NCBI GenBank assembly: GCA_963704015.1
Contig: CAVPGI010000002.1
Coordinates: 36,537-100,536, forward strand
Length of the DNA: 64,000 bases
From: an uncultured Gemmatimonadales bacterium
Lineage (GTDB): Bacteria > Gemmatimonadota > Gemmatimonadetes > Gemmatimonadales > GWC2-71-9
Reading direction: 5' to 3'
The position numbers and the translations under genes are program-made. Every line of letters begins with the position of its first letter. Within the stretch, counting starts at the first letter, position 1. Positions 1 through 64,000 of this stretch are shown here, piece after piece. Below the pieces are notes generated by a model that saw nothing but the letters and a program-made list of their open reading frames with translations, had not been told where the DNA came from and made no database searches.

Positions 1-758
1 ACCACGGCCTCTCGAGCGCCTGGGTCAAGCCCTGTCTGATGGAGCTGGGCGGCAAGAATGCGACGGTGGTCATGGAGTCGGCCGACCTCGACGCCGCGGC
101 CGAGGGCGTGATGCGCTCGGCCTTCGGGCTCCAGAACCAGAAGTGCAGCGCCACCAGCCGAGTCTACGTCCACCAAGCGGTGGCTCAGCTCTTCCTCGAG
201 AAGCTGATCGAGAAGACCAAGGCGGTGAAGATGGGCGACGTGACGCAGCGCGACGTCTGGTTCGGCCCGGTGATCAACCAGAAGGCGGTGCAGCGTTGGG
301 AGGGCGCCGTGGCCCAGGCGAAGAAGGAGGGCAAGATCCTGCTTGGAGGCGACCGCCTCAAGGGCGAGACCTTCGACCGCGGCCATTTCGTAGCACCCAC
401 CATCGCCACGCTGCCGCTCGAGAGCACCCTCTTCCGGGAGGAGCTGTTCGCGCCGTTCCTGGCCGTGGCTCCGGTCGCGAGTCTCGAGCAGGCGCTGGCG
501 GAGACCAACAAGGCCGAGTATGGCCTCACCGCGGGATTGTTCTCGAAGAAGCAGGAAGAGATCGACCGCTTCTTCGACGAAGTCGAGGCGGGGGTCTGTT
601 ACGTGAACAAGCGCAGTGGTGCTACCACCGGTGCCTGGCCGGGCGCTCAGCCGTTCACCGGCTGGAAGGGGTCAGGCTCGACCGGGAAGGGTGGCTGCGG
701 TCCCTGGTACGTGCAGCAGTTCATGCGCGAGCAGAGTAGGACGGTGGTGCAGGGGTAG
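1..758 (+). CDS. L-glutamate gamma-semialdehyde (1-pyrroline-5-carboxylate) dehydrogenase / aldehyde dehydrogenase family, 3' portion (5' end outside window)
   Basis: ELGGKNA and GLQNQKCSA catalytic motifs and a C-terminal PFTGWKGSGSTGKGG...FM tail typical of RocA/PruA-type ALDH. Stop TAG at 756-758. Confidence 0.75.
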   Translation, partial: HGLSSAWVKPCLMELGGKNATVVMESADLDAAAEGVMRSAFGLQNQKCSATSRVYVHQAVAQLFLEKLIEKTKAVKMGDVTQRDVWFGPVINQKAVQRWEGAVAQAKKEGKILLGGDRLKGETFDRGHFVAPTIATLPLESTLFREELFAPFLAVAPVASLEQALAETNKAEYGLTAGLFSKKQEEIDRFFDEVEAGVCYVNKRSGATTGAWPGAQPFTGWKGSGSTGKGGCGPWYVQQFMREQSRTVVQG

Positions 759-794
759 AGAAAGGCGGTAAAGGCCTGGCTAGTGCCTGCCTTC

Positions 795-850
795 AGTAAC
801 GCAGCGGTAAGGGACCGCTATGCAGCCCTTACGGTTTAGGCTGCGATGGG
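795..850 (+). terminator. Palindromic stem-loop just after the P5CDH stop (GTAAGGG-N12-CCCTTAC flanked by CGCAGC/GCTGCG). Possible terminator or recombination-site structure.
   Basis: Inverted repeats read directly; no T-tract follows. Confidence 0.35.
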
Positions 851-1130
851 GTGTTCTCTGAAGGGTCCATATGCAGTCGAATCGTAGTTAGGTGGTCTGG
901 CACGAGCATCACGATTTCGGTCTTGTCGGAACAGCTTGGTGTGCTGAAACGCCCGTCGCGCCTCCGTTCAACCCGGTTCTCCGGTGGCGGCGGGGGCTGC
1001 CCCCGAGGCCGCCCGTCCCCTCCGCGAGCACCCCCGCCTCGGTCTTCCGGGAAGTCGTTCCCGGCTTCACTTTCCGATATATGGCTCCTCGAAGCGCGGT
1101 CGCTTCCAGGCAGGTGCCCGGTGCGGGCCA

Positions 1131-1236
1131 GCCCCCTAACATGCGCTTGAAGCTGGCGGCGCCGGTGGTTCGAAGGGAATTCCTGATGAGGTGCATTGAA
1201 GGCAGGCGCCGCAGCTTAAGCGCCATCCGTTAGGTG
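1131..1236 (+). repeat. attC-like site 1 (R'' CCCTAAC 1134-1140; R' GTTAGGT 1229-1235)
   Basis: L'' ATGCGCTTGAAGCTGGCGGCGCC pairs with L' GGCGCCGCAGCTTAAGCGCCAT with bulged bases. About 88% identical to sites 2 and 3. Confidence 0.75.
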
Positions 1237-1247
1237 GCGGAGGGTAC

Positions 1248-1634
1248 ATGCCATCAGCAACTCTCTTGCGCCTCGTTCGAGAATGGCTTGACGACGCTCG
1301 AGAAACGCACCCTGCGTCTCTAAGCAAGGACGGCTCGGGTGTAATGATCTACGGCGACCTCGGTGGAGCCGCCTATATCCGCGCGGACGGCACCGTTGTA
1401 TTCGAGCCCTGGGACGACCTTCCTGATAATCAATGGCGGGCCGATCCCGGGTTCGTCTACGCGGTTCTGGTTATTGCTGCCAGAAAGCGGCCGGCTCTCG
1501 CCGAGCTCCTTCCGACCCGACCAGCCGCGGCGACTGATTGCGCGAAATGCGGAGGATCGGGGTGGCTTGCGATCGGCACCCACGAGGTTGTTTGCGGTGC
1601 TTGTCATGGTCTTGGGTGGCTCTCCGCCGCCTAA
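1248..1634 (+). CDS. Cassette ORF: hypothetical protein with C-terminal double CxxC zinc ribbon
   Basis: ATG 1248 with a GGAGGG RBS. Stop TAA 1632-1634 is embedded in the attC2 inverse core GCCTAAC. Contains CAKCGG...CGAC. Confidence 0.6.
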   Translation: MPSATLLRLVREWLDDARETHPASLSKDGSGVMIYGDLGGAAYIRADGTVVFEPWDDLPDNQWRADPGFVYAVLVIAARKRPALAELLPTRPAAATDCAKCGGSGWLAIGTHEVVCGACHGLGWLSAA

Positions 1635-1771
1635 CCAGCGCTTGAAGCTGGCGGGCGCTATCGTTTCAAGGGAAGCGGAGTGTCTGTGCGCTGGCGGGCA
1701 CGAACTCACGATCAACAACGCGGCGCGCCGTGTGCGAGTCGCCCACAGCTTAAGCGCGTGGCGTTAGGCGG
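1627..1771 (+). repeat. attC-like site 2 (R'' GCCTAAC 1629-1635; R' GTTAGGC 1763-1769)
   Basis: Terminal inverted repeats CCGCCTAAC...GTTAGGCGG with an internal CCAGCGCTTGAAGCTGG stem. Confidence 0.75.
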
Positions 1772-1785
1772 AGCCGCACACGCTC

Positions 1786-2118
1786 ATGTCAGCATCACCG
1801 AACGAACAAGCGAGAGCCGCCATCATTACTGCAGCTCAAGCGCTTCTCGATGGACAAATCGGTCCAATCGAGGCTGCGCGTCGCATTGCGACTCGACGCA
1901 ATGACCTCGATCCCAAACAGGAAGACGCCGACCTCCTTGGATTTGCCGGAATTGACTCTCAAACGGATCACCTGCTGCTGGGTGCCGACCTCAACACTTG
2001 GCATCCGAGCGTTCGCGAAGAGAAGACTAAGGAACTCGAGGAAACGGAGGAGTTCTTTCGCGCTTCCGCACTTGAAGGCGCCGCCGCCATCCTCGCTCGC
2101 TATGGGCGCCCCGCCTAA
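1786..2118 (+). CDS. Cassette ORF: small hypothetical protein (110 aa)
   Basis: ATG start. Stop TAA 2116-2118 lies inside the attC3 inverse core. Confidence 0.55.
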   Translation: MSASPNEQARAAIITAAQALLDGQIGPIEAARRIATRRNDLDPKQEDADLLGFAGIDSQTDHLLLGADLNTWHPSVREEKTKELEETEEFFRASALEGAAAILARYGRPA

Positions 2119-2216
2119 CCAGCGCTTGAAGCTGGCGGCGCCGGTGGTCTTAAGGGAATCCCTGATGATGTGCGTTGAAGGTAGGCGCCGCGGCTTAAGC
2201 GCAATGCGTTATACGG
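2111..2216 (+). repeat. attC-like site 3 (R'' GCCTAAC 2113-2119; R' GTTATAC 2208-2214)
   Basis: Same family as sites 1 and 2. Its 3' TTATAC is the reverse complement of the GTATAA of the next attC, a hybrid-site signature. Confidence 0.75.
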
Positions 2217-2372
2217 CACGGATGGCGTATCGTGTCGGCAAGTCCCTGTCACCTTCCGATCCGAATGCAGCTGTTCGCGCGCTATCATCTGACCTACAGC
2301 AAGTGGCCGGAGCGACCTGCTAAGTATCAGCCCGCTTAGCTGTGGCCACACTGGATCTAGCCAGGCCGCACG

Positions 2373-3146
2373 GTGAATCTCAAAGACCTCGCGCACAGCA
2401 TCTTGGCTCCGCTTAGTGAGCTGGTGCTTCAGCCCCTCAAGCAGTTCTTTCTAGGACTGAACGCCGGCGATCAGTTAGTTCTATCCATCCTCCTTGCTGC
2501 CTCAGCTGTCTTGGGCTTCGTCCTTGGCAGGCGCCGGGCCAACCGCGATGGTGTGTACAGGATTTTCGGTGCGTGGCGCTTCCCTGCATTCCAGAATAGC
2601 GGGGAGGCGCGGGTCTCTCATGTCTTGCGTTCACACTTCAGCCCTCCCGACTATCACCTGATGAATCACGTCACCATTCGAATGGATGACGGGACAACGC
2701 AGGTCGACCACGTCCTTGTTTCGCGGTTCGGCGTGTTTGTCATCGAAACTAAGGACTTCAACGGCTGGATCTTCGCGAATGCGACCGACGCAACGTGGAC
2801 GCAGGTTCACTTCCGACGGAAGTTCAAGTTCCAGAACCCGATCTTCCAGAACTTCAGGCACATGCGCGCTGTGGAAGGTCTGCTCGACTTCTTACCGCCA
2901 GAGGCAATCAAGTCGGTGGTCGTGTTCAGCGGTAACGCGGAGTTCAAGACAACGACCCCTCATGGAGTGATTGCAATCGGCGATCTAGCGGAGTACCTAA
3001 GGCGCCAGACCGACGAGGTCATGTCGCTCAACCGACTACAGTTCTGCGTGGGAAGGCTCGAGACAGCACGGCTCGCCATCAGCGGTGAGACCGATGTAGA
3101 ACACATACAGAGTCTCGCGCGACGATTCGGCGACGGCGCCGTATAA
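2373..3146 (+). CDS. Cassette ORF: NERD (nuclease-related domain) protein with N-terminal TM segment
   Basis: HVLRSHF...DYHLMNHVTIRMDDGTTQVDHVLVSRFGVFVIETKDFNGWI matches the NERD signature. GTG start. Stop TAA 3144-3146 lies inside the GTATAAC inverse core. Confidence 0.7.
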   Translation: MNLKDLAHSILAPLSELVLQPLKQFFLGLNAGDQLVLSILLAASAVLGFVLGRRRANRDGVYRIFGAWRFPAFQNSGEARVSHVLRSHFSPPDYHLMNHVTIRMDDGTTQVDHVLVSRFGVFVIETKDFNGWIFANATDATWTQVHFRRKFKFQNPIFQNFRHMRAVEGLLDFLPPEAIKSVVVFSGNAEFKTTTPHGVIAIGDLAEYLRRQTDEVMSLNRLQFCVGRLETARLAISGETDVEHIQSLARRFGDGAV

Positions 3147-3267
3147 CAACCGCATGAGGCTGACCGGCCTCGGCCATCGGTTTTCGTAAGGCCAGCACCA
3201 CTCTCGCTGCCCTGCCTGCTTGCGTGAGCGCGCCTCGGCCGGCAGCTTATGCGGGGCGTTAGGCGTC
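3142..3267 (+). repeat. attC-like site 4 (R'' GTATAAC 3142-3148; R' GTTAGGC 3259-3265)
   Basis: L'' CCGCATGAGGCTGACCGGCC pairs with L' GGCCGGCAGCTTATGCGG with extrahelical bases. Sequence is divergent from sites 1-3. Confidence 0.7.
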
Positions 3268-3289
3268 AGAACGGTGCGGCGAGAACCCA

Positions 3290-3976
3290 TTGCACGCAAA
3301 CAACCTCTTGAGTTCGACCAAGCGAATCGGGACCGGCCTATCCTTCATTATCTTCCCGATAGTCTTCGTCTTTGCCTTTTCGGTTCACCCGGGTTTGCTA
3401 CGCCCTCATGTGCTGGGTCCATCCGAACTCATCCTAAGAGCCCGCGGCGCAGACTTACTTCAGTTCGGGCATGCGTTGGTCACGCTCGATACGGCTCTGC
3501 TCGTGGTCGTCGCGCTGCACTTCATGAAACTCCTCGATCACACTTCTGGCGCATGGTGGGGATTTCTTGGCGCAGCATTGGCGGTATCGGGGTCTCTGGC
3601 GCTGGCAGCTGACAAGGGCGCGCTATGCCTCACGATGAGCGCTCTCAACAAACTCTCCGACGCCGAGTTCACGGCCATGATGCCGGGCCTACTGGCCATG
3701 TTTTCCAAACGCGGGTGGCTTGTCTTGCTCTGGGGGATATTGTTGCTTCCAGTCGGGTTCGGTATCCAGGCCATAGCCTTGCTTAGGAGCAAATCCCTTA
3801 GCCGTTGGCAGAGCCTCCTGCTCTTCGTCGGAGTTCTCCTCATTGGAACGCCTGATGGAGTTGAAATCGTCAACTTGACAGCGTCGGTCCTGCTGGCGAT
3901 CGCATTTGTGCCCTACGGTATTCAGATTATCTGGAGAGAGCATCAAGAAGTCGTTGCAAAGGGCGCTAACCCCTAA
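3290..3976 (+). CDS. Cassette ORF: multi-pass membrane protein (hypothetical)
   Basis: Several hydrophobic helices. TTG start at 3290 or 3308. Stop TAA 3974-3976 lies inside CCCTAAC. Confidence 0.55.
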   Translation: MHANNLLSSTKRIGTGLSFIIFPIVFVFAFSVHPGLLRPHVLGPSELILRARGADLLQFGHALVTLDTALLVVVALHFMKLLDHTSGAWWGFLGAALAVSGSLALAADKGALCLTMSALNKLSDAEFTAMMPGLLAMFSKRGWLVLLWGILLLPVGFGIQAIALLRSKSLSRWQSLLLFVGVLLIGTPDGVEIVNLTASVLLAIAFVPYGIQIIWREHQEVVAKGANP

Positions 3977-4012
3977 CGAGCGCATGAAAGTTGTCGCGCC
4001 GGAGCGGCTACT
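3971..4012 (+). repeat. Partial attC-like site 5 (R''-L'' half only: CCCCTAAC-GAGCGCATGAAAGTTGTCGCGCCGG)
   Basis: Homologous to the 5' half of attC1. No convincing L'/R' partner before the GTTAGCC junction at 4213-4219. Confidence 0.5.
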
Positions 4013-4034
4013 TGAACCAGGGGAGTGAGGCGAG

Positions 4035-4166
4035 CGCCGGTGCCTGGTCCTCAGCTCAGTCGTTCTGTGGATGGAAAGGCTCGGGCTCGACCGGTAAGGG
4101 GGCTGCGGTCCCTGGTACGTCCAGCAGTTCAAGCGAGAGCAGAGCCGGAGGGTGGTGCAGGGGTAA
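4035..4166 (+). pseudogene. Diverged, frameshifted duplicate of the P5CDH 3' end (copy B), followed by a hairpin at 4176-4196
   Basis: About 78% DNA identity to 628-758. Encodes GAWSSAQSFCGWKGSGSTGKG then loses frame. Confidence 0.7.
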
Positions 4167-4259
4167 AGAAGAGAGGGTACCGGCTCGGCCGGTGTCCGCC
4201 TTCCAATAGCTAGTTAGCCCAACGCAAGAGCCGGCCACGCGACATACGAGGAGAGATCG

Positions 4260-5315
4260 GTGAAGAAGCCAAGACGGGCAGAATACACGCCACTCGATTT
4301 CGCCCAATGGAAGGCCTCGAGCTCCCTGTCACTAACCCCAAAGTTCCAGCGACGTGGTGTCTGGAAGCCCGCGGCTCGCTCCTTCTTCGTGGACAGCCTC
4401 CTACGCGGCATGCCGGTCCCGCCTATCTACCTCCGGGAGATGCAGTCCCCCGAACGGGATCGCGTGATTCGCGAAGTCGTTGACGGGCAACAGCGAATCG
4501 CCGCTGTTCTGGACTTCATGGAGGGAAAGTACCGTCTCGCGAAGACCCTGAAGGGTTCATGGGCCGGAAAGCCCTTCAATGGGCTGGCAACAGAGGAACA
4601 GGACCGGGTCACGACTTACGCGTTCTCCGTTGAGGTGTTCCACGGAATCTCGGACTTGGAGGTGCTCGAGATCTTCTCCAGGCTGAACACCTACAGCGTC
4701 TCCCTGAACAGGCAAGAGCTTCGGAACGGGAGATTCTTCGGACTCTTCAAGCAGTCGGTGTACAGCATAGCCTACGAGCACCTGGAGTTCTGGCGTCGTC
4801 ACCGCATCTTCACTGAGCAGAACATCGCCCGAATGCTTGAGGCTGAGTTCGTGAGCGAGGTGTTCATCGCCTTCCTCGCAGGGCAGCAGGACAAGAAGAA
4901 GTCGATCGAGGCTTTCTATGACAAGTACGACGATGAGTTTCCCGACCAGTCGCGCACGGAAAAGCGCTTCCGCGAAGTGGTAGACGAAATACAAGAATCC
5001 CTGGGCGACAATTTGGCCGCGACGGTCTTTCGTCGCCCACCGATACTCTACTCCCTATTCTGCGTGCTGTATCACCGTCAGCATGGCCTTCCCGGTGTCT
5101 CACGTCCAACTCCCAAGAAGCGACTGTCTCAGGAGGAGCGTATGACGCTCCGAGAGGCGGTCGAGTCGCTCTCTGCTCGCGTCGATGCCGCTCGGGCCGG
5201 GGAGGAGGCTCCAACGCGATATGCGCCATTTGTCCAGGCCTGTCTCCAGCAGACGGACAACATCAGACCCCGAGAGACAAGGTTCAAGGCTCTGTATGCA
5301 GCGGCTTTCGAGTGA
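4260..5315 (+). CDS. DUF262 (ParB-like / GmrS-N type nuclease domain) protein; candidate defence gene 1
   Basis: VVDGQQRIAAV (the DGQQR signature). GTG start preceded by a GAGGAGAG RBS. 351 aa with a helical C-terminal half. Confidence 0.7.
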   Translation: MKKPRRAEYTPLDFAQWKASSSLSLTPKFQRRGVWKPAARSFFVDSLLRGMPVPPIYLREMQSPERDRVIREVVDGQQRIAAVLDFMEGKYRLAKTLKGSWAGKPFNGLATEEQDRVTTYAFSVEVFHGISDLEVLEIFSRLNTYSVSLNRQELRNGRFFGLFKQSVYSIAYEHLEFWRRHRIFTEQNIARMLEAEFVSEVFIAFLAGQQDKKKSIEAFYDKYDDEFPDQSRTEKRFREVVDEIQESLGDNLAATVFRRPPILYSLFCVLYHRQHGLPGVSRPTPKKRLSQEERMTLREAVESLSARVDAARAGEEAPTRYAPFVQACLQQTDNIRPRETRFKALYAAAFE

Positions 5316-5318
5316 GTC

Positions 5319-5963
5319 ATGCCGAGGCGAATGCCTGGCCTTCAGGCGGAGTTTCACCGCCAAGTCGCGGAGGCCATGAATCTTGCTGAGATCGGTGAGA
5401 TCGCTCGCGCGGAGGCTAGCGCGGGATCTCAGACCCGCAGTCGGCTGCACCACAGTCGCATCGAACTGTTGTACGAACTGGCGTTCCTTCGCATGTTCCT
5501 CGCGTGGGAGGCCTTTCTGGAACAGACGTTTCTGCGATACCTGTGCGGTTACTCCTCAAGGCACGGCCGCGCCGTTCCGCTCGCTACGGCGTCGTGGTCG
5601 CCTACTCTGGCGCACGCAGAGGCCGCCGTTCTTGGTGGAAGGGATTACGCACTCTGGCACAACCCAACTCAGGTCGCGGACAGGTGCCAGCGCATGTTCG
5701 GAAGTTGTCCCATTGAGGGCGTCGTCCGGTCGAGCATGTCCCGGCTGGAGGCCCTTGCTGCGGTGCGCCATCGCATCGTACACGCGCAGGCTGATGCTCG
5801 CCGCAAGTTTGACAACGCTACGATGACAATTGCGGGCAGGCGCTACAGAGGGGCACGGCCAGGCGCGTTTCTTCGGGACCGAAGTCCCAGCACAACGCCT
5901 CAGGTGCCCTGGCTTGAGCACCTAGGACGGGAGTTGCAGGGTCTTGCTTCTCAGATTGCGTAG
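5319..5963 (+). CDS. HEPN-like protein (Rx4H motif AAVRHRIVH); candidate defence gene 2, coupled 3 nt after the DUF262 stop
   Basis: ATG 5319 lies 3 nt after TGA 5313-5315. C-terminal RHRIVH fits the HEPN Rx4-6H motif. Family assignment not verified. Confidence 0.5.
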   Translation: MPRRMPGLQAEFHRQVAEAMNLAEIGEIARAEASAGSQTRSRLHHSRIELLYELAFLRMFLAWEAFLEQTFLRYLCGYSSRHGRAVPLATASWSPTLAHAEAAVLGGRDYALWHNPTQVADRCQRMFGSCPIEGVVRSSMSRLEALAAVRHRIVHAQADARRKFDNATMTIAGRRYRGARPGAFLRDRSPSTTPQVPWLEHLGRELQGLASQIA

Positions 5964-5997
5964 GCGAGGCAATGGCCGACGGTGGGGCACGGACCCG

Positions 5998-6057
5998 TGG
6001 GCTAACAACGGCATGCAGCGGACGGCCTTCGGCCGGCGCTAATGCCGAGCGTTACCG
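5998..6057 (+). repeat. attC-like site 6 (R'' GGCTAAC 5999-6005; R' GTTACCG 6051-6057)
   Basis: AACGGCATGCAG...GGCC-TTCG-GGCCGGCGCTAATGCCG stem. R'' is exactly complementary to the TTAGCC at 4214-4219, the 5' end of the DUF262/HEPN cassette. Confidence 0.65.
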
Positions 6058-6078
6058 AGTAGGGTAGTGCAGGGGTAA
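6057..6078 (+). pseudogene. Remnant of the last ~6 codons plus stop of the P5CDH 3' end (copy C)
   Basis: AGTAGGGTAGTGCAGGGGTAA encodes SRVVQG* versus SRTVVQG* in copy A. Confidence 0.5.
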
Positions 6079-6084
6079 AGAAGT

Positions 6085-6111
6085 GAGGGCACCGGCTTCG
6101 CCGGTGCCCTC
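6085..6111. terminator. Perfect 12-bp hairpin GAGGGCACCGGC-TTC-GCCGGTGCCCTC; bidirectional terminator between the P5CDH tail and the convergent aminotransferase
   Basis: Read directly from sequence. Confidence 0.6.
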
Positions 6112-6135
6112 TCCGCTTGGTTCTCGAATGCCGAT

Positions 6136-7479
6136 CTAGTCTTCCTCTCCCAGGCACTCCTCCAGAATCCCCATCCCGGTATCCACGTCGTACTCGTCCA
6201 GCACCAGCGGCGGGGCGAGGCGGAACGCACTCTTGCCGCAGCCGAGCAGTAGCAGTCCCTTCTGGAAGGCGCGCATCGGTGACCCGCTCGATCAGCTCCG
6301 GATAGGGCTCCTTCGAGCGGCGATCCTTGACGAACTCCATCCCGATCATGAGTCCCCGGCCCCGCACGTCGCCGATGACGGCGTGACGGTCCATCAGCTT
6401 CCGGGCGTGGCCCATGATCCGCTCGCCCATGGCCTTGATGTGGGGGAGGGACTGCTCCACCACGTCCAGGGTGGCCAGCGCCGCGGCGCAGCTCACCGGA
6501 TTGCCGCCGAAGGTGGAGCCGTGGCTGCCGGACTCCCAGGTCATCACCGACTCCCGCGCGATGAAGGCGCCGATCGGCATGCCCGGATCCCAGCCCCTTG
6601 GCGGTCACCAGGATGTCGGGCTCGACCTCTTCCCAGTCGCAGGCCCACATCTTCCCGGTACGGCCCACCCCGCTCTGCACTTCGTCGGCCACCAGGAGAA
6701 TGCCGTGACGGTCGCACAGCTGTCGCAGCGCCTTGAGGAATCCCATGGGCGGGATCACGTAGCCGCCCTCACCCTGGATCGGCTCGACGAAGATGGCCGC
6801 CACGTCATCGGGCGCCACCTGCCGGCCCATCAGTCCTTCCTCGATCGAGGCGATGACGCTCTCGATGTTCTCCAGGTCGGTGGCGCCCTCCGGTCCCCGA
6901 TAGGGATTGCAGAAGGGCACGTGGTAGACCTCGGGGAGAAACGGCCCGAAGTGGCGCCGCTGTTTGGTCTTGCTCGAGGTCAGGCTCATCGCCCCGTAGG
7001 TCCGGCCGTGGAACGAGCCGTGAAAGGCGATCAGCGCCGGCCGGCGAGTGTGATAGCGGGCCAGCTTGATGGCTCCCTCGACCGCCTCGGTGCCCGAGTT
7101 GGTGAGGAACACCCGCTTGCGGCTGGTTCCCGGGGCCAACCGCGCCAGCCGCTCCGCCAACTGAGCGAACCCCTCGAAGTAGAAATCGGTGCCGCAGATG
7201 TGCAGGAACCGGTCGGCCTGGTCCTTGATCGCCGCGACCACCTTGGGGTGGTTGTAGCCGGTGGCGCTGACCGCGATGCCGGCCATGAAATCGAGGAACT
7301 GGTTGCCGTCGACGTCCTGCACCATGGCGCCGCGCCCGCCGGCGATCACCAGGGGATACTCCTTGATGTAGGACGTCGAGGTCCAGGCCTCGTCACGGTC
7401 GATGATCGCCTTGGCCTTGGGCCCCGGCGGCGCGGCCACGATGCGGGGATAGTCGCGAGTAGTGGTCATGGACGGCATC
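6136..7479 (-). CDS. Class III (GabT / acetylornithine-type) aminotransferase; at least two apparent frameshifts
   Basis: MPSMTTTRDYPRIVAAPPGPKA... and PLP-region motifs DEVQSGVGRTGKMWA, then GMPIGAFIARESVM in another frame. An extra base in the CCC run at 6582-6584. Confidence 0.7.
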
Positions 7480-7510
7480 TCGGTGAAGAAGGCGTCGATG
7501 TCTCGGTGTC

Positions 7511-8899
7511 CTAGGCGTGCACCGCGTGCGTCGCTTCCGCCTTCTGTTCGGCGGCATGCTCGCGCCACCATTGCTGACCGGAGGCGGGCAGGGTGTAGAT
7601 CGGGTCGTAGTACTCGTGCTTCCGCTGGAGCGCGGTCTGGTCTCCCCACTCGATGCAGGTCAGGTAGTTCTTGGTCCAGTAGGAGATGCCCTTCTCCCGG
7701 TCGTACTCCGCCAGCTGGTGGACCCAGCGCTTGCCGACGAAGGGGACGTCGCAGACGATCCGCGGCGTGGCGAAGCCGGGCAGATAGCCCATGATGTCGT
7801 GCTGCAGCTGCTGAGCCTCCCACACGGCGACCCGCCAGTGCTCGGAGTTGGGGATCATGTCGCACATGTAGAAGTAGTACGGCAGGATCTTGGCGTGATC
7901 GAGCAGCATGAAACAGAGATCGAGCAGGTCCGGGGCCGTGGCGTTCACGCCCCGGAGCAGCACGCCCTGGTTCCGGACGTCGCGGAAGCCGATCTCCAGC
8001 AGCTTGCGGGTGGCCTTCCCGACCAGAGGGCGTCACCTGCTGGCCCGCATTGGCGTGGGTGTGCAGCGCCAGGTCCACCCCGCGATCGAAGGCCTTCTTG
8101 GCCAGCCGCTCCAGCCCCTGCGACCACGCTGTCCTGCAGGAAGTGCTGAGGCAGGCCGATCAGTCCCTTGGAGGCCAGCCGGATGTCCCGGATGTTCGGG
8201 ATATCGAGCAGCGCGCTCACGAAGGGCTCGAGCTGGGAGATGTGCAGATTGGCGATGTCTCCCCCGGAGACGACGACGTCCCGCACCGCCGGCGTCTTCC
8301 GCAGATAGTCGAGAATCTGCTGGTGCCGGTCCTTCTGGGGGATCTGGAACTTGAGCTTCTCCACCTGGGGCACGTCGTTGCCGACCAGGTCCATCCGGGT
8401 GCAGTGCCCGCAGTACTGGGGACAGGTGGACAGGAGCTCGGCCAGCACCTTGGTGGGGTAGCGATGGGTCAGCCCCTCGACCACCCACATGTCGGCCTCG
8501 TGCAGGCTGTCGCGCGAGGCCTTGGGGTGATTGGCCCAGTCGGTGCGCCGGTCGTCGAAGGCCGGGATCATGTAGCGACGAACCGGATCCTCCCACAGCT
8601 GCTCCACGTCCATGGTGTTGATCATGTGGGGCGGGAGCAGCATGGACATCGTGGCCCGCAGCTCGTGATCCTTGGCCATGCTCTCGGCCAAGGTGTCGGG
8701 AAGCAACCCGCCCAGGACGCGCCTTGAGCTCGCTCAGGTTCTTGATGGTGTGCCGCCGCTGCCAGGTCGCGCTCTCCCAATCCTCGCGGCTTACGCCATG
8801 GTAGCCCGGGATGCGATTCCAGTCCGGCTCGACGTATTCGCGCCGAGGCGGGTAGGGAATCGGCTGGCCGGTGCTGGTCTCCGCGATGGGTTTCTGCAT
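7511..8899 (-). CDS. kamA: Lysine 2,3-aminomutase (radical SAM); apparent frameshifts near 8040 and 8700
   Basis: CPQYCGHCTR CxxxCxxC motif, LPYYFYMCDMIP, N-terminal MQKPIAETSTGQPIPYPP...WQRRHTIKNLSELKA. Confidence 0.7.
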
Positions 8900-8904
8900 G
8901 CCTG

Positions 8905-9038
8905 CCTCGACCGAAAGGCGTTCTACGCCGAAACTACAATGTGATGTAGTACTTGACGTTGAGAACGTAATATATAATATATGATCACGCAAGTCGGCTA
9001 GTCAAACGCCTTATACCCATAAATAGCGTGAGAGGTCT
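8905..9038. promoter_or_regulatory. AT-rich divergent intergenic region (kamA <-> GntR) with near-palindrome ACGTAATATATAATATATGATCACG
   Basis: Strongly AT-rich island in a GC-rich genome. Candidate operator and promoters. Confidence 0.4.
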
Positions 9039-9751
9039 TTGGTCGATCTGGTAACGGTTCTGGGACGCCTTCCGCGGACCCGCCGACAAGCCACCCACGA
9101 GCTGGTAGCGGAGGTGCTCCGGGAAGCCATCATTTCCGGCCTGCTCCGCGCCAACCAGCCGCTCCCCCAGGACGAAATCGCGAGCCCAACTTCGGGTCAG
9201 CCACATTCCGGTGCGCGAGGCGCTGCGCCAGCTCCAATCCGAGGGTCTGGTCACCTACCAGGCCAACCGTGGCGCGGCGGTCAGCGCTCTGACCCAGGGT
9301 GAGATCCGCGAGATCTATGAGATCCGCGCCATCCTGGAGACGGCCGCCATTCGGGAGGCGGTTCCCCTCCTCACCGCGGAGCAGCTCGACCAGGCCGAGC
9401 GGATCCTGGACGCCGCCGAATCGGCGGGCGACGCAGCGGCGTGGGGGTCTCTCGATGTCGACTTCCATCGGCTGGTATACGGACTCGAGCGATCGCCCCC
9501 GCCTGCGGGAAATGATCGACGGCCTGCTCCGCCGCGTGGACCGCTATTGGCTGACCCACGGATTGATGCTCAGGCATCGCCACGTCTTTGAGCGCGAGCA
9601 TCGGGCCCTGCTGGCCGCGGTCCGCGTCCGCGACGCCGACCTGGCTGCGCGCCTCCTGGGCGCCCACCTGGCCGGAGCGGCCGAGCTGCTGGTGACCGAG
9701 CTCGACCAGCTGGAGGCGGGGCATCCGAGCCGGTTGGGCCTCACGGCATGA
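9039..9751 (+). CDS. GntR-family transcriptional regulator (FCD-type C-terminal domain); two apparent frameshifts
   Basis: N-terminal HTH LREAIISGLL...LPQDEIAS, then REALRQLQSEGLVTYQANRGAAV in the next frame. Extra C in the CCC run near 9184. Confidence 0.65.
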
Positions 9752-10670
9752 TCAACAAGGTGCAAACCATGAAGGACGCGATCGCCGCCCACGTCCGGGA
9801 CGGCGACACGGTCGTCATCGAAGGGTTCACCCACCTGATCTGCTTTCGCCGCCGGCCACGAGATCATTCGCCAGCGCCGCAAGGACCTCACGATCTGCCG
9901 GCTCGACTCCCGACCTGATCTACGATCAGATGATCGCGGCCGGCTGCGCCCGGAAGCTGGTCTTCTCCTGGGCCGGGAATCCGGGGGCAGGGTCGCTGCA
10001 CGCCTTTCGGCGGGCGGTGGAGCAGGGCACACCGCCGCTCGAGCTCGAGGAGTACAGCCACTTCGGGATGGTGGCGCGGATGTCCGCCGGCGCCGCGGGC
10101 CTCCCCTTCTGGGTCCATGCGCAACTACATGGGGACCGACCTTCCGGTGGTCAATCCCAGCATCAGGACCGTGACCTGTCCCTACACCGGCGAGGAGCTG
10201 GCCACGGTCCCGGCGCTCAACCCCGACGTCACCATCATCCACGCCCAGCGGGCCGATGCGCAGGGAACGCCCAGGTCTGGGGCCTGCTCGGGGTGCAGAA
10301 GGAGGCCGCGTTCGCCTCGAAGCGGGTGATCGTGGTGGTCGAGGAGCTGGTGGACGAGTCGGTGATCCGGGCCGACCCCAATCGCACGCTGATTCCCGGG
10401 CATGATCGTCGACGCGGTGGTGGTGGAGCCCTGGGGCTGCTCATCCCTCCTACGCGCAGGGCTACTACGACCGCGACAACGATTTCTACGTGGCCTGGGA
10501 GGACGATCTCCCGCGATCCGGCCCAGCTGCAGGCCTACCTCGACGAATTCGTGTACGGCGTGACGGACCGGGCCGAGTACATGGCGCAGCAGCCGGCGGA
10601 ACGCTCGAGGCGGCTCCGAGCCGGCTGCGGGTCGTGCCGCACCGGCTGGTCTGAACTGATGGGCGTCTAG
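9748..10670 (+). CDS. CoA-transferase subunit A (glutaconate / 3-oxoacid CoA-transferase family); frameshifted
   Basis: MINKVQTMKDAIAAHVRDGDTVVIEGF...ICRLTPDLIYDQMIAAGCARKLVFSWAGNPG. Confidence 0.65.
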
Positions 10671-10681
10671 CCTCTTGGCTC

Positions 10682-11458
10682 ATGCTCGAGATGACCACTA
10701 CGCCCTCCGAGATGATGGCCGCCGTCGCCGCGCGGGAGCTGGCGAACGGCGAGGTGGTCTTCGTCGGGATCGGGCTGCCCAACCTCGCCTGCAACCTGGC
10801 CCGCGCGCTCCAGGCGCCCGACCTGGTGCTGATCTACGAGTCGGGCGCGGTCGGCGCGGTGCCCGAGCGGCTGCCGGTCTCGATCGGCGACCCGTCGCTG
10901 GTGACCGGATCGCTGATGGTCTGCTCCATGGCGGACGTGTTCCAGCTCTTCCTGCAGAACGGCAAGATCGAGGTGGGTTTCCTCGGCGGGGCCCAGGTGG
11001 ACCGCTGGGGCAACATCAACACCACGGTGATCGGCACTTACCAGAAGCCCGAAGGTCCGGCTGCCCGGCTCGGGCGGCGCCGCGGAAATCGCGATTCACG
11101 CCCAGCGGGTGCTGATCATCAGCCGGCTCTCCACCCGCGCCTTCCCCGACGAGCTGGACTTTCGTCACCAGCCCCGGCCAGCGCAGCAAGGGCAAGTCGC
11201 GCCAGGAGCTCGGGATGCCGGGCGCCGGCCCGGTCAAGGTGATCACCGACAAGGGCATCCTGGAGCGCGACCCGGAGACCGGCGAGATGGTGCTCGCACG
11301 GCTCTACCCCGGAGTCACGGTGGATGAGGTGAAGGCCAATGTGGGTTGGCCGCTTCGGGTGCGGCGAGCAGCTCGAGCGCGTCGCGCCGCCCACCGCTGA
11401 GGAGCTCCGGCTCCTCCGCGATGTGCTGGATCCCAAACGACTCTACCTTGGCAACTGA
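10682..11458 (+). CDS. CoA-transferase subunit B; frameshifted
   Basis: VVFVGIGLPNLACNLARA...ESGAVGAVP...GGAQVDRWGNINTTVIG. Confidence 0.65.
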
Positions 11459-11468
11459 TCCGCAGTAG

Positions 11469-12830
11469 ATGTCCCACGAGCCCGGCGGGCCCCCGCACCG
11501 AGCTCCCCCGCAGCCTCGGCCTGCGCGACCTGGTCCTGTTCAACATCGTCGCCGTGCTCAGCCTGCGGTGGCTGGCTACCTCCGCAGCCGCGGGACCCAG
11601 CTCGCTCACGCTCTGGGTGCTGGCCGGCCTGCTCTTCTTCGTGCCCCAGGGCCTCGCCGTCAGCGACCTCGCCAACCGCTATCCGGACGAGGGTGGGATC
11701 TACTTCTGGACCAAGCGCGCCTTCGGCGAGGGTCACGGGTTCCTGTGCGGCTGGTGTTACTGGGTCAACAACGTGCTCTACTATCCCAACCTGCTGATCT
11801 CCACCTCGGTCATCGCCACCTTTGCCATCGGGAAAGGCGACAGCGGGCTGGCGGACGACCGGGTATACGTGCTGCTCGCGACGCTGGTGATGCTCTGGTT
11901 CGCGGTCGGGATCAACATCGTCGGGATGAGCACCGGCAAGTGGCTGCAGAATCTCGGCGCCTTGGGCACCTACCTGCCGGGTCTGCTGCTGGTCGGTCTC
12001 GGCGTGGGCGCGATGATGCACCAGCCACTCCGCCAACGCCATCACCACGCGGAGCCTGGTCCCGGATCTGACCGCAGTTCGGCGAGCTCAACCTCTGGGC
12101 CTCGATCGCCTTTGCCTTCGCCGGCCTGGAGCTGGCCTCGATGATGGGCGGGGAGATCAAGGATCCCGCACGCACGCTGCCCCGCTCCATCCTGCTGGCG
12201 GCCCCGCTCATGTGCCGCCCTCTACCTGGCGGGGACGCTCGCGGTACTCTGGCTGGTGCCGGCCGACAACGTCAACATCGTGTCCGGCTTCCTCCAGGCG
12301 ATCGCGGCCGGGGCGCGGGAGTCTGAAATGGCTGGTGACCATCGCCGGGGCTCTCTACGTCATCGGCAACCTGGGCGGTGTGGGGGCGTGGTTGACCGGC
12401 CCGGCCCGGGTCGCCTTCACCATCGGCCTCGACCGGTACTTTCCTCCATGGTTCGGGCGGATTCACCCCAAGTGGAAGACGCCTTACGTGGCGATCCTGG
12501 TGGCGGCCGGCCTGGCGACCGGATTCCTGATCCTCTCGGTGATCGGCAAGGGAACCACGGTGGAGAAGGCCTACCTGGTGTTGCTCGACACTATGCTGCT
12601 GATCTACTTCGTCCCCTTCATCTACCTGTTCCTGACCTACATCAAGGTGAGGCTGATCGAGCCGGCTCCCGCGGTCATGTTCCCGCGAGACGCAACCCGG
12701 CGCCGTGCTGGTGGGAGCGGCAGGGCTGTTCCTCACGCTGTTCGCGATGGCGGTGGCGATGGTGCCGCCTACCGGGACGGAAAGCGTGCTAGTCTTCGAG
12801 CTCAAGGTGGTTGGCGGTGCCTCGGCTTCT
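11469..12830 (+). CDS. APC-family amino-acid permease; several apparent frameshifts
   Basis: 12 hydrophobic segments; LGLRDLVLFNIVAVLSLRWLATSAAAGPSS, FWTKRAFGEGHGFLCGWCYW. Confidence 0.6.
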
Positions 12831-12921
12831 TCTCCTGCTGGGCGGCGTGCTGCTACTGGCGAGCTCGTTGGAAGGTGGCACGTGTCAAGATTCGAGCCGA
12901 CGCGGTCTCCCCTACCCGCCC

Positions 12922-15469
12922 ATGACTGACCGGGCGCTCCGCCGCCTTCTCCTCCTGCCGGCGCTCGCCTGGACGCTCCTCTCGGGTGCGCTTCTGGCCC
13001 AGCGGGAACCGGTCCTGCAGCAGATCAAGCTCCCACACAACTACTACTATCGCGAGATGTATGTCCCGCAGGTCACCAGCGGTGCCCAGCGCGGTGACCT
13101 GGTCGCCCGACGGGAAGAGTCTGCTCTATTCGATGCAGGGATCGCTCTGGCGGCAGCGACTGGGAGACACCACCGCGGAGCAGCTCACCACCGGCCCGGG
13201 CTACGACTATCAGCCCGACTGGTCCCCCGACGGCAAGCTGGTGGTCTACGCCTCCTACCACGACGACGCCATCGAGTTGCGCACGCTGGATGTCGCGACC
13301 CTGGAGTCGCGTTCGTTGCTGGCCGATGGCGCGGTGAACCTGGAGCCTCGCTGGTCCCCCGATGGGAAGCGGCTGGCCTGGGTCTCCTCGGCGTATCAGG
13401 GGCGCTGGCATGTCTACACCGCCGACATTCAAGCCAGAAAGCTGGAGCACGTCGAGCGGATCACCGAGGACAGGGACAGCGGGCTACCGCGCTACTACTA
13501 CAGCGTCTTCGATCACTACCTCTCGCCGACCTGGTCGCCCGACGGGCGTGAGTTGATGGTGGTCTCCAACCGCAGTCATGTCTGGGGCTCCGGCGGATTC
13601 TGGCGACTCGAGGCCAAAGCAGGCGCGGTGCCGCGGGAGATTCACTACGAGGAGACCACCTGGCAAGGCGCGGCCCGACTGGGCCCGCGACGGCAAGCGC
13701 GTGGTCTACAGCGGCTACCAGGGCCGGCAGTGGCACCAGCTCTGGCTCATGACCAGCGAGGGGGAGAACCCGTTTCAGCTGACCTTCGGCGAGTTCGACG
13801 CCACCTGCCCCGCGCTGGTCTCCGCGACGGCACCCGGATCGCCTACGTCTCGAACGAAGGCGGCAACACGTCGCTCTGGGTGGTCACGGTTCCCGGGGGA
13901 GGGCGCCAGCGGGTGGAGGCCCGGCAGCGGATCTATCGGAGCCCCGTCGGACGCCTTCGGATCATGGTGTTCGACGGCCAGAGCCGGAAGCCGCTGCCCG
14001 CGCGGATCTCGCTGACCCTCCCGGATGGGCGGGCGGTGGCGCCGGACGACGCCTGGCGGCATGCCGATGACGCCTTCGTTCGGAGCGAGCGGAAGTACGA
14101 GGTGGGCTATTTCCATAGCGCCGGGAGCAGCACGGTGACGGCTCCGGCCGGCCCGCTCCGGGTCGAGGTGGCGCACGGCGGCGAGTATCGCGTGGTCCGG
14201 CGCACCATCACCATCAAGCCCGATACGCTCCAGACCCTTCGCGTGACGATGGATCGGATCGCCAATCCCCTGGCCCAGGGCTGGACCAGCGGAGATCTGC
14301 ACGTCCACATGAACTACGCCGGTCACTACCGGGCGACGCCGACCACGCTCGCCTTCCAGATGCGGGCGGAGGGGCTCAACGTGGTGGAGAACCTGATCGT
14401 CAACAAAGAGGGTCGGATGCCGGACATTGCGTACTTCACCGGCAAGCCCGATTCGATTTCTCGGGCCGATCTCCTGATCGCCCACGATCAGGAATTTCAC
14501 ACCAGCTATTGGGGCCATTCCGGCCTGCTCGGCCTCACCACCCATCTGGTGCTGCCGGGATACGCCGCGTACGCCAACACCGCCGCGGCCAGCCTCTATC
14601 CGGACAACGGGCGCGTGGCGGACGAGGGTCACGCTCAGGGGGCGCTGTTCGGGTATGTGCATCCCTTCGACGTCTACCCCGATCCCAGCGACACCACCGT
14701 CGCGCTCTCGAATGCCCTCCCAGTGGACGTCGGCACCGGGAAGGTGGACTACTACGAGGTGGTCGGCTTCAGCGATCACCTGGCCTCGGCCAAGGTCTGG
14801 TACCAGCTCCTCAACTGCGGGTTCCGGATTCCGGCCGGGGCCGGCACCGATGCGATGACCAATTTCGCCTCGCTGCGGGGCCCGGTGGGCACCGACCGGG
14901 TGTACGTCCAGTCCGGAATTCCGCTGGACCATCGGCGCTGGCTGGCCGCCCTCAGAGCTGGGAAGTCTTTCGCGACCAACGGGCCGCTCCTGGAGTTCTC
15001 GATCGGCGGCCAGGGGATCGGTTCGGAGATCGTCTTGCCGAGCGGCGGGAAGCAGCTGACGGTCAAGGGGTCAGTACGCTCGATCGTCCCCATCGATCAC
15101 TTCGAGATCGTGGGGAACGGCCGGGTGATCGCCTCGTTGCCGGTGACGGGGGCGCGCACCAGCGCCGACTTCACGATCCCGGTCACCATCGATCGCAGCG
15201 GGTGGTACACGCTCCGGGCCTGGAGCGACAAACCGGCCGAGCCGATCCTGGACATCTATCCCTTCGCCAGCACCAGTCCGATCTATGTCACGGTGGGTGG
15301 AGTGGCGGTGCGCTCCCCGACCGACGCGGAATACTTCCTCAAGTGGCTGGATCGGGTCGAGCAATCGGTGAGCGCCAGTACCGCGTGGAATTCCGAGGCC
15401 GAGCGGAGAGAAGTACTGGGGCACATCCAGGCGGCGCGCGAGGAGTTCGAGAGAAGGCGGACGCCGTGA
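12922..15469 (+). CDS. Secreted TolB-like beta-propeller fused to a PHP / CehA-McbA-type metallohydrolase domain; one N-terminal frameshift near 13080
   Basis: Signal peptide MTDRALRRLLLLPALAWTLLSGALLAQ; WSPDGK repeats; DLHVHMNYAGHY...HDQEFHTSYWGH. Confidence 0.65.
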
Positions 15470-15545
15470 CGCCTCACCCCCTGTCCCCCTCTCTACTTCG
15501 TCCTGACCCCCTGACCCCTGACCCGCTGTGATCCTCACCCCCTGA

Positions 15546-15572
15546 CCCCCTCTCCACTATGTGGAGAGGGGG
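15546..15572 (+). terminator. Perfect hairpin CCCCCTCTCCAC-TAT-GTGGAGAGGGGG, preceded by a C-rich CCCTGACC-type direct-repeat tract (15470-15545)
   Basis: Read directly. Lies between the PHP-hydrolase gene and the downstream amidohydrolase. Confidence 0.45.
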
Positions 15573-15597
15573 AACGTCCTGACGAGGCAGGTGACTC

Positions 15598-16906
15598 TTG
15601 AAGATCCTTGGAACCGGAATCGCTCTCGCCTTCGCGGCCGCGACGCTGCAGGCCCAGGACCTCACCGTCATCAAAGCCGGCCGCCTGGTGGACGTCGAGC
15701 AGGGCCAGGTCCGCCCCGACCAGCTGATCGTGATCCGGGGCGAGCGGATCGAGTCGGTCCGGCCCGGCTCCAGCGCGATCCCCAAGGGGGCCCGGGTCAT
15801 CGACCTTTCCCGGTACACGGTGCTGCCCGGGCCTGATCGACTGCCACACCCACCAGGTCGGCGACCTCCAGTCGGCCAACGTCACCGCTCCGCTGCAGAG
15901 CTCCGAGGCCCAGGACGCGTTCCTCGGCGCCGACACGCCCGGGCGACGCTGCTGGCGGGCTTCACCACGGTGCGCGACGTGGGGACCTATCGCGCCTTCG
16001 TGGACGTCGCGCTGCGTGACGCGATCAACTACGGCGTGGTTCCCGGGCCGCGGATGGAAGTGGCCGGAGCCTATGTCACGGTCTCGACCGGCGGTGGTGA
16101 GGTGAGCGGCGCCGCCCCGGATGTCGAGTCTGCCGCGGAGCTTCAGGTACGGGGTGGCGAACTCGGCGGACGAAGTGCGCCAGCGGGTCCGCGAGATCCT
16201 CCACGGCGGCGCCGACTTCATCAAGGTCATCGCCACCGGGGCGGTGCTCACTCCGGGAACCACACCGGGCGCCCCCGAGTTCACCGAGGAGGAGATTCAG
16301 GCGGCGGTGGAGGAAGCGGCCCACTACGGCACCTTCGTCGCGGCCCACGCCCACGGCGCCGAGGGGATCAAGCGGGCGGTCCGGGCGGGCGTACGGTCGA
16401 TCGAGCACGGCTCCCTGATCGACGACGAGGGCATCGCCCTGATGAAGGAGCACGGGACCTGGCTGGTGGCCGACATCTGGAACGGCGACTACATCGACAG
16501 CGTGGGAAAGCGGGACGGCTGGTCGGCGGAGATTCTCCGGAAGAACCGGGAGACCACCGAGGCCCAGCGGGCGGGGTTCCGGAAGGCGGTGGCGGCCGGG
16601 GTGAGGATCGCCTACGGCACCGACAGCGGGGTCTATCCCCACGGCTACGTGGCGGCGCAGCTGCCCTACATGGTGCGCTACGGGATGACCCCGATGCAGG
16701 CGATCCAATCGGCCACCATCAGCGCCGCCCAGCTCATGCGCTGGGACGATCGGGTGGGCTCGATTGCCGGAGGGAAGTACGCCGACATCATCGCGGTGGA
16801 GGGCGACGCGATGGCCGACCTCTCCCGCTTCATGAAGGTGGATTTCGTGATGAAGGGGGGAGAAGTAGTGAAAGCCGGCGCGGGGATCAGTCAGCCGGCC
16901 AGGTAG
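15598..16906 (+). CDS. Secreted amidohydrolase-family protein (metal-dependent hydrolase); frameshifted
   Basis: Signal peptide; PGLIDCHTH...; AHAHGAEGIKRAVRAGVRSIEHGSLIDDEGIALM. Confidence 0.65.
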
Positions 16907-16968
16907 GCCGCAGCACCCCTATCGGTCACCGGCCGGCCGCGATATGATCGGGTGGAGAGCCTCCCGCT

Positions 16969-17352
16969 ATGCGCCGACCCGGCCCCACCCTCCGACTTCT
17001 CCTGGCCCTTCTGCTCGGCCTGGCTTGTCACGGGAGCCCAGCGCCTCGTCCGACCGCCGGTCCGGCCGCCGATGTCCCGCTCACCATCGTCAATCACAAT
17101 TGGCAGGACATCACCATTCTGATCGTCCACGATGGCGTGACCGAGCGGATCGGGCTGGCCGTCTCCGCGAGCAAGACCGACTTCATCCTCCCCTGGCGGT
17201 ACTTCGCCTCCCACGGCACCGTCTACCTGATAGCCGACCCGGTGGGCGATCCCAACCGCTACTACTCCGACAGCCTATTGGTCCAGGCGGGTCAGCAGAT
17301 CGTCTGGACCCTCGAGACTGATCTGTACCGTTCCAGCATCGGCGTATACTGA
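16969..17352 (+). CDS. Small secreted / lipoprotein hypothetical
   Basis: Signal peptide with LGLAC lipobox. Confidence 0.5.
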   Translation: MRRPGPTLRLLLALLLGLACHGSPAPRPTAGPAADVPLTIVNHNWQDITILIVHDGVTERIGLAVSASKTDFILPWRYFASHGTVYLIADPVGDPNRYYSDSLLVQAGQQIVWTLETDLYRSSIGVY

Positions 17353-17374
17353 CTCCTCCTCAGGCCCCGACTCC

Positions 17375-18760
17375 TCAGGGACAGGGGTTGGGATCGTTCC
17401 AGTTCCCTCCAGTGAAGGGGTCGGGCCCCTCGTTGGGGATGCTGGGGTTGGCGTTCCGCTCCTGCAAGGGATAGGGAAGCCGTCGGGGCAACCGCGTGGA
17501 TCCAGTCGGGAAGGCGACCATCGTCGGCAAGCAGGTCCGCTTGTAGTCGCTCCAGACCTCGATGGTCTGGAAGAGCTGGATGTACTTCTCGGTCATGATG
17601 GCACTGAGAAGGGCCGGACCGGTCACCCCGCCTCCTACCGCAGGCAGGGGAACTGTGGCCAGCACAGTGTTGAGCGCCGTCCGGGCCGCCGCCTCGTTGG
17701 AGGTGGCCTTGCTGTAGTTCGCCTCGGCGATGATCAACTGGGTCTCGGCCCAGGTGACCAGCGGCTGCTGGAAATCGGGCGCCAGTCGGGTGTCGCTCAA
17801 GGTGGAGATAGTGCTTGGGGTGAGACCATCGCTCCCGTCCGGCAGTCCTCCGGCGAACACCGTGGTGTCGGCCTGGGTACCCTTGTAGTAGGCCCGCAAT
17901 CGCGGGTCGCCGGTGGTGTTGAGCAAATCGACCAGGTGCTGGCCTGCCGCTACGTAGTTGAGCGCGGCGGTGGTGAAGAACTGGAACCAGATGTTGGACG
18001 ACGTGAGGACCGTCGTATGGTAGTTGTTGTAGTCCTCACCTTGCAGAATCCCGAGCTGAGCGTGCACCAGGGCCGAGTCGTAGGCAGCTGGAATGCGCTC
18101 CGCGACATGCATGAAGTACCGGGCCTTGAGGGTCTCGGCCAGGCGCAGCCACTTGCCGGCGTTACCACCGTACACCAGCTCGGCGCCGAGGGGGCCCACA
18201 TTTCGAGAGCCTGTGGCGCTCAAGAAGGTGACGGCGGAGTCGAGCTTGGCCTGCAGATGGTCGTAAACCTGCTGCTGCGGGTCGAGCACCGGGTTGGTCG
18301 CCGAGGTCGCGGCCTGGGTGTAGGGAATGTCGCCCCAGATGTCCGCGGCAGTGCCCACCAGCCAGACCTCGATCACTGCCGCGATCCCCGCGAAGGTCGA
18401 GTCCCCCGCCTGGAGCGAGGTGCTCTGAATCCGGCGCAGGTCGATCAGGCCACCTCCGCCGTAGGTCGCGGCCCAGTTCTGAAACCAGAAGTCCCCGTCC
18501 CCGATCGCGCTGTAGTTCCCCACGCCGAAATACTGGCTCTGACGCCCGGAGCACTGCTGAAGCCAGACGCACACGGTGCGGGCCAGATCCGCCTCGGACT
18601 GGACCCAGAGGTTGGCCTGGGCCGAGGACAGGAGGCTGACATTCGACGCCGCGCTGGGGTCATTGGGGTTGTCGGACAGCTTGGGTCCGGTCAGATCGCA
18701 TCCGCTCACCGCGATGGAGAGGCCGAGGGCGAGCAGGCTGAAACGAACGCCGTTGCGCAT
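17375..18760 (-). CDS. SusD/RagB-family nutrient-binding outer-membrane lipoprotein
   Basis: Lipobox SIAVSGC; sits immediately downstream of SusC; SusD-like length and composition. Confidence 0.7.
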   Translation of the reverse strand: MRNGVRFSLLALGLSIAVSGCDLTGPKLSDNPNDPSAASNVSLLSSAQANLWVQSEADLARTVCVWLQQCSGRQSQYFGVGNYSAIGDGDFWFQNWAATYGGGGLIDLRRIQSTSLQAGDSTFAGIAAVIEVWLVGTAADIWGDIPYTQAATSATNPVLDPQQQVYDHLQAKLDSAVTFLSATGSRNVGPLGAELVYGGNAGKWLRLAETLKARYFMHVAERIPAAYDSALVHAQLGILQGEDYNNYHTTVLTSSNIWFQFFTTAALNYVAAGQHLVDLLNTTGDPRLRAYYKGTQADTTVFAGGLPDGSDGLTPSTISTLSDTRLAPDFQQPLVTWAETQLIIAEANYSKATSNEAAARTALNTVLATVPLPAVGGGVTGPALLSAIMTEKYIQLFQTIEVWSDYKRTCLPTMVAFPTGSTRLPRRLPYPLQERNANPSIPNEGPDPFTGGNWNDPNPCP

Positions 18761-18785
18761 GGGATGATTCCTCAGTCTCTCGTGG

Positions 18786-21700
18786 TCAGCGGTTCAGGCC
18801 CAGGGAGAACACGAACGATCTCGCCTGGGGATTGTTGAACCAGTCGACGCCCCGTGATCCGCTCTCGGCCCCCGCGAAGCTGGTCTCGGGGTCGATGCCC
18901 GAGTACTTGGTCCAGACCGCGAGATTCCGGCCGGCGACCCGGAAATCGACGCTGCTCAGATGCAGGGTCTGACTGACGAACTTTCCGGCCCAGGTGTACC
19001 CTACCGATATCTCCCTGAGCTTGGTGTAACTCCCGTCCTCGTAGAACGGCTGGCCCAGGCTGATGAACGTCGAGTAGTAGCCTCGGAAGAATGCCTCATC
19101 CAGTACCACGGGCGTGCTGGCTCCAGGGCCCGCTGCATCCTGACCGAGGAAGCTGGTCATGGTCTCGGTCTGTCCCCGCTTCTCGGTGATCTTGGCGGTG
19201 CCCAGCTCGATCAGGGCCCCCTTGGTTCCGTTGTAGATCAGACCGCCGTGCCGGACATCCACCAGGGCGGAGACCGTGACACCTTTGTACCGCACCGAGG
19301 TCCGGACCGACCCGGTCCACTTGGGGTCGGGGCTGCCGATGATGCGCTTCTGGCCGTCCAGCAAGGGGTAGCCGAGGCCCAGCCCGCCGTTGGCGCCGGC
19401 CACGGTGGCATCGGGCAGGAAGAGAGCGTGCTTGCTGTTCTGATCGGCGGTGCAGTTGGCATCCACCGAGAAGTTCTGGTTGCCCGTCCCGTCGTCCAGC
19501 ATGATGCCGCGGCCACAGCGGACGTAGTCGTAGTCAAGGAAATCTCCCACCGATCCTCCGACATCTGCCACCGTGAGGCCAAATGCTCCGAGCCCGCCGT
19601 AGGAGACAAAGCTGGCTCCGGTCAGGCTCTTAACGTGATTTCGGTTGGTGCCAAAGATGAACCCCAGGTCCCAGGCGAAGTCTCGCTTGGTGATCGGCCG
19701 GATGTTCAGGGACCATTCAGTCCCGGCGTTCTGGATCTCGGCGCCATTGGCCGATTGGAACTGATATCCAGTCGAGGCCGCTACGGGCACCTGCAGGATG
19801 ACCCCGCTGGAATTCTTCTGGTACCAGGTGAAGCTCAAGTCGGCGTAGTCCTTGAAGAGGCCGAGGTCGGCACCCAGCTCGAACTCCTTGCTGCGCTCAG
19901 GCTCGAGGCCGGTCGCGGGCTTCACGTTGGGCGTGAACAGCCCTCCGTTGCCGCCCTGGCTGGCGCTCAAGAAGGGGCCAAACGGATCGGCGAAGCTCCC
20001 GCCACCCAGGAAGGTGTTGGATCCGAGATAGGGGGGCGGTTGGGTACCGACCTCGCCGTAGGCAATCCGGGCCTTCCCGTAGGTCAGCATTCCGTTGAGG
20101 TTGCCGGTCACCTTGGTAAACTGCCAGGCCGCGCTGGCGCTGGGGAACCAGGCCCGGAGATTGTCTTGTCCAAAGGTCGAGGCGCCGTCGTAGCGAAGTC
20201 CGCCCTTCAGGAACAGCTGCTGGTACAGGTCCAGGGTGGCCTGGCCGTAGAACCCGACGATGTTGACCTTCGCTACGGAATCCACCGGTGGATTGATCTG
20301 CCCCGTATTGCGGAGACTGTACGGTGTGGGCGCGATCAGGCCGTTCCCGGTGGCGCCGATCAGGTCGAAGCTCCGGCTGTTGAAGTTCTGGCCCAGGGTG
20401 AAGGTCCCGGCCGCTTTCTGGCTCAACTTGAACGACGCGGTGCCCAGGAGGTTGCTCTCGACCTGGGTGTTGGAGATCCCCAGTTGGATGACCTGGCCGG
20501 TGGGGAGCGGCGTGTTGGACGAGGTCTGGGGCTGGCCCTGCAGGCGGTTGTCGCCGGAGTAGTCGACACCCAGGGTGTAGTTGATGTGCAGCCATCCGAT
20601 CGGCGTCGCGTCGGCCGTGAGGTTGCCTGTCACCCGGTTGGCACTGGTGGTGCTGACTGGCACGTTGGCGGTGAAGAAGGGATTGTCGTAGCCCCGCGAC
20701 TGGTCCGCCGAGTTGGCCGAGGGGTTGGGATACGCGTAGGACCGGTGCATGCCGTTCACCGGGTCGAGATACTGCCGGTTATCGAAGGTCGGTGTGGCCC
20801 GCCAGGACCCCAGCAGGATCCCGCTGAAATTGGAGGTCTTCTGCACTCCATCGCCGTTGGCAGCCGAGTAGGCCACGTTCCCGCCCACCTTGAGCCAATT
20901 GGTCAGCCGGTGGTCGCCCTTCAGGCGGAAGGCGTAGCGCGTGAAGTTGTTGTGCGGCCCGACGAAGCTGCCGTTCTGGTAGAAGGCCGAACCCGAGATG
21001 TAGAAGGTCGTCCGGTCGTTCCCGCCGGAGGCCGTCAAGGTATTGTCGGTGGTGAAGCCGGTCCTGAACACCTCACGTGAGTGATCGTAGGTGGGGGTCC
21101 CCGCCGGAATAGCAGGACCCCAACTCCGCGTCGTCCCTAGGCAATCCACCGGACCGGTGACCGGAACGCAGGTCTCCGCCACCCCGCCTTCTCCCTGGCC
21201 GTAGGTACGCTGCAGCTCGGGGAATCGGGTCACGTCATTGGCCGACATGGTGGTCCGGAACGAGAAGGTGGTCGGGCCCGCGTGGCCCTTCTTGGTGGTC
21301 ACCAGAATGACCCCCTGGCCGGCCCGGGCGCCGTAGATGGCCCCGGCGGCGGCGCCCTTCAGGATCTCGATGCTTTCGATATCGTCGGAGTTGAGGTCGA
21401 TGGCCCGGTTGGGCGGAAAGGTGCCCTGCTGGTTGCCGAACCCGGTGCCGTCGTACGTGGACGTGGTGGTGGTGGAGTTGTCGATCGCCATCCCATCGAC
21501 CACGAACAGTGGCTCGCTGGCGGTGTTCAGGGTGTTGGCGCCGCGGATCCGGATCGAGGCGGAGGCACCGGGGTCGCCGGCGGTGGAGGTGACCTCGACG
21601 TTGGGGGCCTTGGCCGCCAGGGCGGCCACGATGTTCTGCTCGTTGCTCTTCCGAATCAGGGTCGAGTCCACATTGTTCCGCACGTTGCCGATCTTCTCCA

Positions 21701-22082
21701 CTTCGGACGTCGTGCCCAGCCCGGTCACCACCAGCTCACCCAGCTGGAGCGGGTTCACGGTCAACAAGAAGTCATGGGTATTCTCGCCCGCCGTCACGAC
21801 GATCGACGCGGTCTGGGGCTTGTAGTTGATGGCGCGTGCCGTGAGCGTGACGGTCTCGCCGGGCTGGACCCGGTTGGCGGGAATCACCAGCGTATAGTGG
21901 CCGTCTGTCCGGGTCACCGACCCGAGGCCCAGGCTCACGATCTGGACGGTGGCCGACGAAATCGGGTGACCCTCTTCCGTGACGACCTGTCCGGCGACCG
22001 TGATGCCCTCCTGCGCGAGGGCCGGTGCGGGGAGCGCGAGCGCGAGTCCGATGAGGATTGGCCAACGACGAATGTGCAGCAT
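18786..22082 (-). CDS. SusC/RagA-family TonB-dependent outer-membrane transporter (N-terminal carboxypeptidase-regulatory-like domain + plug + barrel)
   Basis: 1098 aa intact ORF with signal peptide, VAGQVVTEEGHPISSATVQI... and a TonB-box/plug region, followed by SusD. Confidence 0.8.
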   Translation of the reverse strand: MLHIRRWPILIGLALALPAPALAQEGITVAGQVVTEEGHPISSATVQIVSLGLGSVTRTDGHYTLVIPANRVQPGETVTLTARAINYKPQTASIVVTAGENTHDFLLTVNPLQLGELVVTGLGTTSEVEKIGNVRNNVDSTLIRKSNEQNIVAALAAKAPNVEVTSTAGDPGASASIRIRGANTLNTASEPLFVVDGMAIDNSTTTTSTYDGTGFGNQQGTFPPNRAIDLNSDDIESIEILKGAAAGAIYGARAGQGVILVTTKKGHAGPTTFSFRTTMSANDVTRFPELQRTYGQGEGGVAETCVPVTGPVDCLGTTRSWGPAIPAGTPTYDHSREVFRTGFTTDNTLTASGGNDRTTFYISGSAFYQNGSFVGPHNNFTRYAFRLKGDHRLTNWLKVGGNVAYSAANGDGVQKTSNFSGILLGSWRATPTFDNRQYLDPVNGMHRSYAYPNPSANSADQSRGYDNPFFTANVPVSTTSANRVTGNLTADATPIGWLHINYTLGVDYSGDNRLQGQPQTSSNTPLPTGQVIQLGISNTQVESNLLGTASFKLSQKAAGTFTLGQNFNSRSFDLIGATGNGLIAPTPYSLRNTGQINPPVDSVAKVNIVGFYGQATLDLYQQLFLKGGLRYDGASTFGQDNLRAWFPSASAAWQFTKVTGNLNGMLTYGKARIAYGEVGTQPPPYLGSNTFLGGGSFADPFGPFLSASQGGNGGLFTPNVKPATGLEPERSKEFELGADLGLFKDYADLSFTWYQKNSSGVILQVPVAASTGYQFQSANGAEIQNAGTEWSLNIRPITKRDFAWDLGFIFGTNRNHVKSLTGASFVSYGGLGAFGLTVADVGGSVGDFLDYDYVRCGRGIMLDDGTGNQNFSVDANCTADQNSKHALFLPDATVAGANGGLGLGYPLLDGQKRIIGSPDPKWTGSVRTSVRYKGVTVSALVDVRHGGLIYNGTKGALIELGTAKITEKRGQTETMTSFLGQDAAGPGASTPVVLDEAFFRGYYSTFISLGQPFYEDGSYTKLREISVGYTWAGKFVSQTLHLSSVDFRVAGRNLAVWTKYSGIDPETSFAGAESGSRGVDWFNNPQARSFVFSLGLNR

Positions 22083-22262
22083 GCTCCGCCCTCCCGTCGG
22101 CGAGTTTCAGGCTGGACAGTTGATTCGGCTGGCTGTATGCGAGAACGCCGCGACCGGGCCGGGCCACAGGCGTGAGGCGGGAGAACGTACGACTCGCCCT
22201 GTGAGACGTCAAGAAGGGCCCAGGGCCCAACGGTTGAAAACGGTGTCGGGTGCGCGATTCCG

Positions 22263-22724
22263 ATGCAGGGACGAACGGGCGGGTACCCAGATATTCAGAC
22301 TGTTATGCCCGCCACGCCTCGCGAAGGAACACCCCGGCCGCCGTACGAGCGTCTGACGGCTTGGATCGCATGCCACGAGCTGGTACTCGCCCTGTTTCGG
22401 GCCAGTCGCGCCTGGCCCCCTGAAGAGCGGCACGGCTTGACCGGGCTGGCCCGCCGGGCCGCCTACCTGGCGGCAGCGCGGCTGGTCGAAGGATCTGCGA
22501 AGCAGGGGTCCCGCGACTTCCGCCGGCTCCTCGATCTCTCGATCGGGTCGCTCGGGGAGCTGGGCTATGTGCTGCGGCTGCTAAAGGAACTCGAGTTGGT
22601 GGGGGTGGAATCCTGGGGGGAGCTGGAAGCGCTCCGGGACCACGCGGCGCGCCTGACCTGGGGTCTCTATCTCGCGGCGGGTAAGGGAATCAGGAAGGTC
22701 GCCAAGGGGAAAAACGCCCCTTAG
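22263..22724 (+). CDS. Four-helix-bundle protein (23S rRNA intervening-sequence protein family, TIGR02436-like)
   Basis: ERLTAWIACHELVLALFRA...AEGSAKQGSRDFRRLLDLSIGSLGELGYVLRL. Confidence 0.65.
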   Translation: MQGRTGGYPDIQTVMPATPREGTPRPPYERLTAWIACHELVLALFRASRAWPPEERHGLTGLARRAAYLAAARLVEGSAKQGSRDFRRLLDLSIGSLGELGYVLRLLKELELVGVESWGELEALRDHAARLTWGLYLAAGKGIRKVAKGKNAP

Positions 22725-23212
22725 CTCCCCAACTTCTTCACGTAGATCACCTGTGGATCCCCCGGCTCGTAGAAGTCCGGGACGGTAGCGGCGATCTGAT
22801 AGCCCCGGGCCTGGTAAAAGGCGCCGGTCGAGCGATAGTCCGGCCGGCCCGAGGTCTCGATCCGGACCAGTCGGGCGTCACTGGGCAACCGTTGCTCCAT
22901 GGCCTTGAGCAAGGCCGATCCGATGCCGCGGTCATGCAGGGCGGGATCCACCACGATCCAGTACAAATCGAATGTGCCTTCGGTGCACGGAGTGGCCCCC
23001 CAGCAGATCCAACCGGCCAGGCGTCCTTCCACCTCGGCGCAGACGCTCAGATAATCGGTCTGCAGCGGCTTCGAGGCGGCATCGAACACTTCGAGCGCCA
23101 CCACGATCTCAGGCTCCCGGAACACCCGGGAGGCGGCCAGCATCTTGAGGAGTGGTTCCCGATCTTCGGGACGGGGGGGACGGAGCCGGCGTGAAGCGGT
23201 AGTGGTGCTCAC
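22721..23212 (-). CDS. GNAT-family N-acetyltransferase
   Basis: HDRGIGSALLKAMEQ acetyl-CoA binding motif; 163 aa. Confidence 0.7.
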   Translation of the reverse strand: MSTTTASRRLRPPRPEDREPLLKMLAASRVFREPEIVVALEVFDAASKPLQTDYLSVCAEVEGRLAGWICWGATPCTEGTFDLYWIVVDPALHDRGIGSALLKAMEQRLPSDARLVRIETSGRPDYRSTGAFYQARGYQIAATVPDFYEPGDPQVIYVKKLGS

Positions 23213-24220
23213 ACGGCGGCGGTAGCGCCAGCCAGGGCGTCGGCAGCCTGGGTGGAGCGGGTCCGGCTCATGGCCTCTTCCACGATACGACCCAGGAGCT
23301 CGTCATAGGCCCAGCCGTAGACCCGGGCCATGCGGGAAAGTCCGGCGGTGTCCGAGAGGTCCGGGTTGGGGTTGACCTCGAGCACGTAGGGCTGCCCGGC
23401 GTCGTCCAGCCGCATGTCCACCCGCCCGTACCCCTCCGCGCCCGTGAGATACTCCCAGGCCTGGCGAGCCACCTGCCCCACACGCTTGGTGACATCGGCC
23501 GGAAGCTCCGCCGGGCACACTGGGCTGGGAGCCCAGGTCCTCGGCACTTCCCACGTCCCACTTGGCGGAGTAGGTGAGGATCGCCGGACAGCCATCCGGC
23601 ATCGCGTCGAAGCAGAGCTCGGCGATGGGAAGCATCTGCTTGCCCACGAACCCGACGTTGAATTCCCGGCCCGGGATGTATTCCTGAACCAGGACCTCCT
23701 CGAACTGCTCGGCCATCTCGGCCAGCCGCTTGCGGAGCGCCTTCTTGGTGGAGCAGACGCTGCCCGCGTCGATCCCGACGCTGGCGTCTTCCGCGGCGGG
23801 CTTCACGATGGCGGGAAGGTTCAGGTCGCCGGGGATCTTGTTCCCCTGGGCCAGAGCGAAAGGAGGGATCGGGACCCCATTCCGGGAGAGCAGCGTGTTG
23901 GCGACGTGCTTGCGGTGACAGACGGCCACCGCCCAGGGGCGGCATCCGGTATAAGGGATGTTGGCCAGCTCGAGGGCCCCGACCACGTAGTCCTCGTACT
24001 TGGCGTTCCCGTCGATCCCCTCGCAGAGGTTGAAGACCACGTCGGCCCGGCGCACCCGGTTGAGCCACCCGAACTCGCCCAGCTGGATGGGAACGAGCGT
24101 GGTCTCGTAGCCTCGGGACTTGAGGCATCCCTGGATTTCGCGGGCGTTGTCGATCACCGAGATCACGTCCTTCTGATCCCAGTGATCGCCGCCCGCATCG
24201 AACAGGATGGCCACCTTCAT
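23209..24220 (-). CDS. D-alanine--D-alanine ligase family ATP-grasp enzyme (copy 1); frameshifted
   Basis: MKVAILFDAGGDH...HGVPIPPF...IVKPAAEDASVGI...VQEYIPGREF...VLEVNPNPDLS. Confidence 0.65.
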
Positions 24221-25332
24221 GCAGCTGCCTCCGCCAAGAGAGAGCGACCGCTGATCCGTTGCCAGGCGATGTCCGCCACGCTGCGGATCAGCTCGTCGTA
24301 GCTGAGCCCTGCGGCGCGGGCGGCCTTCGGGAAGCAGGAGTTCTCCCGCGGGTCCGGCAGGATGCCCGGCAAGCGGGTTGAGCTCGACGACCATGGGCCG
24401 CCCGGTCGCGTCGCAGCGGATATCGACCCGACACCAGTCCCGGCACTCCAGGGCTGATAGGCCCCCAGCGCGGCGGACCGGATCTCAGTGGCCAGCTTCC
24501 GGGGAATCCGGGCCGGGCACTCGAAGATGTGAAGCGGGTCCGCCGGGTTGTCCCAGATCCACTTGGCTTCGTATCCGTAGATCGGGGGGGCCCCCTCCGG
24601 CAGCTCATCAAACTTCATGCCGACAATAGGCAGACAGCGGGCCTGATCGTCGTTGCCGAGGATCGCCACCGTGTACTCGGCGCCCGGGAGATAGGTCTCG
24701 ATCAGGACGGGTTCCCGATAGGTGAGCAGCAGATACTCGACCTGGCTCGAGCAGCTGCTTCCGGTTCTGGCACACGCTCCGGACGCTGACTCCCTTGCCC
24801 GAACCCTCCATGGCTGGCTTGACGAAGACCGGGAACTCGAGGGAGCAGCCTCGGGCCTCGGCCGACGGTCTCGACCACGACGAACGGCGCGGTCGGGACT
24901 CCATGGTAGTCGAGGACCTCCTTGGCCCGTCCCTTGTGGAGCGCCAGGCTCAAGCGACAGCGGATCGGAGGCCGAGTAGGGAATGTCGAGGAACTCGCAG
25001 ATGGCCGGGACGTGACTCTCCCGGTTTCGGCCGTAGAGGCCTTCGGCGATGTTGAAGACGAAATCGGGTCGAGTGTCGGCGAGCCGAGTGGGGAAGCTGG
25101 CGTCGGCCTCGAGGCGGATCACCTCGCCCAACGGACGCAGGGCCCGCTCCACGGCATCAATCGTGGCAGGCTCGTCCCATTCGCCGTAGAGATCGGGCTG
25201 CTCGAGGTCGAAGCGCAGCGCCCGACTGGGAGGGTCGTCTGAGGAAGCGGAAGAGGGGTCGGACCCCGAGTCGGCAGGTGCGGCCGACGCTTCCGGCTTA
25301 AGGTTGAAGGCCAATCCTATGCGAACCGCCAA
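24217..25332 (-). CDS. D-alanine--D-alanine ligase family ATP-grasp enzyme (copy 2); frameshifted
   Basis: IGLAFNLK...DFVFNIAEGLYGRNRESHVPAICEFLDIPYSAS...IETYLPGAEYTVAILG. Confidence 0.6.
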   Translation of the reverse strand: MAVRIGLAFNLKPEASAAPADSGSDPSSASSDDPPSRALRFDLEQPDLYGEWDEPATIDAVERALRPLGEVIRLEADASFPTRLADTRPDFVFNIAEGLYGRNRESHVPAICEFLDIPYSASDPLSLEPGAPQGTGQGGPRLPWSPDRAVRRGRDRRPRPEAAPSSSRSSSSQPWRVRARESASGACARTGSSCSSQVEYLLLTYREPVLIETYLPGAEYTVAILGNDDQARCLPIVGMKFDELPEGAPPIYGYEAKWIWDNPADPLHIFECPARIPRKLATEIRSAALGAYQPWSAGTGVGSISAATRPGGPWSSSSTRLPGILPDPRENSCFPKAARAAGLSYDELIRSVADIAWQRISGRSLLAEAAA

Positions 25333-25469
25333 ACGATCCCCGTCGAGAATGGTTGCCGCGCGGTTTGGGTTTGGCCCATCGCGGGCCCTGGTGCGCGGTC
25401 TTGAATTCCGACGACGCTTCTAAGCTAAGGAAGACTTTTCAATCGCACAATACTTTTTTGACTCAAACT

Positions 25470-26240
25470 TTGTGATAACGCGACCCTGCCGCATGGGGTC
25501 CCGTCGCCGCCGGCATACAGTTCGAAGTCGGCGAAGAGGGCCGGCGCCTCGCGGCGCAGCGTGCCGAGCACCGCGACCGCCAGTCGGCGGATCTCCAACT
25601 CCGCTCCTTCATCCAGACGCAGCTCGAGCATCGTACGCCAGGCCCGCACGTTCCCGCTGACCACGATCTTCACCTCGGTCGCGTTGGGCAGGACGCTTCG
25701 GGCGGCCTCCCGGGCCATCTTCCGACGGTGGACCTTGTCCTCGATCCCACTCGTACTTGGCCATCAGCCGATCCACCGCCGTGACGTAGGCCGCCTGCGC
25801 CGCCTCGACCTGCGCCTGCCCACTCGGCCTCCAACGGCGGCGTCGCCCAGGATCGCCGGAGGCATCACGAACGCGGCCTCGGACTCGTCCACGTAGCGCT
25901 GCGACAGCTGGCAGTATCCGAACCCGGCCCGGTGGCGGACCAGCTCATGGCTGCAGGACCGGCGATGATCCCCTCGAGTAGCAAGACGTAGACCGCGTGC
26001 TCGAAGACCGACCCGTGTCCCTGCTTCAGGATGTTCGCCAGGTATTCGGCCGTGGACCGGCCGGCCGGGTTCCGCTGGCTCATGTAGCAGAGGCGGCCGG
26101 CGAATTCCGCGAGCCGCTCGCCGTCGGTGGCCTCGCCCTTCCACTGAACCGGGAGGTGAGGCGGCTCGACGAACTGGGGCCGGGCGATCAGGGTCACCGT
26201 GGGAGCGCGGATGACGTTCAGGCCAAGGGTCTGGGTCACG
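25470..26240 (-). CDS. thyX: FAD-dependent thymidylate synthase ThyX; frameshifted; N-terminal boundary unresolved (in-frame with upstream oxidase ORF)
   Basis: RLCYMSQ, HGSVFEHA, RHRAGFGYCQLSQRY (ThyX RHR...S motif), LPNATEVKIVVSGNVRAW. Confidence 0.65.
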
Positions 26241-26299
26241 GCAAGGCAAAGGGCAAGGGTTAGGGTGTGGCGGGTCGGGTCGGAGTCTCCATCCTCCGC

Positions 26300-27938
26300 G
26301 ACCTCATCGGCCAGCGCCAACCGGGATCGGGCATAGCCACCGGTCCGCTCGATCTCTCGTAAGGCGCGCCCGATGTCGGGCGGCAGCTCGGCCGCCTCCG
26401 GCCCCATCTTGAGGCGGCCCAGGGGCGGCTCGACTCCCTCGGGAAGAATCACGCCGGGGTTGAAGATACCATCGGGGTCAAACGCCGTCTTCACCCGGCG
26501 GAACAACTCCATCACCTCCGGCCCGTACTGCCGCTCGAGGAACCGGGCTCGCAGCCGCCCGTCGCCATGCTCGCCGCTCACGGTGCCGCCCAACCGGATC
26601 ACCTCGGCCATGACCTCCTCCTGAAGGGCGACCACCTGGGCCAGCCAATCTCCGCGGCCGAGGTCAGGGAGCAGGTTCACGTGCACATTGCCGTCCCCGG
26701 CGTGACCGAAGATCACGACCTGGAGACGCCGAGCGTCCGCCGCGCTCCCGGATGAACCGGATGTAGGTCCCCAACCGGTCGATCGGCACGCAGCCGTCTT
26801 CGATGACCTGCATGGACCGCCGACGTTCGGAAAGACCGGCGACGATGGGACTCGCTGCCGCCCGCAGCGCGCGTACCCGCCGCTCTTCCTCCGCGTCGAG
26901 CGCGGTGACCAGATCGAGTGCCCAGGGCCCGGCGAGGCGGGCGGCATCCCCGACCGCACCTCGCGCCACCGCCGCATCCTCCCGCTCGAAGTCCACCAGC
27001 AGCACTGCCTGCGTCCCGGGCGGAACGTGGCGCAAGCCTTCACGCCCTGCCGACTCGGCCACCAATTCCAGGAAAGTCCGATCCAGGAGCTCCACAGCCG
27101 ATGGCCGGAGCCTGAGCAAGGTCGCGACTACCTGGCCCAGCTCGTCCAGGTCCCCTAATGCGATTTGCAAGACTGCCCGGGCTGCGGGCGACGAGTCCAG
27201 GCGAATCTCCAGCGCGCTGATGAAGCCGAGGGTTCCCTCAGCGCCGACCCAGAGATCGATCGGATCATGGCTATCCAGCCAGGCGTCCAGCGCGTACCCC
27301 GAGGAGTTCTTTCGGGTCTGGGGGAATCGTTGCCGAATGAGGTCGGCGGCCTCCTGAAGGAATGGCGCCGCCTCGCGCGCGAATCGCTGGAACGCCACCG
27401 GCCCTTCCGCGCCGTGCTGATGCGATCCCCGGACGGACCACCCGGCTTCTGCGTCGGCGGTGACGACTTCGAGGGCGTGGACCCACGATCGCATGCTGCC
27501 GTAACGAAGGGTGAGCGGGCCCGCGGCATTGGTGGAGGCCATTCCCCCGAGACTGGCCCAGGCCGCGCTGGAAGGGTCGGGCGGAAGCCGGAGGCCATGC
27601 TCCATCACCCGCTGGTTCAGCTCTCCGGCAGTCACGTTGGGGCTCACCCGTGCGAGCCGCTGAGCGGGATCGACCTCGAGCACTCTCGGCAAGGCGGAGA
27701 GATCCACCACGGCACCGGATCCCACGTTTCCGCCGCACATGCCACTGCCGGCACCCCGGGGAATCAACGGCGTGCCGGTTCGACGAGACCACTGCACGAG
27801 TCGCGTCAGGTCATCGCGGTGAGCCGGTATGGCGACGGCGCTCGGAATGATCCGATAGATCCCCGCGCCCTCCGCGTATGCCGCGCGGGCCCGGAAATCG
27901 GTGCGGAAGATTCCCAGAAGCCCGGGATCCTCTAACAT
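26300..27938 (-). CDS. FAD-binding oxidase (GlcD / D-lactate dehydrogenase-like, FAD_binding_4 + FAD-oxidase_C); frameshifted
   Basis: RGAGSGMCGG FAD motif; C-terminal VIFGHAGDGNVHVNLLP...FDPDGIFNPG. Confidence 0.6.
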
Positions 27939-28176
27939 GGGCGAAAGCTATCGGTGAGCGTTGAGGCCGCCAGCAGTTTCGGCCTCGTTCGAGCGGGGCC
28001 ACCCCTTCGGCGTCGGACGCGGCGCCGACCCGACGAGGGCAAAGGCGACCACCCTTTCAGGACTCGGGGGTTCGGATCCAGGGGCTCGGCCGCCGGGATG
28101 GGCGGCCTTCCCCCTCTTCCTCTTATATAGGAAAGACGCCCTCTGGGCCGCGACAGCCCTTCGGTGATGACCTATG

Positions 28177-28737
28177 TCATTGTCCTGCTGATGGTTGAGC
28201 CTGGATCGGTGGGGGCTTCTTGGTGGAGTCTGCCCCGGGACTCGGGATGGCCAGGGAGTCTCCATATAGCGAGTTGAGCTTGGTCAGGATGGTCTGAATC
28301 CGCTGGGCCGTGGGGTGGTCCGGCGGGACCTGGCGGTCGAGCTCGCGCGCGGGGAGGGAGGGATCTTCGAACGGCCGATAAGTGGTTTCCACCACCAGCT
28401 GGCTGTGTTCCGGCTTGGTGGGTCCAATCCAGGCCCGCACTCGCACGACTTCCCGTCCCATCGGATGCCGGCTCGCCGGCTTCAGGGTAGTGCTCGAAAA
28501 CCAGGGTGATTCGAGGTAGCCATCGCGCCGCTCTACCCGATTCAAGGGAATGCTGTCGGCGGCCAGGGCGTCGGCCAGTCGGTCGGTCGCGGCTGGGACG
28601 CGGAGGGCGAGTTCGACCTGCATGGCCCCGGTGACCGGGCCGAAATCGGGTCGGTTGGTGTTGGGGTTGCAGCCGAGGCCGGCGGCGATCAGTCCGAGCG
28701 CACTCACCGCCCTCCGGGAACGCGGCGCCGGAGGCAT
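28177..28737 (-). CDS. Lipoprotein, hypothetical
   Basis: Signal peptide with AAGLGC lipobox. Confidence 0.5.
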   Translation of the reverse strand: MPPAPRSRRAVSALGLIAAGLGCNPNTNRPDFGPVTGAMQVELALRVPAATDRLADALAADSIPLNRVERRDGYLESPWFSSTTLKPASRHPMGREVVRVRAWIGPTKPEHSQLVVETTYRPFEDPSLPARELDRQVPPDHPTAQRIQTILTKLNSLYGDSLAIPSPGADSTKKPPPIQAQPSAGQ

Positions 28738-29333
28738 CTAGGGGTCGTGATCGTGAGAGTGGGTGGAGGTCGAGTCGTGATCGTCGTGGTCTTCGCCTTC
28801 CTCGTGTTGGTGGCCCGCCGCGCGATCTTTCATCTCCCGCCGCATCTCGGTGACCGGGGTGCCGGCCGCGTGCTCGAAGACCATCTTTCCGCCCAGGCGT
28901 CCGGTGTCCACCAGGAAGACGGTCCCGATCAGCCCCAGCACGAGCGCCCCGATCCGCTCACCGCGACCCATCCGGCCCTCTCGAAGGATTCGCCAGAGCA
29001 TGAGGACGGCGAAGATGGCCACGGTCCAATAGGCCACCAGCTCGTGCTCCTGCAAGATCGAGTGGATTCCCTCCCCGTGCTCGATGGCGTCTTCAGCGAG
29101 AAGTCCGGTGACCACGGCAACGGCCCCTCCCAGTACGCCCGCGATCAGCGTCCAGTAGCTCACCGTGCGGAGATTGGCCCGGCCCGTCAGCAGCGCCGCG
29201 ATCTCGAAGACCATCGCCGTGACCAGCAGGGCCGGCGGGAAGTCATTGAGCATGGCGTGGAGCCGCGGCAGGTCGTAACCCAGGACGGTGGCAGCCTGGC
29301 CGGGGTCGCCGTGAAAGAGCAGCATGGATAGTC
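28738..29333 (-). CDS. Membrane protein (DUF2231-like) with His/Asp-rich C-terminus
   Basis: Four TM helices; HEEGEDHDDHDSTSTHSHDHD tail. Confidence 0.5.
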
Positions 29334-29362
29334 CGAGTGGTGAGTTTGAAGGTGAAGGAGTG

Positions 29363-30250
29363 CTACAGCCCCAGGTCCATCGGCACCGGAGGGTTGACCG
29401 AATAGTCGTAGAACCCCTTGCCGCTCTTCCGCCCGTACAGTCCCGGCCAGCACCATTCGCTTGAGCAACGGCGGCGGGGCATACCGCTGTTCCCGGTACT
29501 CGGTCGAACATGATCTCGGCGATCTTGTAGGTCGTATCGTTGCCCACGAAGTCGAGCAGGGTGAGCGGCCCCATCGGATAGCCGCAGCCGAGCTTCATGG
29601 CGTTGTCGATGTCCGCGGTCGAGGCGACGCCGTGCTCCAGGGCCCGGATCGCGTCGAGCAGATAGGGGACCAGCAGCAGGTTGACGATGAATCCCGAGTT
29701 GTCCTTGGCCGCGACCGCTTCCTTGCCGAGGCTCTTGGCGAAGGCGAAGGCCCGGTCGAACGACTCCTGGCTGGTGGTGACGGTCCGCACCACCTCGACC
29801 AGCTGCATCAGCGGCACCGGATTGAAGAAGTGCAGCCCGACGAAGCGGTCGGCCCGCTTGGTGGCCGCGGCCATCGCCGCGATGGTGAGGCTCGAGGTGT
29901 TGGAGGCGAAGATGGTATGGCTGGGGCACATCCCATCCAGCTCCCTCCACAGCCCGTTCTTGAGCTCGAGATCCTCGGTGACCGCTTCGATGACGATGTC
30001 GCAGCTCCGTAGAGCGGCCAGCTCGGTGGTGAAGGTGAGCGGCCCAGCGTCGCGTCGCGGTCGGCGGGTCAGCTTGCCCTTTCTCCACGAACTTGTCCAG
30101 CGACTTCACGATTCCGGCCTTGCCCTTGTCCAGGAAGGGCTGTGGCCACGTCGCGGACCGTGGTCCGAGTAGCCGGCGCTCGCCGCCACCTGGGCGATGC
30201 CGCTGCCCATGAGGCCGCAGCCGAGGACGCCGACGCTTCGGATTTCTGCC
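29363..30250 (-). CDS. 3-hydroxyacyl-CoA (3-hydroxybutyryl-CoA) dehydrogenase; frameshifted
   Basis: MAEIRSVGVLGCGLMGSGIAQV...; NTSSL...GLHFFNPVPLM...GFIVNRLL. Confidence 0.65.
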   Translation of the reverse strand, partial: GRNPKRRRPRLRPHGQRHRPGGGERRLLGPRSATWPQPFLDKGKAGIVKSLDKFVEKGQADPPTATRRWAAHLHHRAGRSTELRHRHRSGHRGSRAQERAVEGAGWDVPQPYHLRLQHLEPHHRGDGRGHQAGRPLRRAALLQSGAADAAGRGGADRHHQPGVVRPGLRLRQEPRQGSGRGQGQLGIHRQPAAGPLSARRDPGPGARRRLDRGHRQRHEARLRLSDGAAHPARLRGQRYDLQDRRDHVRPSTGNSGMPRRRCSSEWCWPGLYGRKSGKGFYDYSVNPPVPMDLGL

Positions 30251-30320
30251 ATCGTTGCCTAGCTCCCAGGCTCGGTGTGACGAATCTACCGCCCAACTCG
30301 GAGGGTGACGAGCGCTCCGC

Positions 30321-31158
30321 TCAAGGCCGGATCGCTTTCCTCACTTCGTCGGCCAGCAAGCCGATCAGGCTGGGGCGGGCGGACGGGAGTTGGAGCGTCC
30401 CCTTCGGCTCGCGTTCCAGGTGGTCCAGCGCCCGCTCCAGGCCGAGATGCATGCGCTCCGTGATCGGCCGGTACTGCCTCCAGGCGACCGCCATCATCCC
30501 CAGAAAGAACAGCGTGGGCACCGCCGCGATCAACGGGAACGGCGTCATGCTCGCCAGGATCGCCGAGATCAGACCGCCCGTGGCCAGGAGCACGAGGCCT
30601 CCGCCCAGCAGCGAGGCCCGCGCCGTCTTCGATTCTCCGCGATGAGCGCCACCAGCGTGATACCCCGGCTCCAGCGGCGTGACCGTGGCGGACACCCGCT
30701 CGGCCCGCTCGAGCATGAACACTCTGCGCCCCGATCCCAGGACCGCCGCCGATCGCCGGAATGCCACCTGCATCCCGCGCAGCGGCTCCCAGGTCATCCG
30801 TCCCTGCTGCTGCCGCTGCACCGTCAGGAGCTCGTTCTCCTCGATCCACCGGAGCAGCCGCTCCTCGATCTCCTCCGGAGTCGCCCCGCACCACCCGCTG
30901 CGCCTGCCACCTCCGCCGGCCGAGCAGCCGGTCGAGGAAGCCGCTCGCCTCGGGGGCATCGGTGCCGGGCGCGCTCCTCCAGCATCGCCTGTTGCAGGTA
31001 GCCGGCCGGGAATGCCCACCTCGTTCCCGAGCGCCAGGACCTCATTGGGCGTGAGCGCGTCGCCGATGTCGCGCTCGCCGGTCTGCAGCTCGGCGGCGCG
31101 CTGGATGATCCGCTCGAGGGCGGCCCGGTCGATCTGGCCCGACGGACCGTCGGTCATG
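30321..31158 (-). CDS. Hypothetical membrane protein; frameshifted
   Basis: TM-helix pair LLGGGLVLLATGGLISAIL...; no recognised domain. Confidence 0.4.
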
Positions 31159-31289
31159 CGGTCAGCCGGTTGCTTCGTCGCCCTTCTGGCCGGTCTCAAC
31201 CGCAGCTGCTGAAGTCCGGCCAGACTCTCGGCCGGCATCGGCTATCCGGGGCGGCAGGGCGGTGGTCAGCGCAGCGGCGGCGCTCGCTG

Positions 31290-32050
31290 CCGGCTCGGTG
31301 CCTTGACCCCTGGATCGCCACGTCGAGGAACGGCCGGAACATCTCGATCGGGATCGGGAAGAGTGTCGTCGAGTTGTTCTCGGCCGCGATCTCGGTGACC
31401 GTCTGGAGGTAGCGCAGCTGGAGCGCCGCCGGCTCGGTGGAGAGGGTGTGCGCCGCATCGGCCAGGGTCTTGCGAGGCCTGCAGCTCGCCCTGGGCCGCG
31501 ATCACCTTGGCCCGGCGCTCCCGCTCCGCCTCGGCCTGCCGCGCCATCGCCCGCTTCATCTCCGTGGGCAGATCCACGTCCTTCACCTCCACCGCCGAGA
31601 CCTCGATGCCCCATGCGTCGGTCCGCTCGTCGATGATCTTCTTGAGGATGGCGTTGATCTTTTCCCGGTCGGCCAGCAGCTCGTCGAGCTCGGTCTCGCC
31701 CAGCACCGACCGCAGCGTGGTCTGCGCCAGCTGGCTGGTGGCGTAGAGGTAGTTCTCGATCTCGATGATGGCCCGTTCGCGGCAGAGCTGACCTTCATGT
31801 ACAGCACCGCGTTCACCTTGACCGAGACGTTGTCCCGGGTGATCACGTCCTGCGGCGGGATGTCGAGCGCCACGATCCGGAGCGAGACCCGCTTCATGTG
31901 CGCCAGGCCGAGCGGCACGAAGATCAGGCCCGGTCCCTTGGTCCCCGGTGTACGCGCCGAGGAAGAAGGTCACCCCGCGCTCGTACTGCTTGAGGACCCG
32001 GAGGCTGGCCACGACAGTAGGCGACGGCCAGCGAGGGCGAGGATGCAGAG
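31290..32050 (-). CDS. SPFH / band-7 (stomatin-like) domain protein; frameshifted
   Basis: [76 protein letters not shown]. Confidence 0.6.
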
Positions 32051-32069
32051 AGCGCCCATCGGTCTCCAG

Positions 32070-33283
32070 CTCGGAAAGGCTTCCACGATGACCGCCGCCC
32101 CCTGGCCGCCGCCGATGCAGGCGCTGCCCAGGCCGAACCGCTTGCCGCGGCGCCGCAGGGCGTGCAGCAGGTGCAGGGTGATCCGGGTGCCGCTCGCCGC
32201 GAGCGGATGGCCGATCGCGATGGCGCCGCCGTCCACGTTGGTACGCTCGCGGTCGAGGCCCAGCTCCTTCTCGACCGCGAGGTACTGCGGCGGCGAACGC
32301 CTCGTTCACCTCGACCAGGTCCATCTGGTCGAGGGTCAGCCCCGCCCTGGCGAGCGCCTTCCGCGCCGCCGGCGCCGGACCGATGCCCATGTACTTGGGC
32401 TCGACTCCGGCCACGGCCCACGCCACCAGCCGGCCGATCGGCTTGAGCTTGCGCTCGCGGACGAATTCCTCGCCGGCGACGATCACCGCGGCGCCGCCGT
32501 CGCAGATCCCGGAGGCGTTCCCGGCCGTGACCACGCCGTCCTTCTTGAAGTAGGGCGGCAGCTTGGCCAGCCCCTCGGCGGTGGTGTCGGGACGCATGTG
32601 CTCGTCGGCCGTCCAAGGCTCGGTCTGCCGGGTCTTCCGGTTCGCGAATCGGCACCGGCACGACTTCGTCCTTGAATGCGCGCTGGAGTCCCACGCGTCC
32701 TTGGCGCGCCCGCTGGCTTCGCAGCGCGTAGGCATCCACCTCCTCGCGGGAGATGTTGTACTTGTCGGCCAGGTTCTCGGCCGTCTCCGCCATGGAGAAG
32801 CCGCACTGCGGATCCTTGAGCGACTCCCAGAGCAGATCCTCGAACGGCGGCCGAGGGCCCCAGCCGGAGGCCCCAGCGCGCGCCGCGCACCACGTGCGGC
32901 GCCTGGCTCATCGACTCGGCGCCGCCGGCGAGCACGACGCTCGACTCGCCGAGCAGGATCTGCTGGGCGCCCTGGATGATGGATTCGAAGCCGGAGCCGC
33001 AGAGCCGGTTCACCGTGACCGCGGGCGTCTCGATCGGGAGCCCCGCCTTGAGCCCTACGTGCCGCGCGAGGTAGATCGCATCGGCCGAGGTCTGCAGCGC
33101 GTTGCCGAAGACCACGTGGTCGATCTCCCCCGCGGCCAGGCCCGACCGAGCCAATGCCCCTTGGGCCGCGATCACGCCAAGTTCAATGGCGGAAAGGTCC
33201 TTGAGGGTGCCGCCGAAGCTCCCGAACCCGGTCCGGGCGCCGGAGAGAAAGAGGACGTCGTGCTGCTGGCCTTGGGTCTTCAT
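32070..33283 (-). CDS. Acetyl-CoA C-acetyltransferase (thiolase II); frameshifted
   Basis: N-terminal [13 protein letters not shown]...[12 protein letters not shown] (active-site Cys); C-terminal [17 protein letters not shown]...[17 protein letters not shown]. Confidence 0.7.
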
Positions 33284-33366
33284 GGGTGCCGCTTCGGCCT
33301 CCTGGGTGGGGTCGTTCAGGGGGCGGAAATATGACTGGGCGGCAGGGGGGATTCAAGCAAACGCGC

Positions 33367-33747
33367 CTACCGGTGGCTCCCGTCGCGCAGGATTCCGAGC
33401 ATGGTCGCGAGCACGACCAGGGTCCAGATGGCCCAGGCGACCAGGCGGATGGTGGGCTCTCGCTGACGCATCTGGCGCACCAGGGGTCGGTCCGGAGAGG
33501 TCAGCTTGGCTTGGGCTTCGATCAGCGCACGAACCAGGAGGGGGACGACGCTGTAGGAGAACACCACCAGGGCCAGGACCAGGGTTACGCCCATGAACAG
33601 GGCCATCCGGGTGCCGGGGAACGAGGGGTCACGGTCGTAGAGCCAGTTCCCTCCCACGGCCACGGCCACGGCACCCAGCCCCGATATCGCCGACGCGGTC
33701 ACCCAGCGTCGCACATCGGGGCCGGCGGTCGAGGAGACCTCGCTCAT
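33367..33747 (-). CDS. Small membrane protein, hypothetical
   Basis: Three TM helices. Confidence 0.45.
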   Translation of the reverse strand: MSEVSSTAGPDVRRWVTASAISGLGAVAVAVGGNWLYDRDPSFPGTRMALFMGVTLVLALVVFSYSVVPLLVRALIEAQAKLTSPDRPLVRQMRQREPTIRLVAWAIWTLVVLATMLGILRDGSHR

Positions 33748-34541
33748 CGGATCTTGGTGGCTCGCTTGTCGCCTTCCGGGCGGTCGAAGACGATGCTGAG
33801 ACAGGTCACGCCGGCTTCCGCCTTGATGAACTCGGAGAGCTCTACCGGCCGCACCTTGAATCCCATCTTGCTGAGCAGCTTCTGGGTCAGCGGATGCTCG
33901 GCCGCGACCAGGCCGGTCTCCCCGATCATGAGAACGTTGGCGCCGCGGGGCTCGCTCGAGGTGACCTCGATGATCTCATAGCCCCGGAAGGCCCGGGTAT
34001 CGACCCAGGAGCTGTTGACGAAGAAGATGTTGCGGCCCAGGTAGGAGCAGGCCGACTTGAGATGGAGGCAGCCCCGAATGGCGACCGGGACCACGCGATA
34101 CTCGAACGGTGTGAGAATGTCCCGCAGGCCGTCGATTCCGGCCTGATTGGTGCGCCGCGAGAGCCCGACGTAGAGCGTCTTCCCGACCCGGAGCACGTCT
34201 CCGCCCTCCAGCGTCCCGGTCGATTTCATCGAGAGCACCCGGCGGCAGAAGGCGAGCTCCTCCGCCACGCTGAACACCTCGCCCGCTCGAGAGGCGACGC
34301 CCATGCGGGCCGGGACCAGCACTTCATCCAACACCACGGCCGTGTCTTCCACGAACACCGCGTCGGGCAGGCTGTCCATGGCCGGCATCGCCATCACGTT
34401 GACATTCAGCTCGCGGAGGGCGGCCTGGTAGGCGGCGTGCTGCTGGCGGGCCAGCGCCACGTCGATGGGCTGTCGTTTGAGGTAGACCAGCTCGCAATCG
34501 GGCAGGCTCGCGCTCACCCCGCGTGTGAGGGCACTCAGCAC
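33744..34541 (-). CDS. Dimethylarginine dimethylaminohydrolase / amidinotransferase-family protein
   Basis: DDAH-like length and motifs (C-terminal ...AGVTCLSIV catalytic Cys region). Confidence 0.55.
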   Translation of the reverse strand: MLSALTRGVSASLPDCELVYLKRQPIDVALARQQHAAYQAALRELNVNVMAMPAMDSLPDAVFVEDTAVVLDEVLVPARMGVASRAGEVFSVAEELAFCRRVLSMKSTGTLEGGDVLRVGKTLYVGLSRRTNQAGIDGLRDILTPFEYRVVPVAIRGCLHLKSACSYLGRNIFFVNSSWVDTRAFRGYEIIEVTSSEPRGANVLMIGETGLVAAEHPLTQKLLSKMGFKVRPVELSEFIKAEAGVTCLSIVFDRPEGDKRATKIR

Positions 34542-35599
34542 AACGCCTCCCTCACCGCGCGGGCCACTTCACGGGTTCCCGCCTTGCCCCCGAGGTCCGG
34601 GGTACACGGACCCTCCGCGATCACGCTTCGTACGGCCGATTCGATTCGGCGCGCGGCGTCCGCATGCCCCAGCTGTTCGAGCATCAAGCCCCCGGTGAGA
34701 ATGGTCGCCATGGGATTGGCGAGGTCCTTGCCTGCCAGCGCCGGGGCCGAGCCGTGCACCGGCTCGAACAAGCCGGGACGTCCCGGATGCAGGTTGGCAC
34801 TGGCCGCGAGGCCCAGCCCACCCACCAGCGCGGCACCCAAGTCGGAAAGAATGTCTCCATACAGGTTGTTGGCGACAATGACCTGGAACCGTGCCGGATC
34901 CTGGACCAGCTCCATCGCGAGCGCATCCACGTAGCGGTGCTCCCGCTCGAGCTCCGGGTAGCGCTGTCCTACCTCGGCGAACACGGTGCCCCAGATTCGG
35001 TGAAAGGGGATCGCGTTCGACTTGTCAGTCAAGGTAAGCCGGGTCTTCCCATGCGCCTTGGCCCAGGCGAAGGCGGCCTCGATCAGGCGCAGCACGCCCC
35101 GGCGGGTGTGGATCTCCTCGGAGACGTGCCGCTCCTCCGGAGTGCCGACCCCTTCGGAGCGGCCGAGTCCCCGATATTGTCCCTCGGTATTTTCGCGGAA
35201 GACCACAAAGTCGATGGTCGAGGGTTTTCCGGCGGCCCCGACCGCTTTGAGGGGCGTGAGCCGCGGGTGGAGCAACACCACGGGGCGAAAGTTGATGTAG
35301 AGATCGAGCCGGAAGCGGAGGCCCAGGAGAATGTCCCGGGCATGCTGGTTACCCGGCACCCGTGGGTCCCCCAAGGCCCCAACGAAGATGGCATCCGCCT
35401 GGTCGCGCAGGCGCTCAAAGGCCTGGTCGGGCAGAGTCTCGCCGGTGGCCAGATAGTGATCCGCGGAGTAGGGAAGGACCTCCCGGACCAGCTCGATCCC
35501 ATCCCGGCTCGCAGCCGCCTCAATGACGTCGAACCCCGCCGTCACTACTTCGGGGCCAATGCCGTCTCCAGGTATGATGGCGATGCGATGGCTAGGCAT
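34535..35599 (-). CDS. Isopropylmalate / tartrate dehydrogenase-family (isocitrate-DH superfamily) oxidoreductase
   Basis: IAIIPGDGIGPEV...; NLYGDILSDLGAALVGGLGLAASANL; intact 354 aa. Confidence 0.7.
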   Translation of the reverse strand: MPSHRIAIIPGDGIGPEVVTAGFDVIEAAASRDGIELVREVLPYSADHYLATGETLPDQAFERLRDQADAIFVGALGDPRVPGNQHARDILLGLRFRLDLYINFRPVVLLHPRLTPLKAVGAAGKPSTIDFVVFRENTEGQYRGLGRSEGVGTPEERHVSEEIHTRRGVLRLIEAAFAWAKAHGKTRLTLTDKSNAIPFHRIWGTVFAEVGQRYPELEREHRYVDALAMELVQDPARFQVIVANNLYGDILSDLGAALVGGLGLAASANLHPGRPGLFEPVHGSAPALAGKDLANPMATILTGGLMLEQLGHADAARRIESAVRSVIAEGPCTPDLGGKAGTREVARAVREALC

Positions 35600-35681
35600 G
35601 GATGGCCCTGCGAGGGGACAGGGGCGAACGTCGAGCGCGGGATGGTGGGCGGGGAATTGGTCCCGTTCCCGACTTCACCGG

Positions 35682-36371
35682 TTAGGCCTCTCCTACGAAG
35701 TGCCCGCAGCTGACGCAGTGCTTCCAGCCCAGCTCGATCTCGCTCTGGCACTCTGGGCACCTGGTGTAGACCTGGTTCTGTCCGCAGTGGGGGCAGAAGT
35801 TGACGGCCCGATTGGCGGGGAGCGCTCCCCCGCAGTAGCTGCACCGGGGGCTGCGCCCGGGCCGAGCCGATTCTTCACCCTCTGGTAGGCTGAACCGCAA
35901 AACGTCTTCCGGTCGATCCTTGGGTGGGACCGGGGCCGCTGCGGGGGTGGGGGTGGGGGCGGGGGCCGGCAGGGGCGGCAGCTCCTCCTCGAAGACCTCG
36001 GGTGGAGCGAAGGCCGCCTCGGGGTCGGGGCCGAGCGCGTGAGCCAGCGGCTCGGTCCCGAGTCGGACGTCGGCATCGGCCAGCTCGCGGAGCAGGGCGA
36101 GGTCCGGATTCTTCTCCTGCAGCTCGAGCGCGAACTGCTGCTGGACCGGCTCGGAGACCATCTCGAAGTATCCCCCCTGGCCCGCGCAGAGGCGCATCAG
36201 CAGGAGGTCGTAGTCCTCATTGGTTTCGAGCTCGAGGGGCCGCCGGTTGGTTCGATAGGGGACGATCGAATCGAAGATCTCACCGACCCTGATAGGGCGG
36301 TGGAGCCGAGCCGGGTCGATGGCGATGAGATTATCAACCAGCCGGCGAAAGAAGCGCTCGAGGTCGGTCAT
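35682..36371 (-). CDS. Hypothetical protein with C-terminal double zinc-ribbon (CSYCG...CPHCG...CPEC...CVSCG)
   Basis: Four CxxC pairs at the C-terminus. Confidence 0.5.
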   Translation of the reverse strand: MTDLERFFRRLVDNLIAIDPARLHRPIRVGEIFDSIVPYRTNRRPLELETNEDYDLLLMRLCAGQGGYFEMVSEPVQQQFALELQEKNPDLALLRELADADVRLGTEPLAHALGPDPEAAFAPPEVFEEELPPLPAPAPTPTPAAAPVPPKDRPEDVLRFSLPEGEESARPGRSPRCSYCGGALPANRAVNFCPHCGQNQVYTRCPECQSEIELGWKHCVSCGHFVGEA

Positions 36372-36492
36372 CGGAGGCTGGTCGCTCGTGGGGGTGTGGG
36401 GCTATCATTCCCAATCTCCCAATTCCTTCCGTCATAGGGTCTTGCCCGTGGCAGGTTAGAGGTCGATCCGCTCACTGTCAAGCAAGGGAGTC

Positions 36493-37350
36493 TTGATGCA
36501 CCGTCCACTGCTCGCACTCTTCGCCGGCCTGCTGGTCCCGGCCGCCGCTTGGGCCCAGGTGGATTGCACCGAGGGTCATCTCCCCCACAACTCGAACGAA
36601 GCGAAGATCTTCAAGACCTTCGCGGTCCCCCTGGCCTTCGATGCCGCCCGGGCTCCGCTTCCGCCGCGCATGGGATCCGTCACCGTGGCGATCGAGGCAA
36701 GCTACATCCCCCAGCTCGACTCGGCCGACCGGGTGCCGAGCTATTGCCGGCCGGGGAAGGCGGCGGAACATACCAATCTGCGGTCGTGGTCGGTGCGGCC
36801 CCGACTGGTCCTGGCCGGTGGTCAGGGCTTCTTCCTCGAGCTCGCTTACATTCCGCCCATCCGCATCAACGGCGTCAAGGCCAGCGTGTTCGGGATCGCG
36901 GCCGGGCGGGCGGTAGCGACCAAGAAGACCGCCACCCAGATTCGCGCCTACTACCAGTTCGGCACCATCAACGGCCCGGTGACCTGCGACCAGAACGCCG
37001 TGAATGATCCCACCAGTGAGTGCTTCGGAGAGCCCGTCTCGGACGACGAGTACAAGCCCAATCAATTCGGCTTCGACGCCTCGATAGGACTTCCGCTCGG
37101 TGGGGGGCGCTTCACGCCCTACGTGGGTATGGGGGTCAACTTCCTGCGCCCGAGATTCACGGTCAGCTCGACCGGACAGAAGGTGGAGATGAACGATACC
37201 AGGATGGCCGTGATGGGCGGCGCGAGCCTGTTCATCACGCGGTCGCTTCAGCTTAGCGGCGAGGCCTACGCCGACCCGGCTGAGGCAGTGACCGGCCGGT
37301 TCGTGGTGAGCTACGCGTTTGGGGGGTACACGGGAAAGAGGCGGCACTAG
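36493..37350 (+). CDS. Secreted outer-membrane beta-barrel-like protein, hypothetical
   Basis: Signal peptide; alternating amphipathic strands; C-terminal aromatic residue. Confidence 0.5.
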   Translation: MMHRPLLALFAGLLVPAAAWAQVDCTEGHLPHNSNEAKIFKTFAVPLAFDAARAPLPPRMGSVTVAIEASYIPQLDSADRVPSYCRPGKAAEHTNLRSWSVRPRLVLAGGQGFFLELAYIPPIRINGVKASVFGIAAGRAVATKKTATQIRAYYQFGTINGPVTCDQNAVNDPTSECFGEPVSDDEYKPNQFGFDASIGLPLGGGRFTPYVGMGVNFLRPRFTVSSTGQKVEMNDTRMAVMGGASLFITRSLQLSGEAYADPAEAVTGRFVVSYAFGGYTGKRRH

Positions 37351-37409
37351 GAACGAGTGTGTCTCGGCCTACCTGCCCCATTGCTTGACGTCCTCTACGA
37401 ACGCGGTAT

Positions 37410-37972
37410 CCGGGTCGTAGTCCGCGTAGAGTCCGAGCTTTCTCTTCTGCTCCAACCAGGCTTCGAATCCGGAATCGACGATTCCTTGTCGAGGTGATCT
37501 GCTCGGTTGCCGCCTTCACCGCGAGGTCGTTGGCGTATTCGTTCTTGGCGTGCCCCTGATGGCCCCGGACCCAGCTCCAGTGGACGTCATGCTTCCCGGC
37601 CGAGTACACCAGGGTCTGCCACAGCTCCAGGTTCTCGATGGCCCCGCCTTTTCGCTTCCAGCCCCGCTGGATCCAGCCCGGGACCCATTCCTTCATCCCC
37701 TTGACCAGGTACTCGGAATCGGACACGGCCAGGACCCGTAGCCTCCGCCCCTTCCCAGCCAGGAGCTGTAGGGCGGCGATGGCGCCAGCCAGGGCCATCC
37801 GGTTGTTGGTGGTGTCGGGGGCGCTGATGTAGAAGTCCCGCCGCTCGATACCCCGCCCGGTCCGGGTTTCGATCAGTCCGGCCGCCCCGCCCGGTGTGGC
37901 GCCGTCCCGGCCGTTGCCGAGACAGCTCTCGTCAAGATGAAGAACGACGATGGGAGCCGGTGGTGCGGGCAC
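37410..37972 (-). CDS. rnhA: Ribonuclease HI; C-terminal frameshift or extension
   Basis: VLHLDESCLGNG...TNNRMALAGAIAALQLL...VSDSEYLVKGMKEWVPGWIQRGWKRKGG...HWSWVRGHQGHAKNEYANDLA. Confidence 0.7.
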
Positions 37973-37974
37973 TC

Positions 37975-38817
37975 AGGTCCTGCGGTTCGTTGTGGACCAG
38001 CACGGGAATGTCGGTAGCGCGTAGGATCGCCTCGGTGTGGGACGGGAAGCTCCCACCCGCTCGGCTCGCGGTGGGCCCCCGTGAACAGGCCGTTGCAGTG
38101 CAGCCGCTGGACCACGCGCGCCACCACCTCCGACACCTGACCCACCTCGAAGTGGGTCTCGAACTGAAGCGGAGTGCTGGAGAGCGCCATGGCGGCGTGC
38201 GCCAAGACTTCCTGTCCCTTACCCTCCTCACCCGCCTGGGCAGCGTGGATCACATCCAGATGGGCGCCCGCCACCTCGGCGTAGCGCGCGGCAAGCGAGA
38301 GGGCCAGCACGCTGGTCGGCCCGCCGTCGTAGGCCACCGCGCAGCGATCCAGGGAGCTGATCACCGATCCACAAGCGATCACCGGCACCGGCGACCGACG
38401 GATCAGCTGCCGGGTATCGGGGCCCAGCGGGTCCCCACCCCCCGACTTGCGTCCCACCCGGCCGACGAAAACCGCGTCCGCATGCTCCGCCAACGCCGCC
38501 AACTCCGCGACCACGTCTCCACTGCCGTAGGCGATTTCGACCTTTAGACCGGCCCGCTCTACGGCTCCGGCGGCATCCTCGAGAAACCGGAGGCCCGCCT
38601 CCTCGAGGTCTCGCGCCACATCTCCGGATCCAGAGGGGCGCCCTTCGCGCCAGGGGGCTCCCAGAGTCTGGATCAGGGCCGCCTGATGGAGTGCCGCGCG
38701 GGTGATGTGCGCCAGGACCAGGGTCGAGCGGAATTGCTGGCCGACCAGAATGGCCTGAGCCAGGGCCACTTCACTCGGAGGTGATCCATCCAGGCCGATC
38801 AGCAGCGTGGTGAACAT
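37975..38817 (-). CDS. Tandem universal-stress-protein (UspA) domain protein; frameshifted
   Basis: Two USP-like halves; SHTEAILRATDIPVLV in an alternate frame at the 3' end. Confidence 0.55.
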
Positions 38818-38869
38818 GAGTGGACGGTGGGGGATGGGGCGGGAAAGGTCAAGAGAGGCCGAGCCTCAG

Positions 38870-39085
38870 AGGACCTGAAACGCCTCCAGATCGTCCAGCG
38901 CGAACTCCATCTCGGACCCGGTCATCGGGAGCTCGCCCGACCAGGGATTCCCGGTGCCCCTCGGTAACCAGTCGAAGGGCCACCACCACATACTCGGTCC
39001 CGCGCCGCACCAGCACCACTCGTCGGCCCTGGCGTGCCGCACTCTCCAGCTGATCGAGCCGCTCGGGCGTCCACCGCAGTCCCAC
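38870..39085 (-). CDS. Possible Phd/YefM-like antitoxin-fold small ORF (orphan, frameshifted). Weak call.
   Basis: RWTPERLDQLESAARQGRRVVLVRRGTEYVVVAL resembles the Phd/YefM N-terminus. No toxin partner found. Confidence 0.25.
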
Positions 39086-39196
39086 GCTAGCTGCCTCCCC
39101 TCGTTGGCCCCGGCGGTGGTGTTGACACCTCCCACCGGGACGCGGACCTTGAGGGTCCTCCCTTTCCCGGTACGACGCCTCGCCAGGAGGTCGACT

Positions 39197-40180
39197 CTGC
39201 TGGTCCTCACGCGCTCAGACGTCGAGCGGCTGCTTCCGATGTCCGCCTGCATCCCTCTCATGGCCGATGCCCTGGCGGCGCGCGCCCGCGGTGAGGCCAT
39301 CCAGCCTCTGCGCACTCCGATACACCTTCCGGACGGCAGGGGCCTCATGGTCACCATGCCGGCCTGGGTCGGCTCGCCGCCCGCGCTGGGGGTCAAGGTC
39401 ATCTCGGTGTTCGCCGGCAATCGGGAGCGCGGAGAAGACAGCCACCAGGGAGCCGTCCTCGCCATCGACCCGGCCAGCGGCGCGCTCCTGGCACTCCTGG
39501 AAGCGGGAGCGGTCACCGCGATACGTACCGCCGCCGTCTCCGGAGTGGCCACGCAGCGATTGGCTGTGGCCGCTGCGGAGGATCTGGCCATCCTGGGCGC
39601 CGGGACCCAGGCCGTGTCCCACCTCGAGGCCATGTGCGCCGTCCGCCCCATCAAGCGGGTACGGATCTGGAACCGCAGCCCCGAGCGGGCCGGATCTCTG
39701 GCCTCGCTGGCTCGGGAGAAGTTCGGACTATCGACCAAGGTGGTCAATGCCCCCATTGAGGCGGTGACCGGTGCCACGATCGTCTGCACCGTCACCGGGG
39801 CGCCGGAACCGGTGGTCGAGGGAGAATGGTTGAGTCCGGGTACGCACATCAATGCGGTCGGCTCCTCCGTCCCGAGCACCCGCGAGCTCGATACCGATGC
39901 GGTGGCGAGGGCCAGCCTGTTCGTGGACTCGCGGGAATCGGCCCTGAACGAAGCGGGAGACCTTCTGATTCCGATGCAGGAAGGCCGCCTGACCGAGACC
40001 CACATTCGGGCCGAGCTGGGCGAGGTCCTCGTCGGGCGACACCCGGGGCGTTCCTCCGCGACGGAGATCACGCTCTTCAAGTCGCTGGGATTGGGCATCG
40101 AGGACGTCGCCGCCGCCTGCTTTGTGGTGGAACAGGCGAGACGCGCCGGGGTGGGCCGAGAGGTGCCGCTGCTGACCTGA
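39197..40180 (+). CDS. Ornithine cyclodeaminase / mu-crystallin family protein
   Basis: Rossmann AILGAGTQA..., OCD-family length; start codon uncertain (no ATG; RBS AGGAGG at about 39185). Confidence 0.65.
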   Translation: MLVLTRSDVERLLPMSACIPLMADALAARARGEAIQPLRTPIHLPDGRGLMVTMPAWVGSPPALGVKVISVFAGNRERGEDSHQGAVLAIDPASGALLALLEAGAVTAIRTAAVSGVATQRLAVAAAEDLAILGAGTQAVSHLEAMCAVRPIKRVRIWNRSPERAGSLASLAREKFGLSTKVVNAPIEAVTGATIVCTVTGAPEPVVEGEWLSPGTHINAVGSSVPSTRELDTDAVARASLFVDSRESALNEAGDLLIPMQEGRLTETHIRAELGEVLVGRHPGRSSATEITLFKSLGLGIEDVAAACFVVEQARRAGVGREVPLLT

Positions 40181-40189
40181 AGGCGCGGG

Positions 40190-41251
40190 CTAGCCGCGCC
40201 GCGTGACTCGGATGGCGCCCGGGGCTCCCGGTACGACGGATCCAATAATGGATGCCGCTGGGGTTCCGACCGCCGCGAGCGTCGCAACCAGGCCGGCGAC
40301 CTCGTCGCCCGGCACGGCCAGCAGCAGGCCCCCCGAAGTCTGGGCGTCCGCCAGAAGCTGGCGCTCGACGGTCGTGATTCCGTCCTCCCAGGTCGTCTGG
40401 CTCGCCGCCTGGAGGTTCCGGGCCGTCCCGCCAGGCACGGCCCCTTGGCCCGCCAGCTCCAGGGCGTTGCGCAACTTGGGAACGCGGTCGAGGCGCAGCT
40501 CCGCTGCGACCCCACTCGCTTCCAGCATCTGGCCCAGATGTCCCAACAGCCCGAACCCGGTGACGTCGGTCCCTGCGCAAACCCCATGCGCCAGGGCGGC
40601 TCGCGAGGCGTCGCGGTTCAGGGTCGTCATGCATCGGATCGCCTCGGCCAGGTCCGCTTCGGCGATGAGGTCCCGCTTTCGGGCGGTGGTCAGGATTCCG
40701 GTTCCCAGTGGCTTGGTCAGCACCAGCTGGTCCCCGGGCCGGGCGGCCGCGTTGGTGAGCAGCCGATCCGGCCGGGCCTCGCCGATCACCGCCATGCCGA
40801 ACAGCGGCTCGACCACATCCACCGAATGGCCGCCCAGGACCAGGCACCCCGCTTCCTGGCAGATCTCCAATGCCCCGGCGATGACGTCTCCCAGCAGCTC
40901 GAAGGGGACCTTCTCCCGGGGCCACCCCACCAGGTTGAGGGCGAAAAGCGGCTCGCCTCCCATCGCATACACGTCGCTGATGGCGTTGGTGGCTGCGATC
41001 CGTCCCCAGGCTCCGGCGTCGTCCACGATCGGCGTGAAGAAGTCCACCGTGGCCACCAGCGCGCGCTCGGCTGAGAGGCGAAATACGGCGGCGTCGTCTC
41101 GCGTCGCCGCGTCGACCAGGACCCGGGCATCGTCGATGCCGGGCAGATGCTGGAGCACCTTGGCGAGGTCGGCGGAGCCGAGCTTGCAGGCGCACCCCGC
41201 GCCGTGGGAGAAGGTGGTGAGGCGAACCGGAGCAGTGATGGAATCAGCCAT
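40190..41251 (-). CDS. selD: Selenide, water dikinase (Cys-type)
   Basis: SHGAGCACK N-terminal motif, AIR-synthase-like fold motifs; intact ORF. Confidence 0.75.
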   Translation of the reverse strand: MADSITAPVRLTTFSHGAGCACKLGSADLAKVLQHLPGIDDARVLVDAATRDDAAVFRLSAERALVATVDFFTPIVDDAGAWGRIAATNAISDVYAMGGEPLFALNLVGWPREKVPFELLGDVIAGALEICQEAGCLVLGGHSVDVVEPLFGMAVIGEARPDRLLTNAAARPGDQLVLTKPLGTGILTTARKRDLIAEADLAEAIRCMTTLNRDASRAALAHGVCAGTDVTGFGLLGHLGQMLEASGVAAELRLDRVPKLRNALELAGQGAVPGGTARNLQAASQTTWEDGITTVERQLLADAQTSGGLLLAVPGDEVAGLVATLAAVGTPAASIIGSVVPGAPGAIRVTRRG

Positions 41252-41342
41252 GATCGTATCGATGGGTCGAATGGTCTCGTCCTGAAGTATACTAGAGCCC
41301 ATGGGGTTCACCGACGGCCTCCTCCTGATTCGGTGTTGAGAC

Positions 41343-42062
41343 ATGGATTCGGTCCTGGTAACGCTGGTCACCGCGTTTACCCTCGGCTTCCTGCACGCGC
41401 TGGAGGTCGACCACATGATCGCCGTCTCCACTTTCGTGAGCCGGCGGCCCCTTCTCCGCAGCGCCGCGGAGTTCGGCGTCCGGTGGGGAGTGGGGCATTC
41501 GATCGCCGTGCTCCTGCTGGGCGGAGTCCTCCTCCTGACGGGAGTCCGCTGGCCCGCCCGTTACGACGCGATCGGGGAGGCGGCCGTGGGCATCATGCTG
41601 ATGGGCCTCGGGATCTGGGCCTTTCGCGCCGCGCGCCGGTTGCATCTCCACTCACCCGAGGAACACGGGGGACATCTGCACCTCCACGCGCATGGCGCGC
41701 AACCGCCGGTGCACCAGCATCCTCACGGCCCAGGCCATTCCGGAGAACAGGCGCATCACCATGGGCACGGGGTCACCTTGGTGGGGCTGCTTCACGGGTT
41801 CTCCGGTACCAGCGCCGTGGTCGCCCTGGTCCCGGTGGTGCTGATTCGGCGAATCGGCCTGGGCTTGGGATACCTGGCTGCCTTTGGTGTGGGGGTCACG
41901 CTGGGGATGATGCTCTACGCGATGATCGCCGCACTGGCGATTCGTTACGCCGCCGAACGCTCGATGCAGTGGGGTCGGCGCATTGGGATGGCGGTCGGTG
42001 CGGCGGGCGTGCTGGTCGGAGTGGGGTGGGTGGTGGGTGCGGTCAGCGGGTTGATGCGCTGA
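41343..42062 (+). CDS. NicO / RcnA-like nickel/cobalt transporter-family membrane protein with His-rich loop
   Basis: GFLHALEVDHMIAV motif; central HLHLHAHGAQPPVHQHPHGPGHSGEQAHHHGHG. Confidence 0.6.
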   Translation: MDSVLVTLVTAFTLGFLHALEVDHMIAVSTFVSRRPLLRSAAEFGVRWGVGHSIAVLLLGGVLLLTGVRWPARYDAIGEAAVGIMLMGLGIWAFRAARRLHLHSPEEHGGHLHLHAHGAQPPVHQHPHGPGHSGEQAHHHGHGVTLVGLLHGFSGTSAVVALVPVVLIRRIGLGLGYLAAFGVGVTLGMMLYAMIAALAIRYAAERSMQWGRRIGMAVGAAGVLVGVGWVVGAVSGLMR

Positions 42063-42081
42063 GGCTCGACAGCCCGTCCCG

Positions 42082-42465
42082 TTAGGGGATCACCCAGGAG
42101 AGGAACCCGCCGGCCACCACGGTCCGGACGACACCGAGTCCGATCCGGATCCACCGCGCGCGGCTGAGGTCGAAGGTGGCCGGCGACGCGCGGCCGTTGT
42201 AGGCGTCGTCCCGGAATCGGGCGGGCGCTTCCATCAGCAGGCCGAGGAGCAGGAACAGCAGCACCCACCCGCCGTGCCCCAGGCTCGCGAACCACAACGC
42301 CGCGAACATGCTCAGGATGAGCGCCTCGATCAGCAGCAGCCGGAGCAGACCCCGGCGAGGACCGGGCGCCCCCGCGGGTAGCAGGCGGGCGCTTCCCATT
42401 TCCCAGAGGACGAACCAGGTAGCGACGAGCAGCCAGGCCAGGGCCAACCGCGTGAGGGCCACTGA
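42082..42465 (-). CDS. Small membrane protein, hypothetical
   Basis: Three hydrophobic helices; start uncertain. Confidence 0.35.
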   Translation of the reverse strand, partial: SVALTRLALAWLLVATWFVLWEMGSARLLPAGAPGPRRGLLRLLLIEALILSMFAALWFASLGHGGWVLLFLLLGLLMEAPARFRDDAYNGRASPATFDLSRARWIRIGLGVVRTVVAGGFLSWVIP

Positions 42466-42467
42466 GC

Positions 42468-43853
42468 CTACCAGTGGGCGCGGATCGAATCGGCCCGGAG
42501 CAGCAGTCCGCGGACCATCACGCGGTCGATCTTTCGGGTGTTCTCGATGTTTTCCAGCGGATTCGCGGTCAGCACCACCAAGTCGGCCACCTGGCCCGCC
42601 ACCAGCGTGCCGAGGGAGTCGGCACCCAGCAATGCGGCCCCGTTCCGGGTAGCGGCCAGAATGGCATCGCTGGGCGTGAGGCCGGCTTCGACCAGGAGCT
42701 GAAGCTCGGTGTGCTCGCTCAGGCCGGGGATCAGCATCTGGTTGGCTGCATCGGTCCCGGTGGCGACTCGGCCGCCCGCCGCCAGGAATTCCCTCAGGAA
42801 GAGATCCTGCATGGGACGGGACTTCTTGAACGCGGCGTAGTCGGCTTCGGTCCAACCGCCGCGAGCCTTGAGATCGGGCAGGTTCCAGCGATTGATCTCC
42901 TCCGGAGGCACCACCTTGAGATTGGGGTCGAGCAGGAGGCCGGGATCGTCCAGCCGACTGTAGGTGTCGTGGAGCACCAGCGTGGGTACCATGACCACCC
43001 TGGCCCGGGCCAGCTCGTCGGCCACCCGGCCCAGGGCCGCCGAATCGAGTCCGGCCCAGCTGCGCTCGGTGTAATTCCAGCCCTGGAAGAATCCCGCACG
43101 ATGGGCCGCGTAGAACTTGGACGCGTCTTTGCTCGCCGCCTCCGGGATCCCGGTCAAATGCTCGATGGAGCGGACACCCAGCTTGGCGGCCGTGACGGCA
43201 TCGGTGAGCCCCAGGTGCGCGGCCACCGGCACACGGAAGGTTCCCGCCTCGTCGGTGATGGCCCGGAGAAGCGGTGGAGTGATCCGGGTGTAGGTCTTGA
43301 TGAAATCCACCCCGGCGAGGACCAGCGTGTCCACCGCCCGTCTCGCCTCGTCCTCGTCCTGCACCTGGGCGGCGTTTCCGTAAGTCGCCGGCTTGCCGTC
43401 CAGCATGCTCCCGGCGATGTAGAGCCGCGGGGCCAGCATCCCGCCCAGGTTGGCTTGGTCTCGTAAGGTGAGGATGGAATCCCGCTGACTGTGGAGATCG
43501 CGAACGGTCGTCACCCCGTAGGCCAGGTACCGCGCCAGCGCCCAGCGGGCGGTGTGTCCATGGGCATCGATGAGGCCGGGGATGATCCAGCGCCCCGAGA
43601 CATCTACCTCCACCGCGGTCTTGGGGAGTTTGAATTCGGATTGGGGCACCACGTCCTCGATCCGGGTCCCATGCACCAGGATGACCATGTCGGACCGGGG
43701 TGCCGCGCCGGTCCCGTCGATCAGCGTTGCGCCGACCAGGGCCACCCGATCCTTGGGCGTCGGTTTGCACGCGGCCAGGGCGAGGGCCGCCCAGGCCACG
43801 GCGCGGAGGGTTCTAGTCGGAAGAGGAATGATCATGCAGGATCTTCCAACCAT
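42468..43853 (-). CDS. Amidohydrolase-family lipoprotein (metal-dependent hydrolase)
   Basis: Lipobox ALAAC; IPGLIDAHGH...; intact 461 aa. Confidence 0.7.
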   Translation of the reverse strand: MVGRSCMIIPLPTRTLRAVAWAALALAACKPTPKDRVALVGATLIDGTGAAPRSDMVILVHGTRIEDVVPQSEFKLPKTAVEVDVSGRWIIPGLIDAHGHTARWALARYLAYGVTTVRDLHSQRDSILTLRDQANLGGMLAPRLYIAGSMLDGKPATYGNAAQVQDEDEARRAVDTLVLAGVDFIKTYTRITPPLLRAITDEAGTFRVPVAAHLGLTDAVTAAKLGVRSIEHLTGIPEAASKDASKFYAAHRAGFFQGWNYTERSWAGLDSAALGRVADELARARVVMVPTLVLHDTYSRLDDPGLLLDPNLKVVPPEEINRWNLPDLKARGGWTEADYAAFKKSRPMQDLFLREFLAAGGRVATGTDAANQMLIPGLSEHTELQLLVEAGLTPSDAILAATRNGAALLGADSLGTLVAGQVADLVVLTANPLENIENTRKIDRVMVRGLLLRADSIRAHW

Positions 43854-44271
43854 CGGGTCGCTGCTCCATCACCAGCGTGAATGGGCCGCTGGCTGTGGTC
43901 TGGCCTCCGTGCACCAGCACGAAGCGCGCCGTCACCAGCGCCAACGTCGGACTCAATGGACGAGCGTCGATCTCCTCGAACCGAAGGCTGTCGCGGGTCG
44001 CCCCAGGGGCGAACCTCGGCGCATAGTGTGCGCGAATGAATTCCAGACCTCGATGGAGGTGTCCCTGCGCGAAGAAGGTAGGCAGGCTGTCCGGCGCGTA
44101 ATCGCTCAGGAAACTCTCCAGATCACCGCGGTTCCAGTCCTGGGCCGAGCGATTCAGCTGCGCGACGATCAAACCGGTGAGTGCCTGGCGGTCGGGAAGC
44201 GAGGCATGGTCGGGGCCGGGATGTGTGCATGCCGCCAATAGGGCTGCAAGAATGAGCCTCAGTCGCGTCAT
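43813..44271 (-). CDS. SnoaL-like / DUF4440 (NTF2-fold) lipoprotein
   Basis: Signal peptide MTRLRLILAALLAAC; NTF2-like size. Confidence 0.45.
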   Translation of the reverse strand: MTRLRLILAALLAACTHPGPDHASLPDRQALTGLIVAQLNRSAQDWNRGDLESFLSDYAPDSLPTFFAQGHLHRGLEFIRAHYAPRFAPGATRDSLRFEEIDARPLSPTLALVTARFVLVHGGQTTASGPFTLVMEQRPDGWKILHDHSSSD

Positions 44272-44353
44272 GCAGGCTCCGTCGCAGGGCAGGTCAAAGC
44301 TGAGCAGGCCCTGCGACCGGCGCAAGGCCTCGACGCCCATCCGTGAGCCTCGC

Positions 44354-45652
44354 TCATCGCTGCACTGCCAACGTTGGGTCCTCACTCGATGCCGCGGCCG
44401 TGGCGTTCATCGGGTTTCCCCAGCCCAGCTCCCACCGGAACCAGAACAGGCCTGCCAGCAGGAAGAATCCGGCATAGGTGACGATCGATCCCATCTCCAG
44501 TCGTCCTGCGATGGCACCACCCCACAGGTCACGAGAGGTCCCGTAACCCAGCAACGCTGCGCCCAACGCGACGACGCCCAACGTCCGCCGAACCCGGACC
44601 GCAAAGACAGGCGAGCGGTAGCCGGCGAAGAGGACAGTGCAGGGCAGTAGCAGGCTTACCAGGTGATGCTTCCAGGTCACGGTGCCGAAGAAGCCGGCCA
44701 CGAGGAAGACGACGCTCCATTCACAGAGCTCGCCCCATCGCGCCTTGGCTCCGCCCCGAAACAGGGCTATCGCCAGGACCGTCACCGTGGCGATGGACGC
44801 CAACCACGCCACCCGCACGGCAGGGTCGCCCGATTTGGGGAGGTCGACGATGCCAGCGACCGTGAACGGGAGCATGCCATGGCCGAGTATTCGGTCCCAC
44901 ATGGCGAAGACCGACTGGTTGTACTTGCCCACCCCCCATCCCACCTGGAGGACGGACGCCCAGTTGGAGAGATAGTGCCAGAAACGGCTCCAGCCATAGA
45001 CCAGGATCGGGCTCAAGGACAGCAGGGCAGTCCAGCCCGTGGTCCAGGCCGCCGCGCGCCACTTCCGGCGGTACACGAAGTAGGCAATGAACAGGACCGG
45101 CGTCACCTTCATCGCGATGGAGGCTCCCAGCGCCAGGCCTCCCGCTCGGGGGCGATCGGACGCGAAGAGGGAGAGCCCGAACAACGCGAGGGTGAAGACC
45201 AGGAGATCCACCTGGGAATATTCGAAGACGGCGGTGACGAAGGGCCCGGCGAGAATCAGCGGCACCAGAATCTCAGGCGAAGTGACGGTCAGGGCCGTGT
45301 CGGAGAACCCGACCGTGAATGAGCGTTGGTAGATCAGCCGCGCCAGCAGGCTCATCACCCACAACAGCATCGCGTAATTGAGGAGGAGCCAGGTGCCCTG
45401 GGCCAGCGTCCGACCTGCCTTGACCGCCACGGCCAGGACGGCGCAGAAGAAGCTGAAGAAGGGAGGCCAGGTGTTGACGCCTGGCGGCGTATCGGCGTAG
45501 ATGTCCTGGCCGCCCAGGACCGCGTTCCCCACCTCGAGGTAGTGATGGAAGTCGACGTCTCTTCCGACCCAGCTGACCAGACCGCCGACCGCCAGGAGCA
45601 GCAAGAGAAGCCGGAGGCCGCGCTCCCGGGCCATGCGGGCAATCACTCGCAC
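44354..45652 (-). CDS. Glycosyltransferase family 87 (DUF2029) integral membrane mannosyltransferase-like protein
   Basis: Polytopic; GT87-like conserved loops; intact 432 aa. Confidence 0.55.
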   Translation of the reverse strand: MRVIARMARERGLRLLLLLLAVGGLVSWVGRDVDFHHYLEVGNAVLGGQDIYADTPPGVNTWPPFFSFFCAVLAVAVKAGRTLAQGTWLLLNYAMLLWVMSLLARLIYQRSFTVGFSDTALTVTSPEILVPLILAGPFVTAVFEYSQVDLLVFTLALFGLSLFASDRPRAGGLALGASIAMKVTPVLFIAYFVYRRKWRAAAWTTGWTALLSLSPILVYGWSRFWHYLSNWASVLQVGWGVGKYNQSVFAMWDRILGHGMLPFTVAGIVDLPKSGDPAVRVAWLASIATVTVLAIALFRGGAKARWGELCEWSVVFLVAGFFGTVTWKHHLVSLLLPCTVLFAGYRSPVFAVRVRRTLGVVALGAALLGYGTSRDLWGGAIAGRLEMGSIVTYAGFFLLAGLFWFRWELGWGNPMNATAAASSEDPTLAVQR

Positions 45653-45743
45653 CTTCCCCGGCTGGCCTGGAGCTCAGAGGGGGCCGGAAGCAAAAGCGCC
45701 CCGGGTTGCCCCGGGGCGCCAGATTGGTCGCTGTTTACCAGCA

Positions 45744-46058
45744 CTAGCGCCGTTTCTTCCTCGCGGTCCTCTTGGCTTTCCGAACCACCCGTCTCACTTT
45801 GCGCTTCACCCTCCGCACGACCCGGCGCACTTTCCGCTTCACCACTCTCTTCTTGACCCGTGCCTTGGTCTTCTTGGCCGCCTTCTTGACGGCCTTGCGG
45901 ACCTTCTTGGCCGCCACCTTGGGGCGCCCTGCGGAACTGGCCATCGGTGAGGCCGGAGTCGAGTAAGCGGGAGCCGGCTCGGGCTCGTGTGGCATCGGGG
46001 CGGGATCCATCCAACCGGAACCGGACCAGCCCATCTCCATATTTCTCAGCTCGGCCAT
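45744..46058 (-). CDS. Histone H1-like basic protein (Lys/Arg/Val/Ala tail, tandem repeats)
   Basis: C-terminal KKVRKAVKKAAKKTKARVKKRVVKRKVRRVVRRVKRKVRRVVRKAKRTARKKRR, encoded by about 24-nt DNA tandem repeats. Confidence 0.6.
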   Translation of the reverse strand: MAELRNMEMGWSGSGWMDPAPMPHEPEPAPAYSTPASPMASSAGRPKVAAKKVRKAVKKAAKKTKARVKKRVVKRKVRRVVRRVKRKVRRVVRKAKRTARKKRR

Positions 46059-46270
46059 CGTCGCTTCCTCCGGGAGCAATCACGGCGCGACCCGCCGCTG
46101 GTATCGAGGCGCTGACGCGCCTTCTAGTCTCGACCGAGGGTAAGATGTACTGCGAGCCTCGCGAATGTGCAAGACGGCTGCGGCGCCTCGACAGAAGCGG
46201 CCGACGCGCTGAGCCGCCGAGGCTCGAGCGCCGGGGCCGTTCTGGGATCGCTCGCCGCGCCCTTACTTGC

Positions 46271-46292
46271 TAATACGTTATTAGGCAACGAG
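46271..46292. promoter_or_regulatory. Imperfect palindrome TTGCTAATACGTTATTAGGCAA directly upstream of the hydrolase start; candidate operator
   Basis: Read directly; lies 17 nt before ATG 46309. Confidence 0.3.
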
Positions 46293-46308
46293 TTACGGGG
46301 GCCATCGA

Positions 46309-48366
46309 ATGCCTTACGCCATCGCGCTCTGGACCACCCTCTCGCTGACCCTGGCGGCCGTTCCCGCGCCACGTACCGCTCCCTCGGCTGTGGGCGGCGA
46401 CTCCTTGTACGCGTTCACCATCGAGCACGGCTGGCTCCGGATGAAAGACGGCGTCCGCCTCGCCGTCACCTACTTCCGGCCCAGGCCCCGCGGAACCGAG
46501 TCGTTCCCGGTTCTCCTGGAATACTTGCCCTATCGCAAAGACGATTCGTTCTACCGGCGGGACTATCCGCTGTACGCTTACTTCGTGCGCCGCGGATTCC
46601 TGCTCGCCAAGGTGGACATCCGGGGGACCGGCGGCTCGGAGGGCGTGGTTCCGGAACGCGAATACTCCAAGGTCGAGCTGGATGACGGGGTCGAAATCAT
46701 CCGCCAGTTGGCGCGGATTCCCGGGTCCAGCGGCGCGGTCGGCATGTGGGGCATTTCCTGGGGCGGCTTCAACGCGCTTCAGGTCGCCATGCGCCGGCCT
46801 CCGGAGCTGCGGGCCATCCTGGCGCTCCATGCCTCGGACGATCTCTACCACGACGACGTGCGGTATATCGACGGTGGGTTGCACCTGGATCCGTACACCC
46901 TGGAGATCGATCACGAGAATGGGCTGCCGCGGACCCCGGACTACCCCCTCGACTCCGCCTACTTCCGCGATCGGTTCAACGCCTATCCCTGGGTACTCAC
47001 CTACCTGAAGCATCCGGTGGATGGAGACTTCTGGCGCCAGTCCGCGCCACGATCGGACTACGACGCCATCAACGTCCCCTGCTACCTGATCGGCGGCCTG
47101 CTGGACGGCTACCGGGACACGCCCCTTCGCCTGCTGGAACACCTCAAGGGGCCGGTGAAGGTGGAAATCGGCCCCTGGAACCACGCCTGGCCCGACAACG
47201 GCACGCCGGGACCGAACTACGAATGGCGGGAGCGAGCGGTGCGCTGGTGGAACCACTGGCTCCGCCAACAGGATACCGGCCTCCTCGAGGAGCCTCCATT
47301 CATCGTCTTCGTCCGGGCCGGCCATCCCCCGGACGCCACGCTGGCGATGACCCCAGGCACCTGGCGGCAAGGCCAATGGCCGCTGCCGGGCGCCACGACG
47401 GCCATCTGGTTCCCGGCCCCCGGCCACCGGTTGCTGGCCGATTCCGGTGCCGCCGGTGTCGACAGCCTGCGCTACCTCTCGGGTTTCGGGACCGTGGCCG
47501 GCGATTGGTGGGGCGAACCGACCGGGGACATGCGGACCGATGACGCCGGGAGCCTGGTGTATGACGGCGAAGCCCTCGGTGAGCCGCTGGTCCTGATCGG
47601 CACCCCCAAGGTGCGACTCCGCGTCTCTGCCGGAGCGCCACTGGCTAATTGGACGGCGCGTCTGGAAGACGTCGGCCCCGATGGGCCGGTGTCCCTGGTG
47701 ACCGGCGGCGTGATCAACGGCACCCAGCGCGAATCCACCCTCGCACCGAAGCGTCTCGAGCCCGGCCGAATCTACGACCTGGAGATTCCGCTCCATTTCA
47801 CCACCTGGACTTTCCAGCCCGGCCACCGCATCCGGCTGGCCGTCGCCAACGCGCAGTTCCCCATGATCTGGCCCACGCCCTTTCCGATGACGACCAGTCT
47901 CTGGTTGGGGACCGGCGCCACGCGATTGGAGCTCCCGGTGGTGACGGAAGATCCGGGGCCCCCGCCCCGGCTCCCCGATCCCGCGCCGCGGGAAAGCCGG
48001 CCCGACGCACGGACCCTGTCGGGAGCACCGCCGACCGTGAGCCGGGTGATCGTCGACCAGCTGGGGCACACCACCGGGGTGGAGCTCTCGACCGGTGATC
48101 GGTTCACCATCGGCAACCGGCGGTTCGACAACCGGGAGCGGGAGTGGTATCAGACCAGCGAGCTCGATCCGGCCGACTCCCGTTTCCTCGGTGAAGAGAG
48201 CCACCGGATCCAGCTTCCGGGCGGGCGAGTGACGCTCAAGACTTCCATCGACGTCCATTCCGATTCGGCGGCGTTCCATGTGACGGTGACCCGCCGGATC
48301 TACCGGGACGATCGCCTGGTGCGAGAGCGGAGCTGGAAGGAATCGATTCCCAGGGAATTTCATTGA
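46309..48366 (+). CDS. CocE/NonD-family hydrolase (S15 X-Pro dipeptidyl-peptidase-like alpha/beta hydrolase)
   Basis: GISWGGF nucleophile elbow; intact 685 aa with signal peptide. Confidence 0.7.
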   Translation: MPYAIALWTTLSLTLAAVPAPRTAPSAVGGDSLYAFTIEHGWLRMKDGVRLAVTYFRPRPRGTESFPVLLEYLPYRKDDSFYRRDYPLYAYFVRRGFLLAKVDIRGTGGSEGVVPEREYSKVELDDGVEIIRQLARIPGSSGAVGMWGISWGGFNALQVAMRRPPELRAILALHASDDLYHDDVRYIDGGLHLDPYTLEIDHENGLPRTPDYPLDSAYFRDRFNAYPWVLTYLKHPVDGDFWRQSAPRSDYDAINVPCYLIGGLLDGYRDTPLRLLEHLKGPVKVEIGPWNHAWPDNGTPGPNYEWRERAVRWWNHWLRQQDTGLLEEPPFIVFVRAGHPPDATLAMTPGTWRQGQWPLPGATTAIWFPAPGHRLLADSGAAGVDSLRYLSGFGTVAGDWWGEPTGDMRTDDAGSLVYDGEALGEPLVLIGTPKVRLRVSAGAPLANWTARLEDVGPDGPVSLVTGGVINGTQRESTLAPKRLEPGRIYDLEIPLHFTTWTFQPGHRIRLAVANAQFPMIWPTPFPMTTSLWLGTGATRLELPVVTEDPGPPPRLPDPAPRESRPDARTLSGAPPTVSRVIVDQLGHTTGVELSTGDRFTIGNRRFDNREREWYQTSELDPADSRFLGEESHRIQLPGGRVTLKTSIDVHSDSAAFHVTVTRRIYRDDRLVRERSWKESIPREFH

Positions 48367-50714
48367 CATTTCTGCGTCGCCTGGCAACTTCCGTGAGTCA
48401 CCCGCGCATGCGCCTTTTTTCCCGTGGTTTCTCCCGCCCCATTGTCCGTTCGACGCCTGCCGCGGTCGCACGTCGCCTTCGCGTGGTCGGTGGAGGCCTC
48501 CTGGTGCTCCTCGGTTGGGCCGGACCCAGCCGGCTCGCGGCACAGCAGAACGTGGTCGAGCTCGAGGTCCAGCAGGATTCCCTGGTGCTCAAGGTGGGTC
48601 AGCGGGCGGGCCTGAGCGTGCAGGCCTTCGACGATAAGGGAAACGTGGTGTTGGCGGTCAAGTATCGATCGTCGGACGAGGGCGTGATTCGCGTCGCACC
48701 CAACGGCACGGTGACCGGCGTGGCGCCGGGCGTGGCCCAGGTGGTGGTGCAGGCGGGCCGGAAGTCCAAGAACGTGCGGGTCACCGTGACCGGCGCCGCG
48801 CCGGCCCCCGATTCTACCCGACGCCCTGCCCCCGCCGAGGCGGCCCCCGCCACACCCCGGGGGCCCCCGGTGGCCAGCCTGTCCATCGTGCCGTCCACCA
48901 TCTATCTGCTGCCGGCGGAGAACCTCCGGGTCGTGGCGCGGGGGGCCACCGCGGACGGCACCTCGTTGGGTCCCGTCAAGGTCACTTGGAAATCCCTGCT
49001 CCCCGACGTGGCCGGATTGGTGGACAGCACCGGGATGGTGGCCGGGGTTTCCCCGGGCCAGGGTGTGCTGGCGGCCACGGCGCCCGGTGGTGCCACCGCC
49101 ACCGTGCCTGTGGTGGTGGCCCTGACCGAATACGCGTTCACCATCAATCAGCTGGTGCTCTCGCCCGAGCGTTCGGAGACCCTGCACGTGGTGGTGCCCA
49201 CCCAGCAGAACCGGGAGCTCCGGAGCACCGACCTGCAGTGGAAATCCAACGACCCCGACATCGTTCGAATCGGTCCCAATGGCGTCGCTCAGGCGGTGGC
49301 TCCCGGTAAGACCGAGATCGTGGTCAGCGGGTTTCTCCAGGAGCGACACCTGCCGGTCGTCGTCCATCGGCCCATCTCCACCTTCTTTCTGACGCCGGAT
49401 CCCGGGGTGCCGGTGCAGGTGCCGTTACTGGCGACAAAGATCTTCACGGTCCGGGCCGAGGGCGCCGACTCGACCCCGGTCGCCGACGTGGTGTACGACT
49501 GGAACGTGGGCGATACCGCGGTGGTGAGCTTCGACCCTGCTACCCTCACGCTCCGGGCCGAGCAGGTGGGCACTACGACGCTCAGTTTCGTCGTGAAAGG
49601 CTTCAAGCCGGTGGGCTGGGCCATCCGCGTGGTGTCCGGCGCCGTCGGCCTCAGCCCTGCGCGGTTGTCATTGAGCCCGGGCGGCAAGAGCAAGATCACG
49701 GCGACACTCTTCGACAGCGCGGGCCGCTCGATCGGCCCGGCCAGCGACGTGAAATGGACCACCAGCGCGGCCACCGTGGCCACGGTCGCCGAAGACGGGA
49801 CCGTGCAGGCGGTCGGATTGGGCGCGGCCAACGTCACTGCCACCATTCCCGGCGGGAAGGCCGCCGCGGCCCAAGTCTTCGTCGTGGGCGACCTCCTGGT
49901 CAGTTCCACCCGCCGGACCGGGCGGCTCGGCCTGTACCACCTGCTCAAGACCGCTCCCGCCGATTGGCATCCGCTGATCGTCGATGGGGCCACCAACATG
50001 CAGGGCGTGTTCTCTCCGGACCGCCAGCGGATCGCGTTCAGCTCCGAGCGGGGTGAGGCCGGCAATCTCGACATCTATGTCGCCGACGCCAACGGCCAGG
50101 ACATCCATCGCCTGACCACCGAGCCGGGGCCCGACAACGGAGTCGCCTGGACGCCGGACGCCAAGCAGCTGGTCTTCGGCTCGCTCAGGTCCAAGATCAA
50201 CCAGCTCTACGTCATGAACGCCGACGGCAGCCAGGTCCGGCCCTTGACCAGCTCCCCGGGCGGCAACTGGGACCCGACCATTTCCCCCGATGGCGCCAAG
50301 GTGGCCTTCACCTCGCGCCGCGACGGCAACGACGAGATCTACCTCGGCGATCTCGCCGGCGGCGCCCAGACCAACCTCACGCAGACCAAGGATCGCAACG
50401 AGACCTTCCCGCATTTTCTCCCCAATGGAGACCTGGTCTTTCTCGTGGAGCGTAAGGAGGGGAATCCCCATTACCAGATCGTGCGCATGGCCCAGGGCGC
50501 CCGCACGACCACCCCGATCGTGACCAGCGAATTCATGATCACCACCCTGGGGGTCTCCCGGGATGGCGAGTCGCTGGCCTACGTCGTCTCACGGGTGACC
50601 GACAAGAGCACCGGAGCCATCGAATTCTCCCTCTTCCTCCAGCCCATCGCCGGCGGCTCCCCGGTCCTGGTGCCCCTGCAACCGGGAGAGCGTATCGCGA
50701 GCGTGGAGTTTTGA
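48363..50714 (+). CDS. Secreted protein with multiple bacterial Ig-like (Big_2) repeats and a C-terminal TolB-like beta-propeller
   Basis: Repeated ...VAPG.A.V.V..G...V.V.V blocks; C-terminal SPDG/WTPDAKQLVF propeller blades. Confidence 0.6.
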   Translation: MTFLRRLATSVSHPRMRLFSRGFSRPIVRSTPAAVARRLRVVGGGLLVLLGWAGPSRLAAQQNVVELEVQQDSLVLKVGQRAGLSVQAFDDKGNVVLAVKYRSSDEGVIRVAPNGTVTGVAPGVAQVVVQAGRKSKNVRVTVTGAAPAPDSTRRPAPAEAAPATPRGPPVASLSIVPSTIYLLPAENLRVVARGATADGTSLGPVKVTWKSLLPDVAGLVDSTGMVAGVSPGQGVLAATAPGGATATVPVVVALTEYAFTINQLVLSPERSETLHVVVPTQQNRELRSTDLQWKSNDPDIVRIGPNGVAQAVAPGKTEIVVSGFLQERHLPVVVHRPISTFFLTPDPGVPVQVPLLATKIFTVRAEGADSTPVADVVYDWNVGDTAVVSFDPATLTLRAEQVGTTTLSFVVKGFKPVGWAIRVVSGAVGLSPARLSLSPGGKSKITATLFDSAGRSIGPASDVKWTTSAATVATVAEDGTVQAVGLGAANVTATIPGGKAAAAQVFVVGDLLVSSTRRTGRLGLYHLLKTAPADWHPLIVDGATNMQGVFSPDRQRIAFSSERGEAGNLDIYVADANGQDIHRLTTEPGPDNGVAWTPDAKQLVFGSLRSKINQLYVMNADGSQVRPLTSSPGGNWDPTISPDGAKVAFTSRRDGNDEIYLGDLAGGAQTNLTQTKDRNETFPHFLPNGDLVFLVERKEGNPHYQIVRMAQGARTTTPIVTSEFMITTLGVSRDGESLAYVVSRVTDKSTGAIEFSLFLQPIAGGSPVLVPLQPGERIASVEF

Positions 50715-51751
50715 GGGCGCTCACGCTGACTGCTGTCGGCAGCCTCGACGCCCTGCAGGTTCAGGACGTCCCCCCGCCGCCGCAACCCCAATCCGATCAG
50801 GTGCTGGTCAAGGTGCGGGCCGTGGCCCTGAACCGGCTCGACCTCTTCGTGGTGGACGGCCTCCCGGGAACCACGCTCAAGTTCCCGCACATCGTCTGCT
50901 CGGATGCCAGCGGCGTGGTGGAAGCGGTCGGGTCCGGTGTGGTGGGGTTCAAAGCGGGCCAGCGTGTCATGGTGAACCCCGGGCTCTCGTGCTACTCCTG
51001 CGAATACTGCCTGAGAGGGGATCACTCGCTGTGTCGCACCTTCGCCATGCTGGGCGAGCATGTCCCCGGTGCCGCGGCCGAGCTGATCCTGGTGCCGGCC
51101 CGGAATCTGGCGGCGGTTCCCCCCGAGATGCCGTGGGACCAGGCGGCCGCCTTTTCTCTCGCCACCCTGACCGCCTGGCGGATGCTGGTCCACCGAGCGG
51201 CGCTTCATGCGGGTGAGACGGTCGTGATCTGGGGCATCGGGGGTGGCGTCTCCCTGGCTGCGCTCCAGATTGCCAAGCTGCTGGGAGCTCGGGCCATCGT
51301 TACCAGCTCCTCCGACACCAAGCTGGCCTCGGCCGCCGCGCTGGGAGCGGACACCGGCCTCAATCACGGCACCAGCAACGTGCCCCAGGAGGTTCGTCGC
51401 CTCACCGGCGGCCGCGGGGCCGACGTCGTGGTCGACAACGTGGGCGAGCAGACCTGGACCGATTCGCTGAGGTGTCTGGGCCGAGGCGGCCGGTTGGTCA
51501 CCTGCGGGGCCACCACCGGCCCCATGTGCGTCACCGATGTGCGCAAGTTGTTCTGGTATCAGTGGTCGATCCTCGGGTCCACCATGGGCGGGCACGAGGA
51601 GTATCAGGAGATCGTTCGGGTGGCGGCCATGGGAAAGCTCTGGCCCAAAGTGGACCGCGTCTTCCCGCTGGCCGAAGGCCGCGCGGCCTTCGACCGCCTG
51701 AAGGAAGGGGCCCAACTGGGCAAGATCGTGATCGAGGTGAGCCGTGACTGA
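50711..51751 (+). CDS. Zinc-binding alcohol dehydrogenase / quinone oxidoreductase (MDR family)
   Basis: GVVEAVGSGV...GQRVMVNPGLSC; VIWGIGGGVSLAALQIAKLLGAR Rossmann. Confidence 0.7.
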   Translation: MRALTLTAVGSLDALQVQDVPPPPQPQSDQVLVKVRAVALNRLDLFVVDGLPGTTLKFPHIVCSDASGVVEAVGSGVVGFKAGQRVMVNPGLSCYSCEYCLRGDHSLCRTFAMLGEHVPGAAAELILVPARNLAAVPPEMPWDQAAAFSLATLTAWRMLVHRAALHAGETVVIWGIGGGVSLAALQIAKLLGARAIVTSSSDTKLASAAALGADTGLNHGTSNVPQEVRRLTGGRGADVVVDNVGEQTWTDSLRCLGRGGRLVTCGATTGPMCVTDVRKLFWYQWSILGSTMGGHEEYQEIVRVAAMGKLWPKVDRVFPLAEGRAAFDRLKEGAQLGKIVIEVSRD

Positions 51752-52460
51752 GCTATGGGATCGTCTGGTCGATGGCGCCGCGGAGCTGGGAGCCGTGCTG
51801 CCGGCCCTCGTCGCCGCGATCGCCATTCTTCTGGCGGGCTATCTGCTGGCCCGCCAGCTGGAACGGTGGGTCGATGGCCTCCTGAAGCGGATGGACTTCA
51901 ACCGGATGGCGGAAGCGGGCGGCCTGAGCGAGGCGGTGGGGCGGGCCCAATCCCAGCTGGATCCGATCCACGCGGTCGGGAAGCTGATGTTCTGGCTCAC
52001 CATGCTGGTGGTGATCCTGCTGGCGAGCTCCGCCCTCGGGCTGGAGAACATCAACCGCATGTTCGGCGTGATGCTGGCCTTCATCCCGACTCTGATCGCC
52101 GGGATCGTAATCGTCATCCTCGGCATCATCGTCGGAGAGTTCGTGCGTGGCCTGATCGTGGCCTCCGCCGGAAGTGTGGGCGGAGTCCCCACCCTGGCCA
52201 AGATCGCCAAGGGCGCCGTGGTCCTGATCTCCGTCTTCATGGCGCTTCAGCAGATGGGTGTCGCGGAGGAGATCGTGACGGCGGCCTTCACGCTGATCCT
52301 GGGCGCCGTCGCCCTCGCGGCCGGCTTGGCCTTCGGCTTGGGGAATCGTGACCTGGCCGGCGAGATCACCCGCCGGTGGTACGAGGAGGGACGGAAGAAG
52401 GGACAGGCGGAGCCCAAGGCGAAGGAGCCTCCCGCGGGCGAGCCGCCGATGCTCGACTGA
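51744..52460 (+). CDS. Membrane protein (CmpX / MscS-like TM-helix protein), hypothetical
   Basis: Four TM helices, charged C-terminus. Confidence 0.45.
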   Translation: MTELWDRLVDGAAELGAVLPALVAAIAILLAGYLLARQLERWVDGLLKRMDFNRMAEAGGLSEAVGRAQSQLDPIHAVGKLMFWLTMLVVILLASSALGLENINRMFGVMLAFIPTLIAGIVIVILGIIVGEFVRGLIVASAGSVGGVPTLAKIAKGAVVLISVFMALQQMGVAEEIVTAAFTLILGAVALAAGLAFGLGNRDLAGEITRRWYEEGRKKGQAEPKAKEPPAGEPPMLD

Positions 52461-52469
52461 TTCCTCGCC

Positions 52470-53573
52470 TCAGCGCAGGTGGAACCGCGCCACCTGCTGC
52501 CTTCCATCTCCCGAACGGAGCGCCAGGTAGATCGCACCCTTCTCCCCGAAGCCGGCGAGCGACGCTCCGACCGGCAGCTCCACCACCCGGACCCGCTTCC
52601 CATCTCCCCCCATCACGTCATACACCGGGATCGTATCGTCCACCAATCGGGTTCGCTGCAGCCAGACCTCGTGGTCACCGCCACCCACCGCCATGGCGAA
52701 CGGCGGCTTGAAATCGGCGAACGGATACCGGATATCGAGCGCGGTGGGCAGTCCGCTGCGGTGCGCGGCGTCCATGAAGCGATCCTTGTCTTCCTTCGTG
52801 ACCCTGATCTTCTCGTACGGCGAGGGCTCGCCGTGCGTCCAGGTCCCGTTGGGAGCGCGCCAGTCCAGGCTGTTGGTCGTGGCCCGAGCCACCCAGAGCG
52901 AGCCGTCCGGCGTGACGCCGAAGAGGTCGTTGGGCGAGAAGATCACCGCGACCTGCTTGATCTCCTCTCCGAACTTCCCCTGGCCGATCTGTGGGATCCG
53001 CAGGCGCGCGACCGTGTCTGCCGAGGAGTCCTCGCGCGCGTAGCGCAACACGGGAGCGCTGTCCACCGCGTACGCGCGACCCGGCTCGATCCCGCCCAGA
53101 ATCGAGCGGTAGTCCGCCTTGTAGGCATACCCCATGGTGTCGTAGTTGAGCGGCGGATTGGTGCCCCCCAGCGGCCAGGTCCGGAGCACGGTCAAGAACT
53201 TCCCCTGTTCGCTCCAGAGGCTGGTTCGCTCCACCGCGTAGTCGACCAGGCCCAGGGTGTCTCCCCGGAACCGCAGCACGTGGCCGGGCAATTTGTACTT
53301 GCCGGGCGCGGGATCGCCTCGACGGAGCGAGTCGCTCTGTACGCCGACCGTGTCGACCCGGCCGCTGAAGTCCACCAGCAGGAACCGGCGGTCCCGGAGA
53401 TCGCCCAGGGCCAGGCGCCCGTCTCGCAGCTCGACCACGTTGCTCACCTGCCCAAAACTCAGGGGCAGGACGGCGTCGGGGGTAGTCAGCACCACCCGGG
53501 CCTCCTGGTCCCCATGACCACAGGCCGCCAACGCGACGAGAACCAGCGTCCTCAACGTGCCGAACCGCTTCAT
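52470..53573 (-). CDS. Lipoprotein, hypothetical (paralogue A)
   Basis: Lipobox LVALAAC; paralogous to the next gene. Confidence 0.5.
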   Translation of the reverse strand: MKRFGTLRTLVLVALAACGHGDQEARVVLTTPDAVLPLSFGQVSNVVELRDGRLALGDLRDRRFLLVDFSGRVDTVGVQSDSLRRGDPAPGKYKLPGHVLRFRGDTLGLVDYAVERTSLWSEQGKFLTVLRTWPLGGTNPPLNYDTMGYAYKADYRSILGGIEPGRAYAVDSAPVLRYAREDSSADTVARLRIPQIGQGKFGEEIKQVAVIFSPNDLFGVTPDGSLWVARATTNSLDWRAPNGTWTHGEPSPYEKIRVTKEDKDRFMDAAHRSGLPTALDIRYPFADFKPPFAMAVGGGDHEVWLQRTRLVDDTIPVYDVMGGDGKRVRVVELPVGASLAGFGEKGAIYLALRSGDGRQQVARFHLR

Positions 53574-53617
53574 CTCCAACCTCCTCGAAAGCTTCATCAC
53601 CGTATCGCCGCCGTTCA

Positions 53618-54682
53618 TCATGGCGGAATCTGATATCGCAGCAACCGGACCCCGTTTTCGAACGGCTCCGCGACGATGGCCACGCTGGCGCTCACAGCAA
53701 TCACGTGCCCCAGCCCCGGATGGCGCAGGACCCGGGATAACCGGCCGGTTCGATCCACGACGTGGTAGCTCCGCACCGAATCCCCGATGGCCCGGCTCTT
53801 TTCCAGCCAGACCTTTTCATCGGGAGCGGCCCGGGCCGACTCGAACGGCGGCTTGACCAACGCGAAGGGCATCTTCTCGGCCGGGCCCCGAAGCTCCGGT
53901 GGAAACCGGCTCAGGAACACTTCGCGGTCCGCGTCGGTGACGGTGAGCGCTCGGTCGGGCAGCAGCGCTCCCTTGGTGACGGTTCCCGTCCGCGCGATCC
54001 AATCCACCCGGTTCTGGTACACCCGTGCCACCCAGACGGTGCCATCCGACAACACGCCCCAGCGATCGGTGCCGCTCAACACCCGTCGCTCGTAACGAGG
54101 CCCGGCATCCCCACTGACCTGGGCCAATTCCAGGGGCGCCAGCCGGGTCACGGTATCGATCCGCGACAGATCGGGACTCGCGCGGAGTACGGCGGCCGAA
54201 TCGCGGTTGCCGCTTCCATCGGGTCCGGGCAGGGGACCCAGCTCGAGGTAGAACCACCCCTGTGCGTCCCGACCTCGGGGCTGCACCCCTCGAAGCCCCG
54301 CCCGCTGCGGAATCGCACCTACCGGCTTGAGGCTCAGGGACAGGATCGTCGCGCGCCCCAGGCCCCAATCGTCCACCACCAACGAGTCTCCGGCCCGAAA
54401 CACCCCGTACGGTTGGCGATAGGTTGCGGCCTTGCCGGTTCCGCGCGGCAACTCCGTTGCGCGCCGGGTTCCGAAATCGACCAGCAGCAGCACTCCTTCG
54501 CCTGGGGCGACGGCCAGCCACCGGTCGTCGGAAAGCCACGCCGCCTCGGGAATCTCCGTGTACGGAGTGGAGATAGTATCGCCGGTCGGTCTCAGGTCCA
54601 CTGGAGGAACCGTGGGCCGAGGCCGGCCGCAGGCCAACGCGAGCGGGACCGCCACCAGGGCGGCTCGACCAAACCAGCTCAT
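53618..54682 (-). CDS. Lipoprotein, hypothetical (paralogue B)
   Basis: Lipobox PLALAC; shared LLVDF.../VWVARV/PPF motifs with paralogue A. Confidence 0.5.
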   Translation of the reverse strand: MSWFGRAALVAVPLALACGRPRPTVPPVDLRPTGDTISTPYTEIPEAAWLSDDRWLAVAPGEGVLLLVDFGTRRATELPRGTGKAATYRQPYGVFRAGDSLVVDDWGLGRATILSLSLKPVGAIPQRAGLRGVQPRGRDAQGWFYLELGPLPGPDGSGNRDSAAVLRASPDLSRIDTVTRLAPLELAQVSGDAGPRYERRVLSGTDRWGVLSDGTVWVARVYQNRVDWIARTGTVTKGALLPDRALTVTDADREVFLSRFPPELRGPAEKMPFALVKPPFESARAAPDEKVWLEKSRAIGDSVRSYHVVDRTGRLSRVLRHPGLGHVIAVSASVAIVAEPFENGVRLLRYQIPP

Positions 54683-54772
54683 GGGGGGACGAATGATAAC
54701 CTGGAGCGGCGGGGACGTCAGGCGGGAACCGCAGGGAGGGAGGCGCCACGGCCTCAGCTCCCTTCCTTCGAC

Positions 54773-55585
54773 TTACCGGCGGACCAGCAGCTCCTCGAAC
54801 AGGTCCAGGGCCCGCGGATCGTTCGATTGCCCCAACCAGAACAATGCGTCACGTCGGATCTGGGGATCCCGGTCGGTGCGTGCGAGACGAATCAGGATGG
54901 GTACCCCTTCGCTTTGCGGGCGCTGCGAGAGAGCGAAGACCGCCGCCTGGCGGATCTCGCGGTCGCCCTTGGGGTCGGTGGCCAGCGAATCCAGGCCCCG
55001 CGTGGCCGCCGTCCCGGCCGCTTGGCCGAGCCAGAAGATCGCCTGGTTGCGAGTGTCGCGGGCCAAGTCTGGTTTCCTGGCGAGCCGGAGCAGGTCGGGC
55101 CAGACGGTGACGCTGTCGGCCAGCACCACCGGGAAGACCGCCTCGGATCCGGCCGCTCGATTGAATTCGGCCAGATCGAGGAGGTAGCGCACCGCGTTGG
55201 CGGTGGAAACCGGACCCAGGTCGGTAGTAGCCCGTCCCGGCGCGCTATCGCCCCCGACGGCGGTCCGTACCTCGGTGACCTGGTGGGCGCGCACCGAGAG
55301 AATCACGCGCACGGGGCCCGCCTGACAGGGGCAGGGGTCGCCGTGGTCGTCATCCACCGAGAACTCTCGTCGGGAGATCCACATGGTGCGGTGGTCGTTG
55401 CGGATCATAGAGTGCCCGTCGCCACAGATGCCCGGGCGGGCGGCAAAGCTGATCCGCACGTCGCCATCGGGAGCCGCCGCCACCCGGGCGGCGATGCTCT
55501 GGGCCTCGACCCCCATGGGGATCGCCCCCATCAGGCAAGCGAGGACCAGGCCTCCGCACGTCGTCGAGTGTCGCCGCCCCATCAC
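54773..55585 (-). CDS. Secreted HEAT / PBS-lyase-repeat protein
   Basis: Repeated R..A.FWLGQ / A.FAL.Q units. Confidence 0.55.
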   Translation of the reverse strand: MMGRRHSTTCGGLVLACLMGAIPMGVEAQSIAARVAAAPDGDVRISFAARPGICGDGHSMIRNDHRTMWISRREFSVDDDHGDPCPCQAGPVRVILSVRAHQVTEVRTAVGGDSAPGRATTDLGPVSTANAVRYLLDLAEFNRAAGSEAVFPVVLADSVTVWPDLLRLARKPDLARDTRNQAIFWLGQAAGTAATRGLDSLATDPKGDREIRQAAVFALSQRPQSEGVPILIRLARTDRDPQIRRDALFWLGQSNDPRALDLFEELLVRR

Positions 55586-57048
55586 TGCTCCAGGATATCC
55601 TGCAGCAGCTGCGCCACCCGAGGATCGTGAGACTGCGAGACCCAGAACAACGCCTTCTTGCGCATCTCTTTATCGGGATCGGTCTTGGCGATCTCGATGA
55701 GCTTGTCCACCGCCGCCTTTTCGTTCCGTTGCGAGAAGACGAAGATCAGCTGTTCCTTCATCTCTGGTTCCTTCAGACGGCCGTAGAGGGCGGTCAGCTC
55801 CTCCATCGACACGCCACTCTGTCCGGCCCAGAACAGGGCCTTCTTCCGCATCTCTATGGTCTCGGTCCCGTCCTGGGCCACGTCGAGCAGCCAGCGCTTG
55901 GAGTCCGGGTCCCGGGTCTGGGAGAGTGAGAAGAGGATCTTCTCCTTGACCTGATCGCTCTTGGTCCGCTTGAACAGCCCGCGCAGGAATTCCGCATTCT
56001 CCCGGCCGCCCTGCTGTCCCAACCAGAACACGGCTTCCTCCTGCACGTCCTCGCTCACGTCGGGCCGCTGGGCGTAGGACCGGAGTGCCTGGGCGGCTTT
56101 GGGGCTCCGAGTCTGGGACAGGGCGAAGAGCGCTTTCTTCTGGATCTCCTCGTCCTTGGAGGCCTGGAGAATCGAATCCAGGGCGCTCACCGCCCGCTCG
56201 GTGCCCACCTGCGAGAGCCAGAACACTGCCTGCTCCCGGACTTCGGCGTCGGGATCGGAGCGCACTGCGTCGAGCAGGATGCTCTCGGTCTCATCCGTCT
56301 TCTTCTGGGAGACGAGGAACACCGCCTTGCGCCGGAGGCACACGGCTGCGTCGTCCCGCCGGGCCAGGACCTTCTTGAGAATCGGCATCGCCCGCTCGGA
56401 ATCCATCTGCAAGAGGGCGTTGAGCGCCGCGATGCGGGTGTCGTCCTCCTCGTCGCAGTCGTCGCTCGAGACGTGATAGCGGGGTCCCGGGGGAGCTGGT
56501 GGCGCTGGAGGTGCCGGAGGTGCGGGTGGTGCCGGAGGCGCGGGCGGCGCCGGGGGCGCCGGCGGTACGGCGGCCTCGCCCGCGGAGCGGGTGATGTCCT
56601 CGGCCGCGTTGAGATCCCCGCGACGCGCCAACTCTCCGCGGATTCTGATGTTGAGGGCGGCCGCATCACCCCTGGTGCCCGCCTTGGGATACGAACGCTG
56701 TTGCGTGTCCAATAGCTTTATGGCGGTCTTGAGCTCCTCGGTACCGCCCACGCGATAGAGCGCGAACGCCTGCCAGTAGAGCGCATCTCCGGCATAGACC
56801 GACTTGGGATAGCGCTTGACGATCTGGCCGAACAGATCGGCCGAGCGCCGGTAGTTGTTCTTGTTGAGTGCCTCGCGAGCCGCGCGGTACAGGCTGTCGG
56901 CGGGATCCTTCTGGGCCCAAGGAGCGGGAGGATCTGTGGTGTGCACCGTGGCCCGGCCCCCGACGGACAACTCCACCTGGGCCTGGCTGGTCGCTACCAG
57001 CGCCGCCGACATGGCGGCGATCCCCATCAACCACACGAATCGAGACAT
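55582..57048 (-). CDS. Secreted HEAT-repeat protein with (PAPPAP)n linker
   Basis: PAPPAPPAPPAPPAPPAPPAPPAPPG tract (DNA 56480-56580); nine A.FWLSQ-type repeats. Confidence 0.55.
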   Translation of the reverse strand: MSRFVWLMGIAAMSAALVATSQAQVELSVGGRATVHTTDPPAPWAQKDPADSLYRAAREALNKNNYRRSADLFGQIVKRYPKSVYAGDALYWQAFALYRVGGTEELKTAIKLLDTQQRSYPKAGTRGDAAALNIRIRGELARRGDLNAAEDITRSAGEAAVPPAPPAPPAPPAPPAPPAPPAPPAPPGPRYHVSSDDCDEEDDTRIAALNALLQMDSERAMPILKKVLARRDDAAVCLRRKAVFLVSQKKTDETESILLDAVRSDPDAEVREQAVFWLSQVGTERAVSALDSILQASKDEEIQKKALFALSQTRSPKAAQALRSYAQRPDVSEDVQEEAVFWLGQQGGRENAEFLRGLFKRTKSDQVKEKILFSLSQTRDPDSKRWLLDVAQDGTETIEMRKKALFWAGQSGVSMEELTALYGRLKEPEMKEQLIFVFSQRNEKAAVDKLIEIAKTDPDKEMRKKALFWVSQSHDPRVAQLLQDILEQ

Positions 57049-57704
57049 CAGCTTTTCCCCTCCACCGGGCCGGGCCCGGTTCCGGACGGAATCGCCGACC
57101 GCAACCGGGGTAGCAGCCCACGCTGGTTCAGACCTTCAGTGATGAAACCCGGTCTGGCGCTCGGTCCCTCCGCAGCGAGTTGATTGATCTGGGCCAGAAT
57201 CAGCTCCAGGTCCTCCAACAGGAGTCGCATGCTGGGATCGGTCAGCTGGGGCGAGTCGAGCAACAAGCGCGTGTTCATGAGCAGGTCGCCCGCCGTCGCC
57301 GAGAATTGAGCCGAAGCCTGCTCGGTGGCCGCCTCGCGGCGGAAGCCGGTCAGGAAGGCTTCGGTGCGGCTGAGGTGCTGAGTCGCCGCCAGAGTCAGGG
57401 CCAGGTCGGAGGTCTGCCGGACCGCGGCCAGGTCTTCTCCGGTGCCTCGATTGCTGTGCCTGACCGAGAGCCGGCCGATCCCGATACCGAGGAGCAGCAG
57501 CGCCGCGATGGCGGCGGGCCACGCGAGCCAGCGGATGGGTGGGCGACCGGCGGGACGAATGGTGAAGCGGTCCGCCTGGTTGGCCCGGCGGGCCTCTTGC
57601 ACGCGGGCCCAGATTTCCTCGCGCGGGGTCTCGGGCGGCCGATGGTAGTCGGCAGCCGCCCCCTTGAGAAACTCCTCGAATCGGTCGTCGGTCACTGGAT
57701 CCAC
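57048..57704 (-). CDS. Anti-sigma factor (single-pass membrane)
   Basis: Cotranslationally coupled to the sigma factor; central TM WLAWPAAIAALLLLGIGIG. Confidence 0.55.
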   Translation of the reverse strand: MDPVTDDRFEEFLKGAAADYHRPPETPREEIWARVQEARRANQADRFTIRPAGRPPIRWLAWPAAIAALLLLGIGIGRLSVRHSNRGTGEDLAAVRQTSDLALTLAATQHLSRTEAFLTGFRREAATEQASAQFSATAGDLLMNTRLLLDSPQLTDPSMRLLLEDLELILAQINQLAAEGPSARPGFITEGLNQRGLLPRLRSAIPSGTGPGPVEGKS

Positions 57705-58234
57705 TCTCCCGCGAACTCGGCCAGGGCCACACGAAGCCGGCCCCGGGCTCTGGACAACTGCGCTTTCGAGGTGCCGACCTCTACCCCGAGCGAGACGGCG
57801 ATCTCCTCGTGGGTGTAGCCCTCGACATCGTGCATCACGAAGACGGCGCGGTAACGATCCGGCAGGGCATCGATCGCTTCCCGGAGCCGGCGCTTGAGGT
57901 CCGGCTCCGCCCTCCGCCCGCCTGACCGCACGCCCTCGCCCAGTTCCAGGTCGGTTTCCCGCTGCCTGAACCGCTTGAGCTTCCGCAGGCCGTTGAGAAC
58001 TACCGATGTCGCTACGGCGCTCAACCAGGTCGAGAAGGCCGACTCACCCCGAAAGTCGCCCAACTTGGAGAAGGCCCGAACAAAGGCCTCCTGAGTGAAG
58101 TCCTCGGCCAGGTGGCTATCTCCCGCCATTCGAAATGCCAATCGATAGACCCGGTCCACGTGCGCCTCGTACAAGGCGCGCTCCGCGGCGGGGTCGCCGG
58201 CCAGAACTCGGGCGATCAGCTCTCGGTCGTCCAC
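57692..58234 (-). CDS. ECF (sigma-70 family) RNA polymerase sigma factor
   Basis: Region 2 (DFTQEAFVRAF) and region 4 (YTHEEIAVSLGVEVGTSKAQLSRAR). Confidence 0.75.
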   Translation of the reverse strand: MDDRELIARVLAGDPAAERALYEAHVDRVYRLAFRMAGDSHLAEDFTQEAFVRAFSKLGDFRGESAFSTWLSAVATSVVLNGLRKLKRFRQRETDLELGEGVRSGGRRAEPDLKRRLREAIDALPDRYRAVFVMHDVEGYTHEEIAVSLGVEVGTSKAQLSRARGRLRVALAEFAGEWIQ

Positions 58235-58665
58235 CGGGCTCCGGAGCGCAGGGTAACTGTTACGTCCGCAACCCTAGACACAGGGGTCGGGGAAAGGGTT
58301 GCGCGGAGATGGGAGGCAACCTTTTGGCGGTAAGTGGCATCAATATGCTGCGCAGGACGAGGCAACCCCAGACCAGGTGGGCATCATGACGGTATCGATC
58401 AGTCTTCGCGATGAGGATGGCTTGGAACTGAGGGACGAGCACGACCGGGTGATCGGCCGGGTCCTCCATCCGATCGGGGTCGCCCCAGTCGGTCCCGGCC
58501 AAGGCGCCGTGTACTTGGTTCGCTCCGGCCCCGGTGCCAACGGCGGATCTGCGAGCTTGGTGGGGTGCCCCAGCCTGCGCCGAAGCCACGCCTGACGCGC
58601 GCGCCGCGCCTGGTGTGTAGGAGGGGGCCGGTTAAGTTTGCCCGGACCCGACTCCGGACCGCCAC

Positions 58666-59802
58666 CTGAGCCTGCGCGCCTTCCTCTATTCGACCCTGCT
58701 GGTCCCTCTCCTGGCCGCGCCCCTCGCGGCCCAGGATAGCACCCGCAGCCTCACCTGGCGGACCCAGTTCACTCTCTACGCGGACAACACCGAGTTCTTC
58801 AATCCCTATCGGGCGGGTGAAACCCTGCTCGGGGGGAATTTCTGGTCCTGGCTCGATTTCGGGGTGACGCGCCGCTCGACCGTACGGGCCGGGGTCTTCT
58901 TCGACCACCGGAGTGGAGACGATCAATTCGCCACCCAGATTCTCCCGGTGGTCTCCTACCGGTTTACGACCGATCACGATCTGGGCGTCCTGGGCACGCT
59001 GGAGACGGTGCGCCGGCACGGGTACCTGGCCCCCCTCGAGGTCCTGCAGCTCGACATCACTCGACCGGTGGAGTACGGCGGCCAGTGGATCACCCGGCGG
59101 AAGCACTTCGACGGGGAGATCTACATCAATTGGCAGGTCCTCAACACACCCAGCAGCCGCGAGGTCTTCGACTATGGGTGGCTGCTCACCGCCAAGCCGG
59201 TTTCCTGGGCCCATCTGGACTGGCAGGCCCACGGACTTCACCGCGGCGGCCAGCTCTATGACGTCGGGCCGGTGCGAAACAACTACGCCAATGGCCTCGG
59301 TCTCCGGCTGCAGTTTCCGGTGCCGGTGGTGCAGAGCGCATATCTCTGGGGCTACAAGTTCTGGAGCTCCGGTAACGCCAGCTTGTCCATTCCGGATAGC
59401 GTTCTGCCCCCGGGCAATGGGCATGGGACCTATCTGCAGACCGGGATCAGGCCCGCGGGGTTCGACATCTACGGCATCTGGTGGTGGGGAGATCAGTACC
59501 TCGCCAACGAGGGGGACGCTAACTACAACTCGATTGGCCGGGACACCACGTATAAGGCGGATCGCTTCTATTTCGAGATGGGGGTGCTCAAGCACCTGGT
59601 GGCCAAGTCCGGGATCAGCGCCGATTTCGAGCTCCGGTTCAACCAGATCGACCACCGTAAGAGCATCGCCATCGATAACACCTACTGGGAATACTCCTAC
59701 CGCATCATGGTCCGGGTGCCGTTCGATCTCCTGCTCTGGCGAGAGAAGAAGCCGCCGGCCGGGCGCCCGGAAGGGGAGGCCGGGGCGGGCCAGCCGCCCT
59801 AA
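58666..59802 (+). CDS. Secreted outer-membrane beta-barrel-like protein, hypothetical; start codon unclear
   Basis: Signal-like LLVPLLAAPLAAQ; Tyr/Trp-rich amphipathic strands. Confidence 0.45.
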   Translation: MSLRAFLYSTLLVPLLAAPLAAQDSTRSLTWRTQFTLYADNTEFFNPYRAGETLLGGNFWSWLDFGVTRRSTVRAGVFFDHRSGDDQFATQILPVVSYRFTTDHDLGVLGTLETVRRHGYLAPLEVLQLDITRPVEYGGQWITRRKHFDGEIYINWQVLNTPSSREVFDYGWLLTAKPVSWAHLDWQAHGLHRGGQLYDVGPVRNNYANGLGLRLQFPVPVVQSAYLWGYKFWSSGNASLSIPDSVLPPGNGHGTYLQTGIRPAGFDIYGIWWWGDQYLANEGDANYNSIGRDTTYKADRFYFEMGVLKHLVAKSGISADFELRFNQIDHRKSIAIDNTYWEYSYRIMVRVPFDLLLWREKKPPAGRPEGEAGAGQPP

Positions 59803-59895
59803 CCTCCGGCCCCTTCGACCGGTATTTTACTTGCCGCCGCGGGGGGCTCGGTCGAGCTGCCCCACTCCTTTCCGTTCGGAACCACGGAGCCTGCC

Positions 59896-60855
59896 ATGCG
59901 TTCTCGTCTCTTCGCCCCTCTGGTACTCTGTTGTTGCCTCCCCGTCGCGGCCGGTGCCCAGATCCCCAAGATCAAGCCGCCGAAGGTCTCTGTGCCCGGT
60001 GAGCACAAGGACCAGCAGACGACAGCGGCCAAGCCCAGCTGCGACATCTCCACCGTCGTGATCTCCAACGACGTGGTCTCCCGCTACCTCAAGTCGTTGG
60101 ACGCTCGGGACGCGGAGATCCGCTCCATTTCCAAGGAGAACTCGGCGATCGGCCGCTACTACGCCGCGGTGTTCAAGCAACAGGACGAGAAGCGTCGGTG
60201 GAACGACTTCCAAGCTGGCGTCGGCCCCGACTACGTGCGCGAGCAGGAAGCGTTCAAGAAGGCCAAGACCGATGTCAATGCCTACAAGACGGTGGTCGAG
60301 ATCGAGAACAGCGTGAAACCCAGCGATACCAAGTTGCCGGAGCTCTCCTGGGACGATCAAAAGGCGGCCAACGATCGGATCGACACCGCGATGCGGAAAG
60401 CCGGGAACTTCGAGTCGTGCGATTGGGCCGGCGTGACCGATGTGGTCCCGCCAATCGCCTATGCCGTCAACGAGAATCCCAACCTCAAGCCGGCCGATGT
60501 CCATGTCGGTCGGTCCACGGGGGTCTCCGCCGACGAGCTGGCCGCAGTACGGGCCAAGCGGGTGGAGCTGGCCAAGGGGCTGGGCATCGGCTACAAAACG
60601 GATTCCGTGGCCACGGCCGAGAAGAGCGGCAGGGCCACCAAGCCGGTGGTGGTCGGTAACGACCCGATGGCGGCGTACAGTTTGTGTACCCAGACCGAAA
60701 TGAAGCCGTCCCAGGACTACATCGCGGCACATCAGGCCGAGATCGATGCGGCCCAGAAGACCGGCGATTACCAGAAGGTGGCGGAAATCTCCGCCAAGGC
60801 GAATGACGGCATGTTGGCCGCCACCAACAAGTGTCAGCCGCTGATGCCCAAGTGA
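59896..60855 (+). CDS. Secreted hypothetical protein
   Basis: Signal peptide; intact 319 aa. Confidence 0.5.
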   Translation: MRSRLFAPLVLCCCLPVAAGAQIPKIKPPKVSVPGEHKDQQTTAAKPSCDISTVVISNDVVSRYLKSLDARDAEIRSISKENSAIGRYYAAVFKQQDEKRRWNDFQAGVGPDYVREQEAFKKAKTDVNAYKTVVEIENSVKPSDTKLPELSWDDQKAANDRIDTAMRKAGNFESCDWAGVTDVVPPIAYAVNENPNLKPADVHVGRSTGVSADELAAVRAKRVELAKGLGIGYKTDSVATAEKSGRATKPVVVGNDPMAAYSLCTQTEMKPSQDYIAAHQAEIDAAQKTGDYQKVAEISAKANDGMLAATNKCQPLMPK

Positions 60856-60859
60856 CCCG

Positions 60860-61792
60860 ATGAAAGTGCTGCAAGTTCTGGCGTTGGGGCTGGCCGCCGG
60901 CTGGGTTGACCACCCGGCGGGAAGCCTCGGCGTCCGGACCGAATCGGGCTGGGTCACCTGGTGGCGCGCTGATCAGGCCCCCGCCCAATGGTCAGGCCCC
61001 GACCCCGCCGTCACGGAAGCGCTGCGCTGGCGTCGCGGGGCAGCCGGCGTGGAGTGGGCGGAGCTGGAGCTGTCCGGCAGCGGCGAGGCCTGGCGGACCC
61101 GAACGGTCATTGTCCGGATCGATCCCCGTCAGGTCAAGCTGCGTCTCGCCAACGGAGTGGCTCCCGGGGGGTCGCTCGCGGTCTGGAGCGTCGATGAATC
61201 TCCGGACGACGCGGTGCTCAGTCTCAACGCCGGCCAGTTCGCCGGGGGCGCCGTCTGGGGCTGGGTGGTCCACGAGGGCGTCGAGTACCGGGCCCCGGGT
61301 CGAGGGCCTCTCGCCGCGGCAGTCATCATCGAGGCCGATGGGAGTGTCCACCTGGGTGACGATCTCGAGGTGGCTCGACGCCGGGCCACCGGCCGGCCCG
61401 AGCATCCGTCGCAAGTCGTCGAGGCGTTTCAGTCCTACCCGCTCTTGCTGGAGGGAGACGGGCGAGTGCCCAGGATTCTCCTCGAGGGTAGCCCGGACAT
61501 CGACCTCGGCCATCGAGACGCTCGCCTGGCCTTGGGCGCGCTGGCGGACGGGCGATTGGTGGTAGCCCTGACGCGCTTCGATGCGCTGGGGCCAGCCCTC
61601 GGAGGGGTGCCCTTCGGTCTCACCATCCCTGAAATGTCCGCGCTGATGGGCGCCCTGGGCTGTCGCTGGGCGGTTGCTCTGGACGGCGGCGTATCGGCCC
61701 AGCTCGCTCTGCGCGACTCCACCGGTGCCCGTCAAGCCTGGCGCGGACTCCGGCGCGTGCCCCTCGCATTGATCGCCAGCCCCCGGCCCTGA
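60860..61792 (+). CDS. Phosphodiester glycosidase-family protein (DUF2233 / NAGPA-like)
   Basis: SVHLGDD...YPLLLEGDG...ALTRFD...ALDGGVSAQLAL motifs. Confidence 0.55.
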   Translation: MKVLQVLALGLAAGWVDHPAGSLGVRTESGWVTWWRADQAPAQWSGPDPAVTEALRWRRGAAGVEWAELELSGSGEAWRTRTVIVRIDPRQVKLRLANGVAPGGSLAVWSVDESPDDAVLSLNAGQFAGGAVWGWVVHEGVEYRAPGRGPLAAAVIIEADGSVHLGDDLEVARRRATGRPEHPSQVVEAFQSYPLLLEGDGRVPRILLEGSPDIDLGHRDARLALGALADGRLVVALTRFDALGPALGGVPFGLTIPEMSALMGALGCRWAVALDGGVSAQLALRDSTGARQAWRGLRRVPLALIASPRP

Positions 61793-62008
61793 ATCACCTA
61801 GTCCGCCTCCAATAGGGGGAATCAGGAGCCCGATTTACGGGGTCTCAGTCTCCGGTTTCCTGAGCGCCGGAGCCGGCCCCGAGCGCCTCCCGCAACACGT
61901 TTCAGGTCAACAAGTTAGAGGTCGTCCCCTGGCTTGCCGCGCCGGGGGCGACCCGGCTATACTTCTACGTTCTGCAGCACCAATGTTGTCACCCCCACCA
62001 GGCTCAGC

Positions 62009-64000
62009 ATGACGGCACCCAATTCGCGCGAACGGATCCTCCCGCGGCTCATCGAAGAGGAAATGCAGCAGTCGTTCATCAACTACTCGATGAGCGTGAT
62101 CGTCTCCCGCGCCTTGCCCGACGCGCGAGACGGACTCAAGCCAGTGCACCGGCGGATTCTTTACGCGATGAACGAGTTGGGTCTGACTCCCGGCCGCCCG
62201 TACAAGAAGGCCGCGACCGTCGTGGGCGACGTGCTCGGCAAGTATCACCCGCACGGGGATAGCTCGGTCTACGATGCGCTGGTGCGCATGGTCCAGGATT
62301 TCTCCCTGCGCTATCCGTTGATAGACGGCCAAGGGAATTTCGGCTCGGTCGACGGCGATCCGCCGGCAGCGTACCGCTACACCGAGGCCCGCCTCACCAG
62401 CGTCGCGATGGCGATGCTGGAAGACATCGAGAAGAACACGGTGGACTTCCAGGCCAACTTCGACGACCGGTTGCGGGAGCCCACCGTGCTCCCGGCCAAG
62501 ATCCCCAATCTCCTGGTCAACGGATCGAGCGGGATTGCGGTGGGCATGGCCACCAACATTCCGCCTCACAACCTGAAAGAGGTCGCCAAGGCGGTCGAGG
62601 TCCTGATTGATGATCCGGACGCGACCATCGCGGACCTCCGCAAGCACATCCAGGGACCCGACTTCCCCACCGGCGCCTACATCTACGGGCGGGACGGTCT
62701 GCAGGAAGCCTACGAGCACGGCAAGGGCCGAGTGGTGATGCGGGCCCGCGCCCTGATCGAGGAGCGGGAATCGAGCGGCAAGTCCCAGATCGTGGTGACC
62801 GAGATTCCCTACCAGGTCAACAAGGAGAACCTGGTGGCGACGATCGCCGAGTTGGCAATGGCCAAGAAGATCGAGGGGATCACCGGGGTCCGGGACGAGT
62901 CCGACAAGGACGGCATGCGGATCGTGGTGGAGCTCAAGCGGGACTGCCTGCCCAACGTGGTCCTGAACCAGCTCTACAAGCACACCGCCATGCAGTCCAC
63001 CTTCGGCGTGATCATGCTGGCGCTCGACAAGGGCGTGCCGAAGGTGATGAACCTGAAGGAGCTCCTGCGCCATTGGATCGACCACCGGCACGAGATAGTG
63101 GTCCGGCGCACCCAGTTCGACCTCGACGCGGCGCAGGCCCGGGAGCACATCCTCGAGGGCCTGAAGATCGCGGTGGACCATATCGACGAAGTGGTCGAGA
63201 TCATCAAGAAGTCGAAGGACGTGCCGGACGCCGATGCCCGGCTCCGCAAGCGCTTCAAGCTTTCGGAGAAGCAGAGCGAGGCGATCCTCAACATGCGCCT
63301 GGCCCGGCTCACCGGACTCGAGATCGAAAAGCTGGACGCCGAGCTCAAGGAGGTGCTCAGCACGATCAAGGCGCTCAAGACGATCTTGGCCTCCAAGCCC
63401 AAGCGGCTGGCGATCCTCAAGGAGGAGATGGCGGAAATCGCGGAGCGGTTCGGCGACGAGCGCCGGACCGAGATCGTGGCCGACCAGAGCACCTTCTCGG
63501 TGGAGGATCTCATCGCCGAAGAGGACATGGTCATCACCATCTCCCACACCGGTTACATCAAGCGGATCGCGGTGTCCACCTACCGGCGCCAGCGGCGGGG
63601 CGGCCGCGGCCTGAACGGGATGGGGACCAAGGAGGACGACTGGGTCGAGCATCTCTTCATCGCGAGCACCCACGACTACCTGATGTTCTTCACCAACACC
63701 GGGCAGGTGTACTGGCTCAAGGTACACGAGATCCCGCAGGGCGGGCGGGCCAGTCGCGGGAAGCCGGTCGTGAACTGCATCGCGATCAAGCCGGATGAAG
63801 CGGTGGCGGCTACCGTGGCGGTCCGGGAGTTTGCGGACGACCGGTGGCTGATCTTCGCGACCCGCCTGGGGACCGTGAAGAAGACGGTGCTCTCCGCCTA
63901 CGGCAACGTCCGCTCGAACGGGATCAACGCGATCAACATCGAGAAGGGTGACGAGCTGATCGACGTCCAGGTCTGCGATTCCAACAGCGACATCATCCTC
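62009..64000 (+). CDS. gyrA: DNA gyrase subunit A, 5' portion (continues past window end)
   Basis: [54 protein letters not shown]; GyrA-box-region continuity. Confidence 0.85.

Follow-up and report, generated by a model that had tools for sequence, protein, structure and literature searches.

We show here that positions 888-6120 of the window, as we call the whole 64-kb stretch of Gemmatimonadales chromosome analysed in this study, are an integron-type gene-cassette array of the CALIN type, located between convergent P5CDH and aminotransferase genes, and that the end of the P5CDH gene is present there in three copies. Copy A is the working gene tail together with the working anchor of the array, and all of the elements that an earlier note on this DNA had described for copies A, B and C were recovered in place. 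In the reading we prefer, to which we give about an even chance, B and C are partial internal copies of the anchor in a CALIN-type array anchored at an attI-like point, and would be the chromosomal counterpart of the delta-attI-type cassette ends of resistance integrons.

The array holds six promoterless cassettes (c0-c5; Table 1) with five full attC sites and one half attC, and attC sites within the window are confined to 1130-6062. The five full sites are 57-142 nt long and have an inverted R''...R' pair, L''/L' pairing and bulged bases; their R' boxes are GTTAGGT, GTTAGGC, GTTATAC, GTTAGGC and GTTACCG, and the R'' boxes read (C/A)CTAAC or ATAAC. In the attC alignment 90.8% of cells are paired, with compensatory change at five pairs, and the bottom strands fold with bulges and a paired GTTAG/CTAAC box. 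The array ORFs all run in the same direction with their stop codons inside the R'' box, and the GC content is 0.56-0.62 in the array vs 0.66-0.70 in the flanks. Cassette c5, which carries two genes, is a candidate defence cassette. Exact-protein look-ups of the cassette ORFs 1248-1634, 3290-3976 and 2373-3146 returned no record, an Rfam scan of 1-9000 gave no match at E<=1, and significant copies of c0 and of the 80-nt insert of anchor A were not found elsewhere.

Table 1. Features of the P5CDH-aminotransferase region, in window coordinates
Feature	Position	Strand	Remarks
P5CDH gene, 3' part	1-758	+	aldehyde dehydrogenase family, Pfam Aldedh E 7e-64; copy A = last 159 nt (600-758)
Anchor A	759-887	+	terminator-like stretch, structured insert, junction GTCGAATCGTAG|TTAGGT; crossover G 887
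Anchor A, terminator-like stretch	759-794	+	alignable with anchors B and L089
Anchor A, unique structured insert (~80 nt)	795-872	+	flanked by CCTTCAG/CTGAAGG
Cassette c0	888-1229	+	no convincing ORF
Cassette c1	1230-1763	+	ORF 1248-1634
Cassette c2	1764-2208	+	ORF 1786-2118
Cassette c3	2209-3258	+	NERD ORF 2373-3146 (Pfam NERD)
attC sites of c0-c3	1133-1235, 1628-1769, 2112-2214, 3146-3264	+	covariance model scores 90-102 bits
Cassette c4	3259-4008	+	ORF 3290-3976, 228-aa membrane-like protein; ends in 5' half attC only
Half attC of c4	3970-4008	+	repeat family D3; full covariance model match absent
Copy B	4009-4213	+	P5CDH pseudo-tail 4009-4166; junction CCTTCCAATAGCTAG|TTAGCC; crossover G 4213
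Copy B, weakened hairpin	~4174-4197	+	fold z -0.38
Cassette c5	4214-6057	+	two ORFs and short attC6
c5, first ORF	4260-5315	+	GmrSD_N/DUF262, Pfam GmrSD_N E 4e-20; PADLOC NsnA E 1e-34, PD-T4-2_A E 2.5e-22
c5, second ORF	5319-5963	+	no family found
attC6	6001-6057	+	G|TT at 6051|6052; covariance model 41 bits; hairpin fold z -3.2
Copy C	6056-6120	+	tail remnant 6056-6078, stop TAA 6076-6078; empty junction CCGCTTGG|TTCTCG, G 6120
Copy C, perfect hairpin	6085-6111	+	12-bp stem; z -4.6
Native flank, then convergent class-III aminotransferase gene	6121-7481	-	native flank 6121-6135; stop codon 6136-6138

Using IntI1 as a tblastn query, no match was obtained in the 64-kb window at E<=10, and no credible IntI1 match was present in 160 related loci, including the 4-5 kb upstream of P5CDH in L081 and L082. 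Likewise, an IntI/Xer-like ORF was found neither in the window, which begins inside P5CDH, nor in the flanks of the 160 loci, and nowhere in the searched window and loci did an intI gene adjoin an attI site and an array. Because no integrase was found in the window or in the flanks of these loci, and five full attC sites lie within 5 kb, the array is of the CALIN type. Direct repeats of a gene 3' end around inserted DNA are the usual signature of integrative elements, and repeated gene 3' ends do flank the inserted DNA here. The copies might accordingly be the attL and attR of a classical integrative island, or of a phage, directed at the P5CDH 3' end by a tyrosine recombinase, which would be a genomic-island sense of the site-specific insertions suggested in the earlier note. 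This sense is unsupported because no integrase or recombinase ORF was found in the insert or the window, and we consider such an element very improbable: it is contradicted by the gene content, the insert being built of attC-bounded single-gene cassettes, and by repeats that are unequal in extent, 78-88% identical and without an identical core.

The site into which the array has been placed can be recognized in relatives, where the aminotransferase orthologue is the convergent neighbour of P5CDH. In many of them the interval consists of the P5CDH stop, a hairpin and the aminotransferase stop, with a gap of 14-220 nt, which is the empty site that the earlier note had proposed to look for; in the window the gap is 5.2 kb (888-6120). 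Inserts of 0.4-5.5 kb between the two genes in seven further relatives (L009, L037, L017, L042, L007, L029 and L002) were considered as arrays and rejected, since they are without attC sites; they have long ORFs and the GC content of their own flanks. These inserts, and the one conserved ORF in the gap of L021/L023/L024, are ordinary gene-content differences and not arrays. The P5CDH protein of the window is 95-96% identical at the amino acid level to those of L001, L081 and L082. A search for homologues of the P5CDH fragment returned mostly short partial proteins and no new context.

Within the clade, all arrays begin at a conserved anchor, which comprises the last P5CDH codons, the stop, the terminator hairpin and CCTTCCAAT-N5-G|TTAG, with the G|TTAG about 47 nt past the P5CDH stop. 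Homology between lineages breaks exactly at G|TT, and different cassettes follow the same stop-hairpin-CCAAT..G|TTAG anchor in L081/L089 and in L001/L082. The array start is kept in three sister lineages and the first cassettes differ, as would be expected of an attI-type site, and this fits the second alternative of the earlier note, an attI-like platform associated with the P5CDH tail. We infer from these sequence comparisons that the anchor is an attI-like point, a label that stays conditional because no integrase is known for the array. In a profile search (nhmmer) of the 160 loci, copies of the tail-terminator module were found only in the window, L001/L082 and L081/L089.

Copies A and B align over 600-794 and 4009-4203 (196 nt with 78.6% identity; E 3e-41, calculated for the 64-kb window). 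The homology noted earlier between them is real and starts about 28 nt further upstream than had been reported (600/4009); it runs past the stop and through the terminator to GCCTTC. As described in the earlier note, B is frameshifted, here by a 1-nt deletion in a G run at ~4101, and its hairpin is weakened; conserved residues have changed as well. Copy C resembles B at 87.8% over 49 nt (4149-4197 vs 6061-6109, E 2e-12) and keeps AGT AGG (one codon missing) GTA GTG CAG GGG TAA, i.e. the last six or seven codons, in line with the six first reported. The junctions described before are likewise present, G|TTAGGT at 887|888, 128 nt past the stop of A, and G|TTAGCC at 4213|4214, 47 nt past that of B. 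Both B and C end at a G|TT crossover point and sit at a cassette 3' end, so that c4 consists of an ORF, a half attC and B, and c5 of a two-gene cassette, the complete attC6 and C. The half attC matches a full L001 attC at 82.5%, the match stopping at 4011; we rejected the idea that half attC and B form one long attC, since no 3' arm of the expected form (CAACTTTCATGCGCTC..GTTAG) precedes 4213. At C, five nucleotides (TTACC) separate the attC6 crossover G from the tail homology. We also searched the relatives for a P5CDH whose C boundary carries GTT (…ELPSR…); none has it, and REQSRTV is kept in nearly all.

In a metagenome contig, such repeats might arise by concatenation of strain variants of one locus, and the neighbouring aminotransferase lies in three different frames (the L010 orthologue matches 7469-6582, 6598-6275 and 6273-6139, frames -2, -3 and -1, in tblastn), two frame breaks that could be sequencing errors. 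We nevertheless hold an assembly artefact to be highly unlikely. Exact-protein look-up of ORF 4260-5315 returned two collinear short contigs from other sequencing runs, compared by gene positions and proteins, which encode the identical 351-aa protein, its 214-aa neighbour and the aminotransferase end; their gene positions match 3898-6218, a segment in which the half-attC/B junction and B are followed by c5, C and the aminotransferase end, and this order has therefore been assembled independently. In addition, the same nested architecture is seen in the independent assemblies L001 and L082.

This sister lineage, L082/L001, shows the same nesting as the window with different cassettes. L082 carries two internal anchor copies, m2 (6552-6612), which comes after a degenerate attC, and m3 (12120-12187), directly after an ORF stop, and different cassettes surround both. 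The 15-mer CCAATAGCTAGTTAG of copy B occurs elsewhere only in m2 of L001/L082. Since internal anchor copies end at G|TT and the same nesting is found in L082/L001, we conclude that the tail copies are not target-site duplications but the scars of junctions formed when cassette blocks were acquired separately, and that they come closest to delta-attI-type cassettes. Provided that the anchor is the primary site, these are partial copies of it at cassette 3' ends that stop at the crossover G: in B, G 4213 is followed by TTAGCC and the next cassette, in C, G 6120 by the native flank, and m2 and m3 end likewise. This agrees with two proposals of the earlier note, that the copies are no fresh target-site duplication and that they separate independently acquired modules.

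Alternatively, the gene end might have been duplicated at this locus long ago, for example by unequal sister-chromosome exchange at attC and gene tail, and have diverged since, without any foreign tail. The differences between A and B by codon position (9/6/15) would fit neutral decay of B and synonymous change in A since one old event (A vs L081 gives 1/1/12), and B and C are mutually closest in the hairpin core, at 88%. However, the identity of A to B and C is low past the stop (0.60-0.65), B reaches 0.80 to m2, an internal copy of another lineage, and the cassettes on the two sides differ in attC type, long vs 57-nt. We consider such a duplication improbable.

The array with its anchor, the empty site and, in two lineages, the nested copies are observed; the enzyme, the direction of events and the intermediates in the most likely origin of the scars are what we infer. 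An integron integrase acting in trans, or in the case of B an illegitimate join, would attach a cassette block by its attC end to the P5CDH 3' end, whose tail resembles an attC 3' arm: 17 of the 25 positions of GCAGTTCATGCGCGAGCAGAGTAGG agree with the arm consensus (empirical p ~0.005, post hoc), and the remnants C and m2 start where the R' box aligns. The resulting molecule would carry gene tail, terminator, insertion point and cassette together, and would then be placed into the array at G|TT, the copies decaying later. In favour of this reading, the internal copies are of a common type, being more alike past the stop (identity 0.67-0.80) than are the three working anchors (0.53-0.62). Several findings speak against this delta-attI-type reading. 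The left edges, ~160 nt before the stop in B, ~25 nt in C and ~25 and ~35 nt in m2 and m3, share no common crossover, which also leaves the site-specific insertion suggested earlier without support, and none lies at 5'-GWT-3', the consensus of known integron secondary sites (bioRxiv 10.1101/2022.09.11.507474). C shows the TTACC gap, and B is joined to the middle or loop of an attC, which looks illegitimate and not site-specific, and needs an extra deletion or an illegitimate join.

The main competitor, which was the first alternative of the earlier note and which we regard as possible though doubtful, is serial displacement. It takes C as the original gene end, and blocks from related strains would each have brought a P5CDH 3' end, terminator, anchor and cassettes. 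At its left end each block would have recombined homologously within P5CDH, and at its right end it would have been joined, illegitimately or through attC, inside the final 25-160 nt of the resident gene. The tail now in use would then have come last, and the older tails, C before B, would have been shifted downstream. C indeed runs straight into the native flank and the aminotransferase stop, which displacement explains without recombination at 6120, and the half attC, which meets B at -160, has the look of a linear fragment with a random end, joined illegitimately. Past the stop, B and m2 are 0.80 identical, about the neutral divergence expected for the two lineages, as if they were orthologous relics descended vertically from one ancestral anchor. 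Identity among the three working anchors, those of A, m1 and L089, reaches only 0.53-0.62 (A vs m1 0.53), as if they came from different donors. The B-m2 and A-m1 identities fit displacement at least as well as the delta-attI-type reading, and natural transformation has been documented as a route by which chromosomal integrons take up array DNA (PMC12614218). On the other hand, random illegitimate joins would hardly have given C and m2 the identical starting point that they have (CGAG|TA), and right-hand joins must have hit the last 160 nt of the gene in four of four cases. The A-side array is itself old, as its NERD cassette is common with L089 at 83%. Identity between the window and L081 shows no drop over the visible 758 nt of P5CDH, its final 160 nt included, which is uninformative if the crossover lay upstream of the window. 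As in the earlier note, more than one insertion chronology fits the sequence: the internal copies may have come in with cassettes, or may be older resident tails displaced downstream.

Finally, it is conceivable, though rather unlikely, that P5CDH tail, hairpin and G|TT truly function as the primary site of recombination for an integron integrase whose gene lies elsewhere in the genome, with the tail as a pseudo-attC arm. Such an integrase would repeatedly excise and re-insert molecules with host coding sequence. If true, this would be a natural record of integron machinery picking up chromosomal DNA, with a bearing on cassette origin, and the locus would also be an integron platform physically uncoupled from its own integrase.

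The tail copies alone reveal no new mechanism. Until now, descriptions of internal partial attI copies have concerned clinical mobile integrons, and on the preferred, delta-attI-type reading the same kind of scar is found here in an environmental, chromosomal array without integrase, where the copied site extends over the end of a metabolic gene and its terminator. The array would be a dated, multi-lineage record of cassette-block addition at one chromosomal hotspot, and it would show that fragments of host genes can be brought into arrays. The anchor of ~70 nt is a defined candidate recombination site for a cognate Gemmatimonadales integrase.

Islands in the 3' ends of tRNA or protein genes share with this locus the repeated gene 3' end flanking an insert and the intact gene, but here the content is a cassette array, and an integrase and an identical core repeat are missing. 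The integrons of Xanthomonas are sedentary and chromosomal and lie next to ilvD, with intI between the housekeeping gene and the array. They resemble the present array in the fixed site beside a conserved metabolic gene across related species and in fairly homogeneous attC sites, whereas here the array begins 47 nt past the stop codon and intI was not found. Delta-attI-type cassettes are known from integrons of classes 1 and 2; they carry 8-238 nt of attI, or attI1 in full, at their 3' end and are functional substrates (Gonzales Machuca et al., 2026; PMC12901181). There, as here, a partial copy of the primary site, ending at the crossover G, lies in the array at a cassette 3' end and replaces or comes after attC; the copies in our case measure ~65-205 nt. 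The Gemmatimonadales array differs in being chromosomal, in having no adjacent integrase or proven attI, in an anchor that contains housekeeping-gene coding sequence and a terminator, in copies that are old and decayed, and in that attC is also kept in two of four cases. With CALIN/attG-type insertions, the array shares several attC-bounded chromosomal cassettes without a nearby integrase at an intergenic G|TT, which fits the GWT consensus; here, however, the insertion point has been reused in at least three lineages, so that it is attI-like rather than a one-off attG, and it has also been duplicated inside the array.

A search with a P5CDH fragment yielded 160 related loci, nearly all of them from Gemmatimonadales. 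In many of these P5CDH and a class-III aminotransferase gene are convergent, with 14–220 nt between their stop codons and usually one large hairpin in this space; the short spacer is the empty site that the earlier note had suggested looking for in relatives. In the window the two genes lie 5.4 kb apart, all cassettes are oriented as P5CDH, and the GC content is 0.56–0.62 in the array and 0.66–0.70 outside it. A covariance model built from the attC-type sites places five full sites at 1130–6062 and none elsewhere in the window. Their stems show 90.8% pairing together with compensatory changes, their bottom strands fold into bulged hairpins closed by GTTAG/CTAAC, and the stop codons of cassettes c1–c4 lie within the R'' box. 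A tblastn search of the window and the related loci, including 4–5 kb upstream of P5CDH in two relatives (L081 and L082), gave no IntI- or Xer-like ORF. By the usual definition the array is a CALIN rather than a complete integron. Since no such ORF was found, the part of the earlier interpretation that invoked integrative elements is not supported, and a classical integrative island as the source of the inserted modules is unlikely.

With regard to cassette content, c3 encodes a NERD-domain protein. Of the two c5 proteins, the first has PADLOC matches to NsnA (E 1e-34) and PD-T4-2_A (E 2.5e-22); for the other, of 214 aa, no family was matched. Encoded together in one cassette, they form a candidate anti-phage pair. 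In three relatives (L021, L023 and L024) the spacer holds a single ORF without an attC, which indicates that ordinary genes are gained at this place too.

Features of the array, the tail copies and the related loci (window positions unless a locus is named)
Feature	Position	Description
Copy A (working P5CDH tail)	600–794 (match to B)	junction G|TTAGGT at 887|888, 128 nt past the stop
Insert in A	795–872	outer inverted repeat CCTTCAG/CTGAAGG, two inner hairpins
c0 region (first cassette)	888–1132	no convincing ORF; only long frames cross attC or use the opposite strand
Sixth attC	3970–4008	5' half only
Copy B	4009–4203 (match to A), 4149–4197 (match to C)	anchor copy with 158 nt of P5CDH tail; ends at G|TT, junction G|TTAGCC at 4213|4214, 47 nt past the stop; next cassette from 4214
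c5	4260–5963	two genes, the first for a GmrSD_N/DUF262 protein
Copy C	6061–6109 (match to B)	anchor copy with ~22 nt of tail; ends at G|TT, then 15 nt of native flank and the aminotransferase stop; hairpin a perfect 12-bp stem, 6085–6111
Class-III aminotransferase	6136–7481 (-)	three reading frames, breaks near 6273–6275 and 6582–6598
m2 (internal copy)	L082 6552–6612	behind a degenerate attC; exact 15-mer CCAATAGCTAGTTAG in common with B
m3 (internal copy)	L082 12120–12187	more decayed; directly after an ORF stop
Altered attC	L089 3500–3550	core GGGTAGGT in place of CGTTAGGT
Empty-site spacers	L010 10711–10931, L048 10714–10870, L049, L077	tandem heptamer-like repeats (e.g. CTCACTT repeated, with GAGAAGT-type arms), long hairpins
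Single-ORF spacers	L021, L023, L024 (~10711–11400)	conserved ~190-aa ORF between P5CDH and aminotransferase, signal-peptide-like N terminus

BLAST within the window recovered the three tail copies where the earlier note had placed them, and their similarity holds on alignment: A and B are 78.6% identical over 196 nt (E 3e-41) and B and C 87.8% over 49 nt (E 2e-12), with no comparable tail match in the rest of the 64 kb. Copy B adjoins the half attC of c4; a G run near 4101 is short by 1 nt in it, and its hairpin folds no better than shuffled sequence. C adjoins the complete attC (attC6) of the two-gene cassette c5. An assembly artefact is unlikely, as an identical 351-aa protein occurs on contigs from two other sequencing runs with neighbour positions matching window 3898–6218, so that the order B, C, aminotransferase is not peculiar to this assembly. 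The frame breaks in the aminotransferase gene are either indel errors or the mark of a pseudogene; in the former case, the deletion in B could be an error too.

Among the related loci, attC arrays behind P5CDH are confined to the three closest lineages (the window, L081/L089 and L001/L082), whose P5CDH proteins share 95–96% amino acid identity. Their cassettes differ, the exception being the NERD cassette common to the window and L089 (83%). All three arrays start alike, with the stop codon, the hairpin, CC(T/C)TCCAAT, 5–6 bases and G|TTAG approximately 47 nt past the stop, and similarity between lineages stops exactly at G|TT. This shared start, here called the anchor, supports the proposal of an attI-like platform at the P5CDH tail. 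The longer spacing in A is due to a unique structured insert of ~80 nt between hairpin and junction; it has no other copy in the window or related loci and no match in Rfam.

The same nesting of tail copies, with unrelated cassettes, is seen in L082 (m2 and m3) and its partial twin L001, and no further internal copies were found in the other related loci. The copies are therefore recurrent scars of this array type rather than a peculiarity of one genome, and they do not represent target-site duplications, against a fresh form of which the earlier note had already argued. The altered attC in L089 exemplifies decay of a recombination site in a sister array.

Differences between A and L081 fall almost entirely on third codon positions (1/1/12), whereas those between A and B do not (9/6/15) and hit conserved residues, for example in the QPF motif. 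This pattern marks B as an old pseudogene fragment that was formerly under selection, and the neutral change it has accumulated is of the order of the divergence among the sister lineages. Duplication in place, with the internal copies derived from the resident tail, is unlikely. Past the stop, identity is 0.67–0.80 among the internal copies (0.80 for B and m2) and 0.53–0.62 among the three working anchors. This would fit a displacement that corresponds to the first alternative of the earlier note. Blocks of tail, anchor and cassettes from related strains would have pushed the old tail downstream; B and m2 would be orthologous relics and the working anchors would stem from different donors. 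Such blocks, which could arrive by transformation, a documented route of array DNA uptake in chromosomal integrons (PMC12614218), would recombine by homology in P5CDH at their left ends and be joined at their right ends to a point within the resident tail, and the resulting topology would be the one observed. Displacement would also account for the half attC at B and for C being contiguous with the native flank. The identity profile of the window against L081 is flat up to the stop, which does not refute displacement, since the window may begin downstream of the crossover. However, C and m2 begin at identical nucleotides, and the A-side array is old, as judged from the shared NERD cassette; both points speak mildly against displacement, and we consider this course, the main rival of the reading given next, possible but less likely.

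We give about an even chance to the reading that B and C are delta-attI-type cassette ends. In a first step, a cassette block would have been joined through its attC end to the 3' end of a P5CDH gene, and in a second the joined unit would have been inserted at G|TT. As a supporting detail, the P5CDH tail GCAGTTCATGCGCGAGCAGAGTAGG (715–740) matches the attC 3' arm consensus GCAGCTTATGCGCCATCCGTTAGG (arms e.g. at 1209–1235) at 17/25 positions, a resemblance found post hoc (empirical p ~0.005), and the remnants C and m2 both start where the R' box aligns. All relatives keep the codons for QF-MREQSR and hence the look-alike too, also where the site is empty. Against a junction made purely by an integrase count the left edges of the internal copies, at which no GWT, the known secondary-site consensus (bioRxiv 10.1101/2022.09.11.507474), was found, the five extra bases in C past the attC6 crossover G, and the fusion of B to an attC loop, a feature indicative of illegitimate joining or of a deletion that came later.

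The value of these observations is moderate and lies chiefly in integron biology, as part of the duplicated site is host coding sequence and the site has been used again in different lineages without an adjacent integrase. The kinds of element involved, CALIN arrays and delta-attI-type cassette ends, are already known. In class 1 and 2 integrons, 8–238 nt of attI, or the whole attI1, replaces or follows attC within the array, and such units stay IntI1 substrates (PMC12901181). These cassettes are the closest described phenomenon and have the same architecture as the B and C units, the role of attI being filled here by the P5CDH tail, the terminator and G|TT.

Follow-up and report, generated by a model that had tools for sequence, protein, structure and literature searches.

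The analyzed window, a stretch of 64 kb, comes from a soil Gemmatimonadales bacterium, in agreement with the non-proteobacterial host proposed in an earlier note made from the sequence alone. It contains a gene array that directly adjoins the 3' end of a housekeeping dehydrogenase gene, whose best matches are the L-glutamate gamma-semialdehyde / P5C dehydrogenases (NCBIfam NF002852/TIGR01237). The lower GC content that had been noticed for the cassettes is confirmed by measurement (60.2% in the array vs 66-67% in the flanks). The following features were assigned.

1-758, +: aldehyde dehydrogenase gene, 3' part, stop TAG 756-758 (Pfam Aldedh 6.7e-64)
731-762, +: tail copy A, last ~30 nt of the live dehydrogenase gene
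778-893, +: attI-like region (alignment and motif scan)
778-791, +: possible distal attI repeat GGCTAGTGCCTGCC
834-846, +: attI repeat GTTTAGGCTGCGA
876-882, +: attI L box GTCGAAT
887-893, +: attI R box GTTAGGT, crossover at G887|T888; not preceded by an attC
888-1229, +: cassette c1, no credible ORF, no Pfam match for its ORFs
1134-1235, +: attC S1 (R1 model 78.4 bits, E 1.7e-20; DNA fold z -4.75)
1230-1763, +: cassette c2, ORF 1248-1634 (128 aa, CxxC...CxxC motif), stop TAA inside R''
1629-1769, +: attC S2, 141-nt class (R1 59.7 bits, E 5e-15)
1764-2208, +: cassette c3, ORF 1786-2118 (110 aa, no family)
2113-2214, +: attC S3 (R1 67.4 bits, E 3e-17)
2209-3258, +: cassette c4, ORF 2373-3146 (257 aa), N-terminal membrane segment and NERD nuclease-related domain (Pfam NERD 3.3e-26)
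3141-3264, +: attC S4 (R1 40.1 bits, E 3e-9)
3259-4009, +: cassette c5, ORF 3290-3976 (228 aa, hydrophobic, no family)
3971-~4009, +: attC S5, truncated, R'' and 5' arm kept
3995-4219, +: unit B, pseudogene tail copy, terminator hairpin and attI-like simple site
4214-6051, +: cassette c6, two genes
4260-5315, +: first gene of c6, 351 aa, DUF262/GmrSD_N (Pfam GmrSD_N 3.7e-20)
5319-5963, +: second gene of c6, 214 aa, no family
6000-6057, +: attC S6, 57-58 nt (R1 20.5 bits, E 1.6e-3; fold z -3.56)
6057-6135, +: unit C, dehydrogenase tail remnant, native terminator and spacer
R'' cores, +: CCCTAAC 1134-1140, GCCTAAC 1629-1635, GCCTAAC 2113-2119, GTATAAC 3141-3147, CCCTAAC 3971-3977, GGCTAAC 6000-6006
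R' cores, +: GTTAGGT 1229-1235, GTTAGGC 1763-1769, GTTATAC 2208-2214, GTTAGGC 3258-3264, GTTAGCC 4213-4219, GTTACCG 6051-6057

Five complete attC sites and one truncated site were identified between 887 and 6057, all on the + strand and all at ORF ends, with cores within 1 nt of the positions given in the earlier note. Folded as single-stranded DNA, five sites adopt the attC shape with its bulged bases (shuffle z-scores -2.0 to -4.75): the R box and a long L stem are paired, a short spacer between them is not, and the R''-L'' arm carries two extra bases. The sixth site, S5, consists of the 5' arm alone and has no folding partner (z -0.56). An energy-based scan of the 64 kb revealed no other TAAC...GTTA sites of comparable stability. 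The covariance model R1, built from 83 soil-metagenome attC sites, none from the window (22 pairs, one of them covarying; 97.9% of cells paired), matched the + strand at 1134-1235, 1629-1769, 2113-2214, 3141-3264, and 6000-6056 with 78, 60, 67, 40, and 20.5 bits, respectively (E from 2e-20 to 2e-3), S6 having the lowest score. S5 had no R1 match, and nothing else in the window scored below E 0.5 (next best E 0.6), so within the window significant, strand-specific matches are confined to the proposed sites. Some details of the earlier description have changed: identity is 84% for sites 1 and 3 rather than ~88% for sites 1-3, and site 4 and half-site 5, regarded as unrelated to the others, share a metagenomic attC superfamily with them and differ in length class. 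In particular, the 5' arm of S5 resembles a 108-120-nt attC class found in the soil arrays L161 and L183.

The ORFs ending at 1634, 2118, 3146, and 3976 each stop at the TAA of the R'' core, as had been claimed for the cassette ORFs, whereas the ORF ending at 5963 stops at a TAG 37 nt before the core, outside R''. The bases at the cassette start match the complement of the cassette's own R'' at 7/7 positions in c3 (TTAGGC vs GCCTAAC), c4 (unusual cores TTATAC and GTATAAC, yet a full match), and c6 (TTAGCC vs GGCTAAC), and at 6/7 in c1, c2, and c5; the complementarity reported earlier is thus complete in the former three. The c2 ORF has a homologue (51% identical) in L183. The first c6 gene is matched by the PADLOC models NsnA (9.8e-35) and PD-T4-2_A (2.5e-22), and no defence model matches the second (ORF 5319-5963).

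The attC family of the window was found as arrays in at least 120 soil contigs (466 sites), in several of them directly 3' of a genuine integron integrase gene (TIGR02249); the L158 integrase scores 369 bits against this model (cut-off 265). Full-length IntI genes linked to the family are P0036, from a Gemmatimonadales MAG, and P0010, which is followed on the same strand by R1-type attCs (L202-204); the contig with P0036, L201, ends inside its first cassette. The integron integrases P0036 and P0051 of Gemmatimonadales MAGs are 69-72% identical to the integrase linked to the window's attC family. In the complete soil relatives the order is intI, attI, cassettes, on one strand, and intI stops ~10 nt short of the attI region and ~130 nt short of the crossover.

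Alignment and a motif scan demonstrated that 834-893 of the window, ~60 nt including the upstream repeat, is homologous to the interval that separates the intI stop from the first cassette in L201, L202, L158, L098, L198, and L106, to which 778-833 is only weakly similar. The GTTAGGT at 887, previously taken for a half repeat, is therefore the R box of a conserved attI. In all six comparators intI or its remnant ends directly 5' of attI on the same strand; in the window this position is occupied by the dehydrogenase stop codon. No convincing intI coding remnant was detected between 759 and 833, and 759-795 only weakly resembles an intI end with the distal attI repeat; thus translocation of attI plus array is as possible as deletion in place. 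Two other attI-plus-array loci without intI exist (L198 and L106). The homology of attI, the dehydrogenase stop at the place of intI, and the lack of any tyrosine recombinase in the 64-kb window, already stated in the earlier note, make us confident that 778-6057 is a chromosomal-integron cassette array that has kept attI and six cassettes with no adjacent integrase gene, that is, a CALIN with attI, from which intI has most likely been lost. The earlier reading of an integron-type array without intI is upheld by the attC folds, the covariance model, the ORF-end placement, and the missing recombinase.

Examination of the junctions revealed a feature that had escaped the earlier note: the end of the dehydrogenase gene (25-170 nt), with terminator, is present three times (copies A, B, and C). 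The pseudogene of unit B, which contains one frameshift, corresponds to the final ~170 nt of the gene and extends to 4165 (81% by blastn over 163 nt); it is followed by a terminator hairpin (4175-4197) and a simple site with L TTCCAAT (4201-4207) and R GTTAGCC (4213-4219). In unit C, which is 88% identical to the unit B repeat, the last ~25 nt of the gene (6057-6083) precede the native bidirectional terminator hairpin (6085-6111, z -4.97) and a spacer running up to the end of the convergent aminotransferase gene (stop CTA 6136-6138). Since the latter gene shows frameshifts in the window, some single-base details, including the frameshift of copy B, may be assembly errors. Copy B stands in place of the 3' half of the fifth attC, which makes the array composite and nested, the product of two or more insertions or replacements. 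The junction between B and this attC does not lie at the G|TT crossover, and by eye the gene resembles the attC arm there, which points to illegitimate recombination. The tail of unit C adjoins the last attC 6 nt beyond its crossover, with TTACCG between the crossover G and the tail. Judging from junction anatomy alone, the three copies may go back to a series of two or more insertions or allele replacements at one spot, each shifting the older gene end rightward.

The dehydrogenase/aminotransferase pair is conserved in relatives, as the locus comparison proposed earlier was able to establish. The locus is empty in several of them, with the dehydrogenase stop followed by the hairpin and the aminotransferase stop, and besides the window only the closest relative, L001, has cassettes there. 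The dehydrogenase genes of the window and L001 are 87% identical at the nucleotide level over the full length, tail included, and TTCCAATAGCTAGTTAG of unit B also occurs 3' of a tail-plus-terminator copy in L001.

Several other explanations were considered. An integrase encoded elsewhere could have inserted cassettes off-target at secondary genomic sites (attG) near the terminator of the dehydrogenase gene, the locus never having been a complete integron. Such insertion is experimentally established and has been put forward to explain how small CALINs arose (bioRxiv 10.1101/2022.09.11.507474); moreover, in unit B, as in the L001 copies, a terminator is immediately followed by a short L/R simple site that lacks upstream attI repeats, and the junction of the internal L001 copy (directly after the attC G) and that of unit C both lie at an attC 3' end. 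However, the similarity of 834-893 to the family attI extends far beyond a GWT secondary site, simple secondary-site insertion would not duplicate 25-170 nt of the target gene, and the resemblance of the native spacer after terminator C to the simple sites is not significant, so we regard this origin as possible but rather unlikely. It appears improbable that two tandem genomic islands were inserted at the dehydrogenase 3' end by a conventional tyrosine recombinase, with A, B, and C as attL, hybrid site, and attR and the cassettes as cargo. Direct repeats of a target-gene 3' end that bracket and divide the insert are typical of islands at gene 3' ends, and a related attI module lies directly 3' of a tRNA-Leu gene in L100, but between the repeats there are only attI, cassettes, and attC sites, with no integrase, excisionase, or island backbone; the repeats are unequal in length (30, 170, and 25 nt) and only 75-88% identical; and on its left B is joined to the interior of an attC arm.

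The earlier note left a choice between a CALIN and an integrase upstream of position 1. The former holds; a complete integron with intI just upstream, conceivable in that the window begins inside the dehydrogenase gene, is very unlikely, because intI adjoins attI in complete integrons of this family and the dehydrogenase gene takes that place here. Furthermore, no IntI-like sequence was found within up to 10 kb on each side of the dehydrogenase gene in 80 related loci. Generic REP/MITE-like palindromes or an assembly artefact have almost no probability. Hairpins are numerous in high-GC genomes, and a loose scan gave many weak matches, but the sites, far from being scattered, are confined to 1134-6057, always at ORF ends and on a single strand, have the R/L box architecture, and match a model trained on arrays adjoining integron integrases. 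An artefact is opposed by the B-c6-C segment, which is present in two independent Logan assemblies with the same c6 gene order and equal gene lengths and spacing.

A CALIN retaining its attI is thus preferred, and the element belongs to a well-known kind rather than a new one. Its host belongs to a phylum with known integrons: Gemmatimonadota integrons, CALINs, and chromosomal integrons with decayed intI beside a housekeeping gene are all documented (PMC8618304, PMC9024848, PMC4889954, PMC12444791). Like other CALINs (PMC4889954; PMC9024848), the array lacks a neighbouring intI, has all its cassette ORFs in one orientation, and contains two or more attC sites spaced by less than 4 kb; its five attC sites and a truncated one compare with an average of ~6. 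It differs in keeping a recognizable attI homologous to that of complete relatives, whereas most CALINs were reported without a nearby intI remnant and attI was usually not assessed. A sedentary array right after a housekeeping gene also characterizes the Xanthomonas chromosomal integron 3' of ilvD and the fixed-locus Xanthomonas CALINs, where many integrase genes have been deleted or inactivated and each lineage has its own arrays (PMC12444791). Unlike the Xanthomonas integron, the window element belongs to another phylum and to a family with intI co-directional with the cassettes, its locus is occupied only in this genome and L001, and the 3' end of the flanking gene is triplicated. Among integrons of the same phylum (PMC8618304; PMC9024848), the array of Gemmatirosa kalamazoonesis has more than 10 attC sites (PMC9024848); a plasmid search with the window array gave no Gemmatirosa match. 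Cassettes outside a complete integron are also known as attG-inserted cassettes/SALIN (bioRxiv 10.1101/2022.09.11.507474), but the first site of the window is a long attI homologue and not a GWT site. Similarly to delta-attI-type cassettes (PMC12901181), c5 ends in an attI-like simple site (unit B) instead of a full attC; its hybrid end, however, arose inside an attC arm and not at the G|TT crossover.

The cargo looks partly defensive, likely anti-phage, given the predicted two-gene DUF262/NsnA/PD-T4-2_A-like unit and the NERD-domain protein, and in this respect resembles sedentary chromosomal integrons acting as anti-phage banks (bioRxiv 10.1101/2024.07.02.601686), with the difference that defence is here a sequence-based prediction and extends to only one of the c6 genes by model match. 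Any expression of the cassettes would probably rely on read-through from the dehydrogenase gene, as no strong terminator follows copy A (none between 755 and 835); no sigma-70-like promoter was detected in 600-6300. By analogy with known integrons, IntI would fold each attC, as bottom strand, into a hairpin and exchange one strand at G|TT, with attI for insertion of a cassette or with another attC for its excision. The corresponding scar, TT at the start followed by the complement of the cassette's own R'', is present in every cassette of the array. The origin of CALINs is thought to be loss of intI or off-target insertion (PMC8618304; bioRxiv 10.1101/2022.09.11.507474). In the window copy, intI may have been lost by deletion or when an attI-array segment replaced the local allele, and with intI lost the array would be frozen, except if it is served in trans by an IntI gene at another place in the genome.

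The locus proved to be a genuine integron cassette array with an attI site and without intI, that is, a CALIN (two or more attC sites at spacings below 4 kb, and no intI nearby): five attC sites lie within 4.9 kb, the largest gap is ~2.7 kb, and the window contains no intI. An attC site ends in RYYYAAC and GTTRRRY, spans ~55-150 nt, and forms an imperfect L''/L' palindrome with extrahelical bases on the R''-L'' arm; it is recombined by IntI as the folded bottom strand. Direct reading of the window placed the starts of the R'' cores at 1134, 1629, 2113, 3141, 3971, and 6000, and those of the R' cores at 887, 1229, 1763, 2208, 3258, 4213, and 6051, agreeing to within one base with the earlier note. 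The attC-like imperfect palindromes with bulged bases described there were seen in single-stranded DNA folds of five sites, S1-S4 and S6 (numbered as their cassettes, c1-c6). In all five, the R box is paired (TAAC/GTTA), a short spacer stays unpaired, and a long L stem is formed (shuffle z-scores from -2.0 to -4.75); the TAAC...GTTA ends pair with each other, and the R''-L'' arm of each site has two extra bases. S5, which begins at 3971, lacks a 3' partner (fold z -0.56). The cores are relaxed, and thus a search with the strict RYYYAAC...GTTRRRY pattern recovers one site only. In particular, the first position of R'' is C instead of R in S1 and S5, and R' deviates from RRRY in S3 and S6; the downstream half of R' is part of the next cassette, as expected.

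A search of window positions 1-9000 against Rfam (E up to 10) returned chance matches only and no attC family, so an independent attC test was built. We scanned JGI metagenomes for exact matches to the 5' arm common to sites 1-3, TAACNNGCGCWTGAAGCTGGCG, and found it in at least 120 soil contigs, several of which have 3-6 copies at cassette-like spacing. A structure-aware scan of 395 kb of these contigs identified 466 attC-type sites, and the family comprises length classes of 90, 102, and 141 nt. The covariance model R1 was trained on alignment A3 of 83 non-redundant metagenome sites, from which the window sites were excluded; in A3, 97.9% of the cells at the 22 R- and L-box pairs are paired, with covariation at one pair (UA 56, CG 12, AU 3, GC 1). 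Run unfiltered across all 64 kb of the window, R1 gave significant matches to exactly five sites.

attC sites of the array, from single-stranded DNA folds and R1
1134-1235, plus strand: S1, 102 nt; R1 78.4 bits, E 2e-20
1629-1769, plus strand: S2, 141 nt; R1 59.7 bits
2113-2214, plus strand: S3, 102 nt; R1 67.4 bits
3141-3264, plus strand: S4, 124 nt; R1 40.1 bits, E 3e-9
6000-6057, plus strand: S6, 58 nt; R1 match 6000-6056, 20.5 bits, E 1.6e-3

On the minus strand at the same coordinates R1 scored at most 23 bits, far below the plus strand, and its best further match in the 64 kb has E 0.6; the covariance-model check proposed in the earlier note was thus significant and strand-specific. Dispersed palindromes of the REP/MITE type, considered as an alternative, have no copies in the remaining 58 kb of the window according to either an energy scan or R1. 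Since R1 matches five plus-strand sites and none elsewhere, the repeats are, as judged by this model, strand-specific attC sites confined to one locus and not dispersed REP elements. The energy scan in its loose form was too noisy at 66% GC; it was tightened and then superseded by the covariance model. A 50-nt GC-rich hairpin with CAAC/GTTG ends at 5890-5939, within the 214-aa ORF of c6, ranks high in the energy scan (-37.5), yet has no R1 match.

An integron gene cassette comprises an attC site preceded by one or two ORFs that lack a promoter, and this organization is observed in the array from ORF calls and comparison of cores. The ORFs of c2-c5 end at 1634, 2118, 3146, and 3976 with the TAA of the R'' core as the stop codon, which confirms the four such ORFs reported previously; c6 contains two ORFs, c5 is the cassette with the truncated attC, and c1 has no credible ORF. 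It had also been claimed that the start of each cassette complements its own R''. This holds exactly in c3, c4, and c6 (TT plus the complement, 7/7), including both unusual core pairs TTATAC/GTATAAC and TTAGCC/GGCTAAC, and falls to 6/7 in c1, c2, and c5. The lower GC content of the cassettes was also recovered (60.2% in the array versus 66-67% in the flanks).

The c4 product is a NERD-domain protein, and the first gene of c6 encodes a DUF262/GmrSD_N protein (PADLOC NsnA ~1e-34, PD-T4-2_A 2.5e-22). A homologue with 51% identity to the c2 protein occurs in a different metagenomic array; the other cassette proteins have no family match in Pfam, PADLOC, or NCBIfam. An exact-protein look-up had no yield for three cassette proteins and gave two short Logan contigs only for two further ones, and a plasmid collection showed coding similarity to the NERD and aldehyde dehydrogenase genes only and no related array. 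Judged by sequence similarity, the cassettes are candidate compact defence genes; chromosomal cassettes carrying defence genes have been described (bioRxiv 10.1101/2024.07.02.601686).

In agreement with the reported absence of a tyrosine recombinase, a motif search and a tblastn search with IntI1 (used as a probe only) were both empty across the 64 kb of the window, and the same query had no match in 80 related genome loci. The position of intI is occupied by an aldehyde dehydrogenase gene (below, the dehydrogenase), and the adjacent intI of a complete integron, which encodes a tyrosine recombinase with an extra domain specific to IntI, is missing. Among the metagenome contigs, tblastn with IntI1 detected a homologue in L158 and a fragment in L098. 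The L158 ORF matches the NCBIfam model TIGR02249 'integron integrase' with 369 bits against a cut-off of 265 and possesses the IntI-specific patch. The integrase genes beside the attC family are decayed in both contigs: in L158 (1270-2109, minus strand) an internal deletion of ~36-50 aa removes the region with a catalytic arginine, and L098 (1-330) holds intI fragments only. A database search from the L158 ORF yielded thousands of integron integrases of 320-330 aa, some of them labelled as Gemmatimonadales (P0036 and P0051).

Genomic contexts of full-length integrases
L201 (assembly GCA_035763805.1): context of P0036
L202-204: contexts of P0010

All these contexts have the order intI, ~130 nt, G|TTAGGC, and first cassette on a single strand; R1 attC sites follow downstream in L202-204, and the L201 contig ends inside the first cassette. 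After the intI stop come repeated TTAGRC-type boxes; the region closes with an L box, which reads GTCGAAT, GTCCAAT, or ATCGAAT, and, 4-5 nt further on, the R box GTTAGGC. Positions 834-893 of the window align with the post-intI region of six comparators, namely L201 and L202 with intact intI and four other loci, and contain GTTTAGGCTGCGA, ~30 nt, GTCGAAT, CGTA, and G|TTAGGT; positions 778-791 may form a distal box. By homology, segment 834-893 is the predicted attI at the head of the array. In L202, the cassette next to attI (9100-9300) has no called ORF; a tRNA suspected there by eye on the reverse strand was rejected, with none found by ARAGORN.

The dehydrogenase stop (756-758) stands at the position of the intI stop of the relatives, and no convincing intI remnant was found in window positions 759-833. 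The attI-plus-array loci L198 and L106 also lack intI, of whose end only a few bases remain. L100 (827-1000) and L162 (930-1040) contain a variant attI module, GGTTTAGGCTGCGA...GCCTAAT-ACTA-GTTAGGC, with ~85 nt conserved between both contigs and no intI detected on these short contigs; the module begins directly after a tRNA-Leu gene in L100, whereas in L162 it comes after a protein gene and the sequence before it looks like the 3' end of a tRNA. Together with the window, intI is absent from five of the nine attI-bearing loci examined. In a search for a cassette promoter (Pc), the sigma-70 consensus, which may not fit the host phylum, had no match in window positions 600-6300, and read-through from the dehydrogenase gene into the array is possible.

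The relatives of the dehydrogenase fragment are Gemmatimonadales MAGs, the best being L001 (95% amino acid and 87% nucleotide identity). The dehydrogenase gene of these MAGs and a class-III aminotransferase gene point towards each other across a gap of ~150 nt to 5.6 kb; the empty form of the locus consists of the dehydrogenase stop, a terminator hairpin, and the aminotransferase stop. Larger gaps in other relatives contain ordinary genes at host GC, with no attC and no tail duplication. Comparison of the same locus in relatives, also suggested earlier, thus showed a variable spot with cassettes confined to the window genome and L001; in L001, an attC belonging to this family lies at the end of the contig. 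The gap in L010 (10760-11060), L048 (10760-10990), and L049 is filled by tandem heptamer-like repeats (CTCACTT/GTGAGAA) that form a long inverted structure around the terminator. The converging aminotransferase gene of the window (6136-7480, minus strand) is interrupted by frameshifts near 6280 and 6590 and so spread over three reading frames, and reflects either a pseudogene or long-read homopolymer errors; a lysine 2,3-aminomutase-like gene (~7500-8990) is also apparently split.

The 3' end of the dehydrogenase gene is present three times in the window (copies A, B, and C), which the earlier note had missed. Copy A (to 758) is the end of the live gene, with the same similarity to L001 as the rest of the gene, and no strong terminator follows it. 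In copy B (~3995-4165), 170 nt of the gene persist as a pseudogene fragment that has one frameshift and shares 75-87% identity with A; behind it come a terminator hairpin (4175-4197) and a simple site, i.e. a short attI-like pair of L and R boxes, TTCCAAT-AGCTA-G|TTAGCC. On its left, B is joined to the 5' arm of attC number five, at a point where the attC arm and the gene look alike by eye (GGAGCGGCTAC in the window, GGGGCGGCCAC in the attC class, and GGGGTCTGTTAC in the gene). This junction lies away from the integrase crossover and is thus illegitimate. The last ~80 nt of B are 87% identical to the live gene versus 75% for the first ~90 nt, with many amino acid changes, which could result from gene conversion with A or from constraint on the tail and terminator region. 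Copy C (6057-6083) comprises the final 25 nt of the gene and comes after the R' core that closes the last attC; TTACCG separates the crossover G (6051) from the tail. Downstream of C are the native terminator, which is strong and bidirectional (z -4.97), and the stop of the aminotransferase gene. L001 has the tail-terminator-simple site unit twice, including an identical TTCCAATAGCTAGTTAG, and a decayed attC there abuts CG|AGTACGG. An attC end stands beside the tail position CG|AGTAGG in both genomes, directly in L001 and 6 nt past the crossover in the window. The segment from B through c6 and C to the aminotransferase gene recurs in two independent Logan assemblies, from samples ERR12036778 and ERR15459715, with identical gene lengths and spacing, which argues against an assembly chimera for this part of the array.

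Two other ideas were rejected. An integrative island at the gene 3' end is contradicted by the lack of an integrase in the window and by repeats that are 75-88% identical and of unequal length, and the homology of the native spacer after terminator C to the simple sites, which would make it a proto-attI, is statistically unsupported. The array was probably assembled in at least two steps at one spot, each leaving an older gene end to the right, and intI was probably either lost from the window copy or absent from an attI-array segment that recombined in. The B junction fits illegitimate recombination, for instance one-sided homologous recombination of an incoming allele. The junctions of C and L001, situated at or no more than 6 nt from an attC end, fit either an integrase-driven exchange involving a secondary site in the gene tail or allele replacement as at B. 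That the nested tails are a fossil record of integrase-less attI-plus-array modules spreading and stacking at a housekeeping terminator is a speculative reading that we consider rather unlikely; in its favour are the attC ends found beside one tail position in the window and L001, and the five of nine attI-bearing loci without intI. Such stacking could proceed by serial one-sided homologous plus illegitimate recombination with alleles incoming from related strains, or by IntI-mediated exchange between attC and a secondary site in the gene tail.

Integrons are already on record in Gemmatimonadota (PMC8618304), including an array of more than 10 attC sites in Gemmatirosa, and CALINs are about as common as complete integrons (PMC9024848). 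Integrase loss, rearrangement, and off-target insertion have been proposed as their origins (PMC8618304; bioRxiv 10.1101/2022.09.11.507474). A close analogue is known in Xanthomonas, where the array directly follows ilvD, intI has frequently been deleted or inactivated, and CALINs are found at fixed loci (PMC12444791).

The array in the window leaves the current understanding of integrons unchanged. It provides a well-resolved example from Gemmatimonadales, an abundant and little-cultured soil group, and ties a very large soil attC family, with its classes of 90, 102, and 141 nt, to an integrase type and an attI. It is also a CALIN with a readable origin: it has attI but no integrase, and the array encloses older ends of the flanking gene. 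As this history is partly readable, the array can help to explain how CALINs arise, at modest added value. If the stacking reading were true, arrays of this kind would act as satellite docking sites on which an integrase from elsewhere works in trans, and not as dead remnants.

Follow-up and report, generated by a model that had tools for sequence, protein, structure and literature searches.

A divergent DUF262/HEPN gene pair of PD-T4-2-like architecture, carried as an integron-type cassette

The E. coli ECOR65 system PD-T4-2 has the entry 'DUF262, HEPN', and its activity against T4 was validated in K-12 as well as by deleting it from its native strain (Vassallo 2022, PMC9519451). Its second protein, PD-T4-2B, is a RiboL-PSP/MAE_28990-type HEPN protein by HHpred. 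Operons combining ParB and HEPN genes were described by Anantharaman et al. 2013, PD-lambda-5 is given as 'ParB/HEPN, methyltransferase', and phage defence encoded by integron cassettes has been reported in the literature. Here we describe a DUF262/HEPN gene pair that occupies a single cassette in a 64-kb stretch of DNA (64,000 nucleotides, referred to as the window). An earlier note on this DNA had proposed that a split DUF262 and HEPN arrangement was uncharacterised as a defence system; this proposal fails, given that PD-T4-2 already carries that description with experimental validation and ParB and HEPN operons have been known since 2013. Because PD-T4-2, these operons and PD-lambda-5 precede it, the module is not a novel architecture but belongs to a known one, as a divergent family without annotation. 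The features of the locus are as follows.

1134 to 3264, forward strand: upstream cassettes of the same array, delimited by repeat families D1/D3/D6 and by folds
1134-1235, 1629-1769, 2113-2214 and 3141-3264, forward strand: upstream attC sites, located by repeats, folds and R'' complementarity
4009 to 4213, forward strand: sequence abutting the cassette on its left, a pseudo-copy, with a frameshift, of the final ~52 codons of the aldehyde dehydrogenase (ALDH) gene upstream
4214 to 6051, forward strand: integron-type gene cassette of 1838 nt with both genes inside, starting at the TT of G|TTAGCC and ending with the G of G|TTACCG, the attC core site
4260 to 5315, forward strand: ORF1, GTG start, 351 aa, a ParB/Srx-fold DUF262 (GmrSD_N) NTPase domain at about residues 25-160 followed by a helical C-terminal domain
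4482 to 4496, forward strand: DGQQR motif (D75-R79), the DUF262 nucleotide-binding signature, within VVDGQQRIAAV
5319 to 5963, forward strand: ORF2, ATG start, 214 aa, a HEPN-fold protein and predicted RNase effector whose family has no Pfam, NCBIfam or PADLOC model
5766 to 5783, forward strand: RHRIVH, the Rx4H motif (R150...H155), spanning the last part of helix 140-154 and the beginning of the next loop by secondary structure
6000 to 6057, forward strand: attC of the DUF262/HEPN cassette, with R'' GGCTAAC at 6000-6006 and R' GTTACCG at 6051-6057

ORF1 matched Pfam PF03235 (GmrSD_N/DUF262) with an E value of 3.7e-20 over residues 25-160, and D75, G76, Q77, Q78 and R79 were invariant across 28 homologues (alignment A6), which bears out the assignment of this gene to DUF262 that the earlier note had made from the motif VVDGQQRIAAV. 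Its statement that ORF1 lacks a fused DUF1524 domain likewise holds, as a Pfam scan gave no DUF1524 match in ORF1 or in ORF2. The best PADLOC match of ORF1 was NsnA (PDLC03877; E 9.8e-35, residues 22-271), with PD-T4-2_A (PDLC04027; E 2.5e-22, residues 17-242) scoring below it, a ranking that counts against a PD-T4-2-like module. BrxU and SspE were the best structural matches, and a phmmer search against PDB sequences returned nothing significant. ORF1 was the better conserved of the two proteins and kept all of its nucleotide-binding motifs.

In ORF2, R150 and H155 were invariant throughout a 40-sequence alignment (A3) down to 22% identity, so the Rx4H motif that had been pointed out in RHRIVH stands; judged from this alignment, its conservation in the family goes well beyond that of a chance Rx4H. 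Distant relatives carry the form RNxxxH. RHRIVH sits where published work places the motif in HEPN proteins, at the end of helix 3 (PMC3710099), and two acidic residues, E64 and E68, both within helix 45-75, were also invariant in the ORF2 alignment. The predicted structure contains the four-helix up-and-down bundle core of HEPN proteins, in keeping with the HEPN-like fold suggested before, and its top structural matches were proteins of HEPN-MNT systems. A Foldseek search of the model against the PDB gave no match below E 0.5, and phmmer against PDB sequences found nothing significant. On the strength of its modelled fold and of an invariant R..H located where a HEPN structure would have it, ORF2 is classed as a divergent HEPN-type protein.

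Searches of ORF2 against Pfam, NCBIfam and PADLOC gave no match above threshold; of the profile assignments anticipated for the pair, DUF262 was thus recovered for ORF1 (PF03235) and a known HEPN family was not recovered for ORF2. New here is the HEPN partner family, of about 1,050 clusters at 50% identity, which escapes all three collections. PF18735 (RiboL-PSP-HEPN, gathering threshold 28.4 bits) did not match ORF2 itself; it appeared in 9 of 28 ORF2 relatives with a best E value of 0.0068 and in distant relatives at 10-15 bits, below the gathering threshold. It is the sole recurrent, though weak, Pfam signal among the relatives and the family to which PD-T4-2B is assigned. Even at E<=10 the PADLOC model PD-T4-2_B matched neither ORF2 nor any of the 28 family members scanned, so a link between ORF2 and PD-T4-2_B cannot be made by HMM, which counts against a PD-T4-2-like defence role. 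An hhalign comparison of A3 with A2, a family that passes PF18735/PF18737, also counts against it: 22 columns around the motif aligned at 22% probability, and with one bona fide RiboL-PSP-HEPN protein as the partner the motif helix alone was aligned. The ORF2 family could be viewed as an independent HEPN lineage that paired by itself with an NsnA-like DUF262 sensor, and not as a diverged relative of RiboL-PSP/PD-T4-2B, which we regard as possible but doubtful. If it were so, the pair would be a separate and widespread type of defence in soil and freshwater bacteria, unseen by current detection tools and spread in part as integron cassettes at an integrase-less, lineage-conserved site 3' of a housekeeping gene.

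These residues and profiles also bear on whether the pair acts on DNA, as a split type IV (modification-dependent) restriction-like system in which ORF1 would be NTPase and nuclease and ORF2 would take the place of GmrD/DUF1524 as an accessory or specificity subunit without RNase activity. GmrSD, BrxU and SspE all begin with a DUF262 module, GmrS and GmrD occur as split genes (PMC4619093), and ParB-like domains are termed nucleases in the literature. Such a system is nevertheless quite improbable here, since Pfam, NCBIfam and PADLOC scans of ORF2 revealed no His-Me/DUF1524 or other DNase signature and its invariant residues are the HEPN Rx4H and acidic residues.

The two genes are separated by 3 nt (gtc) between the TGA of ORF1 and the ATG of ORF2, exactly as had been read from the sequence, and their translational coupling is supported. 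In 31 of 35 loci a DUF262 gene lay directly 5' of the ORF2 homologue and in the same orientation, the gap between them being -1 to about 15 nt. This arrangement recurred in L042-L046 and one JGI contig, and the pair was adjacent in all seven further contigs examined; the two genes are thus conserved together, as the earlier note had foreseen, over about 45 inspected contexts out of about 1,050 family representatives. One natural fusion joins the C-terminal half of a DUF262 protein to an ORF2-like protein, and distant relatives adjoin DNA methylases or lie within type I R-M loci; both observations count in favour of defence. In the loci L018-L032, which carry RNxxxH-type relatives of ORF2, it is the DUF262 gene that a DNA methylase adjoins. 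A short tyrosine-recombinase-like match 5' of the pair in locus L007 was not confirmed.

The family is found in soil and freshwater bacteria of the Acidobacteriota, Proteobacteria, Planctomycetota, Verrucomicrobiota, Nitrospirota and Actinomycetota. Many close homologues are surrounded by housekeeping genes and not by defence islands, which counts against the defence reading; several of them, in ordinary metabolic surroundings with no other defence gene close by, would suit a conserved housekeeping or regulatory pair (e.g. in nucleoid or RNA metabolism) captured in a cassette by chance. We consider this highly improbable in view of the patchy distribution across phyla with unrelated flanks, the carriage of the pair by mobile elements and cassettes, the association of relatives with methylases and R-M systems, and the dip in GC content over the array.

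Outside the window the pair occurs beside resolvases, on plasmids and on ICE-like elements. Toxin-antitoxin cassettes stabilise chromosomal integrons, and ORF1 might restrain ORF2 as a HEPN toxin in an addiction module whose main role is to stabilise the array or carrier element rather than to sense phage. Consistent with this are the role of HEPN as the toxin in HEPN-MNT systems, the top structural matches of ORF2, the mobile settings of the pair, its close two-gene coupling, like that of toxin-antitoxin operons, and the dormancy roles proposed for integron HEPN cassettes by Anantharaman 2013. Against it, the upstream partner is a 351-aa NTPase that keeps all nucleotide-binding motifs and outconserves ORF2, unlike small labile antitoxins; the closest characterised relatives of ORF1 (PD-T4-2A, NsnA, BrxU and SspE) are all phage-defence components; and distant relatives are embedded in R-M loci. 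As the main role of the pair, addiction is unlikely, but the two roles are compatible and not mutually exclusive.

The DUF262/HEPN pair is carried as a genuine integron-type cassette with real boundaries. At its 5' end a G|TTRRRY boundary is complementary to its own R'' box: the left junction GTTAGCC (4213-4219) and GGCTAAC (6000-6006) are reverse complements at 7/7 positions, the sole GTTA/TAAC-type match of its kind among 29 loci compared. At its 3' end lies an attC with the R''/L''...L'/R' imperfect palindrome, and computed folding of the bottom strand of 5996-6060 gave an R-box/L-box hairpin with bulged bases at -17.6 kcal/mol (z = -2.95). The same cassette with identical ends recurs elsewhere. 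In a different array from another metagenome (L045) the identical left junction, GTTAGCCCAACG, is preceded by unrelated sequence, and the attC at 6000-6057 is homologous both to the attC downstream of that copy and to that of the cassette before it; in L046 the left end, GTTAGTCCAACG, is likewise preceded by unrelated DNA. The cassette limits first proposed, G|TTAGCC at 4213 and an attC of its own, are confirmed by the complementarity, the bulged hairpin and the left end shared with L045, and the cassette is mobile. The junction/R'' signature was absent from 28/28 other genome loci with the pair, and cassette carriage is therefore not a family-wide trait. An attC finder with ungapped arm matching detected no sites, and a fold-based finder picked up just two attC sites, together with two look-alikes within ALDH sequence; both were superseded by the test of complementarity between R'' and cassette start.

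The sequence to the left of the cassette (4009-4213) has 75-87% identity to 600-762 and further contains an attI-like insertion point (...TCCAATAGCTAG|TT) and a hairpin resembling a terminator. Two other loci, L055 and L063, align with it over their ALDH end, hairpin and GTTAG junction, with other cassettes inserted there at the same alignment column. Inclusion of the ALDH fragment in an intact attC was ruled out, as 3966-4222 does not fold as one long attC. Each upstream attC has an R'' box complementary to its own cassette start (e.g. GTATAAC at 3141 and GTTATAC at 2208). The cargo named for these neighbours was a NERD protein and a Zn ribbon protein; the former was verified (2373-3146; PF08378, E 3.3e-26), and for the latter (1248-1634) only weak CxxCxGxG-type matches were obtained. 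The suggested setting of the pair beside defence-like cargo, fitting reports of anti-phage integron cassettes, is supported by the NERD neighbour and by the published reports. In L045, KAP-NTPase and GIY-YIG-like cassettes precede the cassette, which also favours defence.

A tblastn search of the 64-kb window with an approximate IntI query found no IntI-like ORF, and no adjacent intI and attI of a complete integron were present. The only, weak, integrase candidate in the window proved to be a hydroxyacyl-CoA dehydrogenase. Because an ALDH gene precedes the array and the window has no IntI-like ORF, the array is CALIN-like. The GC content drops across it. The cassette yielded no sigma-70-like promoter, and just 5' of it lies a hairpin; together these count against the defence reading.

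We conclude that the cassette probably encodes a PD-T4-2-like two-gene anti-phage (or anti-mobile-element) module, with a probability of roughly 0.68. From the domains, motifs and coupling of the two proteins we infer a sensor and an effector that cleaves RNA. ORF1, a DUF262 NTPase of the ParB/sulfiredoxin fold joined to a helical DNA-binding domain (the domain pair that NsnA and PD-T4-2A also have and that BrxU and SspE have in their N-terminal and middle parts), would be sensor and switch: it may bind invading, possibly modified, DNA, and NTP binding or hydrolysis may shift its conformation. ORF2, with a putative active site formed by Rx4H (R150, H155) and the acidic E64 and E68 of helix 2, probably across a dimer, would then be licensed by ORF1 to cut cellular or phage RNA, so that translation stops and infection is aborted. 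The coupled pair moves as one unit, as an attC-bounded cassette in the window and in resolvase-linked, plasmid or ICE-like form elsewhere.

If the pair defends against phage, PD-T4-2-like DUF262 and HEPN systems would be far commoner in environmental bacteria than tools report. As the ORF2 effector family has no Pfam, NCBIfam or PADLOC model, DefenseFinder and PADLOC would report an orphan DUF262 gene at most; alignments A1 and A3 could seed a model for it. What is new is a DUF262/HEPN copy travelling as an integron cassette, in an array without an integrase in the window. It offers a clean example of a two-gene defence-type module forming a single cassette of a chromosomal array outside the usual Vibrio and Xanthomonas models. 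The mechanistic questions, what DUF262 senses and how the RNase gets licensed, are the same as for PD-T4-2 and Menshen, and none is added.

Compared with PD-T4-2, the cassette shares a two-gene operon in which a DUF262/ParB-like protein without DUF1524 or ATPase is followed by a small HEPN protein, the match of ORF1 to the PD-T4-2_A model (E 2.5e-22), and the RiboL-PSP/MAE_28990 family of PD-T4-2B as the only recurrent, weak Pfam signal of ORF2 relatives. It differs in that ORF2 (214 aa) does not match PD-T4-2_B, a comparison made with the model and the published description; PD-T4-2B is shorter, its HHpred alignments reaching about residue 163 and the whole system measuring 1540 bp. Further differences are the higher score of ORF1 against NsnA, the GC-rich environmental host and the integron-cassette form of the copy. 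An E. coli locus (L037) taken by plasmid tblastn for PD-T4-2 is in fact a 604-aa DUF262-Schlafen/AlbA_2 fusion in a P2-like region.

With the RiboL-PSP-HEPN/MAE_28990 and ParB operons (Anantharaman 2013) and PD-lambda-5 the pair shares a ParB-superfamily gene linked to a HEPN gene, and the distant relatives in L018-L032 have a DNA methylase by the DUF262 gene, as described there for MAE_28990. The window cassette and its close family, in contrast, have no methylase, and ORF2 resembles bona fide PF18735/PF18737 proteins in the catalytic helix only (hhalign 22%). Menshen (NsnABC) supplies the best PADLOC match of ORF1, NsnA (9.8e-35), a match that spans DUF262 and a portion of the C-terminal DNA-binding domain (ParBDB), and its NsnC effectors are predicted RNases, a likeness to the pairing with ORF2. 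The cassette differs from it in having a stand-alone HEPN partner and neither the NsnB ABC-ATPase nor the inPIN-effector NsnC; downstream of ORF1 the 214-aa HEPN protein is the sole cassette gene, with no ATPase matches. GmrSD, BrxU and SspE share with ORF1 the DUF262 NTPase domain with DGQQR, BrxU and SspE being its best structural matches, whereas the cassette has no DUF1524 His-Me domain, either fused or as an adjacent GmrD, and its effector is a separate HEPN protein presumably acting on RNA. From HEPN-MNT toxin-antitoxin systems and an integron-cassette HEPN protein (PDB 3jrt), finally, ORF2 is set apart by its partner, a DUF262 NTPase and not a nucleotidyltransferase antitoxin, and by a large insert between helices 2 and 3 together with a C-terminal extension.

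The DUF262/HEPN unit of the window is a gene pair like PD-T4-2, a known anti-phage system, and its carrier is a genuine integron cassette. The observation in the earlier note was confirmed, and its interpretation, a candidate novel defence module, is partly supported. The unit consists of two genes:

4260-5315, plus strand: ORF1, DUF262 protein, GTG start, 351 aa, TGA stop
5319-5963, plus strand: ORF2, HEPN-like protein, ATG start, 214 aa

ORF1 was found at its proposed position, with the motif VVDGQQRIAAV. The Pfam scan matched PF03235 (GmrSD_N/DUF262) to residues 25-160 (E 3.7e-20) and gave no second domain, DUF1524 in particular being absent, as the earlier note had stated. The top PADLOC match was NsnA, the DUF262 protein of Menshen (9.8e-35, residues 22-271), followed by PD-T4-2_A (2.5e-22). 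We recovered 1405 homologues at E<=1e-5, which among the matches listed are ~351 aa long with PF03235 as the sole domain. The DUF262 motifs FQRRxVW, DGQQR and FxRxN...NxQELRNG are invariant in 28 aligned homologues (58-88% identity), and so is a C-terminal QTDN...PR patch. The PADLOC matches, the PF03235-only homologues and the invariant motifs identify ORF1 as a DUF262 protein of the ParB/Srx-fold, NTPase type whose second domain is helical. NsnA and PD-T4-2A have the same domain combination according to the literature, as do GmrSD-family enzymes in their N-terminal and middle parts (PMC12065111).

The separate protein ORF2, whose ATG follows the ORF1 TGA after 3 nt, carries RHRIVH at residues 150-155, as had been read from the sequence, and had no Pfam, NCBIfam or PADLOC match that reached threshold. 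A word-indexed search returned 248 homologues, all "hypothetical proteins" of 204-215 aa and none with a Pfam domain; a profile search covering 1.84 billion representatives returned 1053 clusters at E<=1e-3, 165 of them at E<=1e-30. Residues R150, H151, R152 and H155 are invariant across 28 close relatives. The Rx4H motif is conserved throughout, since R150 and H155 are, together with E64 and E68, among ten invariant columns in an alignment of 40 sequences extending down to 22% identity. Distant family members in this alignment have RNxxxH, the commonest HEPN form. Structure prediction with AlphaFold gave a confident, largely helical model (pLDDT 94, pTM 0.89), in which RHRIVH takes up the last residues of helix 140-154 and runs into the loop after it, and the invariant glutamates sit in the long helix preceding the motif helix, a placement that agrees with the HEPN active site according to Anantharaman et al. 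(PMC3710099). The HMM searches for HEPN families, successful for DUF262 in ORF1, stayed below threshold for ORF2: RiboL-PSP-HEPN (PF18735) was the sole recurrent Pfam family when 28 relatives were scanned singly, with a signal in nine (best E 0.0068), always sub-threshold and always on the motif helix. Foldseek against the PDB gave no match for ORF2, and hhalign of its family against a bona fide PF18735/PF18737 family aligned 22 columns at 22% probability. ORF2 is likely, at a probability of roughly 0.8, to be a member of the HEPN superfamily, and may belong to its RiboL-PSP clade.

The two genes are co-conserved. In 31 of 35 loci (L001-L035), the ORF2 homologue follows a same-strand DUF262 gene at a distance of -1 to ~15 nt, and the pair is present in all seven further contigs. 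Two of the exceptions (L013, L025) are cut off by contig ends, and the other two are the most distant ORF2 relatives, which stand alone (L033 beside IleRS, L035 beside a formyltransferase). A Glutamicibacter conjugative plasmid, found via ORF1, has a distant ORF2 relative downstream with the motif RNQAAH (hhalign 87%). The loci have no related flanking sequence beyond the coding region; the pair travels as a block. The 427-aa database protein P0133 joins a DUF262 C-terminal half (49% identity to ORF1 residues 142-328) in frame to an ORF2-like domain, perhaps through natural gene fusion or perhaps through loss of a stop codon. On an Acidobacteriota contig (L026, 4909-5848), the ORF2 homologue is preceded by a DUF262 gene that matches as three pieces in different frames and is probably a pseudogene.

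Upstream of the pair, the following features were annotated:

1134-1235, 1629-1769, 2113-2214 and 3141-3264: attC sites with RYYYAAC...GTTRRRY ends
1248-1634, plus strand: 128-aa cassette ORF, two CxxCxGxG-like motifs, weak DnaJ/BSD2-type zinc-finger matches
1786-2118, plus strand: 110-aa cassette ORF, no match
2373-3146, plus strand: NERD-domain protein in its own cassette (PF08378, E 3.3e-26)
3290-3976, plus strand: 228-aa cassette ORF, hydrophobic-looking by eye

These attC sites fold as long bulged hairpins (z -1.45 to -4.66 for three), and every R'' box, the inverse core, is complementary to the bases that open the cassette to which it belongs; the region is a genuine cassette array. The NERD cargo named by the earlier note thus stands, and its Zn-ribbon cargo comes down to the weak zinc-finger matches. 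GC content is lower within the array (56-62%) than in its flanks (66-70%), and an integrase was not found within the 64-kb window. The NERD cassette recurs in a related contig (L055, 2264-3163) at 83% nucleotide identity, the remaining cassettes being different.

The pair likewise forms a single cassette with its own attC. GTTAGCC (4213-4219) and GGCTAAC (6000-6006) match as exact reverse complements, and a short attC fold was obtained for 5996-6060 (z = -2.95). The decisive evidence is the comparison with L045, a contig from another metagenome (ORF2 77%, ORF1 86% identical): homology with the window begins exactly at GTTAGCCCAACG, and downstream of the HEPN gene lies a homologous attC. Contig L046 has GTTAGTCCAACG at the position corresponding to this homology start. 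L045 (1-5551) holds three consecutive defence-like cassettes, GIY-YIG-like (sub-threshold), a 770-aa KAP-family NTPase with its attC, and the DUF262/HEPN pair, and all its attC sites have the centre CCGGCCTTCGGCCGG in common. The junction/R'' signature occurred in none of 28 other genome loci; cassette carriage is therefore a trait of the window sub-lineage and not of the ORF2 family.

The array is flanked by an aldehyde dehydrogenase (ALDH) gene and a convergent aminotransferase gene, and the window has three copies of the ALDH 3' end with its terminator:

600-762: intact gene end
4009-4200: pseudo-copy with frameshift, 75-87% identical, abutting the DUF262/HEPN cassette on its left
6061-6118: ~50-nt copy immediately past the DUF262/HEPN cassette attC

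The second copy is just 76% identical to relatives. Its start coincides with the truncation of the attC that belongs to the cassette before it (R'' 3971-3977), and an attC fold was not obtained for 3966-4222. From the three copies and the truncated attC it follows that DUF262/HEPN is the first cassette behind a second, foreign platform of ALDH end plus insertion site. Related metagenomic contigs were aligned to 732-815 and 4140-4232. Five (L048, L049, L057, L059, L064) have an empty ALDH/aminotransferase junction, and three have different cassette arrays starting at GTTAG a few bases past the ALDH terminator (L055 and L056 with the NERD cassette in common, L063 with at least six junctions); an integrase match was found on none of the eight. 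This points to an integrase-less (CALIN-like) site for cassette insertion by a housekeeping gene, conserved in the lineage.

Among 101 immediate neighbours at 28 loci, DNA methyltransferases were the commonest families (N6_N4_Mtase 7, UPF0020 8, D12 5, HsdM 2, HsdS 2), and the pairs that they adjoin are those of the distant ORF2 branch with RNxxxH. Loci of this branch are regularly flanked by methyltransferases or lie within type I R-M loci: a methylase is immediately upstream in L018, L020 and L031, an Eco57I-type methylase is downstream in L024, and in L022 the pair lies between HsdS on the upstream side and a second GmrSD_N protein on the downstream side. The resulting methylase, DUF262 and HEPN trio resembles MAE_28990 and PD-lambda-5. 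Close relatives of the window pair are without methylase; they adjoin resolvases (L044) or a replication-relaxation protein (a JGI contig), or are situated within an ICE or plasmid-like region that also encodes ParA and TraG (L043) or amid housekeeping genes (L001, L042). The main rival to a defence function is an addiction or toxin-antitoxin role, in which the pair would stabilise its carrier element.

For defence, we propose a sensor/switch and RNase mechanism by analogy with BrxU and SspE and with published proposals for Menshen and PD-T4-2. ORF1 would sense foreign DNA by binding to it, with NTP binding or hydrolysis as the switch, and ORF2, probably a dimer with a composite Rx4H site, would act as the RNase effector and shut down translation. 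A DNA-targeting, type IV-like system is less likely because a DNase signature is absent from ORF2.

Other DUF262 pairings were also observed. ORF1 tblastn against a plasmid collection matched 735 plasmid records, 519 from E. coli, mostly conjugative. On Klebsiella aerogenes plasmid pC9_001 (L041, 1881-3748), a DUF262 gene overlaps that of a 261-aa protein, which passes RiboL-PSP-HEPN PF18735 (E 1.2e-19) and is undetected by the PADLOC PD-T4-2_B model; this model is therefore narrow. Homologues of this type occur in E. coli (P0273, 111 contigs), Serratia, Vibrio and Aeromonas, and L041 probably represents another PD-T4-2-like family missed by current models. On Asticcacaulis excentricus plasmid pASTEX02 (L038, 2465-4607), the gene of a 432-aa DUF262 protein overlaps a protein kinase gene start and adjoins a Tn3 transposase and a recombinase. 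E. coli KE47 (L037, 2411-4225; record labelled plasmid, 4.9 Mb) encodes a 604-aa DUF262-Schlafen/AlbA_2 fusion among ORFs that look phage-derived by eye.

The locus exemplifies putative defence cargo carried by a cassette array of an environmental bacterium, and its value for annotation is a HEPN family of ~1,050 clusters without any model. The split DUF262 and HEPN architecture, which the earlier note took to be uncharacterised, is already known and validated, since PD-T4-2 and PD-lambda-5 ("ParB/HEPN, methyltransferase") have been published (Vassallo et al. 2022, PMC9519451). PD-T4-2 of ECOR65 (two CDS, 1540 bp) is listed there as "DUF262, HEPN", and its deletion from the native strain restores T4 plaquing; HHpred assigned PD-T4-2A to DUF262/DndB/ParBc and PD-T4-2B to HEPN_RiboL-PSP (97.8%) and HEPN_MAE_28990 (96.9%). 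Within this architecture the window pair represents a divergent family: it has DUF262 and HEPN in common with PD-T4-2, and its proposed effector escapes all current models.
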